Part shown: positions 1 through 25,890 of the stretch, one piece after another
Numbering within the stretch: the stretch's first letter is position 1
Layout of the letters: each line of letters starts with the position of its first letter
Virus genome (UHGV): UHGV-0306558
Direction: 5' to 3' (one strand)
Length of the DNA stretch: 25,890 bases
Source of the DNA: a virus
Program-made: the position numbers and the translations under genes
The notes under the pieces: model-generated
Databases searched by the model: none
The model's input: only the letters and a program-made list of their open reading frames with translations
What the model was told of the DNA's origin: nothing

Positions 1-713
1 GCGTTCGGATTTTCCTGCGGTTTGAGTTCGCCGCCATTAGCGATGAAATCATGACGCTGGAAGTACGCTTCGCGCACCATAATATAAGGATCGGACGACT
101 GACGCAGCAGACCATCGGAATCCAACAACTGCGCACGAGTTTCTATCCCTTCAAGCGTCCATTTACCCACAGACATCGGCCAGGTCAGCCAGGAAAGAAC
201 CGGGTAAAGACCATCCGCCATATCACCACCGTCATCACGCAGCGTGAAGCTACCGTAGAACGGTAACTGGACGTAAGGCCCATAACCCACGCCATAATGA
301 CCAAGCGTACTACCGAAGCGGTGAGGTTCAGTCCGTTGCAGTTTCGGGTTCGCCATCCCTGCAACATCAATAAAACCGCCCATCCCCAAAATGGTGTTCA
401 GGAAAAAGCGGGTAAAGTGGACCATCCCCTGATAAGGGTCGCCCTGCAAGAAGTAGTTAACCATCACCGCAGGTTCTTCAAGGTTGCCAGTAAAGTTGCT
501 CAAACCGTTACGCGCCGGTTGCGGAACATAATCACGCCAGGCGACAGCGACCGGTCGAACAATATACGGGTCTAATACATTGAAGTTGAAGTTGTACATG
601 GTGCGGTTGAACCCTTCTAACGGGTCAGAACGCCCTTGCTGATCTGTACCGGAACTCGCACACCCCACCAGAAGCGTAGTTCCCAGAGCAAGCGCCGACA
701 GGCGAAGCTTCAT
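1..713 (-). CDS. mlaA: MlaA (VacJ) outer-membrane lipoprotein of the phospholipid-transport system; 3' end cut by window edge
   Basis: Minus-strand ORF with start codon at 713-711; N-terminus reads MKLRLSALALGTTLLVGC (signal peptide plus lipobox). Sits next to yfdC and argW as in E. coli K-12. Recognised from memory. Confidence 0.85.
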   Translation of the reverse strand, partial: MKLRLSALALGTTLLVGCASSGTDQQGRSDPLEGFNRTMYNFNFNVLDPYIVRPVAVAWRDYVPQPARNGLSNFTGNLEEPAVMVNYFLQGDPYQGMVHFTRFFLNTILGMGGFIDVAGMANPKLQRTEPHRFGSTLGHYGVGYGPYVQLPFYGSFTLRDDGGDMADGLYPVLSWLTWPMSVGKWTLEGIETRAQLLDSDGLLRQSSDPYIMVREAYFQRHDFIANGGELKPQENPN

Positions 714-1006
714 AAATGTCTCCCTGTTTTTTTATGGCTTATGCAGTTTGCCATCCATGACGGAACGATACCGTATCCGCCTGTTTAGGTGTGGGCGATT
801 GTAACAGCACGTCAACTGATGTCCAGACGCCCTGATTTGCTGATTTGATCATAGCCTGGTAATCGCCGCCCTGTAGGCTACTTGATTCTATAGAAACAGA
901 AAAAGGCAAACGCAGCCTTTTCTACATTTTCAGAGTAACTCCCGTCAGTTGCGAGCAAAAAAGCCGCTACGCTTTAGCTATACGTGCTAATTCAAGAGAA
1001 GAGACC

Positions 1007-1939
1007 ATGGACAACGACAAAATTGATCAACACAGCGACGAAATTGAAGTTGAGAGCGAAGAAAAAGAGCGCGGCAAAAAAATAGAAATAGATGAAGACC
1101 GACTCCCCTCCCGGGCGATGGCAATTCATGAGCATATCCGCCAGGATGGTGAAAAAGAGCTGGAACGCGACGCAATGGCGCTACTGTGGTCAGCCATTGC
1201 GGCGGGTCTGTCGATGGGCGCTTCGTTACTGGCAAAAGGGATATTTCATGTCGAACTGGAAGGTGTGCCGGGCAGCTTCTTGCTGGAGAATCTCGGTTAT
1301 ACCTTTGGTTTTATTATCGTCATTATGGCCCGCCAGCAATTATTTACCGAAAATACCGTGACTGCGGTACTACCCGTCATGCAAAAACCGACAATGAGCA
1401 ACGTCGGCTTACTTATACGGTTATGGGGCGTCGTGCTGCTGGGTAATATTCTCGGGACAGGTATTGCGGCGTGGGCATTTGAATATATGCCTATCTTCAA
1501 TGAAGAAACTCGCGATGCATTTGTCAAAATCGGCATGGATGTGATGAAGAACACCCCCAGCGAGATGTTTGCCAACGCGATCATTTCCGGCTGGCTGATC
1601 GCCACTATGGTTTGGATGTTTCCTGCAGCGGGTGCGGCAAAGATTGTGGTGATTATATTGATGACCTGGCTTATTGCCCTGGGTGACACCACCCATATCG
1701 TGGTCGGTTCTGTTGAAATCCTCTATCTGGTGTTTAACGGTACGCTGCACTGGAGCGATTTCATCTGGCCCTTCGCACTACCTACTTTAGCGGGGAACAT
1801 CTGCGGCGGCACCTTTATCTTCGCGTTAATGAGTCATGCACAGATTCGTAACGACATGAGCAATAAGCGTAAAGCAGAAGCACGCCAAAAAGCAGAACGT
1901 GCGGAAAACATTAAGAAAAATTATAAAAACCCGGCATAA
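1007..1939 (+). CDS. yfdC: YfdC, formate/nitrite transporter (FNT) family inner-membrane protein
   Basis: 310-aa ORF from ATG 1007 with several hydrophobic helices. Position between mlaA and argW matches the K-12 arrangement. Confidence 0.85.
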   Translation: MDNDKIDQHSDEIEVESEEKERGKKIEIDEDRLPSRAMAIHEHIRQDGEKELERDAMALLWSAIAAGLSMGASLLAKGIFHVELEGVPGSFLLENLGYTFGFIIVIMARQQLFTENTVTAVLPVMQKPTMSNVGLLIRLWGVVLLGNILGTGIAAWAFEYMPIFNEETRDAFVKIGMDVMKNTPSEMFANAIISGWLIATMVWMFPAAGAAKIVVIILMTWLIALGDTTHIVVGSVEILYLVFNGTLHWSDFIWPFALPTLAGNICGGTFIFALMSHAQIRNDMSNKRKAEARQKAERAENIKKNYKNPA

Positions 1940-2014
1940 ATGGCGAGGGTTTAAGCAATCGAGCGGCAGCGTACTTACCCCGCACTCCATTAGCGGGTAT
2001 ACTCATGCCGCATT

Positions 2015-2089
2015 GTCCTCTTAGTTAAATGGATATAACGAGCCCCTCCTAAGGGCTAATTGCAGGTTCGATTCCTGCAGGGGACACCA
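2015..2089 (+). tRNA. argW: tRNA-Arg (anticodon CCU); prophage integration target
   Basis: 75-nt sequence gtcctcttagttaaatggatataacgagcccctcctaagggctaattgcaggttcgattcctgcaggggacacca with T-arm GGTTCGATTCC, CCT in the anticodon loop and encoded CCA end. Followed directly by a phage integrase. Confidence 0.93.
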
Positions 2090-2250
2090 TTTATCAGTTC
2101 GCTCCCATCCGTACCAGTCCGCAAAATCCCCTGAATATCAAGCTTTCCGTAGATTTACAGTTCGTAATGGTTCGCGTCAGATCGTTGACAGCCGCACTCC
2201 ATGACGGGTAAAAAGTGGATAAAATAATTTTACCCACCGGATTTTTACCC

Positions 2251-3405
2251 ATGCTCACCGTTAAGCAGATTGAAGCAGCAAAGCCGAAAGAAAAACCATA
2301 CCGCCTTCTCGATGGTAATGGCCTGTACCTTTATGTCCCTGTATCAGGGAAAAAGGTATGGCAACTTCGCTACAAGATTGACGGTAAGGAAAAAATACTG
2401 ACCGTAGGAAAATATCCACTAATGACTTTGCAGGAGGCAAGAGATAAAGCATGGACTGCGAGGAAAGACATCTCGGTTGGCATCGATCCGGTAAAAGCGA
2501 AAAAGGCTTCGTCTAACAACAATTCCTTTAGCGCCATTTACAAGGAATGGCACGAGCACAAGAAGCAAGTCTGGTCTGTAGGATATGCGACTGAACTTGC
2601 CAAAATGTTTGACGACGACATTTTACCTATCATTGGCGGCCTTGAAATTCAGGATATTGAGCCGATGCAACTGCTGGAAGTAATCCGCAGGTTTGAAGAT
2701 CGCGGTGCAATGGAGCGAGCCAACAAAGCCCGCAGAAGATGCGGCGAGGTTTTCCGTTATGCTATTGTCACTGGTAGGGCTAAATATAACCCGGCACCTG
2801 ACCTTGCTGACGCCATGAAGGGATACCGCAAGAAGAACTTCCCGTTTCTTCCAGCAGACCAGATCCCTGCATTCAACAAAGCACTGGCAACATTTTCAGG
2901 AAGTATCGTATCGCTCATTGCGACCAAAGTTTTACGCTACACAGCCCTAAGAACGAAAGAGCTTCGTTCCATGCAATGGAAGAACGTCGATTTTGAAAAC
3001 AGGATTATCACTATCGACGCCAGTGTGATGAAGGGACGCAAAATTCATGTGGTTCCTATGTCAGACCAGGTGGTTGAACTTCTCACTACGCTAAGCTCAA
3101 TCACCAAACCAGTATCAGAGTTTGTTTTTGCCGGGCGCAACGATAAGAAGAAGCCAATCTGCGAGAACGCGGTATTGCTTGTGATCAAACAAATCGGCTA
3201 TGAGGGTCTGGAAAGCGGTCACGGATTCAGGCATGAATTCAGCACGATTATGAACGAGCACGAATGGCCCGCTGATGCTATTGAAGTGCAACTGGCACAT
3301 GCCAACGGCGGATCTGTGCGCGGGATTTACAACCATGCTCAGTATCTGGATAAGCGCAGAGAAATGATGCAGTGGTGGGCTGATTTCATTGACGGAAAAG
3401 CATGA
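2251..3405 (+). CDS. int: Tyrosine integrase, P4 family (IntS-like)
   Basis: ORF adjacent to the tRNA and transcribed away from it. Sequence from MLTVKQIEAAKPKEKPYRLLDG closely resembles K-12 CPS-53 IntS as recalled. Track start at 2215 is GTG; the ATG at 2251 is the likely start. Confidence 0.9.
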   Translation: MLTVKQIEAAKPKEKPYRLLDGNGLYLYVPVSGKKVWQLRYKIDGKEKILTVGKYPLMTLQEARDKAWTARKDISVGIDPVKAKKASSNNNSFSAIYKEWHEHKKQVWSVGYATELAKMFDDDILPIIGGLEIQDIEPMQLLEVIRRFEDRGAMERANKARRRCGEVFRYAIVTGRAKYNPAPDLADAMKGYRKKNFPFLPADQIPAFNKALATFSGSIVSLIATKVLRYTALRTKELRSMQWKNVDFENRIITIDASVMKGRKIHVVPMSDQVVELLTTLSSITKPVSEFVFAGRNDKKKPICENAVLLVIKQIGYEGLESGHGFRHEFSTIMNEHEWPADAIEVQLAHANGGSVRGIYNHAQYLDKRREMMQWWADFIDGKA

Positions 3406-3409
3406 ATCA

Positions 3410-3467
3410 TTAGCGCAAGACGAATCTTAACCTGTGATGATTTTGAGTTGTTTTGCGCTAATTTTTG
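3410..3467 (+). terminator. Candidate terminator for int: 9-bp inverted repeat plus T-run
   Basis: TTAGCGCAA (3410-3418) and TTGCGCTAA (3453-3461) are reverse complements, followed by TTTTTG. The 34-nt loop is long for an intrinsic terminator. Confidence 0.3.
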
Positions 3468-3496
3468 CCCCATCCATGCCCCATCACATCAATTTA

Positions 3497-5428
3497 TTAG
3501 TTTGTTAACACAGACCCACTTATGATTATTGCATTTGACGTACTGGTTATGTTTGGCATCCAAACCACACCGTTAGTATCGATCATCGCAGATCCATAGT
3601 TCGTACCAGCAGTATTCGAAACCTGTGCTGCACCTCCATATAACAGCCCTCCAAATGACGGAAGTGTCGTTTTTGATAGACCATGTTCACATGAAAGATA
3701 GTTTGTTGGCGACACTTTAACCGAAAAAGATACAATCTTATTATTTCTTGTAAATTTTCCTTCAATTAACGCACCTCCTGGAGCTGTCCAACCAGGGATC
3801 CCAGGTATAAAGTCGCGACAACTCAAATCTCCTGTAATTGTTAAATAGTTCTGAATCCAGGAATCAGAACCAGCTATTCCTTTTGTTAGTTTTTCTGAAT
3901 ACACATTAGTTATTTCTGTGTGCCCATTGACGCCTACAGCATTAATATCAGATGTCACATTACCTACCTGCGAATGTGATACTGGGTTTTCTATCAAAAT
4001 ATTACTATTGGCACCGGATGTGCCATCCAACTTAACCAGGGCTCCATCTATGTCTCCAGTAAGATTTCCATTCCCTGCGCCATATGGGGAGGTAAGAACT
4101 ACTTGAGAACACCCTGTAGTTAGATAAAAAACACCTAACTTATTTCCTTCCCCTGCGCAGTTGATAGCAGTAAACCCTTCAACAGAATGCAGTATATAGC
4201 CATACCCAGAAACTTCACTTCCTTCACTTGCACAAGTGTTCATAGAGCAATAGATACAATTTTGGAAATAGAAACAACCACCAATGCCATAACAGTTTTC
4301 AAACAGCAATGAAGTACATGCCGGTTGCACACAGAAAGAAGGGCCACCTCCATGCATCCACACTTTGCAATGAGAGATATTCCCCATGAAAGCACAGTCT
4401 GTGCCATCAGATTCCCCAAAGCGGATACCTTGCCCCCCAGGTCCAGTATCGGAATCCACAGTAATACCAGTTAATCTAAAATCATCTATTTTAGTCAGCC
4501 ATAAAGCGACTGACATCGAACTACCACCGGCACGATGCGATATATGAAAATCTTCTAAAACCAGACCTCTTACTCCCTTAAAAGTAATGGCACGCGAATT
4601 TTGCGGTATAGAATCAAAATTTAAATAGCAAAGGTTTTTAGTTTTGGCATTTGCCATATGATTATAAGAGCCAGTACCTGTTATTTTCAGGCTCGCCTCA
4701 TCATTAAAGTCAATAACAAGTGGTTTTGAAAATTTATATTTACCACTTAAACTAATTTCTTTACCCCGTGCAGCAGCGATGCATTTTGTAAATGCTTCAT
4801 GGCAATCAACGGTGTCAGTAGGATCTGCTCCCCACCATTCGGGTTTGTAGCTCCCTTCTATTACCCTCTTCCATCTCCTACCGGAAGCCCCAACCAAAAT
4901 GATTCCATCATCATCATCGCTCGTAGTGTCTGTATCATCTAAATAAAACCATCCTTCTCCGCCATCAAATGGCTCTAACCTCCCAAGGCAATATATTTTT
5001 TTTGATTTCTCAGAATAAGTTCTTATATCAGAAAAATACGCTCCTCCAACCAGCGTTGAGCCATAAACATCGGCTAGGCGACTTGTGAACTGATCCGGGT
5101 CGTACTTCAGAACATTCGGAAAATAGAACTGCTGCGCACCGTATGCATCATAAACAGCCATAGAATGGCCTTGCACAGTTACGAATTTGGCAATCTGTCC
5201 GTTATATACAGGATACCCGCCAGAGTTAATGATGATTGGCTGTGCAACAGGAACGTGAGAACCATCTTCGTTCTCTACATAAACCTGAATCTGGTTTTCA
5301 GGATTTACCGGATCAGTGTCAATTTTACCGATATAAATTTTGCCATTAGCTACGGCTTTAAAAGAGCGGGCCATAGTGAAGAGTTGCGAAGGCATCGATA
5401 CGATCACATTGGCTGTAATGTCTGTCAT
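3497..5428 (-). CDS. Tailspike protein: P22-type head-binding N-terminal domain joined to a divergent receptor-binding domain
   Basis: N-terminal ~110 aa ([13 protein letters not shown]...[24 protein letters not shown]...[15 protein letters not shown]...NVLKYDPDQ) match the P22 gp9 head-binding domain. The remaining ~530 aa do not resemble P22 gp9 as recalled; they are rich in G/S/T/N as expected for a beta-helix. Confidence 0.88.
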
Positions 5429-5485
5429 TTAATTTGCTCCAGATACAAGGAATCGCCGCAGCATGGCTACGGTGAATTTTGGGCA

Positions 5486-5510
5486 TAAAAAAACCCAGCC
5501 GAAGCTGGGT
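5486..5510 (-). terminator. Rho-independent terminator between ant and the tailspike gene
   Basis: On the minus-strand RNA: stem ACCCAGC, loop UUCG, stem GCUGGGU (5493-5510), followed by seven U (plus-strand A-run 5487-5493). Confidence 0.8.
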
Positions 5511-5528
5511 CGTTGCGTTGGTTATCTG

Positions 5529-6407
5529 TCAGTAGTTATGTACTGAAGGAGGTAATTCTTTATTCTTAAGTCTCATCCATGCGGAAAGATTCGTTGGTCC
5601 GTCTGGCTCATTGATATCAACATCTCGTGTGTGATTGATTAAAACGTCTCTCGCCATTCCGATAACATACGAGAACTCATGACCGTAGTCGTAGCATCTG
5701 CCGGAATAGTTCGATTGAATTTGTTTTAATGCCGGATACAGTTCGCGGAATAATGCCTGTGAACGGTTGGCATAATCCCATAACCATACAAGGCTGTTTG
5801 CTTCTTTTGCAGAAAGCTCGTTGGTTTTCTTCTCTTGTTTGCCGATAAATTCACCTTCAAGCACTACCCTGTGGATGTACTCTACGGCCAGCGGGATTTG
5901 TTCAATTGAAAGTTCATCAATGCTGTCAATACCAAAACGCTGATGAACCATATTGTATGCATCGTCATAGCGAAGTCCTTTCTTTCCTACCAGCATGTTT
6001 ACTGCATCTCGTAGCGGCGTTCTTTCCTCAACAGTGGTTTTCTTGCCTTTCACATACTCGCCATGTTTGCGAATTGAAGGTAGAACTTCTGCTGTTACCC
6101 ACTTGCGGAATTTGTGCGGGACCGAACCTTTATTGACAGCATCGCGGCAGCGCAGAACCAATGTATACATACCTGATTCGCTAACAATGCTTAGATTCTG
6201 CTCACCACCAAGGGTGTAACTTAAAGTTACTCCCTTTTCATCGTCATCAAGTGCAGTAAGCGCCTTGCGTGAGTTAGTCAGGGTTAAAGCATCACAAACA
6301 TCTTTTGCTACAAACCACGGCTCACCGCATTTGTTGATGACGCGGATTTCACTGTCGCCGAATTTGAAGATGGTGAAATCGTTTTGTGCCTTTGCTATAC
6401 TTTTCAT
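5529..6407 (-). CDS. ant: Antirepressor Ant (Bro-N/KilA-N-like N-terminal domain)
   Basis: [41 protein letters not shown]... Position downstream of arc as in P22 immI. ATG at 6407 follows AGGAAAT; the longer track ORF to 6473 is probably an N-terminal over-extension. Confidence 0.85.
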
Positions 6408-6475
6408 GTCAATATTTCCTAATCCGATTTGTTGATACCGAAGCCCTGACTGTTCCCGCAGTTGGGGCTTCAACT

Positions 6476-6637
6476 TTACGCGCCAATGCGCCCTTCCTTC
6501 TTAAAGCTTTCCATTACTCTCTGATAAATCTCAGAGTTAACAGACCGACCATTCTCTTCCGCCACCTTGCGTACCAAATCCAATACTTCTTTAGGCCACC
6601 GCAAATTGAACTGCGGCATCTTGCTCATTCCTTTCAT
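6476..6637 (-). CDS. arc: Arc repressor (ribbon-helix-helix)
   Basis: 53-aa product [53 protein letters not shown] is essentially P22 Arc as recalled. SD GAGGTG precedes ATG 6637. Confidence 0.95.
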
Positions 6638-6653
6638 ATTCACCTCACAATAT

Positions 6654-6670
6654 AGGTCCACCGTGGACCT
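6654..6670. promoter_or_regulatory. Mnt operator
   Basis: 17-bp dyad AGGTCCACCGTGGACCT, symmetric about the central base, lying between arc and mnt at the Pant start region. Confidence 0.85.
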
Positions 6671-6676
6671 ATTGAG

Positions 6677-6705
6677 AATATAGTAGAGTGCTTCTATCAT
6701 GTCAA
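6677..6705 (-). promoter_or_regulatory. Pant promoter with embedded Arc operator
   Basis: Minus strand reads TTGACA (6705-6700), 17-nt spacer, TATATT (6682-6677). The 21-bp Arc operator ATGATAGAAGCACTCTACTAT (6700-6680) fills the spacer, as described for P22. Confidence 0.85.
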
Positions 6706-6727
6706 TACACTAACTTGGAGTGATGGC

Positions 6728-6979
6728 ATGGCTAGAGATGATCCGCACTTTAACTTCCGTATGCCTATGGAAGTAAGGGAGAAATTAAAATTCAGGGCGG
6801 AGGCGAATGGGAGATCAATGAACTCCGAGTTGTTACAAATCGTCCAAGATGCTCTATCAAAACCATCGCCTGTGACTGGATATCGCGACGATGCAGAACG
6901 ACTCGCTGATGAGCAGTCAGAGCTTGTTAAGAAGATGGTGTTTGATACGCTGAAGGATTTGTACAAAAAACCCACCTGA
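6728..6979 (+). CDS. mnt: Mnt repressor
   Basis: 83-aa product MARDDPHFNFRMPMEVREKLKFRAEANGRSMNSELLQIVQDALSKPSPVTGYRDDAERLADEQSELVKKMVFDTLKDLYKKPT is near-identical to P22 Mnt as recalled. Divergent from arc; GGAG 8 nt upstream. Confidence 0.95.
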   Translation: MARDDPHFNFRMPMEVREKLKFRAEANGRSMNSELLQIVQDALSKPSPVTGYRDDAERLADEQSELVKKMVFDTLKDLYKKPT

Positions 6980-6997
6980 AGGTGGGTCCTATTTATT
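6965..6997. terminator. Bidirectional terminator between convergent mnt and lipoprotein gene
   Basis: Hairpin CCCACC-TGAA-GGTGGG (6971-6986) flanked by AAAAAA upstream and TCCTATTTATT downstream. Confidence 0.7.
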
Positions 6998-7415
6998 AGT
7001 CTTGCTTTGTTGATGGTATAAGAGATGCGTTTGCCTCTTTTGGCTTCAAGGTATACATTCCACCATTAAATGGATCTACAGCAAGCCAACCAATTAACCC
7101 ACCAAACACAAGGTTCCCACCAATATACCAACCATTAGCATTGGCTTTGATTGGCAGGGTAACTGGTTCATACCCATCCTTCTCCATAGTGATCTGGTAG
7201 TTCTTTTTGCCAAAATAGCTACCATCTGACTTGGCGAGCGTTACACCTTGTGGGGTCCTACCTTGCGCAACAATCACACCTGACTCATCTTTTACCTTAA
7301 AGCTCGCGCCAGAAGGATTGCTGTTCACTTGCACAAGTTGCGTTTCATCACCAACAATAGTTGCGCACCCAGATAACATCATAGCGCCAGCAACGACGCC
7401 AATAATCCTCTTCAT
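6996..7415 (-). CDS. Putative lipoprotein with PEGA-like motif; accessory gene in the P22 sieA slot
   Basis: MKRIIGVVAGAMMLSGC has a signal peptide and lipobox L-S-G-C. Downstream PSGASFKVKDESGVIVAQGRTP resembles a PEGA-type beta motif. Region is AT-rich relative to neighbours. Start at 7415 (ATG) preferred over 7427. Confidence 0.6.
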   Translation of the reverse strand: MKRIIGVVAGAMMLSGCATIVGDETQLVQVNSNPSGASFKVKDESGVIVAQGRTPQGVTLAKSDGSYFGKKNYQITMEKDGYEPVTLPIKANANGWYIGGNLVFGGLIGWLAVDPFNGGMYTLKPKEANASLIPSTKQD

Positions 7416-7532
7416 ATCAATTTCCATATTTAAAAAACCGGAAACATCCTAATGACAAACCATTCAAATGTGAAGTAGGCAAAAGATGTTTACTTTTTTC
7501 ATGGTATCCTGCTCAAAACTAAGGAGGTTGGT

Positions 7533-7721
7533 GTGAAGAAAAAATTTGTAAACGTTGCAAAGTGCGCAATTTTTATATTTTTTATGACCTTTTACGGATT
7601 TAGTGCCGGAGAAGGTTTCGATCGTGATGCCAATGCATTCAGTTTCTTTTGTCTGTCTATAGTGGTCATAATTGTATGGGTGGAATTAAAGCAAACATTG
7701 TTTCATGTGCTAAGGAAATAA
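7533..7721 (+). CDS. Small hydrophobic (two-helix) membrane protein, unknown function
   Basis: GTG start 5 nt after a strong SD (AAGGAGG, 7521-7527). 62 aa with two hydrophobic segments (CAIFIFFMTFYGF and FSFFCLSIVVIIVWV). AT-rich, antisense to the late operon, divergent from the lipoprotein gene. Confidence 0.5.
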   Translation: MKKKFVNVAKCAIFIFFMTFYGFSAGEGFDRDANAFSFFCLSIVVIIVWVELKQTLFHVLRK

Positions 7722-7738
7722 CCATCCATGGCATTTAG

Positions 7739-9580
7739 TCACTGCTGTGTTGCCTCAGTGGCAAGCAGCGGTCTGATGGCATTTGCAGCGTTACTTAATG
7801 CTCTTTCATAGGCTGGCGTTCCTGCTTTGGTGTTTGCCAGACGTAAGAGCGCATTCCTTGCTGCTTTGGACTCATACAAGCGCATCATTGCACCGAAACC
7901 AGCCTCAATCCCCATTGATACGCCAAGAGTCGCAGTTGCGCCAATCGTCCTTATCCTGTTGGCTTGTGATTGCCCCGTCTGAGTTACTACATTTGCGGTG
8001 TCTGACCTTGCTGTTTGCTGTAGAACTTCATGAAGAGCATCAAGCTCTTTCATGTGCTTTCCAGAAAAAATAGTGTTGTAAATTTCACCGCCTGACTGAG
8101 ATTTCAGCTTATTAACTTCAGTGATGAACTTGGCTGGAGAGACACCGGCCTTTTCCGCTATTTTGCTGACGTAAGCTGCACGCATAGCATCTTTCCCTTT
8201 ATCATCCTGTGCGCTCCATATTCGTTTCACGTCAGATGGTTTTCTGCTTAATACAACGGTATTTATAAGTTCAGGGCTGGCTTCACTGCTTGCCTTGTTG
8301 AGTTTGTTAGCAATGTTTTTATTAAGCACCTTATTATAAACGTTTGCATAATCAGAATTTGCTTTAAGGTATTTTGCTGCGTCTGATGCACCGAGGTTTT
8401 TTGCAACTGCGTTACGAAGGTCTTTTGACATTGCATTCTCTACCATATTGGTAGCTGCTTTTGCCTGGTTGGGGAAGACCATAGCATCTCCCTGAACATT
8501 AGATCTAAATGCCGTTCTGTGCTGACGCAAGAGATCAAACGTAACATCCAAATCAGTTGCAGGGTTTGCTAATTCTTCACGTAGGTTACGCAAGGATGTA
8601 AGCAGGCTTTGATTGGCAGACGTCCCAAGTCGTTCCTGTCTTGCGATCGCTGTATTCAGAGCATTCATGGTATTTGTGGTATCAACTGCGGCATTACCCA
8701 TTTTATTGGTGATGTCATTGATAACAGCGCCAGCGGCATCCTTCCGCCCCCTTAACGTGGTGGTCAGAGATTTCACCACATCATCAGGGTTGTACTCACC
8801 AAAACGGTCAAAATAATTGCTTACCAGCTTACTACGCGTTGCATATTGCTCCGCTCTCTTTGAGCCTGTCCCGAGCAAAGCCCCCTCGGAATCCTGAGTA
8901 AGGCCGCGAGTGAAAGCATTTTTCGGCGGGATAACATCAGATGTCATTGGTGTCACGCCCATCGATTCTGATGTGGCAATTTTCTTCGCCACTTCTGGCG
9001 CAATATCACCTTTTATAGCCGTTATTCCACGCCCTATTCCCTTTGCTGCTGCGGAAAGAACACCCTGAGCGGCAAGGTTAACTCCGGCATTTTTAGCTGC
9101 ATTTTGTGCGAAATCGCCTTTCTGATTTGCGGCCTCTGCCAGTGATCCAATAGCCATGCTTCCTGCCGTTCCAACTCCTGGAACTAAATACCCACCAATT
9201 GTTTCACCTGCTTGTGCGTAGGGGTCTGTCGGTCTGTCTACTGGACGATAAACATCATCCAATACTTTTGGCCCACCAAGCCCCTGACTGATTGCATTAA
9301 TCAGACTTGCGCCACCCTGCAATACGTCAAATGGTATGTTTACCAGACCACGACCAGCCTGCTCTGCAATTTGCCCTGCACTTTGACCACCAGTGATCCA
9401 ATCGCCAGCTTGTTGCATCAATGATGGTTCTTCACGTGCTGGTTCATTATTGGCCTGATTAACTGTTTGTTGCTGAACAGCCTGACCAGCAAAATACTCA
9501 TCAATGGCGGTGCCAATATCTTCCGTGCTCGTACCATCAGGGAAGGTAAATGTCTTACCGTTTGCAGTTACTTTCATCAT
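7739..9580 (-). CDS. Ejection (injection) protein, P22 gp16-like
   Basis: [32 protein letters not shown]... recalled as P22 gp16. Start overlaps the stop of the upstream gene (ATGA). Confidence 0.88.
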
Positions 9581-10956
9581 TCCACCGTAAATTGAATGCC
9601 TGATTTTGACGTGTAGCTACCTCCTGCTGATTGCTGAGTAGGCGGCTGTTGCATTGATGATTTCTTCCCTCCATTACCGACATTAACGTTATATTGCTGG
9701 TTGTAATTGTCGGTATATTGCTGAATGTCGCGCATTGATTGTTGCAGTGCTTCAGGGCTTGAGAAATCAACCTGTGGCATACCTTGAAAATACATCTTTG
9801 CTTCTGCAACGGTGTTGATACCGGATGCCCCCATGTCTCTGGCTGCTGCAATGCCCTGATTCTGCATCTTTCCTTGGATTCGCTGTGCAGCGTTGTATAG
9901 TTTCCTCTGATCACCACCAGATGCACGGCTACGAATATCTGCACCAAGAGCAGGAGAACCTGAAGAGCCTGTAATGCCAGTCATGAAGCCAAGATCGTCA
10001 ATTGATGCACCAGAAATTGCATCAAGATCTTTCTTCATTGCGTAATTCTGCGCGCTTGCTGCCGATGTAGCCGGAGCGGCAATAGAGCCAGCAGGGACGC
10101 GAACCATATTCCCCTCGTTGTCGATACCTTCGTAGAACGCATTAGCCCCAGCGCCGTGAAGCTTCCCGCCTACCGTTACAGTTCTGCCATCTGCTAACTG
10201 AACTGTACGCTCATTATTCCCAACCGATCCTTTCATTGATGCTCTCTGCATCGATAAATCCTGACCGCGCATCGTGATATTCTGACCACGTGCTGTTAGC
10301 GCCTCGCCAGCCTGATTGCTGCGGATTGTCTCTGCCAGCCTGCCTCTGTCAATTTCACGACCAGCCATCTTGTCCTGAACAGCAAACGCCTTTTCTGGTC
10401 CAAGCGCACCGAGAGACATAGTAGTCAGCATGTGTGATAGCTGCTCTGGATTCTGGATACCTGTCTGAATCATCCAGTCAGCATTCGCCCCCACGCGATT
10501 TAACCTGTCCTTATTGTCAGTAATGAATTTACTGTAGGCTTCCGGTCCCTGAGAAAGAGCGACGTTAGCCCTCATGGCTAAATCGCCCATATCGTTGCGT
10601 TGCTGCTCATTAAGACCGGAAAACGCCTGTTGTGCCTGCGCAACAAACGCTGGATTTTCCTTGGCAAACTTAAATAGTCCCGATGGATCACCAGAAGCCC
10701 ATGCATCAGCATGAACCTTATTGAACGCATTAATCGCTTTCTGTTGCTGTTCCTGCTTATAAATATCAGCAACTCCAGCCAGACCACGTAACGCGGTCAG
10801 ACCAACGTTATTTGCACCTGAGCGAGCCAGTTCATTGTTTTCGCGGATCAGACCAAGCGTTGCGTTAATGTCGCTTGCCTTTGGCGCATTCTCATTTTGC
10901 GTACCGATGCCAGCCAGAAAACCACCAGAATTAATACCCTGTTGCCACGTAGCCAT
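9577..10956 (-). CDS. Ejection protein, P22 gp20-like
   Basis: 459-aa Gly/Ala/Gln-rich product in the gene-20 position between gp7 and gp16. Confidence 0.85.
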
Positions 10957-10966
10957 TGATTACCCC

Positions 10967-11659
10967 TTAAAACAACGAGCCAAGCAGACCAAGACCGCCG
11001 CCGATCGCAGCCCCCCACGGAGTTGATGAACCAATTAATTTCGCAAGTCCGGCCCCAGCAATAGCACCAGACGCACCTCCGCCAATAGCAGATTGCATTG
11101 CTGATGGTCTGTTGGCATTTGCCGCTGCAAGAGCCGCACTTTGCTGCGAAATCTGACTCATGTTGTTGGCATATGTCTGCCCGGCGTTTGCCTGACCTTG
11201 CAGTGCGCCAAGACCAATATTTGCCAGATTCTGGTAGTTGTTCATCTGACCAGATAGCCATTGCTGACCAAGCGTTGGTGCGATTGTTGCTAACTGATTA
11301 CTGGTTGCTGTGGAACCTAATCCACCCGTTGCTTCCGCTGCCGCCAGACTCTGATAGCGAGCCTGACCAGCAAGATCTTTGTACTGCTGAGAGTTGTAAT
11401 ACTGGTTAAGCGCCTGACCTTGCCCCTCCAGAGACGATAAGTTTTCGAGGCTTCCGACATACTTATCAGCCAGAGGAGTAAACGGCTTCAGGTTGTTCAT
11501 GATGGTGTTGAACTGCTGATTTTGCAGGTCTGCAGCATACTTCTGGGCTTCTGCTGCATACTTTGCGCTTTTATCAGAACTGCCACCTTTCCCGCCTTTT
11601 TCAGGGCAATAAGGTTCCTCGCCGCGCAGTTTTCTGCCCAGCTTAAATGCATATAACAT
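10967..11659 (-). CDS. Ejection protein, P22 gp7-like
   Basis: MLYAFKLGRKLRGEEPYCPEKGGKGGSSDKSAKYAAEAQ... with Gly-rich hydrophobic C-terminus, recalled as P22 gp7. Confidence 0.85.
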   Translation of the reverse strand: MLYAFKLGRKLRGEEPYCPEKGGKGGSSDKSAKYAAEAQKYAADLQNQQFNTIMNNLKPFTPLADKYVGSLENLSSLEGQGQALNQYYNSQQYKDLAGQARYQSLAAAEATGGLGSTATSNQLATIAPTLGQQWLSGQMNNYQNLANIGLGALQGQANAGQTYANNMSQISQQSAALAAANANRPSAMQSAIGGGASGAIAGAGLAKLIGSSTPWGAAIGGGLGLLGSLF

Positions 11660-11661
11660 GG

Positions 11662-12117
11662 CTATCTCCCGTGATTCAGGAAGTCGATTAGTTCTTCGCG
11701 TGTGGCGCTGTAAAAAGTCACGTCATCCACGCCTTTGAAGTATTTCTTGATGGTTCCTACACGCTTAAGGCCAATCATTGCGCAGTACATCTGACCGTGG
11801 CGGAATTTGCGTGCGGCGAACGATGTGACGCACTGAACGGTGGTGTTAGTCAGAATGTATCGCCAGAACGCCAGCCCAATTTCCTTGCTGAAGCCGCGAA
11901 TCTCTGGCAGGTACATGGCGTGGCAATCGAATGTCAGCGGCTGAATCTCCTGATAGTAAACAATGCCGCCGAACTGCCCGTGCACGTTCACCTCAAAGTA
12001 ACGGCAATCAGGTTTGTAGTCGTATCCATCACCGTTGTTGCTCCCGGCAATAATGTCAGGGTGATTTCCGACTGCTTCGATCAGGTCGATGTTTCGCGTT
12101 GGTTTGAACTGAATCAT
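11662..12117 (-). CDS. Gene-14-like virion assembly/ejection accessory protein
   Basis: Assigned by synteny between tail needle and gp7 in the P22 order 26-14-7-20-16. ATG at 12117 overlaps the upstream stop; GTG at 12120 is an alternative. Confidence 0.6.
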   Translation of the reverse strand: MIQFKPTRNIDLIEAVGNHPDIIAGSNNGDGYDYKPDCRYFEVNVHGQFGGIVYYQEIQPLTFDCHAMYLPEIRGFSKEIGLAFWRYILTNTTVQCVTSFAARKFRHGQMYCAMIGLKRVGTIKKYFKGVDDVTFYSATREELIDFLNHGR

Positions 12118-12881
12118 CACTGCTCCGCGATTATCTTGATGGTTGTGGCAGTAAACGCCGCACCATTTGACTGGATGGTTAACGTACTGCCATTTGTGGC
12201 AAGAAATCCGTCTTTATCCACGCTGAAGAACGTAGCTAACAGGATGTTGTCGGTTGTTGTCGCCGCATTACGACTGCTTACCAGTGTGTCAGGAACAGAA
12301 CCGGAAAATGTTAGCTGCATTGACCTGTTGGCGGTTCCGCTGGGCCACGTCCCGACGATAGACAGCTTGAAGAACAAGGTTTTGTTCTCGTTGAACACAA
12401 CCATCTTGTTGTTAACGGTGTCGAAGAATGGTGCCAACGTGCCGGATGACGGCGTGAGCGTTTTCAGTAGGCTAACAAGGTTGGTCGGCGCTGTCGGGAT
12501 GGTTACTGATACGCCAGAGTAAACAACCTCTGATTTCTTACGAGTAGTGGCATACTCAAGAGCATCGATGCGCGTTTCATGTTCCTGAAGAGTTGATTCT
12601 GCCTGGCTGATTCGCTCCTCATGATTAACAAGCGTTGCTTCCGCAGCAGAAATTCGCTGCTCATGGTCAGCGAGAATCACATCCTGCTCATCGTTCCTGA
12701 CCTGTGCATCATAAGCGCCCTGTCCGGCCTCGTTGGCCTTGTTAGCCACGTTACCAACATCAGTGCCCTGTGCGATAACGTAAAGCAGATACGACTGCGA
12801 GAAGATATTGCGTGGAAGGACTGATGTGTCGAGCCGTGCAGCCTGAATGATTACCGGCACATTGAGATTCGAATCCGCCAT
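12117..12881 (-). CDS. Tail needle (gp26-like): conserved N-terminus, coiled-coil heptads, divergent C-terminal knob
   Basis: N-terminus [43 protein letters not shown]...[17 protein letters not shown] matches P22 gp26. Repeats [35 protein letters not shown] follow. The last ~130 aa are beta-rich and unlike P22. Confidence 0.85.
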
Positions 12882-14299
12882 TACTCAATCCTTATCTGGC
12901 AGCCAGACAGAGTGACAGGTGACTTCGTGATAACGCGCAATTTGAAGCCAATGTTTTTCCTGATGCGCCCGACACGCTTCCACAAAACGCGTTTGTCGTA
13001 AACGAACGGTTCATTCTTCTCAATCATCTGCTCACGTCCATAATTGATGCCGTCAGTGGTTGCCGATAGGAACAGGCGGTCAGCGTACTGCGCAACGCCA
13101 GTTGACGATTCAACTTCAAGGTCGAAAACTCTGGCGTTATCCGCTTTGAACAACGGAGTAAATAGCAGGTGTTCCTGTTGCTTGTCGTACTGGCTGCTGA
13201 TATCGAATTGCAATTTCCCGGCCACGGACTCCAGCTTATCGCCGCACGTTATCTGATTGCCTTCGTAAATGAAGTCGATAGCGCGGTACACATCGTCATA
13301 CAGGCCTGTTTTCAGTACACACCATTGCGGACCATTGGCGCTTGAAGATGCGTCGTACACCAGAACATGGCGCGGAAGATGGATAATCAGTAACTCATGC
13401 GCATCAAACCGCAACGATTCCATCACGCCATCAGCCAGTTCATCAGCAGTGTAGGAGCGGAGGATTTTCTCAATGCTCGCACTGGCGATTGGTGACACCT
13501 GACCGGAGCCGATGATATACACAGACGGCGCACCTGTTGCCGGATTGCTGATGAACGCATACGAATCGGCGAACGGCGTTTTGCAGTAAGTCCCGGCAAT
13601 ACCTTTCTGCACCATCAGCGATGGCTGGGCGACATACAAAGCAGCACCAACGGTGGTTGCCCCAGTCAGGGAAAAATATTCAATCGTCGATGAACCAAAG
13701 CAGACGATGAAGTCTCGCCATGTTCCGATACCGATGATGCCGTCCGGCTGCGATTCTGCGCGATATTGTGCACTGTAGCGGTCAGGATGCGATTCGTCTT
13801 CAAGGTCAGTGATAAACCATGAATCAGTACCGTCTTTTGACCACGCATAACGCCCACGTAAGCGTGTAATGTCGCGGACTGAACCTAACTCATACTGCGT
13901 GAATCCGCTGTCTGTAGGCCAGTTTGAGACGGTTTTAACCGTGCCATCATAACGATACTCGACCAGTTGACCATTAACGCCTACAGCCTGAGATGTTCGA
14001 CCATGCGCCATTGATACGCGACCACTTCCGGCAACATCACCGACTTCACTTTCGCCTTTGTACAGCTTGCCACCACACACGCGATAAACAGCATTCTGCG
14101 CCATGTTGTACTCGACGCCACGCGATACGCCGTTCACATCAGAACGTTTGGCAATGCCCGGGAATGAGCGAAGATATCCGCTGCTGTTAAGGATTTCTTT
14201 TGGTGTAGCCAACATATTCACTGGCAGATAGTCGATATAGTCAGCGTTTCGAAAGTCTTTGCCGACACCTTTCATAAGCGGAAGTTGCTGAATCGGCAT
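12881..14299 (-). CDS. Tail accessory / head-completion protein, gp10-like
   Basis: 472-aa ORF in the gene-10 position; same length as recalled for P22 gp10. Confidence 0.8.
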
Positions 14300-14800
14300 T
14301 TATTCGCTCCCGTTATCGCAAGGTTCCTTTCGGTGGAAGTAATTCCAACCGTTCCACTTCGCCAACTGATTACCGCTACCAACAGGCATACGGTTTGGAT
14401 AACCGGACTTACATTTAGCGGCTTTTGCTCTGTCCATTGCAGACAGTTTGACGAGTCGCTCTTTCCCGTATCTGGCAGTGGTTATAAGTTTTGCAGACGC
14501 TTCCAGCGCATAATCCGGTGCAATGCGGCAGGCAAGGTTGAAAATGACAGCATTGATAGCGTTATTTGATAAACCGTGCTCATCGCCCGGATCCGGAGCG
14601 ACATCTGCATCAGCGAAAATGTAGCCAACGTTGATACCAGGTGACACATCACCGCCAAGCCATTCAGCCATCATCATTTCAAGGTCGTTGACGCCGTCTT
14701 CCATAGACTGCGGTTCGACATCGGTTAACGTGGCATTTGATGCCACACCGAGCTTACGTAATGCCGCAAGGACTAAATCACCCTTCGTTGTCAGGTTCAT
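14300..14800 (-). CDS. Head-completion protein, gp4-like
   Basis: From internal ATG 14800: [33 protein letters not shown]... resembles P22 gp4. The track ORF extends to 14887 through the SQ-repeat frame, which is judged an artefact. Confidence 0.8.
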
Positions 14801-15026
14801 CTGCTGCCGCCTTAGGTTTTCGACCAGGCTTTTTACGCTGTTTTTCTTCTGGCTCTGGCTCTGGCTCTGGCTCTGGCTCTGCAACATCCTTCAAAAGGTC
14901 ATCAGGATGTGAAAACCAACCAGCATCCAGATATTCCTGAAGCTCTTCGGCTTTCACGATTTCAAAGTCGTATCCAACGCCTTTCCATTTCTTCATGTCG
15001 CCATGACGAAAGATCATGTGTGTCAT
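14778..15026 (-). CDS. Small protein with (EP)5 linker and basic C-terminal tail, between coat and gp4
   Basis: ATG 15026 is 7 nt after GGAG and 44 nt after the coat stop. 82 aa: folded-looking N-terminal half, [10 protein letters not shown], then [11 protein letters not shown] tail. Overlaps the gp4 start by 23 nt in another frame. Confidence 0.55.
14851..14881. repeat. Perfect hexanucleotide tandem repeat (GGCTCT) x5
   Basis: ggctctggctctggctctggctctggctctg read directly. On the minus strand it encodes the EP repeat of the small ORF. Confidence 0.95.
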
Positions 15027-15070
15027 GCTTGTCTCCAGATAAAAAAGGGAGCCGAAGCTCCCTCTGGTTA

Positions 15071-16366
15071 TCACGCAGTCTGGTTAGGCAGACCAACACC
15101 AATTGCCTCTGGTCGTACAGCACATGCTGAATACCACACAGCAATACGGCACTTACCAGACAGAGTGTTGATATCACCCTGCGTTGCGAAGATGCCGTTA
15201 ACACCAATGCCTGGAATGCTGAAGGAAGAAGTTTTCATACCAGCAAACAGTTCATGGGTTACCGGGATCGGCTGAGACAGCAGGCGGATTGAGTCATCAG
15301 CCCAGAACACGTTAGCGGTGGTTGTTGCCACGTTCAGAACGTTTACCGGAGTGGTATCAGCAAGAGAGGTGTTTACGTTAGCGTAAGCCTTCTCTTCTTT
15401 TGTCAGTGACGCGTCATCCAGTGCAATCGGCTTCGGCGTGATTTCGATGTGAGTACTATCGATCACACGGGTGATTGAGAAAGTCGCATCATCAGTCAGC
15501 ACGTTCTTCGCCATCTGAGACAGGAATTTCACACCAGTGAAGCTGATTTTGTCGCCGCGCTTAAATCCGGTGGTGGAGGATACGGTCACCGTTGCAACAC
15601 GGTTGTCGACGTTCTCTTTGTTACCATCGGTATCAAGGGTGTATGCCTGCGGCTTAAACTTCTGCGCACCAGAAACAGTTACACCAGTAGCGGTTGACTT
15701 GGTAACTGCCGGAAGTTTCGGTGAGCGAAGAATTTCATCAAAGCCAGCAATCTGACGCTGAATAGTACCGTTGCGATACGCGTCTTCAGGAACGCGCCCA
15801 AAGATGTCACCATCTACCAGGTTGCGGCCTGCTTTGCGGTAATCGTCAGGGTTCAGGAAGTAACTGATGCCCATATCGCGGTTTAGCTCACGGGAGAACA
15901 TCAGGCGCTCTGCATCAGACACAAAATCCCAGCCAGACAGGCCAGTAGATGGACCAATTGCGCGGGTATCGTGAACAACAAGTGAGCCCATTTCGGTTGC
16001 CTGTTTGGCAATTGCTGACTCAATGTTATTCGCCAGTTTTTTGGCGGATGCCTGGATGCGGCGACGGTAAGAACGCTCATCACGCAGGTCATCTGCACGA
16101 AGCTCGAAGAAATCGTTATCCGGATCGCCCATGTTGCATTTCACGGAGAGTTCCAGAATCCCGGTTGCGTTGCCAGTTAAATCCCAGCCAGTCTGGGTTG
16201 GCGCTTCCTGCTCAACAGGCATCCACACGGTGTTGCTTGAACGCTGCATGGATTCTGCCGGAGGGGTGTATTTTGTCACTTTTGACGCCATTGGCGTCAG
16301 GTTCTGGACGGTTTCGATGATTTCATCCAGAGCATACGTGACCAGTTGACCTTCATTTAATGCCAT
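15071..16366 (-). CDS. Major capsid (coat) protein, P22 gp5-like
   Basis: [27 protein letters not shown]... 431 aa; strong resemblance to P22 coat as recalled. Confidence 0.93.
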
Positions 16367-17277
16367 TATCGAATTCCTTTATTCAGTTGCGCCTTGAGCT
16401 TGCGGTACGTCTCTACATCCCCTTTGTTTGCTGCCGCCTCCATCTGCTTTTCAATCGCAGAGATATTTGCAGCAACAGCATGTCCCTGAATGGGTTCATC
16501 AGGTAACGGGGCTTCTGAAACAGGCTTGGCTCGAGGCTTGAGAGTTAAACGTTCTGACAGTCGAGTGAGTTCAATCAGCGCGGATTGCCCGTCCATCGCC
16601 AGCAAATGGCGTGTTTTCTCAGGATTAGCACCAAGGTGATACATGAGAGCAGCGGATTTCTCCGGGAAGAGGCGCATGATGTCGGCACCGACTGCTGGCG
16701 GCACCAGTTGCATGAATGCATCCTCTTTCTCCTGATAGTCAGGGATATTGAGCTTTTCCGCTGCGTCGTAGTGCTTACGGGCTGCCTCGACGTATTGCGC
16801 TGATTGCTGGGTGAACTCCTGAGTTTTGCGACCCTGCTCGGCGACAGCCTGGCTTCGTGCGTCCATAGCCTTGATCTGCCATTCACTGTTTGCCTGCTGG
16901 AAGGCAGCCAGTGCGCGGCTCTGGTCATAGTCGTACTTAGCCAGTGCATCTTCGGAAAGATAATCGTTAGGGTCTGGTTGTTTTGGTAACTCAGGGTTCA
17001 CCCGCAGGTGCTCCGGCAATTCTCCACGCTTAACCGCTTCCATCTGCTGCTCAAGCTCACGCTGGCGTTTGCGTTCGATGCGGCGACGGGCAAATTCAGC
17101 ATTAGTTGCCGGGTCTTGTTTTGGTTTCTCATCGTCTTTCAGGACAATCTCGAAGCCTTCTTCCTGACCTGCGCTGTCGTTGGCATTATCGACAACTAAG
17201 CCATCAGCAGATGCCGCTGCATGATTGCCGGGCAGGGTTAATTCTTCAGAAGCCTGAATGTCGGTGGTTTGGTCCAT
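16366..17277 (-). CDS. Scaffolding protein, P22 gp8-like
   Basis: 303-aa acidic helical protein; C-terminus [18 protein letters not shown] resembles the P22 scaffold. Stop overlaps coat start (TAATG). Confidence 0.92.
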
Positions 17278-17290
17278 GATTAACTCTCTC

Positions 17291-19456
17291 TTATTGAGGT
17301 GTCTCGGCTACTCCGCCGGAGGGGATTTGAACTTGACGCATAAGATTCGCGAAATCCATGCGTTGTGAATGAGTCTGGTCTGCATCTTTAAGAAGCAGCT
17401 CAGCGTTAGCACGAGCATCTTTGCTGCGCTGTTGCTGGAATTGACCTACGAGCTTGAGGTACTCACGCAGTTCTGCCTGCTTGTCGAGGTCCATATTGTT
17501 GAAGATTTCTGCAATCTTCGCGGCGTTGAGTTGGTTTTGAGCTTCAACCTTGGCAGCTTCAACCTGAATCTGCGCCTGTTGGTTCTCTGCCTTGAGCAAT
17601 TCAGCCTGACCTTGCAGAAGGATACCCTGCGCCTGAATTTGCTCTGCTGATGGCTGCTGCGGCTGCTGTTGAGCCTGCTGTACCATCTCCATCTCTTCAG
17701 GTGTTTCTGGTTTCTTCAGCCCCATCATCACCAGTTGCTTGTTCGCGTACTCTCGCATCATCTCGACGCCTTTACCGTCAAGCAGCGTGAAGTATTGCAG
17801 CATCAGCATCTGGAACTCTGGAGTACCTTGCGGAACCTTGGTGAGTAACTCCTGAATCTCTGCGCGGTTCTGTTCCTTCATGCTCTGGAAGGATGGCCCA
17901 ACGTCCGTATAGCACTCATAGCGACCGCGAATGTCGTTGAGTGTGACCACATTGCCGGACTGATAATCGACAACTTGCGCATAGAGTTGAACGTCTTTCT
18001 CGCTTCCATCTTCAAGTGTCAGCGTTACATGACGAGGAACGTCATAAATATCGTTGACCATTGAGGCATAAATCTCGCCATCACGTCGCATTGCGGTAGC
18101 CAGGTTATCCTGAAACACGTATGTCTCAAGGTCTGCCCGCATGTTCAGTTGATTGACGGTATCGAAAGCGACCTGACCATTTGCCGCCTGCGCATCCACG
18201 CCAAGACTAGCCACCTCTTTCACTGCGTTGGTGGCAGCCTCAAGCATGTAAGCGTTGGCTTGCGGCACTTCAGGGTTTTCCATGTAGGAGATTGGACCAA
18301 TCGGCAGGTCGTTACCGTTTTCATCGGTCCTGTTCTGCAGATAGTACGGATAGTCATCATTTCCACCGTACATGTATTCGTAGCCTTCGATTTGCTCAGG
18401 AAAGAAGGTCGGTTTCTTCTTCGGTGAACGAGCAACAATATCGGCGTTGAATGACATGATCATGTTACGAAGGCGTTGACCGTCTTTCGTCAGCCTTACC
18501 ACTCCTTCGTAGCACTCCTTGTCACCAGCGAATGACCATTCGCCATACACTGGAACGATTGGAATATGCTCTCCGGCTATCTTCTCGCGGTCTTTCAGTA
18601 TCTGCGTGCAGGTGATGATCGACTTATACACACGCCGACGCTTCACCTTGCGCTCTGCTACCTTAATGAATCCACGATTAGCCAGGTCGTCGATGACGTC
18701 TTTGATATCCTGCTGGTAATAGCTGACCGGCTCACCTGTCAGCGGGTCGCGGTAGATGAAGACTTTCTCCTTCTTCTCTTCTACCTCGTAATACTCAGCG
18801 ACGTAGACGACATCATTCGATACCCACGGAAACAGCCATGTGTCGTTCGGATTCTGGAAAGATGGCAGGGTGTCAGGATCAATACCGTAATCCTCTGCGA
18901 ACTCTTTCCAGCCATTGCGCGACAAGGCGTTAATCACCGTGCAGTGCTTAGCGTCGCTCTTATCCATCTGCTTGCTGTTGGCGTCCCATATGACGTGTGA
19001 GCAGGCTTCATGAATTGGCAGGCGTCGAATTACCTGATTGTTGCTTGTTGGATCGTTGTCTTCGTACTGCGTGACCAGACGCCATGCACCAACGCCGGAC
19101 TCTATCTGCTCACGAACGCCAACGTTAACGGCAATTTTTGCCGTGTTATGGCGCATATCAGTACGATACATCCCCATCAACACATCGGCTGCATCAGGAT
19201 TAGCACCGTCTTTTGGTCGGAAGAGAACGTCGATAGGGTTCCGGCGCATCTCTGCGACCAGCTTCCTGACCACCGGGCGGACAACATCGAATTGTCCGCG
19301 ATATTGCAGGGTGGTGTAGTTTGATAGCCAGTCATCCCATTGCGACACTCGGCTAAAATACAGGTCATTTGTCGCCTCGGTTCTGGCTTCATCGCTCGCC
19401 ATCCAGTCTGCGTCAAACTTACACAGAATGGAATTGAGTCTGTTTTCTTCGGCCAT
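17291..19456 (-). CDS. Portal protein, P22 gp1-like
   Basis: 721 aa, [18 protein letters not shown]...; long C-terminal Gln-rich helical barrel typical of the P22 portal. Confidence 0.93.
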
Positions 19457-20956
19457 TTAAGTTCTCCGTGCGATGGGCCTGATTGGGGCTGGTATCTTTT
19501 TCTCTTTTGGTTTTTTGATGTCGCGCATCATTTTTGCGAAGCGGCGCATCATGTATGCATAGCGAACGGCGGATAGCACGTCGTCGTTAAGCTTGACGAT
19601 TTTCCCGTTTTCATCACGGTGATAGAGGCGGAACTCCTCAAAGAATGGCTCACAGGTGTTGAATACTTTGAAGCGACCATCGAGCATCATGTCTCGCAAT
19701 TCAGTGATGCCAGGCTCAACAGCATTACCGCCATCAGGCCATGTCGCATGCTCCTGCAACATCATAAAACCAGCGTCGGCATACTGCCCTTTGAGCTGCT
19801 CACCGCCGCCCTTCTCATGCTGGTTTCCGTCATGAGGCCATGCGGTTGGCACTTTATGCGCCCATGATTTAACGGCTCCCCACGCCTGAACGGCTGTTTT
19901 TTCTTTCGCCTTCCACACGCGTGAAACGTAGATTATGTCTGCGTCCTTATCCCACCAAAGCTGAACCTGCGCCTGAGGGTGATCCCATCCGAAATCCATC
20001 CCGCCAATTACGTAGAAGTGATCAGGACACTCGAACGGCTGACACTTAATCGTCTCTTCCGGTATCTGGAAGATTCGACCACTACCCATCGTAGGAATAC
20101 CGCGAGCACGCGCCTCTCTCTCATGCTCGGGATAGGATGCGATGATTTGCTCTTTCTGCTCTTCGGTATAGTGCTCAGCGTCATAGATGGTCATGTTGAC
20201 CACTTTCTGCGACTTGCTGGGGTTCTTCAGGAACTTGGTAACAACGTCAGACATCCCCATCAGCGGGGTAAACGTCAGAATTGAGAATTGCCCGTATTTG
20301 TTGGTACGGGTAAGGCCTTCGCCATAAATGCTGTATGGTGGCTCTTCGTCAAACCACACGCCGTGGATTGTGTCACCCTGCCAGCGAGCACGGCCTTGCG
20401 AGTATGGCTTGAAGTAGCAGATTGAAATACCATCTTCAACGCCATCAGCCGTGTGATGCTTAACCAGAAGATGATCAACAAGGTTCGGAAAGAAAGGAGA
20501 CTTCTTCCAGCTAATGATGTCTTCTTTCGGTATGGAACCGTAGCCAGGCTCATCATTCTCTTCGATACGACCACACAGGATGCGTTGAGTCGTTTTGGTT
20601 ACAGTCTCGTTTGTCTCGCCGCCAATCCAGAAGACAACAGGCTCATAGAAACGCTTACCTTTCCACTCACCGCCATATTTACCATCAGCAGGATAGCCTT
20701 TTGTGCCCGGATAACGCCCGGTAAGGTGAAACGCGACTTCAGCAGCACCAGTAAATGACTTACCAAGCTGGTTACCAGCCATAAAACATCGCTCTGGATA
20801 GTCATGTCCGGCGTCGATGAACTCACGCTGTTTGCTGTATGGCGTAAATTCATATAGCAGGTGTGTGTTCCGGTAGTTCTCTTCTTCTTCGAGTAGCTCG
20901 AGCAACTCGATTTGCTCTTCGTCGCTCAGGTTATCAAGAATCGCGTCCAGTTCCAC
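19457..20956 (-). CDS. Terminase large subunit, P22 gp2-like
   Basis: 499 aa, (M)[36 protein letters not shown]... Start is GTG at 20956, preceded by AAGGAG. Confidence 0.92.
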
Positions 20957-21422
20957 GGTTGAATAGCTCCTTGATACGAGAGCGCCGCTTATCGCGATCT
21001 CCCTTATCAGGCGTCACGTCTTCAACTTGCGACTGCTCTTTGAGGCCCAAATCACGGGCGATGATGTTAGCGTTGAGAAGGTCAGCGGCTGCGCCAGAGA
21101 ATTTCTGGTCGTAGATGATGTCTTCCGCTCGTGATGTGACGTCAGAAAAACCTTCCATTGACCGGAAGGTTCCCCATGTTTGCCTGGTGATATCAAGGAA
21201 GGTACACAATCCTGAAATAGTCATGGCTCGCATCTTAGGGACATTAGCCTTAATTATTTCTCCCTGATATGAAAATACCTTACCCTCCCATAGCGGGTTA
21301 TCATCAGCCCACTCGAAGTATTCACAACAAGCAGCCCACAGCGCCTCAGGCGATTCGAATTTAGGATTTCGCCCATGACTACTGCGGGCCTCCCAAAATC
21401 GGTTGCCCTTTGGTGCTGCCAT
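20934..21422 (-). CDS. Terminase small subunit, P22 gp3-like
   Basis: 162 aa; [38 protein letters not shown] and C-terminus [38 protein letters not shown] match P22 gp3 as recalled. Central part diverges. Confidence 0.9.
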
Positions 21423-21427
21423 ATTGA

Positions 21428-21517
21428 TTATTTCCCTTCTGCTTGCTTATCCCATTCATCGCGGAATTTGGATGGGTTGTCGAAGCCCTGAGAGCCTGAA
21501 CAAACTTTGATTACCAT
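21428..21517 (-). CDS. Tiny ORF (29 aa) translationally coupled just upstream of the terminase small subunit gene
   Basis: [29 protein letters not shown]; its ATG overlaps the upstream stop (TAATG) and GGAG lies 7 nt upstream. Below the 60-aa cutoff of the ORF track. Confidence 0.3.
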
Positions 21518-21711
21518 TACTTAGCTCCTTTCTGCTTGCCTGTGTTTGATGTCGTTTCAGCAGCAGCCCCAGAGCAATTAACGCTACCCGCAACACCATA
21601 TCCATAACCAGTCTTGAAGAAATTTTTGCCAGTAAATTGGTTAACAATCTTCCCGCAGCACGGGCAGCGTTGGCATTGGCAATAAGGGGATTGATTATTC
21701 CAGTGATACAT
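21517..21711 (-). CDS. Small Cys-rich protein (64 aa), unknown function
   Basis: MYHWNNQSPYCQCQRCPCCGKIVNQFTGKNFFKTGYGYGVAGSVNCSGAAAETTSNTGKQKGAK. ATG 21711 preceded by AGGAG at 7-8 nt. Five Cys in CxCxxCxCC suggest metal binding. Confidence 0.45.
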   Translation of the reverse strand: MYHWNNQSPYCQCQRCPCCGKIVNQFTGKNFFKTGYGYGVAGSVNCSGAAAETTSNTGKQKGAK

Positions 21712-22084
21712 CTTGTTTCTCCTGAATGAATGGCAGGAAGTGATTAACCATCCTGTCCAGCATGTAACAGTACGTCTCGTTGGCATCTTCAGGCCTTGTC
21801 GTCACGCCGACATCAGAGCAAACGTAAAAGCAGACGTGGGCGCACTCATGAACGAGCGTAGCGATCTGCTGATCGAATACTCCAATCAGATAGCATCGCT
21901 CACCCGTATCAGTGTTTTCATAGTTGCTTGCAAACCCAAGATTGAATGGCTTCTCATCCCCGCTGCCGCCAAGGAATTTATCAGCGTGCTGAAACTGTTC
22001 TCTGGTTGTTGCGAGGTAGACATGTGCACTTTGAAACAGCGGAATGGTGAACGCCGGGAGTTTGTGCCATTTGGCCTTAGCCAT
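21695..22084 (-). CDS. Hypothetical protein with HExxH motif (possible small zinc metallopeptidase-like fold)
   Basis: 129 aa; motif LVHECAHV at residues ~87-94. GGAG upstream; tightly packed after the preceding ORF. Confidence 0.55.
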   Translation of the reverse strand: MAKAKWHKLPAFTIPLFQSAHVYLATTREQFQHADKFLGGSGDEKPFNLGFASNYENTDTGERCYLIGVFDQQIATLVHECAHVCFYVCSDVGVTTRPEDANETYCYMLDRMVNHFLPFIQEKQDVSLE

Positions 22085-22085
22085 A

Positions 22086-22328
22086 TCACACTCCAGCAGT
22101 GAACAGGTCTAACGCTTCCTTCGACTTACGCACCGCTTCGATAGTGCGGGTCGTGATATCTGAATTAGCGCCACCTGACTGGAAGTGAATTTTGAATAGC
22201 TCAAGCTTCAACTCGTCAGTGCCAATGAACTGAAATGCTTCTTCTGCGGCTGCGTTCTGGTTCATGACCAGTTTGTAAATCTCTAACTGGAATTTCTGTT
22301 CTTCAGTCATGGGAATAATCTCTGCCAT
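22086..22328 (-). CDS. Hypothetical 80-aa protein
   Basis: ATG 22328 with GGAG 6-7 nt upstream; helical-looking product. No recognisable family. Confidence 0.5.
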   Translation of the reverse strand: MAEIIPMTEEQKFQLEIYKLVMNQNAAAEEAFQFIGTDELKLELFKIHFQSGGANSDITTRTIEAVRKSKEALDLFTAGV

Positions 22329-22622
22329 TGTTGGCTCCGTTTATCCGTTAAAAGGGATATCAGTTAAGTTATCCCGTGTAGGGTATAAGCCATTGTCGAG
22401 ACCACTCATTGAATGGTCTCTGCAATAACCGATGTCTTTCCATCAGTACGCCACCACAAAGAATCTTTTTTGCCATAAGGCTGGAGGTTCATCTTTCAGT
22501 GGCTGCCAGTGTTATTTCCCCACTTACTGGCTTGGGTTGTTTCGCTGTACTGCCGTAACTGGTTACCCAGAATAAATTCCGGTTTCATTATCAAGCCCAC
22601 CCGTAGATAGGCTTTGTAATGG

Positions 22623-22910
22623 CTACTTCTTCAGAACTGATTCGATGAATTCACGTCGGGGATGACGATAGTTCAGAATATCTTCTGGCATCCTCATAAA
22701 GCGGTTGTTGCCGTCTTTGGCAGTAACAAAACAGCTGTGAACTCCGCAGACATCCGTTTTGATTGTGTCGCTATACTCAAAAAGCAACTGAGCCATCTTC
22801 TCTTGCCATTCTGGCGGCATAGCCTCCATGAATACTCGCGGCATCACGCAGAACGGCGCATGCGTAAGACCAAACCACAGTTGCAGGTCTTTACGATATT
22901 CTTCATCCAT
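22623..22910 (-). CDS. Hypothetical 95-aa protein
   Basis: MDEEYRKDLQLWFGLTHAPFCVMPRVFMEAMPPEWQEKMAQLLFEYSDTIKTDVCGVHSCFVTAKDGNNRFMRMPEDILNYRHPRREFIESVLKK. The track ORF starts at TTG 23030 and would run through a terminator-like hairpin, so ATG 22910 is preferred. Confidence 0.45.
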   Translation of the reverse strand: MDEEYRKDLQLWFGLTHAPFCVMPRVFMEAMPPEWQEKMAQLLFEYSDTIKTDVCGVHSCFVTAKDGNNRFMRMPEDILNYRHPRREFIESVLKK

Positions 22911-22931
22911 CGTCTTTACCTTTGTTGCAAT

Positions 22932-22954
22932 AAAAAGCCCCGCAAATGCGAGGC
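22932..22954 (-). terminator. Intrinsic-terminator-like hairpin plus U-run, 20 nt upstream of the 95-aa ORF
   Basis: Minus-strand RNA: GCCUCGC-AUUU-GCGGGGC (7-bp stem with one G-U pair) followed by UUUUUAUU. Confidence 0.45.
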
Positions 22955-23129
22955 TAAATCCTGGTATTTGTAATGAACTGGCTCTTATCTCAACGCGGCC
23001 CCTTACCGCGCGCCAGATGCTCAATATCAAGCATCAGCAATGAGATGTTTAATCTGGATTCACTCCAGAAGTGTTCACCACCCTGCCTACAGAGCCAGAT
23101 GTGAAGGATGATGAGTAAAATTATCGCTA

Positions 23130-23567
23130 TCATCGAAGGCATTGCGTCCTGATGTACTCCTGCAGGTAGTTAACCTGCGCGGTTATCCTGTCTATTCCAC
23201 TTCGGAGACGGTAATAATTGAGTTCAGCATCTGCTGTAAGTCTTGGGCTTTCTCCATTGCCCATGCGGCTGGCTCCGGTCGTTGACTTTGCACAGGTGGC
23301 GGCGACTTGCAGGCGCTTACGGCCAGCAGAAACATCATCACGGAGACTTTCGATAGTCGCGTTAGCATCAGCAAGCTCCTTTGTGTATCTGGCGTCGAGT
23401 TCTGCTACGTCACGTTGACGCTTCTGCATGTCAGCGATTGTGGATGCGGCCTTATCTCGCTGCTCTTTGTAGGTCATGGCGTTATCACGGTAATGATTAA
23501 CCGCCCATGACAGACAGACGATGATGCAGATAACCAGAGCGGAGATAATCGCGGTTACTCTGCTCAT
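23130..23567 (-). CDS. Rz: Spanin inner-membrane subunit (Rz)
   Basis: 145 aa with N-terminal TM helix ([18 protein letters not shown]) and coiled-coil periplasmic domain. Start overlaps endolysin stop (ATGA). Confidence 0.85.
23192..23368 (-). CDS. Rz1: Spanin outer-membrane lipoprotein subunit (Rz1), embedded in Rz in another frame
   Basis: [36 protein letters not shown]: signal peptide, lipobox LAVSAC and Pro-rich mature region, all typical of Rz1. ATG 23368 preferred over TTG 23374. Confidence 0.75.
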
Positions 23568-24040
23568 ACCTCAATCTCTCTGACCGTTCCGCCTGCTTCT
23601 TTGAATTTTGCAATCAGGCTGTCAGCCTTATGCTCGAACTGACCATAACCAGCTCCCGGCAGTGAAGCCCAGATATTGCTGCAACGGTCGATAGCCTGAC
23701 GAATATCACCGCGATCAATCATCGGTAAAGCGCCACGCTCTTTAATCTGCTGCAATGCCACTGCGTCCTGGCTTTTGGGGGAGAAGTCTTTCAGGCCAAG
23801 CTGCTTACGATAGGAATCCCACCAACGGGAAAGAAGCTGGTAGCGCCCGGCTGCTGTTGATTTGAGTTTTGGGTTTAGCGTGACAAGTTTGCGAGGGTGA
23901 TCGGAGTAATCAGTAAATAGCTCTCCGCCTACAATGACGTCATAACCATGATTTCTGGTTTTCTGCCGTCCGTTATCCGTTCCTTCTGACCATGCCACCA
24001 TATCGAGGAAAGCCTTACGCTGAGGATTAAGATTTTGCAT
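23564..24040 (-). CDS. Endolysin, lambda R-type lytic transglycosylase
   Basis: [75 protein letters not shown]... is very close to lambda R as recalled. SD GGGGTG upstream. Confidence 0.92.
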
Positions 24041-24332
24041 TTTTCACCCCTGTCAGTCGTTCCCAGAAGTACGTCAGTGCAACCGAACCCATCGCACCAC
24101 TAATCCCCGCTGTCGCGAGAATCATGTAAATACTGAATCCACTTTCGATGCTGATCAGGCCACCAATAACACCGGTGAATCCTGATACCACTATCTGAGC
24201 CAGAGCATTTATCCAACTCCACGTTGCTTTACTCTGCTTCACATCTATCAGGTAGCGGACCAGACCGCCCCAACCTGCGATGATCAGCAAAACGAGCCAG
24301 AACGCTCCGGCAAGGCTCTCTTTTTCGTGCAT
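24027..24332 (-). CDS. Holin (three predicted TM helices)
   Basis: Immediately upstream of and overlapping the endolysin gene. Three hydrophobic segments and a charged C-terminus. ATG 24332 (MHEKESL...); the track start at 24344 is TTG. Confidence 0.75.
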   Translation of the reverse strand: MHEKESLAGAFWLVLLIIAGWGGLVRYLIDVKQSKATWSWINALAQIVVSGFTGVIGGLISIESGFSIYMILATAGISGAMGSVALTYFWERLTGVKNAKS

Positions 24333-24444
24333 ATGAATAGCCAATATTTCGCCGCCGACAAAAGGCCGGGACGTTAAATGTCAGAAATCAGGCTCACGGG
24401 GTAATTTAACGACAAAGCACGGAGTTGATGCTCCCCGCAAGCCT

Positions 24445-24472
24445 GGAATAAAAAAGCCAGCATGTAGCTGGC
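24445..24472 (-). terminator. tR'-like intrinsic terminator downstream of the late promoter
   Basis: Perfect hairpin GCCAGC-ATGTA-GCTGGC (24456-24472). On the minus strand it is followed by UUUUUUAUU (plus-strand A-run 24448-24455). Confidence 0.75.
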
Positions 24473-24641
24473 AACAGAGGGTTAAGCAATATCAACTCAA
24501 CAGCTGAAGACACCCTGGCTGGGGTAGGTTGGAAGGCTACTCACCGTCCAGAAACAGAAAAGCCCAAAGTTTTAAACCTCGGGCTTGAATTTGGATTACT
24601 GCCAGTGCGTACAACATTGGCAAAATATCAGATTTACACGA

Positions 24642-24670
24642 AATATATACTTTTTAATCCATTTTTGCAA
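24642..24670 (-). promoter_or_regulatory. PR'-like late promoter (Q-utilisation region) overlapping the 3' end of the Q-like gene
   Basis: Minus strand: TTGCAA (24670-24665), 17-nt spacer, TATATT (24647-24642). Lies about 170-190 nt upstream of the tR'-like hairpin, like the lambda PR'/6S RNA/tR' arrangement. Confidence 0.6.
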
Positions 24671-25343
24671 TACTTTGCTGTGAAAATGTCGTCTTTTGTT
24701 TTGAACGTGCTTTCGTTAAAAGCAATAAAGCTTGGCTATCAAGCTGTAGAAAAATGTGCTTCATTGCAACCCAGCGTTCAGTGAATGTCTCAGACCAGTT
24801 TTTTGATGTCACTCCCACCAGTGATGCCAGCTCCTGGTATTCATAGGTCTTACGCCCTGCCAGCTCGTTCTTCACATCCTGTGCCGCCAGCCAGATCAAC
24901 TTCTTCAAACGTTCCAGTGTTTTACCTGCAATTTTCCTGGTACCCAACAGAGTCTTAAACTCGCTCCATGCCCACTGCGTTATGGTGACCTGATGTTCCC
25001 AGCGAACACTTTCGCTGTAACTCCACAGCAACCACGCTTTCTGATGTTCTTCGAGAGACAGAACCGCGCGGCGCCATGACGAGGTTGAGAACTCAACCTG
25101 GCTGACCAGTGCAATGGATGAACCTTTTGCGTACGACTGCTTACCAGAAATCGGCGGATTATCCAGCGTAATCATCCTGCCCGTTACCTCATCCAGAATG
25201 CGCGGCTTCTTTCGTTTATATGTACCAGTATCAAATTGTGCATGCTCCAGCCAGGCTTCAAGCTGGCCTTTCGTTGCTCCGCTCAAATCAGCAGTAGCCA
25301 CAATGAGTTGCTCGCGGACATACTGTAAATATTGGGTATTCAT
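24654..25343 (-). CDS. Late-gene antiterminator, Q-like (P22 gene 23 position)
   Basis: 229-aa ORF between the nin-region genes (rusA, ylcG-like) and the promoter/terminator/lysis cassette. Assignment is mainly positional. Confidence 0.65.
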   Translation of the reverse strand: MNTQYLQYVREQLIVATADLSGATKGQLEAWLEHAQFDTGTYKRKKPRILDEVTGRMITLDNPPISGKQSYAKGSSIALVSQVEFSTSSWRRAVLSLEEHQKAWLLWSYSESVRWEHQVTITQWAWSEFKTLLGTRKIAGKTLERLKKLIWLAAQDVKNELAGRKTYEYQELASLVGVTSKNWSETFTERWVAMKHIFLQLDSQALLLLTKARSKQKTTFSQQSIAKMD

Positions 25344-25480
25344 GCGGCAGCTCCTTTCAGTGTTTTGGCGTAATTCTTCAGTATCCGGTAATCGGTCAAA
25401 ACAGAACCGGGGAAACGATATAAGCGCAGGCGCATCCAGCGGTGGCGAAGACGTTCTGCCATATAAGACTCAAACATCAT
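25340..25480 (-). CDS. ylcG: YlcG-like small protein (46 aa)
   Basis: [46 protein letters not shown] resembles DLP12 YlcG as recalled. Start overlaps the rusA stop and stop overlaps the Q start (both ATGA). Below the track cutoff. Confidence 0.6.
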
Positions 25481-25839
25481 TCATCTCCCAGTTCAGTGAT
25501 GGTCAGTTCCAGCTTCCCACCTTTGGTAACGGGCATCTTCACAACACGGTAATCAACGACCTGAGCATCATCCAGCCAGAAACCTGCTTTGGTGAGTGCG
25601 TCAAAAGCGGCTTTTTGCAGATTATCCAGGTCACGGCGACGGCGATCCGGCATGTGGCACTCAATACGGATTTTCACTGGCATAGCCAGGCCGATATCCA
25701 GCATGGAGCCTTTGATGATTCGGGCGACGTTATCGCGGTATGCCTGCCCTTCTGCGCTGATGTGTGTGCGCCCGCGATTATGGCGGTAATAGCGATTATT
25801 GCTCGGAGGCCAGGGTAATGTGATGCTGTAGGTATTCAC
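25477..25839 (-). CDS. rusA: RusA Holliday-junction resolvase
   Basis: 120 aa, (M)[42 protein letters not shown]... very close to E. coli RusA as recalled. Start codon is GTG at 25839. Confidence 0.92.
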
Positions 25840-25842
25840 GCC

Positions 25843-25890
25843 TTAATAACCCCCTCTTTCAGCCAGATAACCTGTGTTCTCGCCATACCT
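25843..25890 (-). CDS. 3' end of an upstream nin-region ORF; 5' part beyond window
   Basis: Open frame ending ...GENTGYLAERGGY then TAA at 25845-25843, immediately upstream of rusA. Identity not determinable from 16 codons. Confidence 0.3.
   Translation of the reverse strand, partial: RYGENTGYLAERGGY

Follow-up and report, generated by a model that had tools for sequence, protein, structure and literature searches.

A tailspike gene beside the integrase of a P22-like prophage

The window analysed here is a stretch of 25,890 nucleotides, virus genome UHGV-0306558. The open reading frame list places a complete tailspike gene on its minus strand (3497..5428; 643 codons plus stop, a tandem TAA TAA), and reading of the sequence revealed a ribosome-binding site, GGAG (5437..5440, minus strand), 8 nt (5429-5436) ahead of the ATG. 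The initial annotation had singled out positions 3497-5083; this span is real, but it represents the 3' part, ~528 codons, of the longer reading frame 3497..5428. Exactly the same protein occurs in public assemblies, where its gene call carries PF09008 and PF27114, and it is deposited as 'phage tailspike protein' (WP_244599908.1 and others), one source being Escherichia albertii. Its cluster (P0001) further contains WP_256876447.1, WP_309800175.1 and WP_244569782.1, the NCTC entries SQK66488.1, SQL14978.1 and SQL29444.1, and UUL40417.1 from E. albertii.

The element hosting this gene is an apparently intact P22-like (Lederbergvirus-type) prophage at argW of the E. coli chromosome. ARAGORN assigned the tRNA-Arg(CCT) gene of the argW attachment site to 2015..2089 on the plus strand, and to the left of argW lie yfdC and mlaA of E. 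coli, in a flank 99.9% identical to E. coli chromosomes. The prophage follows the P22 gene order: gp4, gp10, gp26, gp14, gp7, gp20, gp16, mnt, arc, ant, tailspike, int and argW. The tailspike gene stands at the end of the virion block, after mnt/arc/ant and beside int/att, as in the annotated P22 genome and also in L002-L004; in the window and in L002-L004 the genes of this order carry P22-specific Pfam families. P22 gp9, Sf6 gp14, HK620 gp9 and the CUS-3 endosialidase occupy the same position, after ant and before int/att. P22 differs in carrying gtrABC between tailspike and int, where the present prophage has neither this nor any other O-antigen-modification operon.

Convergent with the tailspike is the reading frame of an IntS-type integrase (2215..3405, plus strand), called intS in matching genomes. 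The two genes are separated by a 9-bp inverted repeat, TTAGCGCAA ... TTGCGCTAA (3410..3461, not assigned to a strand), which was read from the sequence and is followed by TTTTT on the plus strand; the terminator scan missed it because its loop measures 34 nt. The repeat lies within the exchanged cassette described below. On the other side, in the gap between antirepressor and tailspike, the scan returned a terminator-like hairpin with a T-run (5485..5511, minus strand; 8-bp stem, 5 GC pairs, T7 tail), in a position equivalent to that of the annotated terminator between ant and gene 9 of P22.

A P22-type head-binding domain joined to an exchanged cassette

The tailspike is a chimera of a P22-type head-binding end and an exchanged receptor-binding part. 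Codons 1-113 (5090..5428, minus strand) encode the head-binding, or particle-attachment, domain, as the initial annotation had proposed for the first ~110 residues. In the Pfam scan PF09008 (Head_binding) matched residues 1-113 over profile positions 1-113 of 113 with E=2.3e-66, and BLASTP aligned residues 1-115 to P22 gp9 at 73% identity (E=2e-52). The corresponding domain of Sf6 gp14 was matched at E=1.8e-64 and is 84-86% identical, the solved Sf6 and P22 head-binding domains were matched as well, and E. coli P22-like phages (e.g., N7) reach up to 94% identity. These conserved residues dock the spike onto a P22-type tail. Among carriers of the exchanged part, head-binding domains are separated by a dS of 0.24-0.47 at a dN/dS of 0.05-0.09, which is an ancient divergence under purifying selection.

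Past residue 115 there is no similarity to gp9, because the best BLASTP segment reached only E=0.083 over 26 residues, and PDB sequence matches ended at residue 116-120; the initial annotation was thus right in considering the ~530 remaining residues unlike those of P22. The same hinge break after the motif KYDPDQ is found in other P22-like tailspikes, and CUS-3 carries an annotated 'boundary sequence' there. These proteins share the plan of a beta-helix followed by a C-terminal domain, whereas their ~530-residue receptor parts show no sequence similarity to the present one.

At the DNA level, the exchanged cassette spans 3381..5090 (minus strand). It covers the receptor-binding part together with an intergenic tail of 91 nt and ~25 nt from the 3' end of the integrase gene, which is convergent with the tailspike. 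When L009, the closest E. coli prophage, was compared by blastn, matches were confined to 2100-3380 and 5091-6600, setting the breakpoints at 3380 and 5091. Similarity to other P22-like phages and prophages restarts at window positions 5088-5091, where the initial annotation had placed the junction, and the dense divergence of the head-binding domain ends at codons 97-106. On the integrase side, the last ~8 codons belong to the cassette, and the C-terminal sequences diverge after ...QWWAD. The full 1,710 nt were found again at 98-100% identity in L002-L004, L010 and L014-L016, of which L010 combines the same cassette, at this identity, with a different P22-like backbone.

The composition of the coding DNA had been described as AT-rich, and positions 3497-5083 indeed have a GC content of 41.0% compared with 49.0% in the remaining prophage, the minimum among 445 prophage windows of the same size. 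GC3 is 30% there, against 38-58% for other virion genes. From about residue 107-113 onwards, past the conserved KYDPDQ motif, everything is part of a cassette of 1.7 kb with a foreign, AT-rich origin, drawn from a small family of receptor-binding bodies that circulates among unrelated phage types of ~42% GC. Recombination at the hinge and at the 3' end of the integrase gene has recently placed it on several different P22-like backbones.

The receptor-binding body is rare and occurs behind unrelated N-termini

Flank matches (integrase, head-binding part, antirepressor) were obtained in 2,540 of 5,426 complete E. coli genomes, and the top ones have 96-98% identity over only ~62% of the query. 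The receptor-binding part itself was found in 0 of these 5,426 genomes, using megablast and blastn sensitivity, and the annotated E. coli collection contained no carrier of the cassette. Likewise, the JGI metagenome scan returned no further DNA alleles; IMG/VR yielded three additional ones. GTDB species representatives gave a single match, a Collimonas MAG at 35%.

The sole annotated phage relative is gp17 of Shigella phage Sd1 (YP_009791915.1), with 52.6% identity over residues 118-625. No tailspike of known specificity was near-identical to the body in 50,697 phage records, where only the uncharacterised Sd1 protein matched (53%); neither did the homology searches connect the body by sequence to any characterised tailspike or depolymerase. 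A PDB search with the body returned no match by sequence or profile. Neither in these phage records nor in the 5,426 E. coli genomes did searches tie the body to an assigned receptor-binding subtype, and a literature search for the Sd1 phage retrieved only unrelated papers on Shigella dysenteriae type 1.

The body family amounts to ~50-60 clusters among 1.84 billion representatives. Sd1 gp17, a 'tail fiber protein' of a drexlervirus (Drexlerviridae, Wilsonroadvirus), and the metagenomic proteins P0002-P0006 are 52-54% identical to the present protein over residues 118-643. They are colinear through neck, beta-helix and C-terminal domain and have all family-conserved residues in common with it. 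Their N-terminal anchors, however, are entirely different, that of Sd1 gp17 having 229 extra residues, and the virions of this group differ from the P22 type, with a siphovirus and an SU10-like podovirus represented besides the drexlervirus. Identities of homologs with other N-termini fall at 52-54% or 37-38%, and their genes and genomes have ~42% GC. With flanks common in E. coli and a body found behind unrelated N-termini elsewhere, the modular exchange suggested initially is borne out. Swapping of this kind is an ordinary event; Pas et al. 2023 (PMC10408124) described the same principle for E. coli Lederbergvirus prophages, a genus-level anchor with a receptor part exchanged across genera. 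Their article makes no mention of Sd1 or the present body type. Because all members are uncharacterised, the Sd1 gp17 group gives no clue to specificity, and at 53% identity Sd1 gp17 and the present body need not share a substrate.

Predicted fold and candidate catalytic residues

Codons 114-195 (4844..5089, minus strand) encode a neck or linker, a module found in a wide range of tailspikes; it extends into the initial rungs of the beta-helix, up to about residue 240. The AM24 tailspike (5w5p) was matched by residues 132-223 with E=1e-12, and WceF (6tgf) by residues 8-192. Several PHROG tail families match the neck only, and the neck section alone of the profile is covered by thousands of representative-library matches. 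On the body, PHROGs are limited to generic 'tail fiber' and 'EPS depolymerase' families lying mostly over the neck, the best of which, phrog_3918, extends to about residue 450. A precomputed match to PF27114 (Phage_tail_beta) exists for the exact protein and all close homologs, while our local Pfam-A scan gave PF09008 only; NCBIfam returned no match on the tailspike. Confidence of the structure model is low to moderate in the neck.

Codons 196-530 (3839..4843, minus strand) are predicted to fold into a right-handed parallel beta-helix, presumably the polysaccharide-binding and catalytic part of the spike. The C-terminal domain (codons 531-643; 3500..3838, minus strand) is all-beta, with ~11 strands at a pLDDT of 73-91, would form the distal tip and is conserved throughout the body family. 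A trimeric right-handed beta-helix had been anticipated; the model returned the helix, as a monomer. A homotrimer appears probable by analogy with every studied tailspike of the same architecture. Structural alignments to P22-like tailspikes gave just 9-17% identity, and the best structural match among viral models was again Sd1 gp17 (Foldseek E=5e-55). Other beta-helix proteins (phi29 gp12, the Det7 tailspike, CBA120 TSP2, K5 lyase, GH87 glucanase and AlgE4) showed 10-17% identity, and no shared catalytic motif was established with them. Chemistry cannot be transferred from these solved structures, because hydrolases, lyases, epimerases and adhesins are mixed among them.

The family alignment of 9 sequences contains 92 invariant columns. 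Remote profile matches, down to 23% identity, keep Y231, Y380, Y393, E402 (as D or E) and E427. Among 31 family members, which extend to identities as low as 23%, 97% have D or E at the position of E402 (4223..4225, minus strand); E427 on the next rung (4148..4150, minus strand) is E in 30 of the 31, and a third conserved acidic residue, D468 (4025..4027, minus strand), is D in 27. By conservation, E402, E427 and D468 are the best candidates for catalytic residues, and E402 and E427, stacked on adjacent rungs, may form the catalytic set together with D468. An assignment as hydrolase acting through E402 and E427 is conceivable, at somewhat less than even odds.

E402 sits in a rung motif C-A-S-E-G, 25 residues ahead of an equivalent C-A-G-E-G. 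Six invariant cysteines lie within a repeated 'N-C' rung motif, and because of this placement we read them as an internal stack of the beta-helix.

Substrate and activity

With a probability of roughly 0.8, the protein is in our view a P22-like tailspike directed at a surface polysaccharide by a beta-helix receptor-binding cassette acquired through horizontal exchange. Reasoning from related systems, the spike would bind and cleave a specific polysaccharide of the host surface, letting the virion reach the outer membrane, and the target is most likely an O-antigen from some uncommon serotype of E. coli or E. albertii. The initial annotation had held that substrate and activity are unreadable from sequence, and this stands.

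Two other activities were weighed against this. The body could be a polysaccharide lyase or depolymerase directed at capsule (K-antigen), colanic acid or another acidic exopolysaccharide rather than an O-antigen hydrolase. We consider this unlikely. Beta-helix lyases would be expected to display Lys/Arg plus a calcium-site pattern, whereas the best-conserved polar residues of the present body are carboxylates and tyrosines. Moreover, among characterised P22-like tailspikes from E. coli, Shigella and Salmonella the majority target O-antigens, and receptor-binding subtypes of Lederbergvirus track O-serogroups (PMC10408124).

Alternatively, the body might bind glycan without any catalysis, or modify it without cleaving, for instance by deacetylation. 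Such a role seems improbable: Pfam and NCBIfam detected no SGNH or other esterase domain, the model consists of beta-helix and beta-sandwich only, and two or three acidic residues held down to 23% identity exceed what a purely structural need would explain. In addition, short-tailed phages that have to get through a thick layer of O-antigen nearly always carry tailspikes with enzymatic activity.

Cassette alleles differ almost exclusively by amino acid replacements

Between cassette alleles there are 33 nonsynonymous differences and a single synonymous one, corresponding to a dN/dS of ~10. A control cassette gave a dN/dS of 0.14, which differs from the present cassette with p=1.2e-9. The excess of replacements is significant against neutrality (p=0.0014) as well as against the head-binding domain of the same gene (p=2.5e-10). 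Differences are scattered over codons 116-635, i.e., 1.5 kb, and 31 of the 34 occupy codon positions 1-2; the non-coding tail of the cassette has 0-1 differences in 116 nt. In the C-terminal domain (codons 531-643), the alleles of the window and L010 are separated by 18 nonsynonymous and 0 synonymous changes. This domain includes a dimorphic block at codons 554-631 (3536..3769, minus strand) with 13 fully linked amino acid differences, and none that is silent, in two forms, of which the window carries form A. Among public protein alleles (n=14), form A is present in 8 and form B in 6, four single-allele variants aside. Outgroups polarise the C-terminal domain, and at 7 of the 9 sites that could be resolved the form in the window is the derived one, its new residues including four Asn and one Tyr.

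The same haplotypes appear in independent NCBI isolates and in Logan, ENA and IMG assemblies, and sequencing or assembly error was rejected as their source. Short-patch gene conversion with diverged homologs as donors was rejected too: 11-mers spanning the variant clusters match homolog loci only at chance level, equally often as they match the unrelated P22 genome.

Targeted mutagenesis by a diversity-generating retroelement or a similar system, instead of selection, has several observations in its favour. Codon positions 1-2 hold 31 of the 34 differences, 25 of the 34 have adenine in one of the alleles, and several variable codons read AAY (Asn) in the window; differences are densest near the 3' terminus of the gene, which encodes a receptor-binding protein. 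Against this, no template-repeat copy of any tailspike segment is present in the 25.9-kb window, and no reverse-transcriptase Pfam family was detected in the genes from gp4 to the integrase, the tailspike-side half of the prophage. The variation covers 1.5 kb rather than a variable region of 100-200 nt, and the 14 alleles resolve into two linked forms (apart from the four single-allele variants) instead of a continuum. Haplotypes are inherited and common to several contigs, and the spectrum of the polarised changes is an ordinary, GC-to-AT-biased one. We therefore rejected this mechanism, above all for the missing template repeat, the two linked forms and the 1.5-kb spread, and regard it as very improbable.

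The gene might instead belong to a decaying prophage and show the excess because its constraint is relaxed and mutation is AT-biased, without positive selection. Polarised changes go mostly from GC to AT, an ordinary spectrum, and third positions are already 70% A/T, so that such mutation hits mostly positions 1-2; by a rough estimate, the expected synonymous share falls from ~23% to ~17%. Even at a share of 17%, however, a hand calculation gives p ~0.01 for <=1 synonymous change among 34. Neutral decay is moreover capped at a dN/dS of 1, compared with the estimate of ~10. The tailspike ORF and surrounding virion genes are intact, the ORF being so in every DNA copy and in the 14 examined alleles of a 101-member cluster, save one slightly truncated and one partial, and the polymorphisms spare the family-invariant residues. 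We judge decay of this kind improbable.

On balance, we favour an explanation of the replacement excess by selection, most likely a recent adaptive change in receptor recognition. Since its recent spread, the cassette has gained replacements at a far higher rate than silent changes; the distal domain, with its two linked forms, was affected most, and these replacements would represent an adaptive retuning of receptor recognition. Host-range mutations evolved experimentally in the Sf6 tailspike lie next to the LPS site and at the distal tip (Subramanian et al. 2022, PMC9400499), and the natural replacements described here are likewise densest in the distal domain. The two cases differ in that the Sf6 mutants carry 1-2 laboratory mutations with a measured phenotype, whereas the 13-33 natural differences are known from sequences alone.

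More speculatively, the cassette may be a recently mobilised depolymerase of new specificity under strong diversifying selection, with the distal beta-sandwich perhaps serving as a second recognition surface by which host range would switch between lineages of E. coli and E. albertii. The ligand of such a surface would be either a variant of the O-antigen or a secondary receptor in the outer membrane, and the two distal forms would be a natural counterpart of the laboratory tip mutations of Sf6.

Implications for P22-like phages

Receptor modules of tailspikes set the host serotypes of a phage and are also used as serotyping reagents and depolymerase tools. In E. coli or E. albertii, the present module probably signals an O-antigen or capsule of an uncommon type, and its practical value is modest for now. 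With it, the P22-like repertoire gains a rare, uncharacterised beta-helix family that is common to virulent phages of three other virion types. The evolutionary point is more instructive, namely near-zero neutral divergence accompanied by dozens of replacements and a dimorphic distal domain. The existence of two distal forms makes the residues that would retune receptor recognition directly testable by swapping.

The tailspike gene and its surroundings

The tailspike open reading frame occupies 3497..5428 on the minus strand (643 codons), the stretch 3497-5083 singled out in the initial annotation being its 3' four-fifths. A GGAG ribosome-binding site lies 8 nt ahead of the ATG, and a strong terminator-like hairpin (5485-5511) separates the gene from the upstream antirepressor gene, an arrangement as in P22. 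Tandem stop codons close the gene, leaving 91 nt (3406-3496) to the end of the convergent integrase gene. To its left, the prophage adjoins E. coli chromosomal sequence (yfdC, mlaA and tRNA-Arg(CCT)), which many strains match at 99.9% identity, and a full P22-type virion gene block lies to the right of the tailspike. Thus, the gene encodes the tailspike of a P22-like prophage integrated at argW.

In the P22 genome (18208-21352), the gtrABC O-antigen-conversion operon is located between tailspike and int, whereas it is absent from the corresponding 3406-3496 of the window, so that this prophage lacks a seroconversion module where one is normally located. The site of gtrABC is taken by an annotated acetyltransferase in at least one related E. 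coli prophage (H82). The antirepressor (5529-6473, minus) extends over 314 aa from a TTG as a mechanically called open reading frame; in identical contigs the gene is called at 292 aa, with the domains Bro-N and P22_AR_C, and translation probably begins at the ATG further downstream. An open reading frame of 139-143 aa without Pfam match (6996-7427, minus), located between the gp16-like gene and mnt in the part of the genome that holds sieA and orf59a in P22, may represent a superinfection-exclusion or moron gene.

Exchange of the receptor-binding part

Residues 1-113 of the tailspike match Pfam Head_binding from end to end (E=2.3e-66). Residues 1-115 are 73% identical to the P22 tailspike gp9, and the head-binding domain is 84-94% identical to those of Sf6, HK620, CUS-3, N7 and other E. 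coli P22-like tailspikes. Past residue 115 no similarity to gp9 was detected (best E=0.083). The protein showed every testable hallmark of a P22-like tailspike, and its body did not qualify as a gp9 endorhamnosidase body. The GC content of 3497-5083 is 41.0% in comparison to 49.0% in the rest of the prophage, the lowest among 445 prophage windows of the same size, and GC3 is 30% versus 38-58% in the other virion genes. These data confirm the initial description of a P22-like head-binding domain followed by a divergent, AT-rich remainder.

The module exchange proposed there is supported as well. The flanks were matched in 2,540 of 5,426 complete E. coli genomes, the best at 96-98% identity yet with ~62% coverage of a 4.5-kb query that has the gene at its centre, and the receptor-binding part was found in none of the 5,426 by megablast or blastn. 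Similarity to the closest prophage (strain 19AR0254) spans 2100-3380 and 5091-6600 with none between, which places the exchanged cassette at ~3381-5090. It starts at codon ~113, right behind the conserved KYDPDQ hinge, and ends ~25 nt within the integrase gene (3381-3405). As this junction lies inside the integrase gene, the integrase C-terminus was exchanged along with the tailspike body and reads ...QWWADFIDGKA* in the window versus ...QWWADWLDEKFKVI* in the closest relative.

Seven further public contigs contain the 1,710-nt cassette at 98-100% identity, one of them on a different P22-like backbone. The exact protein also occurs at argW in other samples, and NCBI entries from E. coli and E. 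albertii list it as 'phage tailspike protein'. Swaps at this hinge, and receptor-binding bodies common to several phage genera, are well documented (PMC10408124), and the CUS-3 record annotates a boundary at this hinge. The tailspike is a case of known module exchange, its exact sequence being already deposited and uncharacterised.

Relatives of the tailspike body

Of 50,697 phage records, one alone matched the body: Shigella phage Sd1 (Drexlerviridae), whose gp17, recorded as no more than a tail fiber or structural protein, is 52.6% identical across residues 118-625. Among 5.8 billion proteins 16 matches were obtained: near-identical tailspikes forming one 101-member cluster, five proteins with 52-54% identity, two with 37-38%, and weaker matches confined to the neck. 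When 1.84 billion cluster representatives were searched with a profile, ~50-60 proteins spanning the beta-helix body were retrieved, and thousands more matching the upstream neck module alone. The tailspike body belongs to an unnamed family typified by Sd1 gp17. A relative in a betaproteobacterial Collimonas sp. MAG (626-1942; 35% identity over the body) extends this family beyond enterobacterial phages.

Relatives at 37-54% identity have the body in common and carry unrelated N-termini; the phages concerned are Sd1, a siphovirus encoding a family-A polymerase, and an SU10-like podovirus in which another spike lies alongside. On the SU10-like contig (5031-10037), a 678-aa homolog lies directly behind a larger 971-aa beta-helix protein, and this phage appears to bear two different spikes in tandem. 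The genes and genomes of these relatives have a GC content of ~42%, suggesting that the cassette was drawn from a virulent-phage pool, an origin that fits its low GC. DNA identity to the relatives is just ~66% and confined to the central beta-helix, and hence the transfer from this pool was not recent; the spread of the cassette among P22-like prophages is recent.

Predicted fold and putative function

An AlphaFold2 model was built from nine homologs. From residue ~160 onwards, most pLDDT values lie at 70-93, and the head-binding domain is poorly modelled because it is present in two of the nine alignment rows only. In the model, short strands form a ladder (~204-509), behind which ~11 strands make up an all-beta domain (529-642). 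Foldseek matched solved tailspikes at E 1e-10 to 1e-15, and among viral models Sd1 gp17 was far in front (E=5e-55). The right-handed beta-helix anticipated in the initial annotation is thereby borne out.

Sequence and Foldseek searches revealed no close relative with a characterised function, and no link of the body to a phage or prophage of assigned serogroup was found in the 50,697 phage records, the 5,426 E. coli genomes or PMC10408124. Judged by architecture and context, the protein would be a trimeric tailspike recognising a surface polysaccharide, which it most likely cleaves. The structural neighbours of the body are a mix of hydrolases, lyases and epimerases. Given this mixture, a lyase acting on capsule is a serious though less probable alternative; less probable still would be a protein that merely binds its glycan, or an enzyme that modifies it.

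Among polar residues, conservation in 31 family members (identity as low as 23%) is highest for Y231 (100%), Y380, Y393 and E427 (97%), the position of E402 (D or E in 97%), and D468 and Y411 (87% each). E402 and E427 lie 25 residues from each other at equivalent spots of a C-A-x-E-G rung motif that is repeated. As this placement is the one expected of a carboxylate pair on adjacent rungs, they are candidate catalytic residues. Codon 385 (4274-4276) encodes Cys in the window's allele, and Tyr or Trp in other alleles and all outgroups; the derived Cys385 lies inside the predicted beta-helix, beside the family's invariant Cys ladder.

Replacement excess among cassette alleles

Near-identical alleles share 98% of their DNA but only 95% of their protein sequence. 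Codons 114-643 of the window and of L010, a public contig with a near-identical cassette on another P22-like backbone, are separated by 34 changes, 33 of them nonsynonymous and 1 synonymous (codon-by-codon dN/dS about 10), with 18 and 0, respectively, in the C-terminal domain. Codon positions 1-2 hold 31 of the 34 differences, half of the 34 are transversions, and clusters fall in neighbouring codons (151-153, 554-555, 576-584). The head-binding part shows the opposite pattern, with 19 synonymous and 4 nonsynonymous changes (dS 0.31), its dense divergence ending at codons 97-106. The synonymous deficit is significant against neutrality (p=0.0014) and against the head-binding domain (p=2.5e-10). 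The 116-nt non-coding cassette tail has 0-1 differing positions, which indicates a very recent common ancestor of the cassette copies; the head-binding domains attached to them are old.

As a control, a cassette of another type from two E. coli genomes (97.2% DNA identity) showed 31 synonymous and 15 nonsynonymous changes (dN/dS 0.14), with 33 of 46 at third positions (Fisher's test against the cassette, p=1.2e-9). One control prophage, in E. coli P393-F10, has an H66-type tailspike and is located beside ybhB instead of argW, a truncated pseudogene intervening; H66-type tailspikes thus occur in prophages at two chromosomal sites.

Within codons 554-631, 14 public protein alleles present two forms in complete linkage, 8 alleles of one and 6 of the other, bar four single-allele variants, and polymorphisms upstream reassort among the alleles. 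In the C-terminal domain, the window's form is derived at 7 of 9 outgroup-resolvable sites, having gained four asparagines and one tyrosine.

Several causes of the replacement excess were considered. Mutagenesis of the DGR type was rejected, as the 25.9-kb window holds no template repeat, the forms are two rather than many and the differences extend across 1.5 kb. Short-patch conversion was discarded since matches to homolog loci stayed at chance level, and assembly error because the haplotypes were seen again in independent sources. Relaxed constraint combined with AT-biased mutation cannot attain a dN/dS >1, and the tailspike ORF is intact in every DNA copy. Most likely, the excess, sampled in five DNA haplotypes amounting to two or three lineages, reflects recent adaptive change in receptor recognition. 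This reading has a parallel in Sf6 mutants obtained in the laboratory, in which altered host range was traced to positions next to the LPS site and to the distal tip (PMC9400499). To a specialist, nothing else may be as notable as the replacement excess and the two-form distal domain, both contingent on confirmation in a larger set of alleles.

Follow-up and report, generated by a model that had tools for sequence, protein, structure and literature searches.

The interval between the repressor gene mnt and the ejection gene 16 of a P22-like prophage of E. coli carries two divergent accessory genes, lipoA and small62, which most likely encode separate envelope factors expressed in the lysogen, namely, as judged from sequence comparison, an outer-membrane lipoprotein and an inner-membrane blocker of DNA injection, respectively. 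With moderate confidence, the two genes are regarded as separate morons, of which small62 would block injection in the manner of P22 SieA and lipoA would act as a general envelope or exclusion factor. Since lipoA and small62 move between phages separately, they hardly form a two-part system. Prophage accessory genes decide which phages infect a strain, and thus bear on phage therapy and strain ecology.

The Interval Between mnt and Gene 16

The analyzed DNA (the window: UHGV virus genome UHGV-0306558, 25,890 nucleotides in full) matches a P22-like (Lederbergvirus-type) prophage of E. coli YY76-1 and other strains at 100% identity. Features of the interval are collected in Table 1. Both borders resemble those of P22: 88 nt at 6900–6987, covering the 3′ end of mnt and the terminator hairpin, show 96.6% identity to P22 mnt, and the C-terminal 150 aa encoded by gene 16, the last gene of the late operon before the slot, show 77% identity to P22 gp16. 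In P22, the same interval contains sieA together with orf59a and an unannotated hkcC; this comparison confirms the location of sieA given in an earlier, sequence-only reading of the window. The coordinates also agree with the architecture described there, a lipoprotein gene and a small membrane protein gene diverging from an AT-rich spacer in the sieA region. Its claim of low local GC holds for the spacer (0.333) and small62 (0.344) but not for lipoA (0.448), which is similar to the neighboring genes (0.44–0.47). In Rfam searches at the gathering threshold, just sar (6409–6475) and one tRNA were detected in the window, and no match was located within 6996–7721.

Table 1. Positions of features in and around the mnt–gene 16 interval, numbered from the first nucleotide of the window.
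Feature	Position	Strand	Remarks
mnt repressor gene	6728..6979	+	Left border of the slot; Pfam Arc (E 3.9e-30), Repressor_Mnt (E 7.2e-19)
Bidirectional intrinsic terminator hairpin	6970..6987		Common to mnt (+) and lipoA (−); T-runs on both strands; + strand scan match
lipoA, 139-aa lipoprotein	6996..7415	−	phrog_6823 (E 8e-85); epsilon34 gp15
Spacer between lipoA and small62	7416–7532		117 bp, AT-rich
Promoter-like site for lipoA (TTCACA-17-TAGGAT)	7446..7474	−	Consensus scan, 9/12; candidate by consensus only
Remnant of the P22 hkcC 5′ end	7464..7502	−	MKKVNI, then divergence; stop after 12 codons
sieA-type leader	7486..7535	+	About 50 nt in common with P22 upstream of sieA; SD 7521–7527, GTG 7533–7535
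small62, 62-aa two-helix membrane protein	7533..7721	+	phrog_21338 (E 5e-45); GTG start
Gene 16 (ejection / DNA transfer protein)	7739..9580	−	Right border of the slot; from the ORF list; RefSeq name "DNA transfer protein"

In P22-like phages, the stretch from gene 16 to gene 9 has been described as the "ant moron," a region in rapid flux (Villafane et al., 2008; PMC2629481). Our survey of the slot in P22-like prophages found both lipoA and small62 to be accessory, being present or absent between matching flanks of conserved genes in close relatives, as morons are. The Juhala/Hendrix definition of a moron (summarized in PMC3594210) also asks for a terminator of its own, a promoter that works in the repressed prophage, and a GC content unlike that of the flanking genes. 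As to a terminator of its own, lipoA has one (6970–6987), and no intrinsic terminator was found between small62 and gene 16. From the variable occurrence of the two ORFs, the signal peptide of one product and the helices of the other, the idea that both are accessory genes with envelope products stands.

small62 as an Allele of the sieA Cassette

Purifying selection marks small62 as a genuine gene. Among its copies from E. coli, Salmonella, and Serratia, dN/dS values are 0.16–0.42 (Fisher p 0.002–0.05), and the 62 codons are intact in the three genera, starting with GTG or ATG and preceded by an SD sequence in each of several upstream contexts. The homologues in Salmonella and Serratia P22-like prophages have 77–81% identity, with a distance of 17 nt to the stop codon of gene 16 in every case; 40 of the 62 columns are invariant across homologues, and only 0.6% of composition-matched shuffles keep the frame open. 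Exact copies of the protein occur intact on 761 contigs. Of 5426 complete E. coli genomes, 89 carry the gene, mostly unannotated by RefSeq (PGAP), and it is also found in the isolated phages JEP4, phiv205-1, and UPF_BP1. The protein is as the sequence-only reading had pictured it: the SD sequence AAGGAGG lies five nt ahead of the GTG codon, and the AF2 model has two hydrophobic helices at residues 3–24 and 29–61. Because gene 16 is located on the minus strand, small62 is, as was also claimed, antisense to the late operon.

The region upstream of small62 connects it with sieA. The leader sequence, through the GTG start, is common to the analyzed prophage, epsilon34 gp14, and P22 sieA, in an alignment that also includes JEP4 and phiv205-1. 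A possible extended −10 element, TGgTATCCT at 7502–7510, was read by eye, while the consensus scan did not report it. In P22, an upstream stretch of 85 bp is enough for single-copy sieA to exclude (PMC10883804). The leader may contain the promoter of small62, and its presence makes lysogen expression plausible, in line with the earlier proposal of a lysogen-expressed module. On the basis of its position and leader, small62 appears as one allele of the sieA cassette.

Indeed, the leader is connected to many genes. Its 33-nt core (7503–7535) occurs at no fewer than (at least) 121 places in IMG/VR contigs and, among the matches listed, is followed by a complete ORF in 115 of the 121, belonging to at least 10 unrelated families. 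Among these matches, the families are a secreted 129-aa protein (33 loci), an hkcB-like protein (32), a 109-aa membrane/coiled-coil protein (13), small62 (11), a 75-aa two-segment protein (6), SieA (5), and others, and nearly all the families have a signal peptide or membrane segment.

P22 SieA (PF26849) is an inner-membrane blocker of DNA injection whose escape mutations map to gp16 and gp20 (PMC10883804). small62 shares with it the locus between genes 16 and 9, the strand, and the start codon, the 50-nt leaders are almost the same, and both products are small integral membrane proteins encoded convergently with gene 16. In contrast, SieA has 164 aa and three predicted membrane segments, while small62 has 62 aa and two helices and lacks the FxRYPxEAxxFNK motif. 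A homologous relationship was rejected: BLASTP gave E 0.27 on the conserved motif of SieA, there was no Pfam match, and the BLASTP match is taken as chance because the profile–profile probability (hhalign) is 0.1%.

Probably, small62 is made in the lysogen as a helical hairpin of the inner membrane with both termini in the cytoplasm, a topology suggested by the positive-inside rule from the N-terminal MKKK, the acidic GEGFDRD loop, and the C-terminal LRK. There, it would keep superinfecting P22-like phages from passing their DNA across the inner membrane, doing the job of SieA without homology to SieA.

A broader reading, which we hold only tentatively, regards the whole sieA position as a plug-in exclusion locus. 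The 33-nt leader would serve unrelated envelope proteins that block the gp16/gp20 conduit, each with its own specificity; small62 would be a minimal blocker, the BTP1 transcript STnc6030 would act via a 23-aa micro-protein, and lipoA would represent a new widespread family of outer-membrane exclusion proteins. In size, the leader-driven proteins would then extend from a single-helix peptide of 23 aa to SieA with 164 aa, with small62 in between. If small62 and its cassette-mates do block injection, the short leader would flag a whole set of natural inhibitors acting on the P22-type ejection conduit, and such inhibitors would be handles on the crossing of the inner membrane by gp16/gp20, a poorly understood step.

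lipoA, a Lipoprotein Gene of Several Phage Types

The lipoA ORF counted from the first ATG covers 6996–7427 (−) and was used as a 143-aa query; since the homologues and phrog_6823 begin at MKR, the gene is taken as 6996–7415, encoding 139 aa. Its product bears the signal peptide MKRIIGVVAGAMML and, as the sequence-only reading stated, the lipobox LSGC: a charged N-region, a hydrophobic core, and a lipobox of the form [LVI][ASTVI][GAS]C are arranged as MKR-IIGVVAGAMM-LSGC. All of the 61 close and 87 distant homologues retain the lipobox Cys. Asp at position +2 is the inner-membrane retention signal in Enterobacteria; the residue following Cys17 is not Asp but Ala18, which is invariant among the close homologues. 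From the lipobox Cys runs an invariant CATIVGD, and the protein also has a Gly-rich hydrophobic motif, NGWYIGGNLVFGGLIGWLAVDPFNGGMYTL, a segment modeled with low confidence (pLDDT 51–66). The predicted fold is of PEGA type, a beta-sandwich like those of transthyretin and carboxypeptidase regulatory domains. The match to the PEGA domain (Pfam PF08308) scores 18.1 bits, under the gathering threshold of 20.8, and 28 of the 87 distant relatives match PEGA at E ≤ 0.01, the best at 5e-9. Pfam scans of ten long relatives gave one informative fusion only, to an OmpA-type outer-membrane barrel. Comparison of lipoA with a homologue of 67% identity gave a pN of 0.23 and a pS of 0.76.

The gene ends at a bidirectional terminator, as had been claimed: the minus strand reads GGACCCACCTTCAGGTGGGTTTTTTG, its stem-loop parts are GGACCCACC-TTCA-GGTGGGTTTTTTG (fold −14.2 kcal/mol), and a Rho-independent terminator is annotated at the equivalent place in the epsilon34 record. 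Upstream, the candidate promoter sequence is also present in epsilon34. Six codons of hkcC are left in the spacer; the remnant translates as MKKVNIFCLLHI*, while full-length hkcC of P22 and Salmonella prophages begins MKKVNIGNVPKML. Judging from this remnant, lipoA took the place of hkcC across the divergent control region. Because lipoA is oriented like the late operon, it may be produced mainly in the lytic cycle.

lipoA corresponds to epsilon34 gp15 (96–97% identity), at the same place and with the same spacer and terminator, whereas an hkcB-like 107-aa protein (gp14) occupies the small62 position in that phage. For epsilon34 gene 15, neither a phage or prophage match nor a function was given in 2008 (PMC2629481). 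The gene is also found in the isolated phages Gally and 720R6 and in 124 complete E. coli genomes, and it has at least five other partners in the sieA slot: the secreted 129-aa protein, hkcB-like proteins, the 75-aa protein, the 109-aa membrane/coiled-coil protein, and a lipoprotein in Gally. Furthermore, in HK97-like E. coli prophages, lipoA homologues, among them a 67%-identical one, have the tail chaperone gene on one side and the tape-measure gene on the other, and one homologue within such a tail operon has its own terminator. Elsewhere, homologues precede the tape-measure gene in Proteus, stand between tail genes I and J, neighbor N in an Arsenophonus prophage, and follow Q in Actinobacillus, and some in Enterobacter are chromosomal, outside prophages. 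By homology, lipoA is a travelling moron common to several phage types. While the flux of the gene 16–9 moron region was already known, what is new is that the epsilon34 gene 15 family, traced by sequence similarity, spans such different phages.

The HK97 position mentioned above is that of HK97 gene 15, an exclusion moron (PMC3594210). HK97 gp15, the first described moron, is a small membrane protein blocking genome entry, and a lipoA homologue sits at its position; by their descriptions, however, they are set apart, gp15 being a single-pass inner-membrane protein of the YebO family and lipoA a beta-sandwich lipoprotein. Cor (phi80, N15, and HK022) and T5 Llp, small outer-membrane exclusion lipoproteins of phages, could provide a working model in which lipoA binds an outer-membrane receptor and inactivates it, but they are unlike lipoA in fold and size and target FhuA, whereas the lipoA phages have varied receptors. 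Identity with Cor (NCBIfam NF047972) was rejected (E 0.11, 12.5 bits against a cut-off of 31); the Cor matches in NCBIfam and PHROG (E 0.0036) involve the signal peptide region only, within residues 5–33 of the 143-aa query. The lipoA and small62 searches of NCBIfam otherwise gave only a weak match to LEPBI_I2678.

lipoA would receive a lipid anchor and be delivered to the outer membrane, its PEGA-type sandwich lying on the periplasmic side. Because the family is found in short- and long-tailed prophages with different receptors, its target would be a general envelope component rather than the machinery of one phage, resulting in exclusion or another change of the envelope. With lipoA, the envelope factors borrowed by phages would gain a large, uncharacterized lipoprotein family that counts thousands of members in bacteria.

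Or lipoA may be a lysogenic-conversion factor for host fitness like the outer-membrane lipoprotein Bor of lambda, contributing to serum or stress resistance or envelope stability and not to defense against phages; we consider this unlikely, yet it has several points in its favor. Moron lipoproteins of such a kind are known (Bor, cited in PMC3594210), the carrier phages have many receptors and hosts, and the family, with 5536 representatives, is a large one found mostly in bacteria, with the chromosomal copies noted above, so that it may even have a housekeeping role unrelated to phages. PADLOC-DB 2.0 has no family matching lipoA or small62 at E ≤ 1. Profile-HMM searches assigned lipoA to phrog_6823 and small62 to phrog_21338 but led to a characterized homologue in neither case, nor did the family and literature searches find one; literature on a PEGA-type prophage lipoprotein likewise yielded nothing relevant. 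Against the fitness role stands a positional argument, that lipoA is at or next to exclusion-gene positions in two phage groups, the sieA slot and HK97 gene 15.

Toxin or Antisense RNA

small62 could instead be a membrane-damaging toxin in the manner of type I toxins, GhoT, or holins, serving abortive infection or being restrained by antisense transcription of the late operon. The size and the two hydrophobic helices are compatible with such an activity, as is the location of the gene, which converges on the late operon in antisense orientation with no terminator before gene 16. Nevertheless, this is improbable. small62 has no match in Pfam, GhoT, Hok, and holin families included; its leader is the same, constitutive-looking one as that of the non-toxic SieA, whose expression has no growth effect (PMC10883804); and the exact protein would hardly be kept on so many contigs. 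Besides, no antitoxin is conserved beside small62, since its neighbors vary, including elsewhere hkcC, another lipoprotein, Rap1a, a Panacea-domain gene, and a C2-type repressor gene.

Still less probable is that 7533–7721 acts through an antisense RNA against the gene 16 end, with the ORF being incidental. This is modeled on STnc6030 of phage BTP1, a lysogen-expressed "antisense RNA" from the equivalent position, which excludes BTP1 at entry and leaves induction unaffected (PMC7067206), and a small62 transcript running on in the absence of a terminator would indeed enter gene 16 antisense. However, the purifying selection on small62 and the preservation of its length and SD sequence across three genera argue for a protein product. 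Furthermore, an association of small62 with a single gene 16 type was rejected, as it occurs with P22-type, JEP4-type, and very different Serratia/epsilon34-like gp16; the C-terminal 150 residues of gp16 in the Serratia small62 prophage have 15% identity to those in the analyzed prophage. A conserved antisense target is therefore unlikely.

Separate Occurrence of lipoA and small62

The sequence-only reading had taken the lipoprotein and the small membrane protein as a functional pair, and in its strongest form this would be one mutually dependent system across the outer and inner membranes. The genes are indeed neighbors that diverge from one short control region, co-located in 9 complete E. 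coli genomes, and have complementary predicted locations, but a system of this kind is the least credible of the readings considered here, given the 124 and 89 complete genomes with lipoA and small62, respectively, and the varied partners of both. Among the IMG/VR matches listed, lipoA is upstream in 2 of 11 small62 loci compared with 30 of all 106 leader loci with enough upstream sequence for classification, showing no enrichment. Moreover, epsilon34, Gally, and 720R6 have lipoA only and JEP4, phiv205-1, and UPF_BP1 small62 only, and no small62 is found near the lipoA homologues of long-tailed prophages.

A Short Open Reading Frame in BTP1 STnc6030

STnc6030 resembles small62 in its position antisense to the gene 16 3′ end, while it differs in being reported as non-coding and in having no similarity (tblastn of small62 gave no BTP1 match); the BTP1 slot also differs in being without immI genes. 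Escape mutations from STnc6030 are missense and lie near the gp16 C-terminus (PMC7067206). A conserved 23-aa ORF is present inside STnc6030 (NC_042346.1, 14011–14082, minus strand); a coding possibility was not considered in the original report (PMC7067206), and the ORF is unannotated in the phage records examined, those of BTP1, HF4s, L, and g341c. Since small62 is for the most part passed over by RefSeq and the 23-aa ORF lacks annotation in those records, surveys of prophage defense genes miss both.

Organization of the mnt–Gene 16 Slot

The slot, the interval between mnt and gene 16 where P22 carries sieA, holds lipoA, encoding a 139-aa lipoprotein, and small62, encoding a 62-aa two-helix membrane protein. 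The window represents a P22-like prophage of E. coli. The 901 bases around the slot match, at 100% identity, chromosomal DNA of YY76-1, JX21CE33, and other strains, and the gene order at these identical copies in the RefSeq annotation (tailspike, ant, arc, mnt, the slot, genes 16, 20, and 7) is the usual order of P22. From the sar RNA at the arc/ant junction, the immI control region looks intact. The same interval of P22 contains sieA and orf59a on the small62/mnt strand and hkcC, unannotated, on the gene 16 strand. The bidirectional terminator proposed in the sequence-only reading is confirmed by its minus strand, GGACCCACC-TTCA-GGTGGGTTTTTTG, and by the epsilon34 record, in which the hairpin is annotated as a terminator. 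The low local GC claimed there holds for the spacer (0.333) and small62 (0.344), not for lipoA (0.448; neighbours 0.44–0.47).

Features of the slot and its surroundings, with the BTP1 micro-ORF
Feature	Position	Strand	Remark
tRNA gene	2015-2086	+	between host dacD and tailspike end of prophage
ant	5529-6473	-	
arc	after ant	-	
sar RNA	6409-6475	+	Rfam, 71.6 bits
mnt	6728-6979	+	
hairpin terminator	6970-6987	both	
lipoA	6996-7415	-	139-aa lipoprotein
spacer	7416-7532		117 bp
hkcC remnant	7464-7502	-	twelve codons; MKKVNI kept, then divergence and stop
small62	7533-7721	+	62-aa ORF
gene 16	7739-9580	-	stop 17 nt from small62
23-aa hydrophobic ORF MERDLLNFVFLIFGLVVGKLLFA	BTP1 NC_042346.1 14011-14082 (L155 3512-3583)	-	unannotated

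The tRNA gene probably lies at or near the prophage/host junction. Adjoining the tailspike gene, RefSeq has only a 121-aa “bactoprenol glucosyl transferase” at about 2486-2851 (15587-15952 in the comparison locus L006), a sign that the gtr cluster (O-antigen modification) may be truncated; a 396-aa ORF in the ORF listing, 2215-3405(+), spans the same stretch.

Two Real Genes

Both small62 and lipoA are real genes. The Shine-Dalgarno sequence, GTG start, and two hydrophobic stretches ascribed to small62 from the sequence are all present, with AAGGAGG five nt before the GTG and helices at 3-24 and 29-61 in an AlphaFold2 model. Its homologues of 77–81% identity in Salmonella and Serratia P22-like prophages all have 62 codons and all lie 17 nt from the gene 16 stop; they start with GTG or ATG, and the Shine-Dalgarno sequence is kept even beside unrelated upstream DNA. 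The dN/dS ratio between three lineages is 0.16–0.42 (Nei-Gojobori; Fisher p 0.002–0.05), and the frame is open in only 0.6% of composition-matched shuffles. Of the 89 complete E. coli genomes with small62, most have no RefSeq (PGAP) annotation at the gene; it is also unannotated in JEP4, phiv205-1, and UPF_BP1, yet is found in PHROGs (phrog_21338), and the exact protein occurs on 761 public contigs, every one named “hypothetical.” The basic ends and the acidic conserved loop, GEGFDRD, are consistent with a hairpin whose two ends both lie in the cytoplasm, and two cysteines are invariant. A kinship with SieA was rejected, as neither sequence nor profile comparison gave any relationship.

Homologues and phrog_6823 (E 8e-85) show that lipoA starts at 7415 and not from the ATG farther upstream, at 7427. 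The lipoprotein assignment stands, with a textbook signal, MKRIIGVVAGAMM-LSGC, and Ala after the Cys. Against a 67%-identical homologue, pN is 0.23 and pS 0.76; the exact protein is on 225 public contigs, again always as “hypothetical.” An invariant CATIVGD after the predicted lipid site is followed by a beta-sandwich modelled with confidence (residues 25-93, pLDDT above 90), then by a strongly conserved Gly-rich hydrophobic stretch, NGWYIGGNxVFGGLIGWLxVDPFNGGMYTL, of low model confidence, after which the two last strands go back to the sandwich in the model. A fusion of one relative to an OmpA-type barrel fits a position of lipoA on the periplasmic side of the outer membrane. Many bacterial relatives (P0136, P0205, P0285, P0108, and P0117 among the distant ones) have an extra conserved C-terminal extension (...IxIVLLQDVPxxLRxxMVKI...), and the phage-borne versions are without it.

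A Cassette Behind a Common Leader

The 50 nt ending in the small62 GTG (7486-7535) are nearly identical to the DNA ahead of P22 sieA and identical to that ahead of epsilon34 gene 14, and all three genes start at the same GTG. The 33-nt core of this leader, GGTATCCTGCnCAAAACTAAGGAGGTTGGnGTG, was found in at least 121 places in IMG/VR. Among the matches listed, 115 complete ORFs follow it and make up at least 10 unrelated families: a secreted 129-aa protein (33 ORFs), two hkcB-like membrane/coiled-coil types (32), a 109-aa membrane/coiled-coil type (13), small62 (11), a 75-aa two-segment protein (6), SieA (5), and smaller groups for the remainder. In these matches, all families but one, a 140-aa protein, have an N-terminal signal peptide or membrane segment. 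Within the leader, TGgTATCCT is a putative extended -10 element of a promoter; it is missing where small62 follows another gene in tandem (UPF_BP1, Salmonella, Serratia), which fits this role. For P22, 85 bp upstream of sieA are enough for exclusion from a single copy (Leavitt et al., PMC10883804).

Independent Assortment and Spread of lipoA

lipoA and small62 are not a pair. The functional pairing proposed in the sequence-only reading is not borne out by the complete E. coli genomes, where lipoA occurs in 124, small62 in 89, and the two adjacent in 9, and isolated phages hold one without the other. In 30 of the IMG/VR loci listed, the leader is preceded by lipoA, whose partner there is the secreted 129-aa protein (15), an hkcB-like protein (11), small62 (2), or another; in the same listing, small62 is beside hkcC in 3, lipoA in 2, and something else in 6. 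Other neighbours of small62 are a second lipoprotein in Salmonella, a Rap1a-like (type VI immunity-like) gene directly upstream in Serratia prophages (L019-L021, ~4643-4999), a Panacea-domain (toxin-antitoxin type) gene in the slot of E. coli ETEC1749 (L022 3369-3818), and a C2-type repressor gene in JEP4.

The minus strand of the shared leader holds the start of P22 hkcC, and the remnant of hkcC in the window indicates that lipoA arrived by replacing it; the remnant marks the recombination joint. lipoA is gp15 of epsilon34, noted in 2008 as of unknown function with bacterial matches only (PMC2629481), so that one of the two genes was already known. The close relatives of lipoA number 719, from Enterobacterales and Pasteurellaceae, and a profile search gave 5536 cluster representatives. 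In HK97-like E. coli prophages, homologues with their own terminator lie between the tail chaperone and tape-measure genes, the site of the HK97 gene 15 exclusion moron (PMC3594210); others precede the tape-measure gene in Proteus, stand between tail genes I and J, adjoin N in Arsenophonus, or follow Q in Actinobacillus. These are all classic moron sites. Enterobacter has a chromosomal copy outside any prophage. Three HK97-like loci with a lipoA homologue carry a Porin_1 gene between tail genes M and L (L007 and L009, 10261-11424; L010, 10270-11343), and a fourth, L008, is without it.

Possible Roles

As morons in a region whose flux had been recognized before, both genes are of an ordinary kind; what the analysis adds is the picture of a sieA cassette, the wide distribution of lipoA across types of phage, and the lead in BTP1 described below. 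The observations of the sequence-only reading hold, its interpretation only in part: the two products would be independent envelope factors, presumably made in the lysogen. The most likely role of small62 is that of its cassette: at the inner membrane, it would stop incoming P22-like phages from delivering their DNA. For lipoA, the likeliest site of action is the outer membrane or the periplasm, where its target would be a host component common to the entry routes of many phages. The main alternative for lipoA is a role in host fitness, as a Bor-like factor. A small toxin or an antisense RNA would be further rivals to two envelope factors, and a coupled pair conflicts with the independent assortment.

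A Micro-ORF Within STnc6030

BTP1 is without the immI genes, and its tailspike gene comes 155 nt after gene 16. The MERDLLNFVFLIFGLVVGKLLFA ORF sits in this gap on the antisense strand; GGAGGG, a strong Shine-Dalgarno sequence, stands four nt ahead of the ATG, and a perfect TATAAT lies upstream. The ORF is conserved without change of length in g341c, E. coli phage HF4s, and the phage L record (classified as Lederbergvirus ST64T), and synonymous codon changes equal or exceed non-synonymous ones in most comparisons (7:4, 8:3, 8:6, 6:6, and 6:7). The ORF falls within the 786-nt region of STnc6030, which Owen et al. (PMC7067206) reported to be an antisense RNA excluding BTP1 and leaving induction unaffected. 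In that study, escape mutations were single missense changes near the gene 16 end, a signature like that of SieA escape, and only ORFs of >60 aa were ruled out; a 2025 review still classes STnc6030 as an RNA. The exclusion activity may belong to the 23-aa micro-protein, and the ORF agrees with a view of the slot as a source of small membrane proteins directed against gp16.

Follow-up and report, generated by a model that had tools for sequence, protein, structure and literature searches.

Within the window, by which we mean the whole 25,890-nucleotide stretch of UHGV virus genome UHGV-0306558 that was analyzed, a small ORF lies between the genes for the coat (major capsid) protein and the head-tail adaptor gp4 (Table 1). 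This is a true gene, part of the late operon of a P22-like phage or prophage; its translation gives 49 amino acids, five Glu-Pro dipeptides, (EP)5, and a 23-aa tail. The 3' end of the ORF overlaps the start of gp4 by 23 nt. The original prediction of an 82-aa ORF between coat and gp4, with a good Shine-Dalgarno sequence and a partial overlap with the gp4 start, was correct. An in-frame GTG is present further upstream at 15074 (98 aa), within the coat stop and hairpin region, and is not used by most homologues; the CTGGAG upstream of the ORF is kept in homologues from Citrobacter, Buttiauxella, and Rahnella.

Table 1. Features of the coat to gp4 interval in the window
Feature	Position	Strand	Description and source
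Coat (major capsid) gene, 431 aa	15071-16366	minus	Pfam P22_CoatProtein, 3.4e-165; upstream neighbour of the small ORF
Terminator-like hairpin and U-run	15034-15065	minus	between coat stop and small-ORF Shine-Dalgarno; terminator scan
Shine-Dalgarno of small ORF, GGAG	15033-15036	minus	6 nt 5' of ATG (15026); from sequence
Small ORF	14778-15026	minus	82 codons plus stop; ORF list and translation
N-terminal domain, codons 1-49	14880-15026	minus	beta-hairpin, helix, 'GW..HP' motif, short helix
(GAGCCA)5 microsatellite, (EP)5	14850-14879	minus	Tandem Repeats Finder and pattern search; periodic tract reaches 14848-14881
C-terminal tail, codons 60-82 (23 aa)	14781-14849	minus	basic core KKPGRKPK; last 7 codons overlap gp4
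gp4 Shine-Dalgarno, TAAGG	14810-14814	minus	inside small-ORF codons P71-K72-A73; 9 nt before gp4 ATG (14800)
gp4 head-tail adaptor (Ad3), 166 aa	14300-14800	minus	Pfam P22_Tail-4, 1.3e-58; phrog_637 'head-tail adaptor Ad3', 6.2e-67

The small ORF is the first gene 3' of the hairpin that trails the coat gene. This element (15044-15065) consists of a 9-bp GC-rich stem with a UUCG loop, followed by U6, and thus has the stem-loop and U-run of an intrinsic terminator. Its RNA fold of -21.1 kcal/mol (z -3.55) was not equaled in stability by any of 200 shuffles. An equivalent hairpin is annotated at the same site as a 'stem_loop' in P22 and as the 't coat' terminator in Sf6, and the hairpin is kept in other genera with compensatory changes in the stem.

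Judged by sequence similarity, the small ORF is the E. coli-lineage homologue of P22 orf69 and epsilon34 gene 6 (PHROG 1175). It matched phrog_1175 at 4.1e-37 over residues 1-80, a family also matched by P22 orf69 (4.5e-31), Sf101 gp06 (9.2e-29), Brookers gp6, and the distant homologue P0133, and it could be aligned with P22 orf69, epsilon34 gp6, and Brookers gp6. The slot between coat and gene 4, on the same strand, is occupied by the gene in the window, P22, epsilon34, Brookers, Sf101, and the distant P0133 and P0196; ORFs with a similar N-domain are found in the same slot of Sortsne, Vibrio 1.036.O, and PfAn1. The window shares with the family the order coat, hairpin, small ORF, gp4, a basic tail that ends at or inside the start of gene 4, and the N-domain motif M..[IL][FY][KR].G...W.G....[IV]....[LV].[ED][YH][LV]..GW..HP, of which G36, W37, and P41 are invariant in the family alignments; the basic tail is conserved as well. 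Previous work noted that the homologues differ in length and that their role is unknown, and reported the P22 gene to be non-essential, its loss being compatible with growth in the laboratory (Villafane et al. 2008, PMC2629481, citing Eppler et al. 1991). We also considered Sf6 gp6 as a family member but did not accept it; its PHROG is a different one (3251), its N-domain is only 14% identical, and its status is left uncertain.

What differs among the family members is the middle of the protein. In P22 orf69 this is the short, non-repetitive PVEADDVKP, whereas in the window it is a hexanucleotide microsatellite. In epsilon34 gp6, which represents the WDGH form (PHROG 3769), the spacer site holds a WDGH domain (PF25311, 1.7e-40), a domain for which the window ORF gave no hit. 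One E. coli mosaic allele joins WDGH, (EP)4, and the tail of the window, the last identical at 72/72 nt; its N-domain cannot be aligned with that of the window, yet the coat and gp4 flanks around it match those of the window at 97% identity. Three homologues (P0021, P0028, and P0082) carry the name dihydrolipoamide acetyltransferase, which we reject because no lipoyl, E3-binding, or catalytic Pfam domain was found; the name is presumably due to the Pro-rich linker.

The original prediction described a ~45-aa N-terminal domain joined by a linker to a basic tail, and this layout held up, with an N-domain of ~48 aa and 348 homologous proteins. AlphaFold2 gave pLDDT values of 83-92 for residues 1-48, with modeled elements E2-14, E17-25, H26-34, and H41-48, and values below 55 for residues 51-82, and the spacer and tail are thus predicted to be disordered. 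The N-domain is under strong purifying selection, on par with gp4: its dN/dS was 0.043, compared to 0.045 for gp4, with 18 synonymous versus 5 nonsynonymous segregating sites. Comparison of the N-domain with solved structures, including profile searches of PDB, yielded no match. In a search of Pfam and NCBIfam with the small ORF, the sole hit was procyclin, at 16.9 bits against a family cutoff of 100 bits, and this sub-threshold match was caused by the EP run. The N-domain also aligned with the '..ELQxYLDxGWxxG' repeat module of GIY-YIG/HNH/NUMOD3 endonuclease-like proteins with an hhalign probability of 96% (E 3.8e-9; 94% without window-type sequences), a match that spans only 20 columns and used a module set picked from hits of the query. 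This module is absent from Pfam and PDB, and a PDB profile search with the module alignment found nothing.

Tandem Repeats Finder reported a tract at 14848-14881 with a period of 6, 5.7 copies, and 100% matches, the plus strand reading TGGCTC/GGCTCT. The five perfect units had been placed at 14851-14881 in the original prediction; the count was right, but the register was shifted relative to the array that is in register with the codons (Table 1). The window contains no other tract of this kind, and 100 dinucleotide-preserving shuffles produced none. Since none of the six frames is closed within the repeat, it gives rise to spurious ORFs. A role for the repeat at the RNA level was rejected, given that there was no Rfam hit and that the repeat region folded no better than shuffles (z -0.08).

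Counting units across related prophages, as had been proposed, showed that the number is not invariant. Among 80 IMG/VR loci there were 1-14 units per locus, although part of these copy numbers comes from short-read assemblies, which can mis-size repeats. Among 90 records of complete E. coli genomes, we found 1-33 units with a median of 5.5, as inferred from match spans, and four E. coli chromosome alleles that were read directly had perfect arrays of 13, 24, 29, and 33 units. Match spans ranged from 383 to 419 nt across six phages. Assemblies repeated on one strain agreed (E. coli W, 2018-01-1CC). Copy number differed in 7 of 10 locus pairs whose 4,147-nt flanks were identical (0 differences), indicating that the gain and loss of whole 6-nt units in the microsatellite far outpaces point substitution in the flanks. 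Apart from 1-nt piece-boundary offsets in BLAST matches that came in two pieces, all length differences were multiples of 6 nt. We conclude that the locus is a variable-number tandem repeat (VNTR), probably driven by slippage and polymorphic among close relatives, that changes by whole units and faster than its flanks.

Replication slippage is the probable source of the length changes. Arrays were found homogenized for the synonymous unit GAACCA in IMG/VR loci and for GAGCCT in Serratia, which points to slippage at the level of the DNA. A unit of two codons leaves every allele in frame, and so the only effect on the product is a change in the length of the spacer. The ORF was intact at 80/80 IMG/VR loci and in 84/84 alleles read through, including the four long E. 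coli alleles. Thus, the expectation that changes in copy number would keep the frame and vary the linker length was borne out, from 1-14 units in the IMG/VR loci to 1-33 in E. coli. In the lineage of the window this range would correspond to ~0.6-20 nm for an extended spacer.

The repeat is a frequent breakpoint of contigs, and the 29-unit allele is called a partial pseudogene by PGAP. A literature search for GAGCCA or the tandem repeat as a known marker returned only noise. The prophage locus is present in ~4% of E. coli genomes (217/5,426), whereas the generic E. coli MLVA marker CVN014 yields a score for essentially every isolate; CVN014 was rejected as a counterpart and is probably a different locus. 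We also found no description of a hypervariable microsatellite in this family in the searchable literature, the one trace being an uncommented 'repeat_region' in the APC_JM3.2 record.

The spacer tolerates changes in sequence as well as in length. Variant repeat units encode DP, EQ, ET, ES, EL, and KP, and the spacer site of homologues is either free of repeats or holds (EQ)n, (AP)n, or an entire WDGH domain; family members in other genera carry comparable (EP)n arrays. We infer that the spacer is a length- and sequence-tolerant, probably extended tether that holds two functional ends apart, and we take most of the variation in copy number to be neutral or nearly so. The strongest competitor, which we nevertheless regard as unlikely, is that selection maintains the fast-mutating array as a tuning or contingency-type locus, with the favored spacer length depending on the host, on the capsid context, or on host defenses that sense the protein. 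Consistent with such adaptive variation, the alleles cover a broad range and none of them dominates, the arrays stay perfect in lineages where N-domain identity has fallen to 65-80%, EP arrays built from different DNA units (GAGCCA, GAACCA, and GAGCCT) turn up in several sub-lineages, and the same design is seen in unrelated proteins at the equivalent slot of HK97-type modules. However, neutral stepwise slippage in a length-tolerant linker predicts the same patterns, family members without a repeat exist (e.g., P22 orf69), and steps of 6 nt cannot turn the gene on or off; no out-of-frame allele was seen.

The tail motif KKPG[R/P]KPK is conserved as protein across genera, as judged by comparison of codons: K-K-P-G-x-K-P-K is kept despite CCT/CCG/CCA, GGT/GGG/GGA, and AAA/AAG differences. 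Within the E. coli lineage the tail showed 3 synonymous and 6 nonsynonymous variants, too few for a test of selection. The gp4 ribosome-binding site that lies within the tail, together with the overlap with gp4, explains part of the tail's conservation; the gp4 Shine-Dalgarno sequence persists in lineages whose small ORF terminates immediately ahead of gp4 ('..KPKG*'). As a short basic motif containing Pro and Gly in a tail predicted to be disordered, it resembles the AT-hook, the HMGA-type minor-groove motif. The tail of the window (KKPGRKPK, with GRKP rather than GRP) gave no hit to Pfam AT_hook (PF02178), whereas the distant homologues P0133 and P0157 have KRRGRPPK with the canonical RGRP core, the tail of P0157 scoring 13.5-15.7 bits against a cutoff of 17.4. 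That the tail binds DNA is speculative.

Alternatively, the tail could bind the capsid interior, the portal, or the scaffold rather than DNA, which would make the protein a minor component of the virion or procapsid. The gene sits inside the head-gene cluster, and RefSeq names the Sf101 homologue (gp06) 'virion structural protein', but the Sf101 paper reports no proteomic support. Furthermore, the WDGH mosaic, in which a different N-domain lies between nearly identical flanks, makes it less likely that each allele is fitted to its own coat or gp4. We consider an association with the particle improbable.

A still less probable explanation is that the ORF mainly carries ribosomes from downstream of the coat terminator into the gp4 start, so that the peptide itself would have little function. 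Its position directly after the hairpin, its overlap with gp4, the gp4 Shine-Dalgarno sequence within its codons, the overlap with gene 4 that is also found in P22, Sf6, and epsilon34, and the dispensability of the P22 gene would all suit such a leader for translational coupling. Yet selection on the N-domain is as strong as that on gp4 and the domain is kept across many genera, gp4 has a good ribosome-binding site of its own, and the overlap is missing from Serratia, Kluyvera, and some Citrobacter lineages, whose ORF stops short of the gp4 ATG. Other ways of joining the two genes were rejected. An N-terminally extended gp4 starting at ATG 14887 and running through the repeat as (SQ)n is contradicted by a Shine-Dalgarno sequence that abuts this ATG and by the lack of the ATG in other lineages. 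A programmed frameshift fusing the small ORF to gp4 would meet a stop at once in the -1 frame (..KTA*), and in the +1 frame the stretch between the repeat and the gp4 ATG is closed in Citrobacter. Finally, there might be no gene here, only a spurious ORF over a repeat that is an RNA element, an assembly artifact, or spacer DNA without coding function. The six open frames, the PGAP pseudogene flag, and the contig breaks at the repeat would fit this idea, but it is largely refuted by the in-frame dN/dS, the 80 intact ORFs, the 6-nt steps in length, the confidently modeled N-domain fold, the lack of an Rfam hit or excess structure, and the agreement of complete genomes and duplicate assemblies.

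Taken together, the gene is an orf69-family member in which an acidic (EP)n spacer, probably a tether whose length varies by slippage, lies between a folded N-domain and a basic tail. In the mechanism that we propose, slippage would add or remove 6-nt units, shifting the length of the spacer while keeping the frame; the spacer would hold the N-domain and the basic tail apart as a length-tolerant tether. More tentatively, we suggest by analogy that the protein could be a non-essential accessory of head completion or DNA packaging, in which the N-domain would dock on a conserved partner and the tail would contact nucleic acid, and that it would work like lambda gpFI.

The family has been annotated as 'unknown' since the P22 sequence was determined, even though it belongs to one of the best-studied gene clusters for virus assembly. 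Selection on the protein matches that on its essential neighbor, yet a 30-fold range of spacer lengths is tolerated, and this provides an experimental handle in the form of two conserved ends and a dispensable ruler. As a natural in-frame VNTR, the repeat could help to track lineages of P22-like prophages. The locus is also a source of mis-assembly and mis-annotation, as seen in pseudogene calls, 'acetyltransferase' names, and broken contigs.

Like bacterial VNTRs in coding regions, this is a short tandem repeat within a gene whose copy number shifts faster than point mutations accrue. It differs from contingency loci in that its 6-nt unit produces no on/off switching by frame shift, and we rejected a phase-variable contingency locus for this reason and because the ORF is intact in the 80 IMG/VR loci and the four long E. 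coli alleles. The Glu-Pro runs of the spacer are shared with TonB and with trypanosome procyclin, a likeness of composition alone with no homology. The (Glu-Pro)n/(Lys-Pro)n segment of TonB and the EP repeats of procyclin are extended, fairly stiff spacers, and by this analogy the spacer in the window may be stiff and extended instead of just a flexible linker.

Perfect GAGCCA arrays of 12-79 units were also present in unrelated small ORFs (DUF7210 and others) in the capsid-to-connector slot of HK97-type head modules, although these were found by means of the GAGCCA unit, with an ascertainment bias toward that hexamer. These ORFs (PHROGs 5463, 2616, 18204, and 21989) lie between the genes for an HK97-type major capsid protein and a gp6-like connector. 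They resemble the window ORF in their slot after a GC-rich hairpin, in having an N-domain of ~48 aa followed by (EP)n and a short Lys-rich tail, and in a variable copy number, 12 to 79 among those found. They differ in their neighbors, which are PF05065/PF05135 capsid and connector proteins instead of P22_CoatProtein/P22_Tail-4, and no homology was detected between the N-domains of the orf69 and DUF7210 types (hhalign probability 1.7%). An AlphaFold2 model of a DUF7210 protein had a hairpin-helix layout at low confidence (mean pLDDT 58). It is conceivable, though doubtful, that all of these ORFs belong to a widespread and so far unrecognized class of small late proteins that occupies the capsid-to-connector slot in P22-type and HK97-type modules, its members being alike in their build of a small hairpin-helix domain, a (Glu-Pro)n rod, and a short basic tail. 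An equally doubtful extension is that the length-variable tether would link the capsid or portal to DNA or terminase in packaging or head completion, in the manner of gpFI. No more likely is that their spacers, encoded by fast-slipping microsatellites (here GAGCCA, in arrays of at least 79 units), have a length that is itself a selected, rapidly evolvable trait.

In lambda, the gene for gpFI is flanked by E, which encodes the major capsid protein, and by the connector gene FII. Its product, a DNA-packaging chaperone, consists of two functional ends joined by a linker; the role of gpFI is accessory and non-structural, and its mutants are leaky. We found no similarity in sequence or fold between gpFI and the window protein, and the domain order is reversed, the folded head-binding domain of gpFI being C-terminal; the likeness is thus a 'works like' hypothesis only. 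Nevertheless, the gene slot is common to both, and non-essentiality has been reported for the P22 gene. One homologue of the DUF7210-type ORFs was named lambda FI-like by its depositor. By analogy, the occurrence of the same build and microsatellite in the HK97-type slot suggests a common accessory function in head completion or packaging, and this parallel makes the comparison with lambda gpFI testable in P22.

The small ORF between the coat gene and gp4 is a real gene that belongs to a known family; what is new is its hypervariable (EP)n microsatellite and the recurrence of this feature in analogous genes at an equivalent position. The original prediction had proposed a perfect 6-nt repeat, five units long and encoding (EP)5, in an 82-aa ORF with a good Shine-Dalgarno sequence and an overlap with the gp4 start. 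We confirmed each of these points, finding (GAGCCA)5 on the coding strand, GGAG 6 nt before the ATG, and an ORF whose 3' end lies 23 nt within gp4. The one correction is to position: in codon register the array spans 14850-14879 (-) rather than the proposed 14851-14881. Tandem Repeats Finder reported a single strong array for the whole window (14848-14881, period 6, 5.7 copies, 100% matches). Neither the rest of the window nor any of 100 shuffles contained a comparable tract. Two other short tandem duplications, at 11529-11570 and 19523-19564 (21 nt x 2, 80-86% matches), lie inside the minus-strand ORFs 10967-11659 and 19457-20956.

The small ORF, its expression signals and its neighbours
Feature	Coordinates	Strand	Details
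Small ORF	14778-15026	-	N-terminal 49 codons, (EP)5, 23-residue tail
(GAGCCA)5 array	14850-14879	-	Coding strand, codon register
Small ORF Shine-Dalgarno GGAG	6 nt 5' of ATG 15026	-	
gp4 Shine-Dalgarno TAAGG	14810-14814	-	Encoded in P-K-A codons of small ORF
Hairpin	15034-15065	-	9-bp GC-rich stem, UUCG loop, U-run; immediately 3' of coat stop codon
Coat gene, upstream neighbour			P22_CoatProtein, 3.4e-165
gp4, downstream neighbour			P22_Tail-4, 1.3e-58

Read on the minus strand, the window is the late operon of a Lederbergvirus (P22-like), either a phage or a prophage. E. coli phages IME10, Louie, Dewey, HZ41, and APC_JM3.2 come closest to it (95-97% identity, ~47-52% of the window covered). 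The small ORF protein matched PHROG 1175 (4.1e-37; annotated as function unknown), and 348 homologues were present in the protein collection. Among 81 alleles, the N-terminal 49 codons (the N-domain) contained 18 synonymous versus 5 nonsynonymous segregating sites, with a mean pairwise dN/dS of 0.043 compared to 0.045 for the adjacent gp4, and the ORF was intact in 80 of 80 IMG/VR loci. Using a 58-sequence alignment from many genera, AlphaFold2 predicted a beta-hairpin (2-14/17-25), a helix (26-34), and a short helix (41-48) in the N-domain, with a pLDDT of 83-92 for residues 1-48 and <55 for the spacer and tail. No RNA family match to the region was found, and RNA structure in the repeat region showed no excess over shuffled sequence. 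One homologue, P0001, carries an 11-aa tandem duplication at the N-domain end; another, P0137, is a chimera, probably an assembly artefact, in which an N-terminus like that of UDP-glucose dehydrogenase precedes the C-terminal half of the small ORF, with the junction at 'EIQEYL'.

The hairpin after the coat gene (-21.1 kcal/mol, z -3.55) matches the position of an annotated stem-loop in P22 and of the 't coat' terminator in Sf6, and is kept in other genera and P22-like phages with compensatory stem changes. It is terminator-like and a probable attenuator, and the small ORF is the first gene after it. The gp4 Shine-Dalgarno sequence is retained also where the small ORF ends shortly before gp4 ('..KPKG*'); its embedding in the small ORF accounts for part of the tail conservation. 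In APC_JM3.2 (locus L108) and Brookers (L008), the gp4 head-tail adaptor is labelled 'recombinase (RmuC)' or 'putative recombinase', probably an annotation error.

Genes at the same position include P22 'orf69: unknown', epsilon34 'gene 6', Sf101 'gp06', and Proteus phage Brookers 'gp6'. Their proteins can be aligned to the window protein over two stretches: the N-domain, whose motifs end in GW..HP, and the basic tail (PRKGRKPKA, KKPGPKPKA). PHROG 1175 was the best match of P22 orf69, Sf101 gp06, and Brookers gp6; epsilon34 gp6 best matched PHROG 3769, the WDGH-containing form, and matched PHROG 1175 via its N-domain. The middle differs: short and non-repetitive in P22 orf69, a WDGH domain (PF25311, 1.7e-40) in epsilon34 gp6, and (EP)5 in the window ORF. 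Gene 6 homologues vary in length (Villafane et al. 2008, PMC2629481), and the P22 gene is non-essential (Villafane et al. 2008, citing Eppler et al. 1991). Family members occur across Salmonella, Escherichia, Shigella, Proteus, Providencia, Yersinia, Serratia, Klebsiella, Citrobacter, Enterobacter, Kluyvera, Buttiauxella, Rahnella, and others, and P22_CoatProtein and P22_Tail-4 genes flank even the most distant members. In a Vibrio phage, in Sortsne, and in Pseudomonas phage PfAn1, ORFs with a comparable N-terminal motif likewise sit 5' of the gene homologous to gp4. Sf6 gp6 (PHROG 3251) has position and basic tail in common with the family, as does an ORF of APSE-1 that lacks annotation; for both, N-domain homology to the family is doubtful. 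The APSE-1 ORF, which resembles Sf6 gp6 (L103, NC_000935.1, ~710-900 (+); MERKSVFAWSDNAAGYVQAVIV..KKGKRANDDKTAD), has the major head gene on one side and the gene for the Ad3 adaptor on the other, and the P25 and P26 genes annotated in this region on the opposite strand may be spurious.

In an E. coli mosaic allele (L107, NZ_AP042478.1, 279-884 (-)), (GAGCCA)4 and a window-type tail follow an N-domain and a WDGH domain that are both epsilon34-like. Its tail is identical to that of the window (72/72 nt), and its coat and gp4 flanks are 97% identical to those of the window, indicating that the array travels with the tail module and that the N-domain type can be exchanged while coat and gp4 do not co-vary. 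Further E. coli alleles of the WDGH type have spans of 739-757 nt in 6-nt steps, and thus their arrays appear to vary too.

Copy number, inferred from match spans (383, 401, 407 or 419 nt for a 401-nt query), ranged from 2 to 8 in six related phages. The locus occurs in 217 of 5,426 complete E. coli genomes, with 1 to 33 copies (median 5.5) among 90 records tabulated from BLAST match spans; four long alleles (13, 24, 29, and 33 units) were read directly, and all were perfect and in frame. The 80 IMG/VR loci, mostly short-read assemblies, had 1 to 14 copies with no dominant allele, and GAGCCA made up 84.5% of all units; the copy-number tables are biased toward records close to the window. Copy number among related prophages is therefore polymorphic rather than invariant, and the proposal that it changes in frame is strongly supported.

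Seven of 10 locus pairs with zero differences over 4,147-nt flanks were unequal in copy number (14 vs 11; 13, 10, 9 and 9; 6 vs 5 among identical-flank loci), so change in the array outpaces the accumulation of point substitutions. Where one strain was assembled in duplicate (E. coli W; 2018-01-1CC), the assemblies were concordant. Certain arrays were homogenised for the synonymous GAACCA (10-12 copies), a Serratia lineage uses GAGCCT, and homologues from Kluyvera, Citrobacter, Buttiauxella, and Rahnella all have perfect GAGCCA arrays of 6-8 units despite N-domain identities of only 65-80%. These sequence patterns match what unit-wise slippage with concerted homogenisation would predict. Because variant units code for DP, EQ, ET, ES, EL, or KP, and (EQ)n or (AP)n replaces (EP)n in some relatives, the spacer sequence, unlike its flanks, is weakly constrained. 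An apparent 1-unit allele (span 377 nt) lies in a P22-like genome of E. coli strain 0H26, deposited as a separate 39-kb replicon (NZ_CP081786.1, 39,448 bp), which may represent a phage genome that is extrachromosomal or has been excised.

The repeat lacks stop codons in all six frames and thereby generates spurious ORFs at 14300-14887 (-), 14631-14912 (+), and 14737-14940 (+); the first of these, a 195-aa gp4 extension, reads it as (SQ)n. An intact 29-unit allele (L002) was flagged as a partial pseudogene by PGAP, some database entries name the small ORF protein 'dihydrolipoamide acetyltransferase', and the APC_JM3.2 record has an uncommented 'repeat_region' feature placed on the EP array. P0188, P0249, P0263, and several 'partial' DUF7210 proteins stop at or soon after the repeat with ends (..LSLIHI, ..CLLYTSPSPRDRTRS, ..VSYTHLRAHET) resembling translated sequencing-adapter read-through, which suggests that the repeat often breaks short-read assemblies.

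The tail core K-K-P-G-[R/P]-K-P-K is kept across genera through synonymous third-position differences, a pattern that indicates constraint at the protein level. KRRGRPPK, an AT-hook core, ends two distant homologues, scoring below the Pfam threshold, and the window tail (GRKP) had no AT-hook score in Pfam; putative DNA binding by the tail is thus plausible. No solved structure resembling the N-domain was found. A 20-column strand-helix-GW segment of it matches (hhalign probability 94-96%, with a module set selected via the query) an unnamed ~38-aa module, ..W/Y-I-N-x-G-x-x-x-K-x-I-x-x-x-E-L-Q-x-Y-L-D-x-G-W-x-x-G, which occurs 4-7 times per protein in GIY-YIG/HNH/NUMOD3 endonuclease-like proteins (P0129, P0131, P0132, P0134-P0136, P0138, P0140-P0142) and is absent from Pfam and PDB. 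Given how the set was chosen, and with the module itself uncharacterised, this likeness is only a lead. Most likely, slippage varies the length of a tolerant spacer that separates two conserved parts, a folded domain and a basic tail; the protein would be a non-essential accessory factor in head completion or packaging.

Scanning IMG/VR for (GAGCCA)12 yielded 108 stretches, only 14 of them in the orf69 family. Most others (loci L113-L219, e.g. L113:1991-2350, L128:556-1347, L168, L121, L175, L204) lie in unrelated small ORFs that share the build of the window ORF, consisting of a ~48-aa N-domain, (EP)n and a very short Lys-rich tail (e.g. AKGKNKKG, KAGKKK, KRGKAK). These arrays are perfect and 12 to 79 units long, reaching 79 units (474 nt) in L128 and L145; because the scan was limited to GAGCCA, the common unit may be an ascertainment effect. 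The ORFs fall in PHROGs 5463, 2616, 18204, and 21989, all annotated as unknown function, and one group is Pfam DUF7210. In the loci examined, an HK97-type capsid gene (PF05065) and then a GC-rich hairpin lie 5' of the (EP)n ORF (DUF7210-type), and a gp6-like connector gene (PF05135) lies 3' of it. N-domain homology to the orf69 family was not detected (hhalign 1.7%); AlphaFold2 gave a hairpin-helix layout, at low confidence. In lambda, the FI gene sits between capsid gene E and connector gene FII, and one Pseudomonas homologue of the HK97-module proteins was labelled lambda FI-like by its depositor. As neither family could be linked to gpFI by sequence or by fold, the likeness remains an analogy of position and architecture.

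What the first reader, a model, noticed from the sequence alone, without database searches (positions are those of the whole stretch)
22329..23129. Two long non-coding stretches in the late operon, each ending in a hairpin plus U-run just before an ORF start
About 175 nt after Rz contain no convincing ORF. They end in a terminator-like hairpin (22932-22954) only 20 nt before the ATG of the 95-aa ORF. A second stretch (22377-22622, about 245 nt) ends in a hairpin GGGAUA-N10-UAUCCC plus UUUU (22354-22375), 26 nt before the ATG of the 80-aa ORF. It also holds a perfect 7-bp inverted repeat GAGACCA-N9-TGGTCTC (plus-strand 22398-22420). Placing terminators immediately upstream of ORFs is unusual. 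It suggests genes expressed only from antiterminated (Q-modified) transcripts, attenuator-type control, or small RNAs encoded in the spacers.
Basis: seen in the sequence. Interest (0 to 1): 0.5.

Follow-up and report, generated by a model that had tools for sequence, protein, structure and literature searches.

The report
Conserved hairpins punctuating a phage cargo slot
The two "empty" stretches lie where P22-like and lambdoid phages swap accessory genes between their lysis and DNA-packaging genes: one ends in an ordinary, already-annotated terminator, and the other holds two copies of a 43-nt RNA hairpin, conserved with compensating base changes across many enterobacterial genera and absent from Rfam, plus a 125-nt ultraconserved non-coding core that remains unexplained.

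Summary
The window is a P22-like prophage at tRNA-Arg(CCU), with its Q-dependent late operon on the minus strand. The coordinates are right. Hairpin 1 (22955-22936 plus U5) is a good intrinsic terminator, already annotated in phage epsilon34. Hairpin 2 (22375-22354 plus U4) is weak, fails the terminator criteria, and is deleted or replaced in relatives. "No ORF" needs qualifying: a 50-codon ORF (Sf6 gp65) is annotated after Rz but shows no coding signature. The 95-aa ORF is a real but rare cargo gene. It is the inner stem of a two-tier 43-nt hairpin present twice (22623-22582 and 22429-22387). In 22 unique sequences from genera not used to build the model, 94.5% of positions pair, with many compensatory changes. 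It always lies on the late-operon strand, usually from a stop codon to the next Shine-Dalgarno. It has no Rfam match. Between the copies is a 125-nt near-invariant, non-coding, unstructured core of unknown role. Mosaic junctions cluster at these elements, including the site where P22 carries the pid moron. My best reading: terminator 1 blocks polymerase not modified by Q, and the hairpins punctuate the late mRNA and mark cargo boundaries. The anatomy is shown; the mechanism is inferred.

The parts
22990..23142 (-). 50-codon ORF overlapping the end of Rz (Sf6 gp65, epsilon34 gp67, phrog_11822). It is probably not under protein-level selection.
   Evidence: It is annotated and matches a PHROG family. 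It is intact in 51 of 52 unique sequences, but its variable sites split 10:9:11 by codon position. Amino-acid identity is 88-96% and there are no distant homologues.
22931..22955 (-). Terminator T1: stem AGCCUCGC/GCGGGGCU, loop AUUU, then U5.
   Evidence: It is the best terminator-like site, at -14.1 kcal/mol and z = -4.8. It is annotated as a rho-independent terminator in epsilon34. Mosaic junctions cluster at 22933-22921 (39 of 54 loci) or at 22967 (13 loci).
22623..22910 (-). 95-aa cargo gene, a real protein family that is rare in this slot.
   Evidence: tblastn finds full-length matches at 32-63% identity in Klebsiella, Salmonella, Vibrio and Pseudomonas phages. It matches the C-terminal part of phrog_3527. 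The same arrangement occurs only in phage HF4s and 19 E. coli genomes.
22582..22623 (-). Hairpin A, a two-tier intercistronic hairpin that starts directly after the TAG stop codon of the 95-aa gene.
   Evidence: Model R1 scores it 55.5 bits on the minus strand against 11 bits on the plus strand. Its energy is -18.3 kcal/mol, z = -4.3. Changes in relatives keep the pairing.
22557..22581 (-). Linker with a small hairpin (CCGGA/UCUGG). Its last bases match the 3' end of rha in rha-carrying phages.
   Evidence: The fold is. Two alleles appear. The match to the end of rha begins at ACCAATTAACGG.
22431..22556 (-). Ultraconserved non-coding core of about 125 nt.
   Evidence: It is near-invariant in 113 unique sequences. 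Its diversity is 0.026, against 0.108 at third codon positions of the adjacent gene, and this is uncoupled from divergence of the flanking gene. It is not structured (z = -1.6 and -1.4) and has no Rfam match.
22387..22429 (-). Hairpin B, a two-tier hairpin: GUUAUUG-CA-GAGACCAUUC-AAU-GAGUGGUCUC-GA-CAAUGGC.
   Evidence: Model R1 scores it 63.3 bits on the minus strand against 25 bits on the plus strand. Its energy is -24.2 kcal/mol, z = -6.3. Covariation is shown.
22350..22375 (-). Weak hairpin GGGAUA-N10-UAUCCC plus U4, located at the cargo-insertion site just upstream of the DUF2560 ribosome-binding site.
   Evidence: Its energy is -8.3 kcal/mol and the terminator scan did not call it. ST64T-type phages have deleted it, and the P22 pid locus has replaced it.
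22086..22328 (-). DUF2560 gene (P22 orf80), the first conserved gene after the slot.
   Evidence: It matches Pfam PF10834 with E = 1e-43. Diversity by codon position is 0.037, 0.018 and 0.108.

Best explanation
The flagged interval is the accessory-gene (cargo or moron) slot that separates the lysis cassette from the packaging genes in the Q-dependent late operon of a P22-like prophage. It is built from conserved non-coding punctuation with one rare cargo gene inserted between.

(a) Terminator T1 closes the Rz-linked segment. It should stop polymerase that is not Q-modified, and Q-modified polymerase should read through it. Downstream genes would then be expressed only in the lytic programme.

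(b) The 95-aa gene sits exactly between T1 and the conserved block.

(c) The conserved block has five parts in order: hairpin A, a linker, a 125-nt core, hairpin B and a tail. A and B are two copies of a 43-nt two-tier stem-loop. It folds in the late transcript and, in its simplest form in other genera, fills the whole space from the upstream stop codon to the next Shine-Dalgarno. I infer that it acts in cis on the late mRNA as intercistronic punctuation. That could be a processing site (it has the size and shape of an RNase III substrate), a stability element, or a structural insulator for the next ribosome-binding site. The hairpins and the core also provide the homology at which cargo genes are exchanged between phages.

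(d) The weak hairpin plus U4 marks a third insertion point, where P22 carries pid. It is not a dependable terminator.

Shown here: the anatomy, the conservation, the covariation, the strand bias, the positions and the junction clustering. Inferred: read-through by Q, and any processing, stability or insulator role. The function of the core is unknown.
For: Context. The lysis genes, DUF2560 and the gp3-type small terminase subunit are identified, the large terminase follows, and a sar RNA and a tRNA are present.

T1. Junctions fall right after its U-run.

Cargo slot. In relatives the same interval holds Rha, KilA-N, GIY-YIG, Gp49, DUF2829, anti-CRISPR or Acb2/Tad1 genes, or nothing. The P22 pid moron is inserted between window positions 22370 and 22342.

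Hairpin covariation.
- In alignment A3, 93.8% of cells pair and 11 of 18 pairs change on both sides. None of 500 shuffles reaches this, and slid controls pair at 30-50%.
- In alignment A4, 15 of 17 pairs change on both sides, in 135 cells.
- In 22 unique sequences from genera not used to build the model, 94.5% of cells pair, with up to 4 pair types per position and a nearly invariant U.G wobble.

Strand bias. Pairing is 93.8% on the sense strand against 79% on the antisense strand, with 41 G.U cells. The model scores 63 and 55 bits on the minus strand against 25 and 11 bits on the plus strand.

Distribution. There are one or two copies per phage, only between the lysis genes and the small terminase gene, and on the same strand as the large terminase gene in 23 of the 25 non-mirror matches. 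The exceptions are two loci with a truncated terminase match.

Position. The hairpin starts within 12 nt after an ORF's stop codon in 18 of 20 loci. In most loci the next start codon follows 11-22 nt after it. In several cases the outer stem includes the stop codon and the bases just before the Shine-Dalgarno.

Junction clustering. Homology boundaries cluster at 22636-22621, 22563-22553, 22431-22426 and 22391-22370.

Literature. Internal late-operon terminators are known, with unknown roles. Proposed roles are stopping spurious transcripts that were not antiterminated, or partial termination (PMC8022706).
Against: There is no transcript-end, processing or expression data for this element.

G.T wobbles are also tolerated in single-stranded DNA hairpins, so the strand bias does not strictly prove RNA.

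In this window hairpin A is not followed by an ORF and hairpin B is not preceded by one, so the stop-hairpin-Shine-Dalgarno logic seen in other genera is broken here.

The core is neither structured nor explained by this model.

Within the E. coli/Salmonella pool the sequences are 90-99% identical. Their low diversity could partly reflect recent spread by recombination rather than constraint.

Lambda and the K-12 cryptic prophages lack the hairpin, so it is not needed for lambdoid late expression in general.

The transcript strand is G-rich, which makes it a poor Rho loading site. That removes one possible insulating mechanism for the 290-nt untranslated stretch.
Confidence: 0.5

Rival explanations
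1. The hairpins act at the DNA level as recombination signals. They would be folded single-strand sites or conserved linkers, in the manner of integron attC sites or the "boundary sequences" proposed for lambdoid phages. ORF-plus-hairpin units would then be exchanged as cassettes.
For: Mosaic junctions coincide with the hairpin edges. ORF-plus-hairpin units exist: the 95-aa gene with hairpin A, and the Emek micro-ORF with its own B-type hairpin inserted after the core. Ayreon/mEp460 carries a single A/B hybrid hairpin, as expected from recombination between copies. G.T wobble is tolerated in single-stranded DNA, so the strand bias is compatible with this reading.
Against: There are only one or two copies per phage, and most genes in the slot have no hairpin. 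No dedicated recombinase lies nearby. The nearly invariant U.G wobble and the fixed stop-to-Shine-Dalgarno placement point to a role in the transcript. Junction clustering is expected at any conserved block, because homologous recombination needs homology.
Confidence: 0.15
2. The non-coding stretches are decaying remnants of former genes and insertions, with no function of their own. Their similarity between phages would reflect recent horizontal spread.
For: HK97 keeps an 82-nt relic of the DUF2560 5' end upstream of gp74. ST64T and HK97 keep the last 7 nt (GAAGTAG) of a missing upstream gene. The linker matches the 3' end of rha. The 50-codon ORF shows no selection. Indels and insertions are frequent.
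Against: The hairpin structure is maintained by compensatory changes across more than 13 genera. The core has about 4-fold lower diversity than the adjacent synonymous sites, even between phages whose DUF2560 genes differ by 33% at third codon positions.
Confidence: 0.12
3. The spacers encode small regulatory RNAs. These would be independent transcripts or fragments processed from the late mRNA that act in trans, with the core as the base-pairing region.
For: The core is constrained at the sequence level without structure, as an sRNA seed or target region would be. Stable hairpins flank it. The weak hairpin plus U4 could give a 3' end.
Against: There is no promoter-like site on either strand. 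The BTP1 annotation from RNA-seq and dRNA-seq lists rha, pid and orf80 with no sRNA between them. There is no Rfam match. The 3' hairpin is weak and is deleted in ST64T-type phages.
Confidence: 0.1
4. Attenuator-type control of the DUF2560 gene. Alternative pairings of UAUCC(C) with the upstream GGGAUA or the downstream GGAUA would switch termination or translation.
For: RNAalifold predicts the alternative UAUCC/GGAUA pairing next to the Shine-Dalgarno. The U4 run follows the first hairpin.
Against: Both hairpins are short and weak. No leader peptide or ligand-binding fold is evident. The segment is deleted in ST64T-type phages with the Shine-Dalgarno and start codon kept, and it is replaced by 630 nt in P22. 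No compensatory changes were seen.
Confidence: 0.04
5. One or both stretches encode unrecognised small proteins: the 50-aa membrane-like ORF after Rz, or a 47-aa ORF on the plus strand that spans the core.
For: The 50-codon ORF is open in 51 of 52 sequences, begins with a hydrophobic segment and overlaps the end of Rz as coupled genes do. The plus-strand ORF 22432-22575 coincides with the core.
Against: Neither ORF shows a codon-position bias. Indels in the A-run and G-run shift the frame of the plus-strand ORF in HF4s, Emek, P22 and others. There are no PHROG or Pfam hits for the core ORFs and no distant homologues of the 50-aa ORF.
Confidence: 0.09

Closest known systems
Intra-operon intrinsic terminators of P22-like late operons (annotated in epsilon34, Emek and phage L; discussed in PMC8022706)
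   Same: T1 is a GC-rich stem followed by a U-run inside the late operon, downstream of the Q-dependent start. The same site is annotated in epsilon34. The literature proposes that such sites stop transcripts that are not antiterminated, or give partial termination.
   Different: Nothing differs for T1. Hairpin 2 of the finding does not qualify as such a terminator.
Moron or cargo loci of lambdoid phages, specifically the P22 pid locus between orf25 and orf80 (PMC3573128, PMC8835761)
   Same: The genomic place is the same. The pid insert lies between window positions 22370 and 22342. Relatives have either no insert or another insert at that site, and this window is the no-insert form.
   Different: [quoted passage not shown] It is a passenger of the late transcript rather than a classical autonomous moron.
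RNase III processing hairpins, such as the phage T7 intercistronic sites and the lambda sib retroregulator (own knowledge)
   Same: The hairpin has about 18 bp in two coaxial helices interrupted by a small internal loop. It lies between cistrons of a long phage polycistronic mRNA.
   Different: No cleavage data exist for it. Its sequence is much more conserved (CA/GA internal loop, a fixed U.G wobble) than RNase III needs, which hints at another or an additional partner.
REP-type intercistronic stabiliser hairpins of E. coli operons, for example malE-malF (own knowledge)
   Same: Both are stable stem-loops without a U-run, placed between a stop codon and the next gene.
   Different: The hairpin here has no sequence similarity to REP elements and is not dispersed. 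It occurs in one or two copies, confined to one interval of phage late operons.
Integron attC sites (own knowledge)
   Same: Both are strand-specific imperfect hairpins immediately 3' of promoterless ORFs in an array of exchangeable genes.
   Different: The R/L box consensus is absent, no integron integrase is present, and most cargo genes lack a hairpin.
Rfam families
   Same: None matches.
   Different: No family matches hairpin A, hairpin B or the core, even at E values up to 10.

Membership tests
Intrinsic (rho-independent) terminator: hairpin 1 (T1) | A GC-rich stem of at least 5 bp with a loop of 3-8 nt | tested here: met
   The stem has 8 pairs (6 G-C) and the loop is 4 nt. The energy is -14.1 kcal/mol.
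Intrinsic (rho-independent) terminator: hairpin 1 (T1) | A U-rich tract directly after the stem | tested here: met
   UUUUUAUU follows the stem directly.
Intrinsic (rho-independent) terminator: hairpin 1 (T1) | Transcript 3' ends at the U-tract, and read-through by Q-modified polymerase | not testable with these tools
   This needs Term-seq or reporter assays.
Intrinsic (rho-independent) terminator: hairpin 2 | A GC-rich stem with a loop of 3-8 nt | tested here: not met
   The stem has 6 pairs (3 G-C) and the loop is 10 nt. The energy is -8.3 kcal/mol and the scan did not call it.
Intrinsic (rho-independent) terminator: hairpin 2 | At least 5 U within the 8 nt after the stem | tested here: not met
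   The sequence after the stem is UUUUAACG, which has 4 U.
Moron (autonomous accessory locus in a late operon) | It is inserted between genes that are adjacent in related phages | tested here: met
   ST64T and phage L go from Rz directly to the conserved block. Other phages carry different genes there.
Moron (autonomous accessory locus in a late operon) | It has its own promoter and its own terminator | tested here: not met
   No promoter-like site lies near the 95-aa gene. Hairpin A, downstream of it, has no U-run.
Moron (autonomous accessory locus in a late operon) | Its base composition differs from its neighbours | tested here: not met
   GC is 0.45-0.50 across the interval with no step.
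Bacterial small RNA gene | It has its own promoter and a terminator with a U-tail, giving a discrete transcript | tested here: not met
   There is no promoter-like site. No sRNA is annotated at the homologous BTP1 locus. Only a weak 3' hairpin is present.
RNase III processing site | About two helical turns of double-stranded RNA, often with an internal loop | tested here: met
   The helices are 7-8 bp and 10 bp, separated by a 2x2 internal loop.
RNase III processing site | Cleavage by RNase III | not testable with these tools
   This needs in vitro cleavage or end mapping in an rnc mutant.
Integron attC recombination site | R''/L''-L'/R' boxes, extrahelical bases and an integron integrase | tested here: not met
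   The consensus CAUUACA...GAUAAUG does not fit the R boxes. There are only one or two copies per phage. No integron integrase was seen among the genes called in the interval, although the prophage's own integrase lies elsewhere.
Any Rfam family | A score at or near the family's gathering threshold | tested here: not met
   Only sar and a tRNA match elsewhere in the window. The weak hits in the interval score 13-17 bits, against thresholds of 42-90 bits.

The most novel reading that the evidence does not exclude
The 43-nt two-tier hairpin would be a specific recognition element, not just a passive stem. Its defining features are the CA/GA internal loop, an invariant A-U pair, a nearly invariant U.G wobble, and a stop codon and Shine-Dalgarno clamped at its base. 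A host or phage factor would read it to cut, stabilise or translationally couple the late mRNA exactly at cargo boundaries. Together with the ultraconserved core, it would form a standard plug-in socket. That socket would let lambdoid and P22-like phages of many enterobacterial genera swap accessory and anti-defence genes into the late operon without disturbing expression of the packaging genes.
Probability: 0.15. Interest if true: 0.8.

Novelty: new member of a known kind. Interest (0 to 1): 0.55.

Why it matters
The interval between the lysis and packaging genes is where these phages carry Rha, KilA-N, nucleases, anti-CRISPR and anti-CBASS genes and the P22 pid locus. A conserved, covarying RNA hairpin and an ultraconserved core at the boundaries of this slot would give a concrete handle on three questions:
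- How cargo genes are expressed from the late transcript.
- Why the same junctions recur in mosaic phage genomes.
- How to recognise cargo slots in prophages automatically.

The hairpin is also a clean candidate for a new RNA family. It is short, strand-specific, supported by many compensatory changes, and easy to test in P22, HK97, HK620 or Sf6. The terminator part of the finding is ordinary and already annotated.

Tried and rejected
1. Rfam, at gathering thresholds and at E values up to 10, on the window and on five divergent loci: nothing matched the interval.
2. Coding tests on every ORF in both stretches: there was no codon-position bias, frames were broken by homopolymer indels, and the core ORFs had no PHROG or Pfam hit.
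3. Promoter scan for sRNA or moron promoters: none was found in the interval.
4. Literature and supplements for a known sRNA or element: the BTP1 tables list none between rha and pid, and the pid papers describe only the insert.
5. Covariation in the first stretch: only one-sided or pair-breaking changes appeared, so there is no support for structure beyond T1.
6. Structure in the core: not significant on either strand.
7. The idea that A-linker-core-B arose by simple deletion of rha: only the last ~12 nt of rha match, and the sequence upstream of rha does not match hairpin A.
8. Rho loading on the untranslated stretch: the transcript strand is G-rich, so this is unlikely.
9. GC-composition step for the cargo gene: none.
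10. Model search in lambda and in K-12 DLP12 and Qin, which would have given access to K-12 data: no copies.
11. Whether T1 belongs to the hairpin family: it shares the 5' flank CAUUACAAA by eye, but the model does not score it.
12. HK97 gp73 as a full-length relative of the 95-aa protein: no similarity.
Full report
**Context**

The window is a P22-like (Lederbergvirus-type) prophage integrated next to tRNA-Arg(CCU), with an integrase gene beside it. A sar antisense RNA of the immI region lies at 6409-6475. The late operon runs on the minus strand in this order:

| Feature | Coordinates |
|---|---|
| Q-like gene | 25343-24654 |
| Promoter-like site | 24670-24642 |
| Two terminator-like hairpins before the holin | 24586-24560 and 24472-24456 |
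| Holin | 24344-24027 |
| Lysozyme | 24040-23564 |
| Rz / Rz1 | 23567-23130 |
| Flagged interval | see below |
| DUF2560 (P22 orf80) | 22328-22086 |
| Small ORFs | between DUF2560 and the small terminase |
| Small terminase (gp3 type) | 21422-20934 |
| Large terminase | 20956-19457 |

**Checking the observation**

Hairpin 1 is AGCCUCGC-AUUU-GCGGGGCU (22955-22936), followed by UUUUUAUU. It is the best terminator-like site in the scan. It folds at -14.1 kcal/mol with z = -4.8. The homologous site is annotated as a rho-independent terminator in phage epsilon34.

Hairpin 2 is GGGAUA-N10-UAUCCC plus UUUU (22375-22350). It folds at -8.3 kcal/mol, but it has a 10-nt loop, three G-C pairs and four U. 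The scan does not call it.

The inverted repeat at 22398-22420 is real.

The statement that nothing is encoded after Rz needs qualification. A 50-codon ORF (23142-22990) is annotated as Sf6 gp65, as epsilon34 gp67 and in RefSeq. It is open in 51 of 52 unique sequences. Its variable sites, however, fall 10:9:11 on the three codon positions. Its amino-acid identity between phages (88-96%) is not higher than its nucleotide identity, and it has no distant homologues. I regard it as doubtful.

**The 95-aa ORF**

This is a real gene. tblastn finds full-length relatives at 32-63% identity in Klebsiella, Salmonella, Cronobacter, Vibrio, Pseudomonas and other phages. In this position it is rare: phage HF4s and 19 of 5426 E. 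coli genomes have the same arrangement.

In relatives the same place holds many other genes, or nothing:
- Rha
- KilA-N
- a GIY-YIG nuclease
- Gp49-family or DUF2829 genes
- genes annotated as anti-CRISPR
- an Acb2/Tad1-like gene, in a Serratia prophage

This is shown. It is the accessory-gene hotspot of P22-like phages. The P22 pid moron (PMC3573128, PMC8835761) is inserted between window positions 22370 and 22342, exactly at hairpin 2. This window is the no-insert form at that site.

**The second stretch (22622-22329)**

This is not a private spacer of this phage. It matches 207 phage records at 90-99% identity. Pieces of it occur in 2556 of 5426 complete E. coli genomes. No feature was annotated under the match in most of the listed records, and it was never annotated as an RNA or regulatory feature.

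The phages that carry it have every packaging type:
- P22-like phages.
- HK97 and HK022, where it lies between gp73 and the gp74 HNH gene.
- A lambda-like prophage with a Nu1-type small terminase.
- The Sepvirinae phage POCJ13.

It is non-coding. No frame shows a codon-position bias. Homopolymer indels in HF4s, Emek, P22 and others shift every candidate frame. The ST64T "orf118" is produced by a 28-nt deletion that removes hairpin 2 and fuses a spurious upstream ORF to DUF2560.

As RNA, the late-sense strand folds much better than shuffled sequence (z = -5.5). The opposite strand folds less well (z = -2.8).

**The hairpin family**

The fold is dominated by two stem-loops. Hairpin A is at 22623-22582 and hairpin B at 22429-22387. 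They turn out to be copies of one motif:
- an outer helix of 7-8 bp;
- a 2x2 internal loop (CA on the 5' side, GA on the 3' side);
- an inner helix of 10 bp;
- an apical loop of 3-10 nt.

Within close relatives, every change in B keeps pairing through G.U or A-U on the late-sense strand, with no breaks. P22, Emek, a Serratia prophage and a Shimwellia prophage show double compensatory changes.

A hand-checked alignment of 14 copies gives 93.8% paired cells. Eleven of 18 pairs change on both sides. None of 500 shuffles reaches this, and slid controls pair at 30-50%. Read as the opposite strand, the same positions pair at only 79%, and 41 cells are G.U.

I built a covariance model, R1, from these 14 sequences. 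In the 25.9-kb window it finds only A and B, at 55 and 63 bits. Their mirror images on the plus strand score 11 and 25 bits. In 370 kb of related viral contigs it finds one or two copies per phage, always in this interval.

I then used the large terminase protein to fetch prophages from one genome per species. The model found the hairpin in Tatumella, Pantoea, Xenorhabdus, Pseudescherichia, Rosenbergiella, Rahnella, Proteus, Providencia, Morganella, Citrobacter, Erwinia and an Escherichia species. Apart from mirror-image shadows and two rearranged Shigella/E. coli loci with a truncated terminase match, the hits lie on the terminase strand, 430-2350 nt upstream of the terminase gene. There were no hits in the non-enterobacterial loci, apart from one bin labelled Cellvibrionaceae that carries E. 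coli-type sequence.

These genera were not used to build the model. Their 22 unique sequences pair at 94.5%. They show up to four pair types per position, an invariant A-U pair and a U.G wobble kept in 21 of 22. The full set has 15 of 17 pairs with double changes. The alignment is fitted to the model, which favours pairing, but the size of the effect and the slid controls leave little doubt.

The hairpin has no Rfam match. Lambda and the K-12 cryptic prophages DLP12 and Qin have no copy.

**Position of the hairpin**

In the divergent prophages the hairpin is the whole intergenic region. It starts within 12 nt after the stop codon of an upstream ORF in 18 of 20 loci, often abutting or overlapping that stop. 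In most loci the Shine-Dalgarno and start codon of the next gene follow within 11-22 nt. That next gene is the small terminase, an orf129-like gene, DUF2560 or another gene. In several cases the outer helix pairs the stop codon itself with the three bases before the Shine-Dalgarno.

In this window only half of that logic remains. Hairpin A directly follows the TAG of the 95-aa gene. Hairpin B precedes the DUF2560 start by 59 nt.

**The core**

Between A and B lie a short linker and a 125-nt core (22556-22431). The core is almost invariant in 113 unique sequences. The comparison set was collected with an exact 21-nt match inside the core, so 21 of the 126 positions are biased.

Among 52 sequences that carry the core next to DUF2560, nucleotide diversity is:

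| Region | Diversity |
|---|---|
| Core | 0.026 |
| Hairpin zone | 0.022 |
| DUF2560, third codon positions | 0.108 |
| DUF2560, second codon positions | 0.018 |

Core divergence stays near 2% even between phages whose DUF2560 genes differ by 33% at third positions.

The core is not significantly structured on either strand, is not coding, has no promoter-like site and has no Rfam match. It always follows the stop codon of an accessory gene, for example the rha stop in P22, BTP1 and POCJ13. Cargo is inserted exactly between the core and hairpin B in at least 36 loci. The more distant genera keep the hairpin but not the core. I have no explanation for this sequence-level constraint.

**Mosaic junctions**

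Homology to the window starts or stops at a few places:
- right after the T1 U-run (22933-22921) or just before T1 (22967);
- the 5' edge of hairpin A (22636-22621);
- the 5' edge of the core (22563-22553);
- the 5' edge of hairpin B (22431-22426);
- the 3' side of hairpin B and hairpin 2 (22391-22370, 22340, 22320).

The interval is therefore a series of three cargo slots separated by conserved non-coding punctuation:
- Slot 1 lies between T1 and hairpin A. It is occupied here by the 95-aa gene.
- Slot 2 lies between the core and hairpin B. It is empty here, and holds a micro-ORF in Emek and a Gp49-family gene elsewhere.
- Slot 3 lies between the tail and the DUF2560 ribosome-binding site. 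It is empty here and holds pid in P22.

**Mechanism**

What is shown is the anatomy, the conservation, the covariation, the strand bias, the placement and the junction pattern. What follows from established knowledge of lambdoid Q antitermination is that T1 should stop unmodified polymerase and be read through by Q-modified polymerase. The phage L paper proposes the same for such internal terminators, while stating that their roles are unknown.

What I infer is that the hairpin acts in the late mRNA. It has the dimensions of an RNase III substrate. It could equally be an exonuclease barrier, or an insulator that presents the next ribosome-binding site independently of whatever cargo lies upstream. 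The stop-codon and Shine-Dalgarno clamp suggests a link with translation. The fixed internal loop and the U.G wobble suggest a specific partner.

Rivals are a DNA-level recombination signal, decaying remnants, small RNAs, an attenuator, and small proteins. Each is weighed in its own entry. None explains the covariation and placement as well, but the DNA-level reading cannot be excluded from sequence alone.

**Verdict**

The terminator part of the finding is ordinary and already annotated. Hairpin 2 is not a convincing terminator. The interval is the known cargo hotspot. The new result is a covarying intercistronic hairpin family, together with an ultraconserved core. As far as Rfam and the searched literature show, neither has been described. 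Interest is moderate. The feature is a well-supported new RNA motif candidate in a biologically active locus, with its function still to be found.

Noticed in passing
window 21428-21517 (-); L002 (Emek) about 2595-2666: A micro-ORF family shares the motif GF(D/N)[10 protein letters not shown]. In the window it is a 29-codon ORF ([29 protein letters not shown]) just upstream of the small terminase gene. In Emek it is a 23-codon ORF with a strong Shine-Dalgarno and its own B-type hairpin, inserted between the core and hairpin B.
   Followed up: partly
L007 (HK97) 1796-1877: HK97 keeps the conserved block plus the first 82 nt of the DUF2560 gene as a relic, just upstream of the gp74 HNH gene. The 650-nt interval between gp73 and gp74 is unannotated.
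   Followed up: partly
L006 (ST64T) 1648-2004; L008 (phage L): The annotated orf118 of ST64T and phage L appears to be an artefact. A 28-nt deletion removes the weak hairpin and fuses a spurious upstream ORF to DUF2560, whose own Shine-Dalgarno and ATG are retained.
   Followed up: partly
L130 (Serratia marcescens prophage) 1871-2152: A gene with an Acb2/Tad1 hairpin domain (anti-CBASS/anti-Thoeris type) sits in the same slot between Rz and DUF2560. In phage Huey, genes annotated as anti-CRISPR lie under the same interval. The slot therefore seems to collect anti-defence cargo.
   Followed up: no
window 6409-6475 (+): A sar antisense RNA (Rfam RF00262, 71.6 bits) lies opposite the start of an ant-like ORF. 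The prophage therefore carries a P22-type immI region.
   Followed up: no
window 2015-2089 (+) and 2215-3405 (+): tRNA-Arg(CCU) is followed by a 396-aa ORF in the position of an integrase. This is the likely attachment site (argW type) and the left end of the prophage.
   Followed up: no
window 24456-24670 (-): A promoter-like site (TTGCAA-17-TATATT) is followed by two strong terminator-like hairpins (a 12-bp stem at 24586-24560 and GCCAGC/GCTGGC plus U6 at 24472-24456). They lie between the Q-like gene and the holin gene, in the expected late promoter and terminator arrangement.
   Followed up: no
window 21517-21723 (-): A small Cys-rich ORF (..YCQCQRCPCCGK..) lies between the orf129-like gene and the micro-ORF. 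It has no Pfam or PHROG match.
   Followed up: no
window 22964-22976 (-) and 22610-22622 (-): The 5' flank of terminator T1 (UCAUUACAAAUAC) resembles the 5' flank of hairpin A (CCAUUACAAAGCC), and the stems share AGCC..GGGCU. T1 may be a distant relative of the hairpin family that gained a U-run, but the covariance model does not score it.
   Followed up: partly
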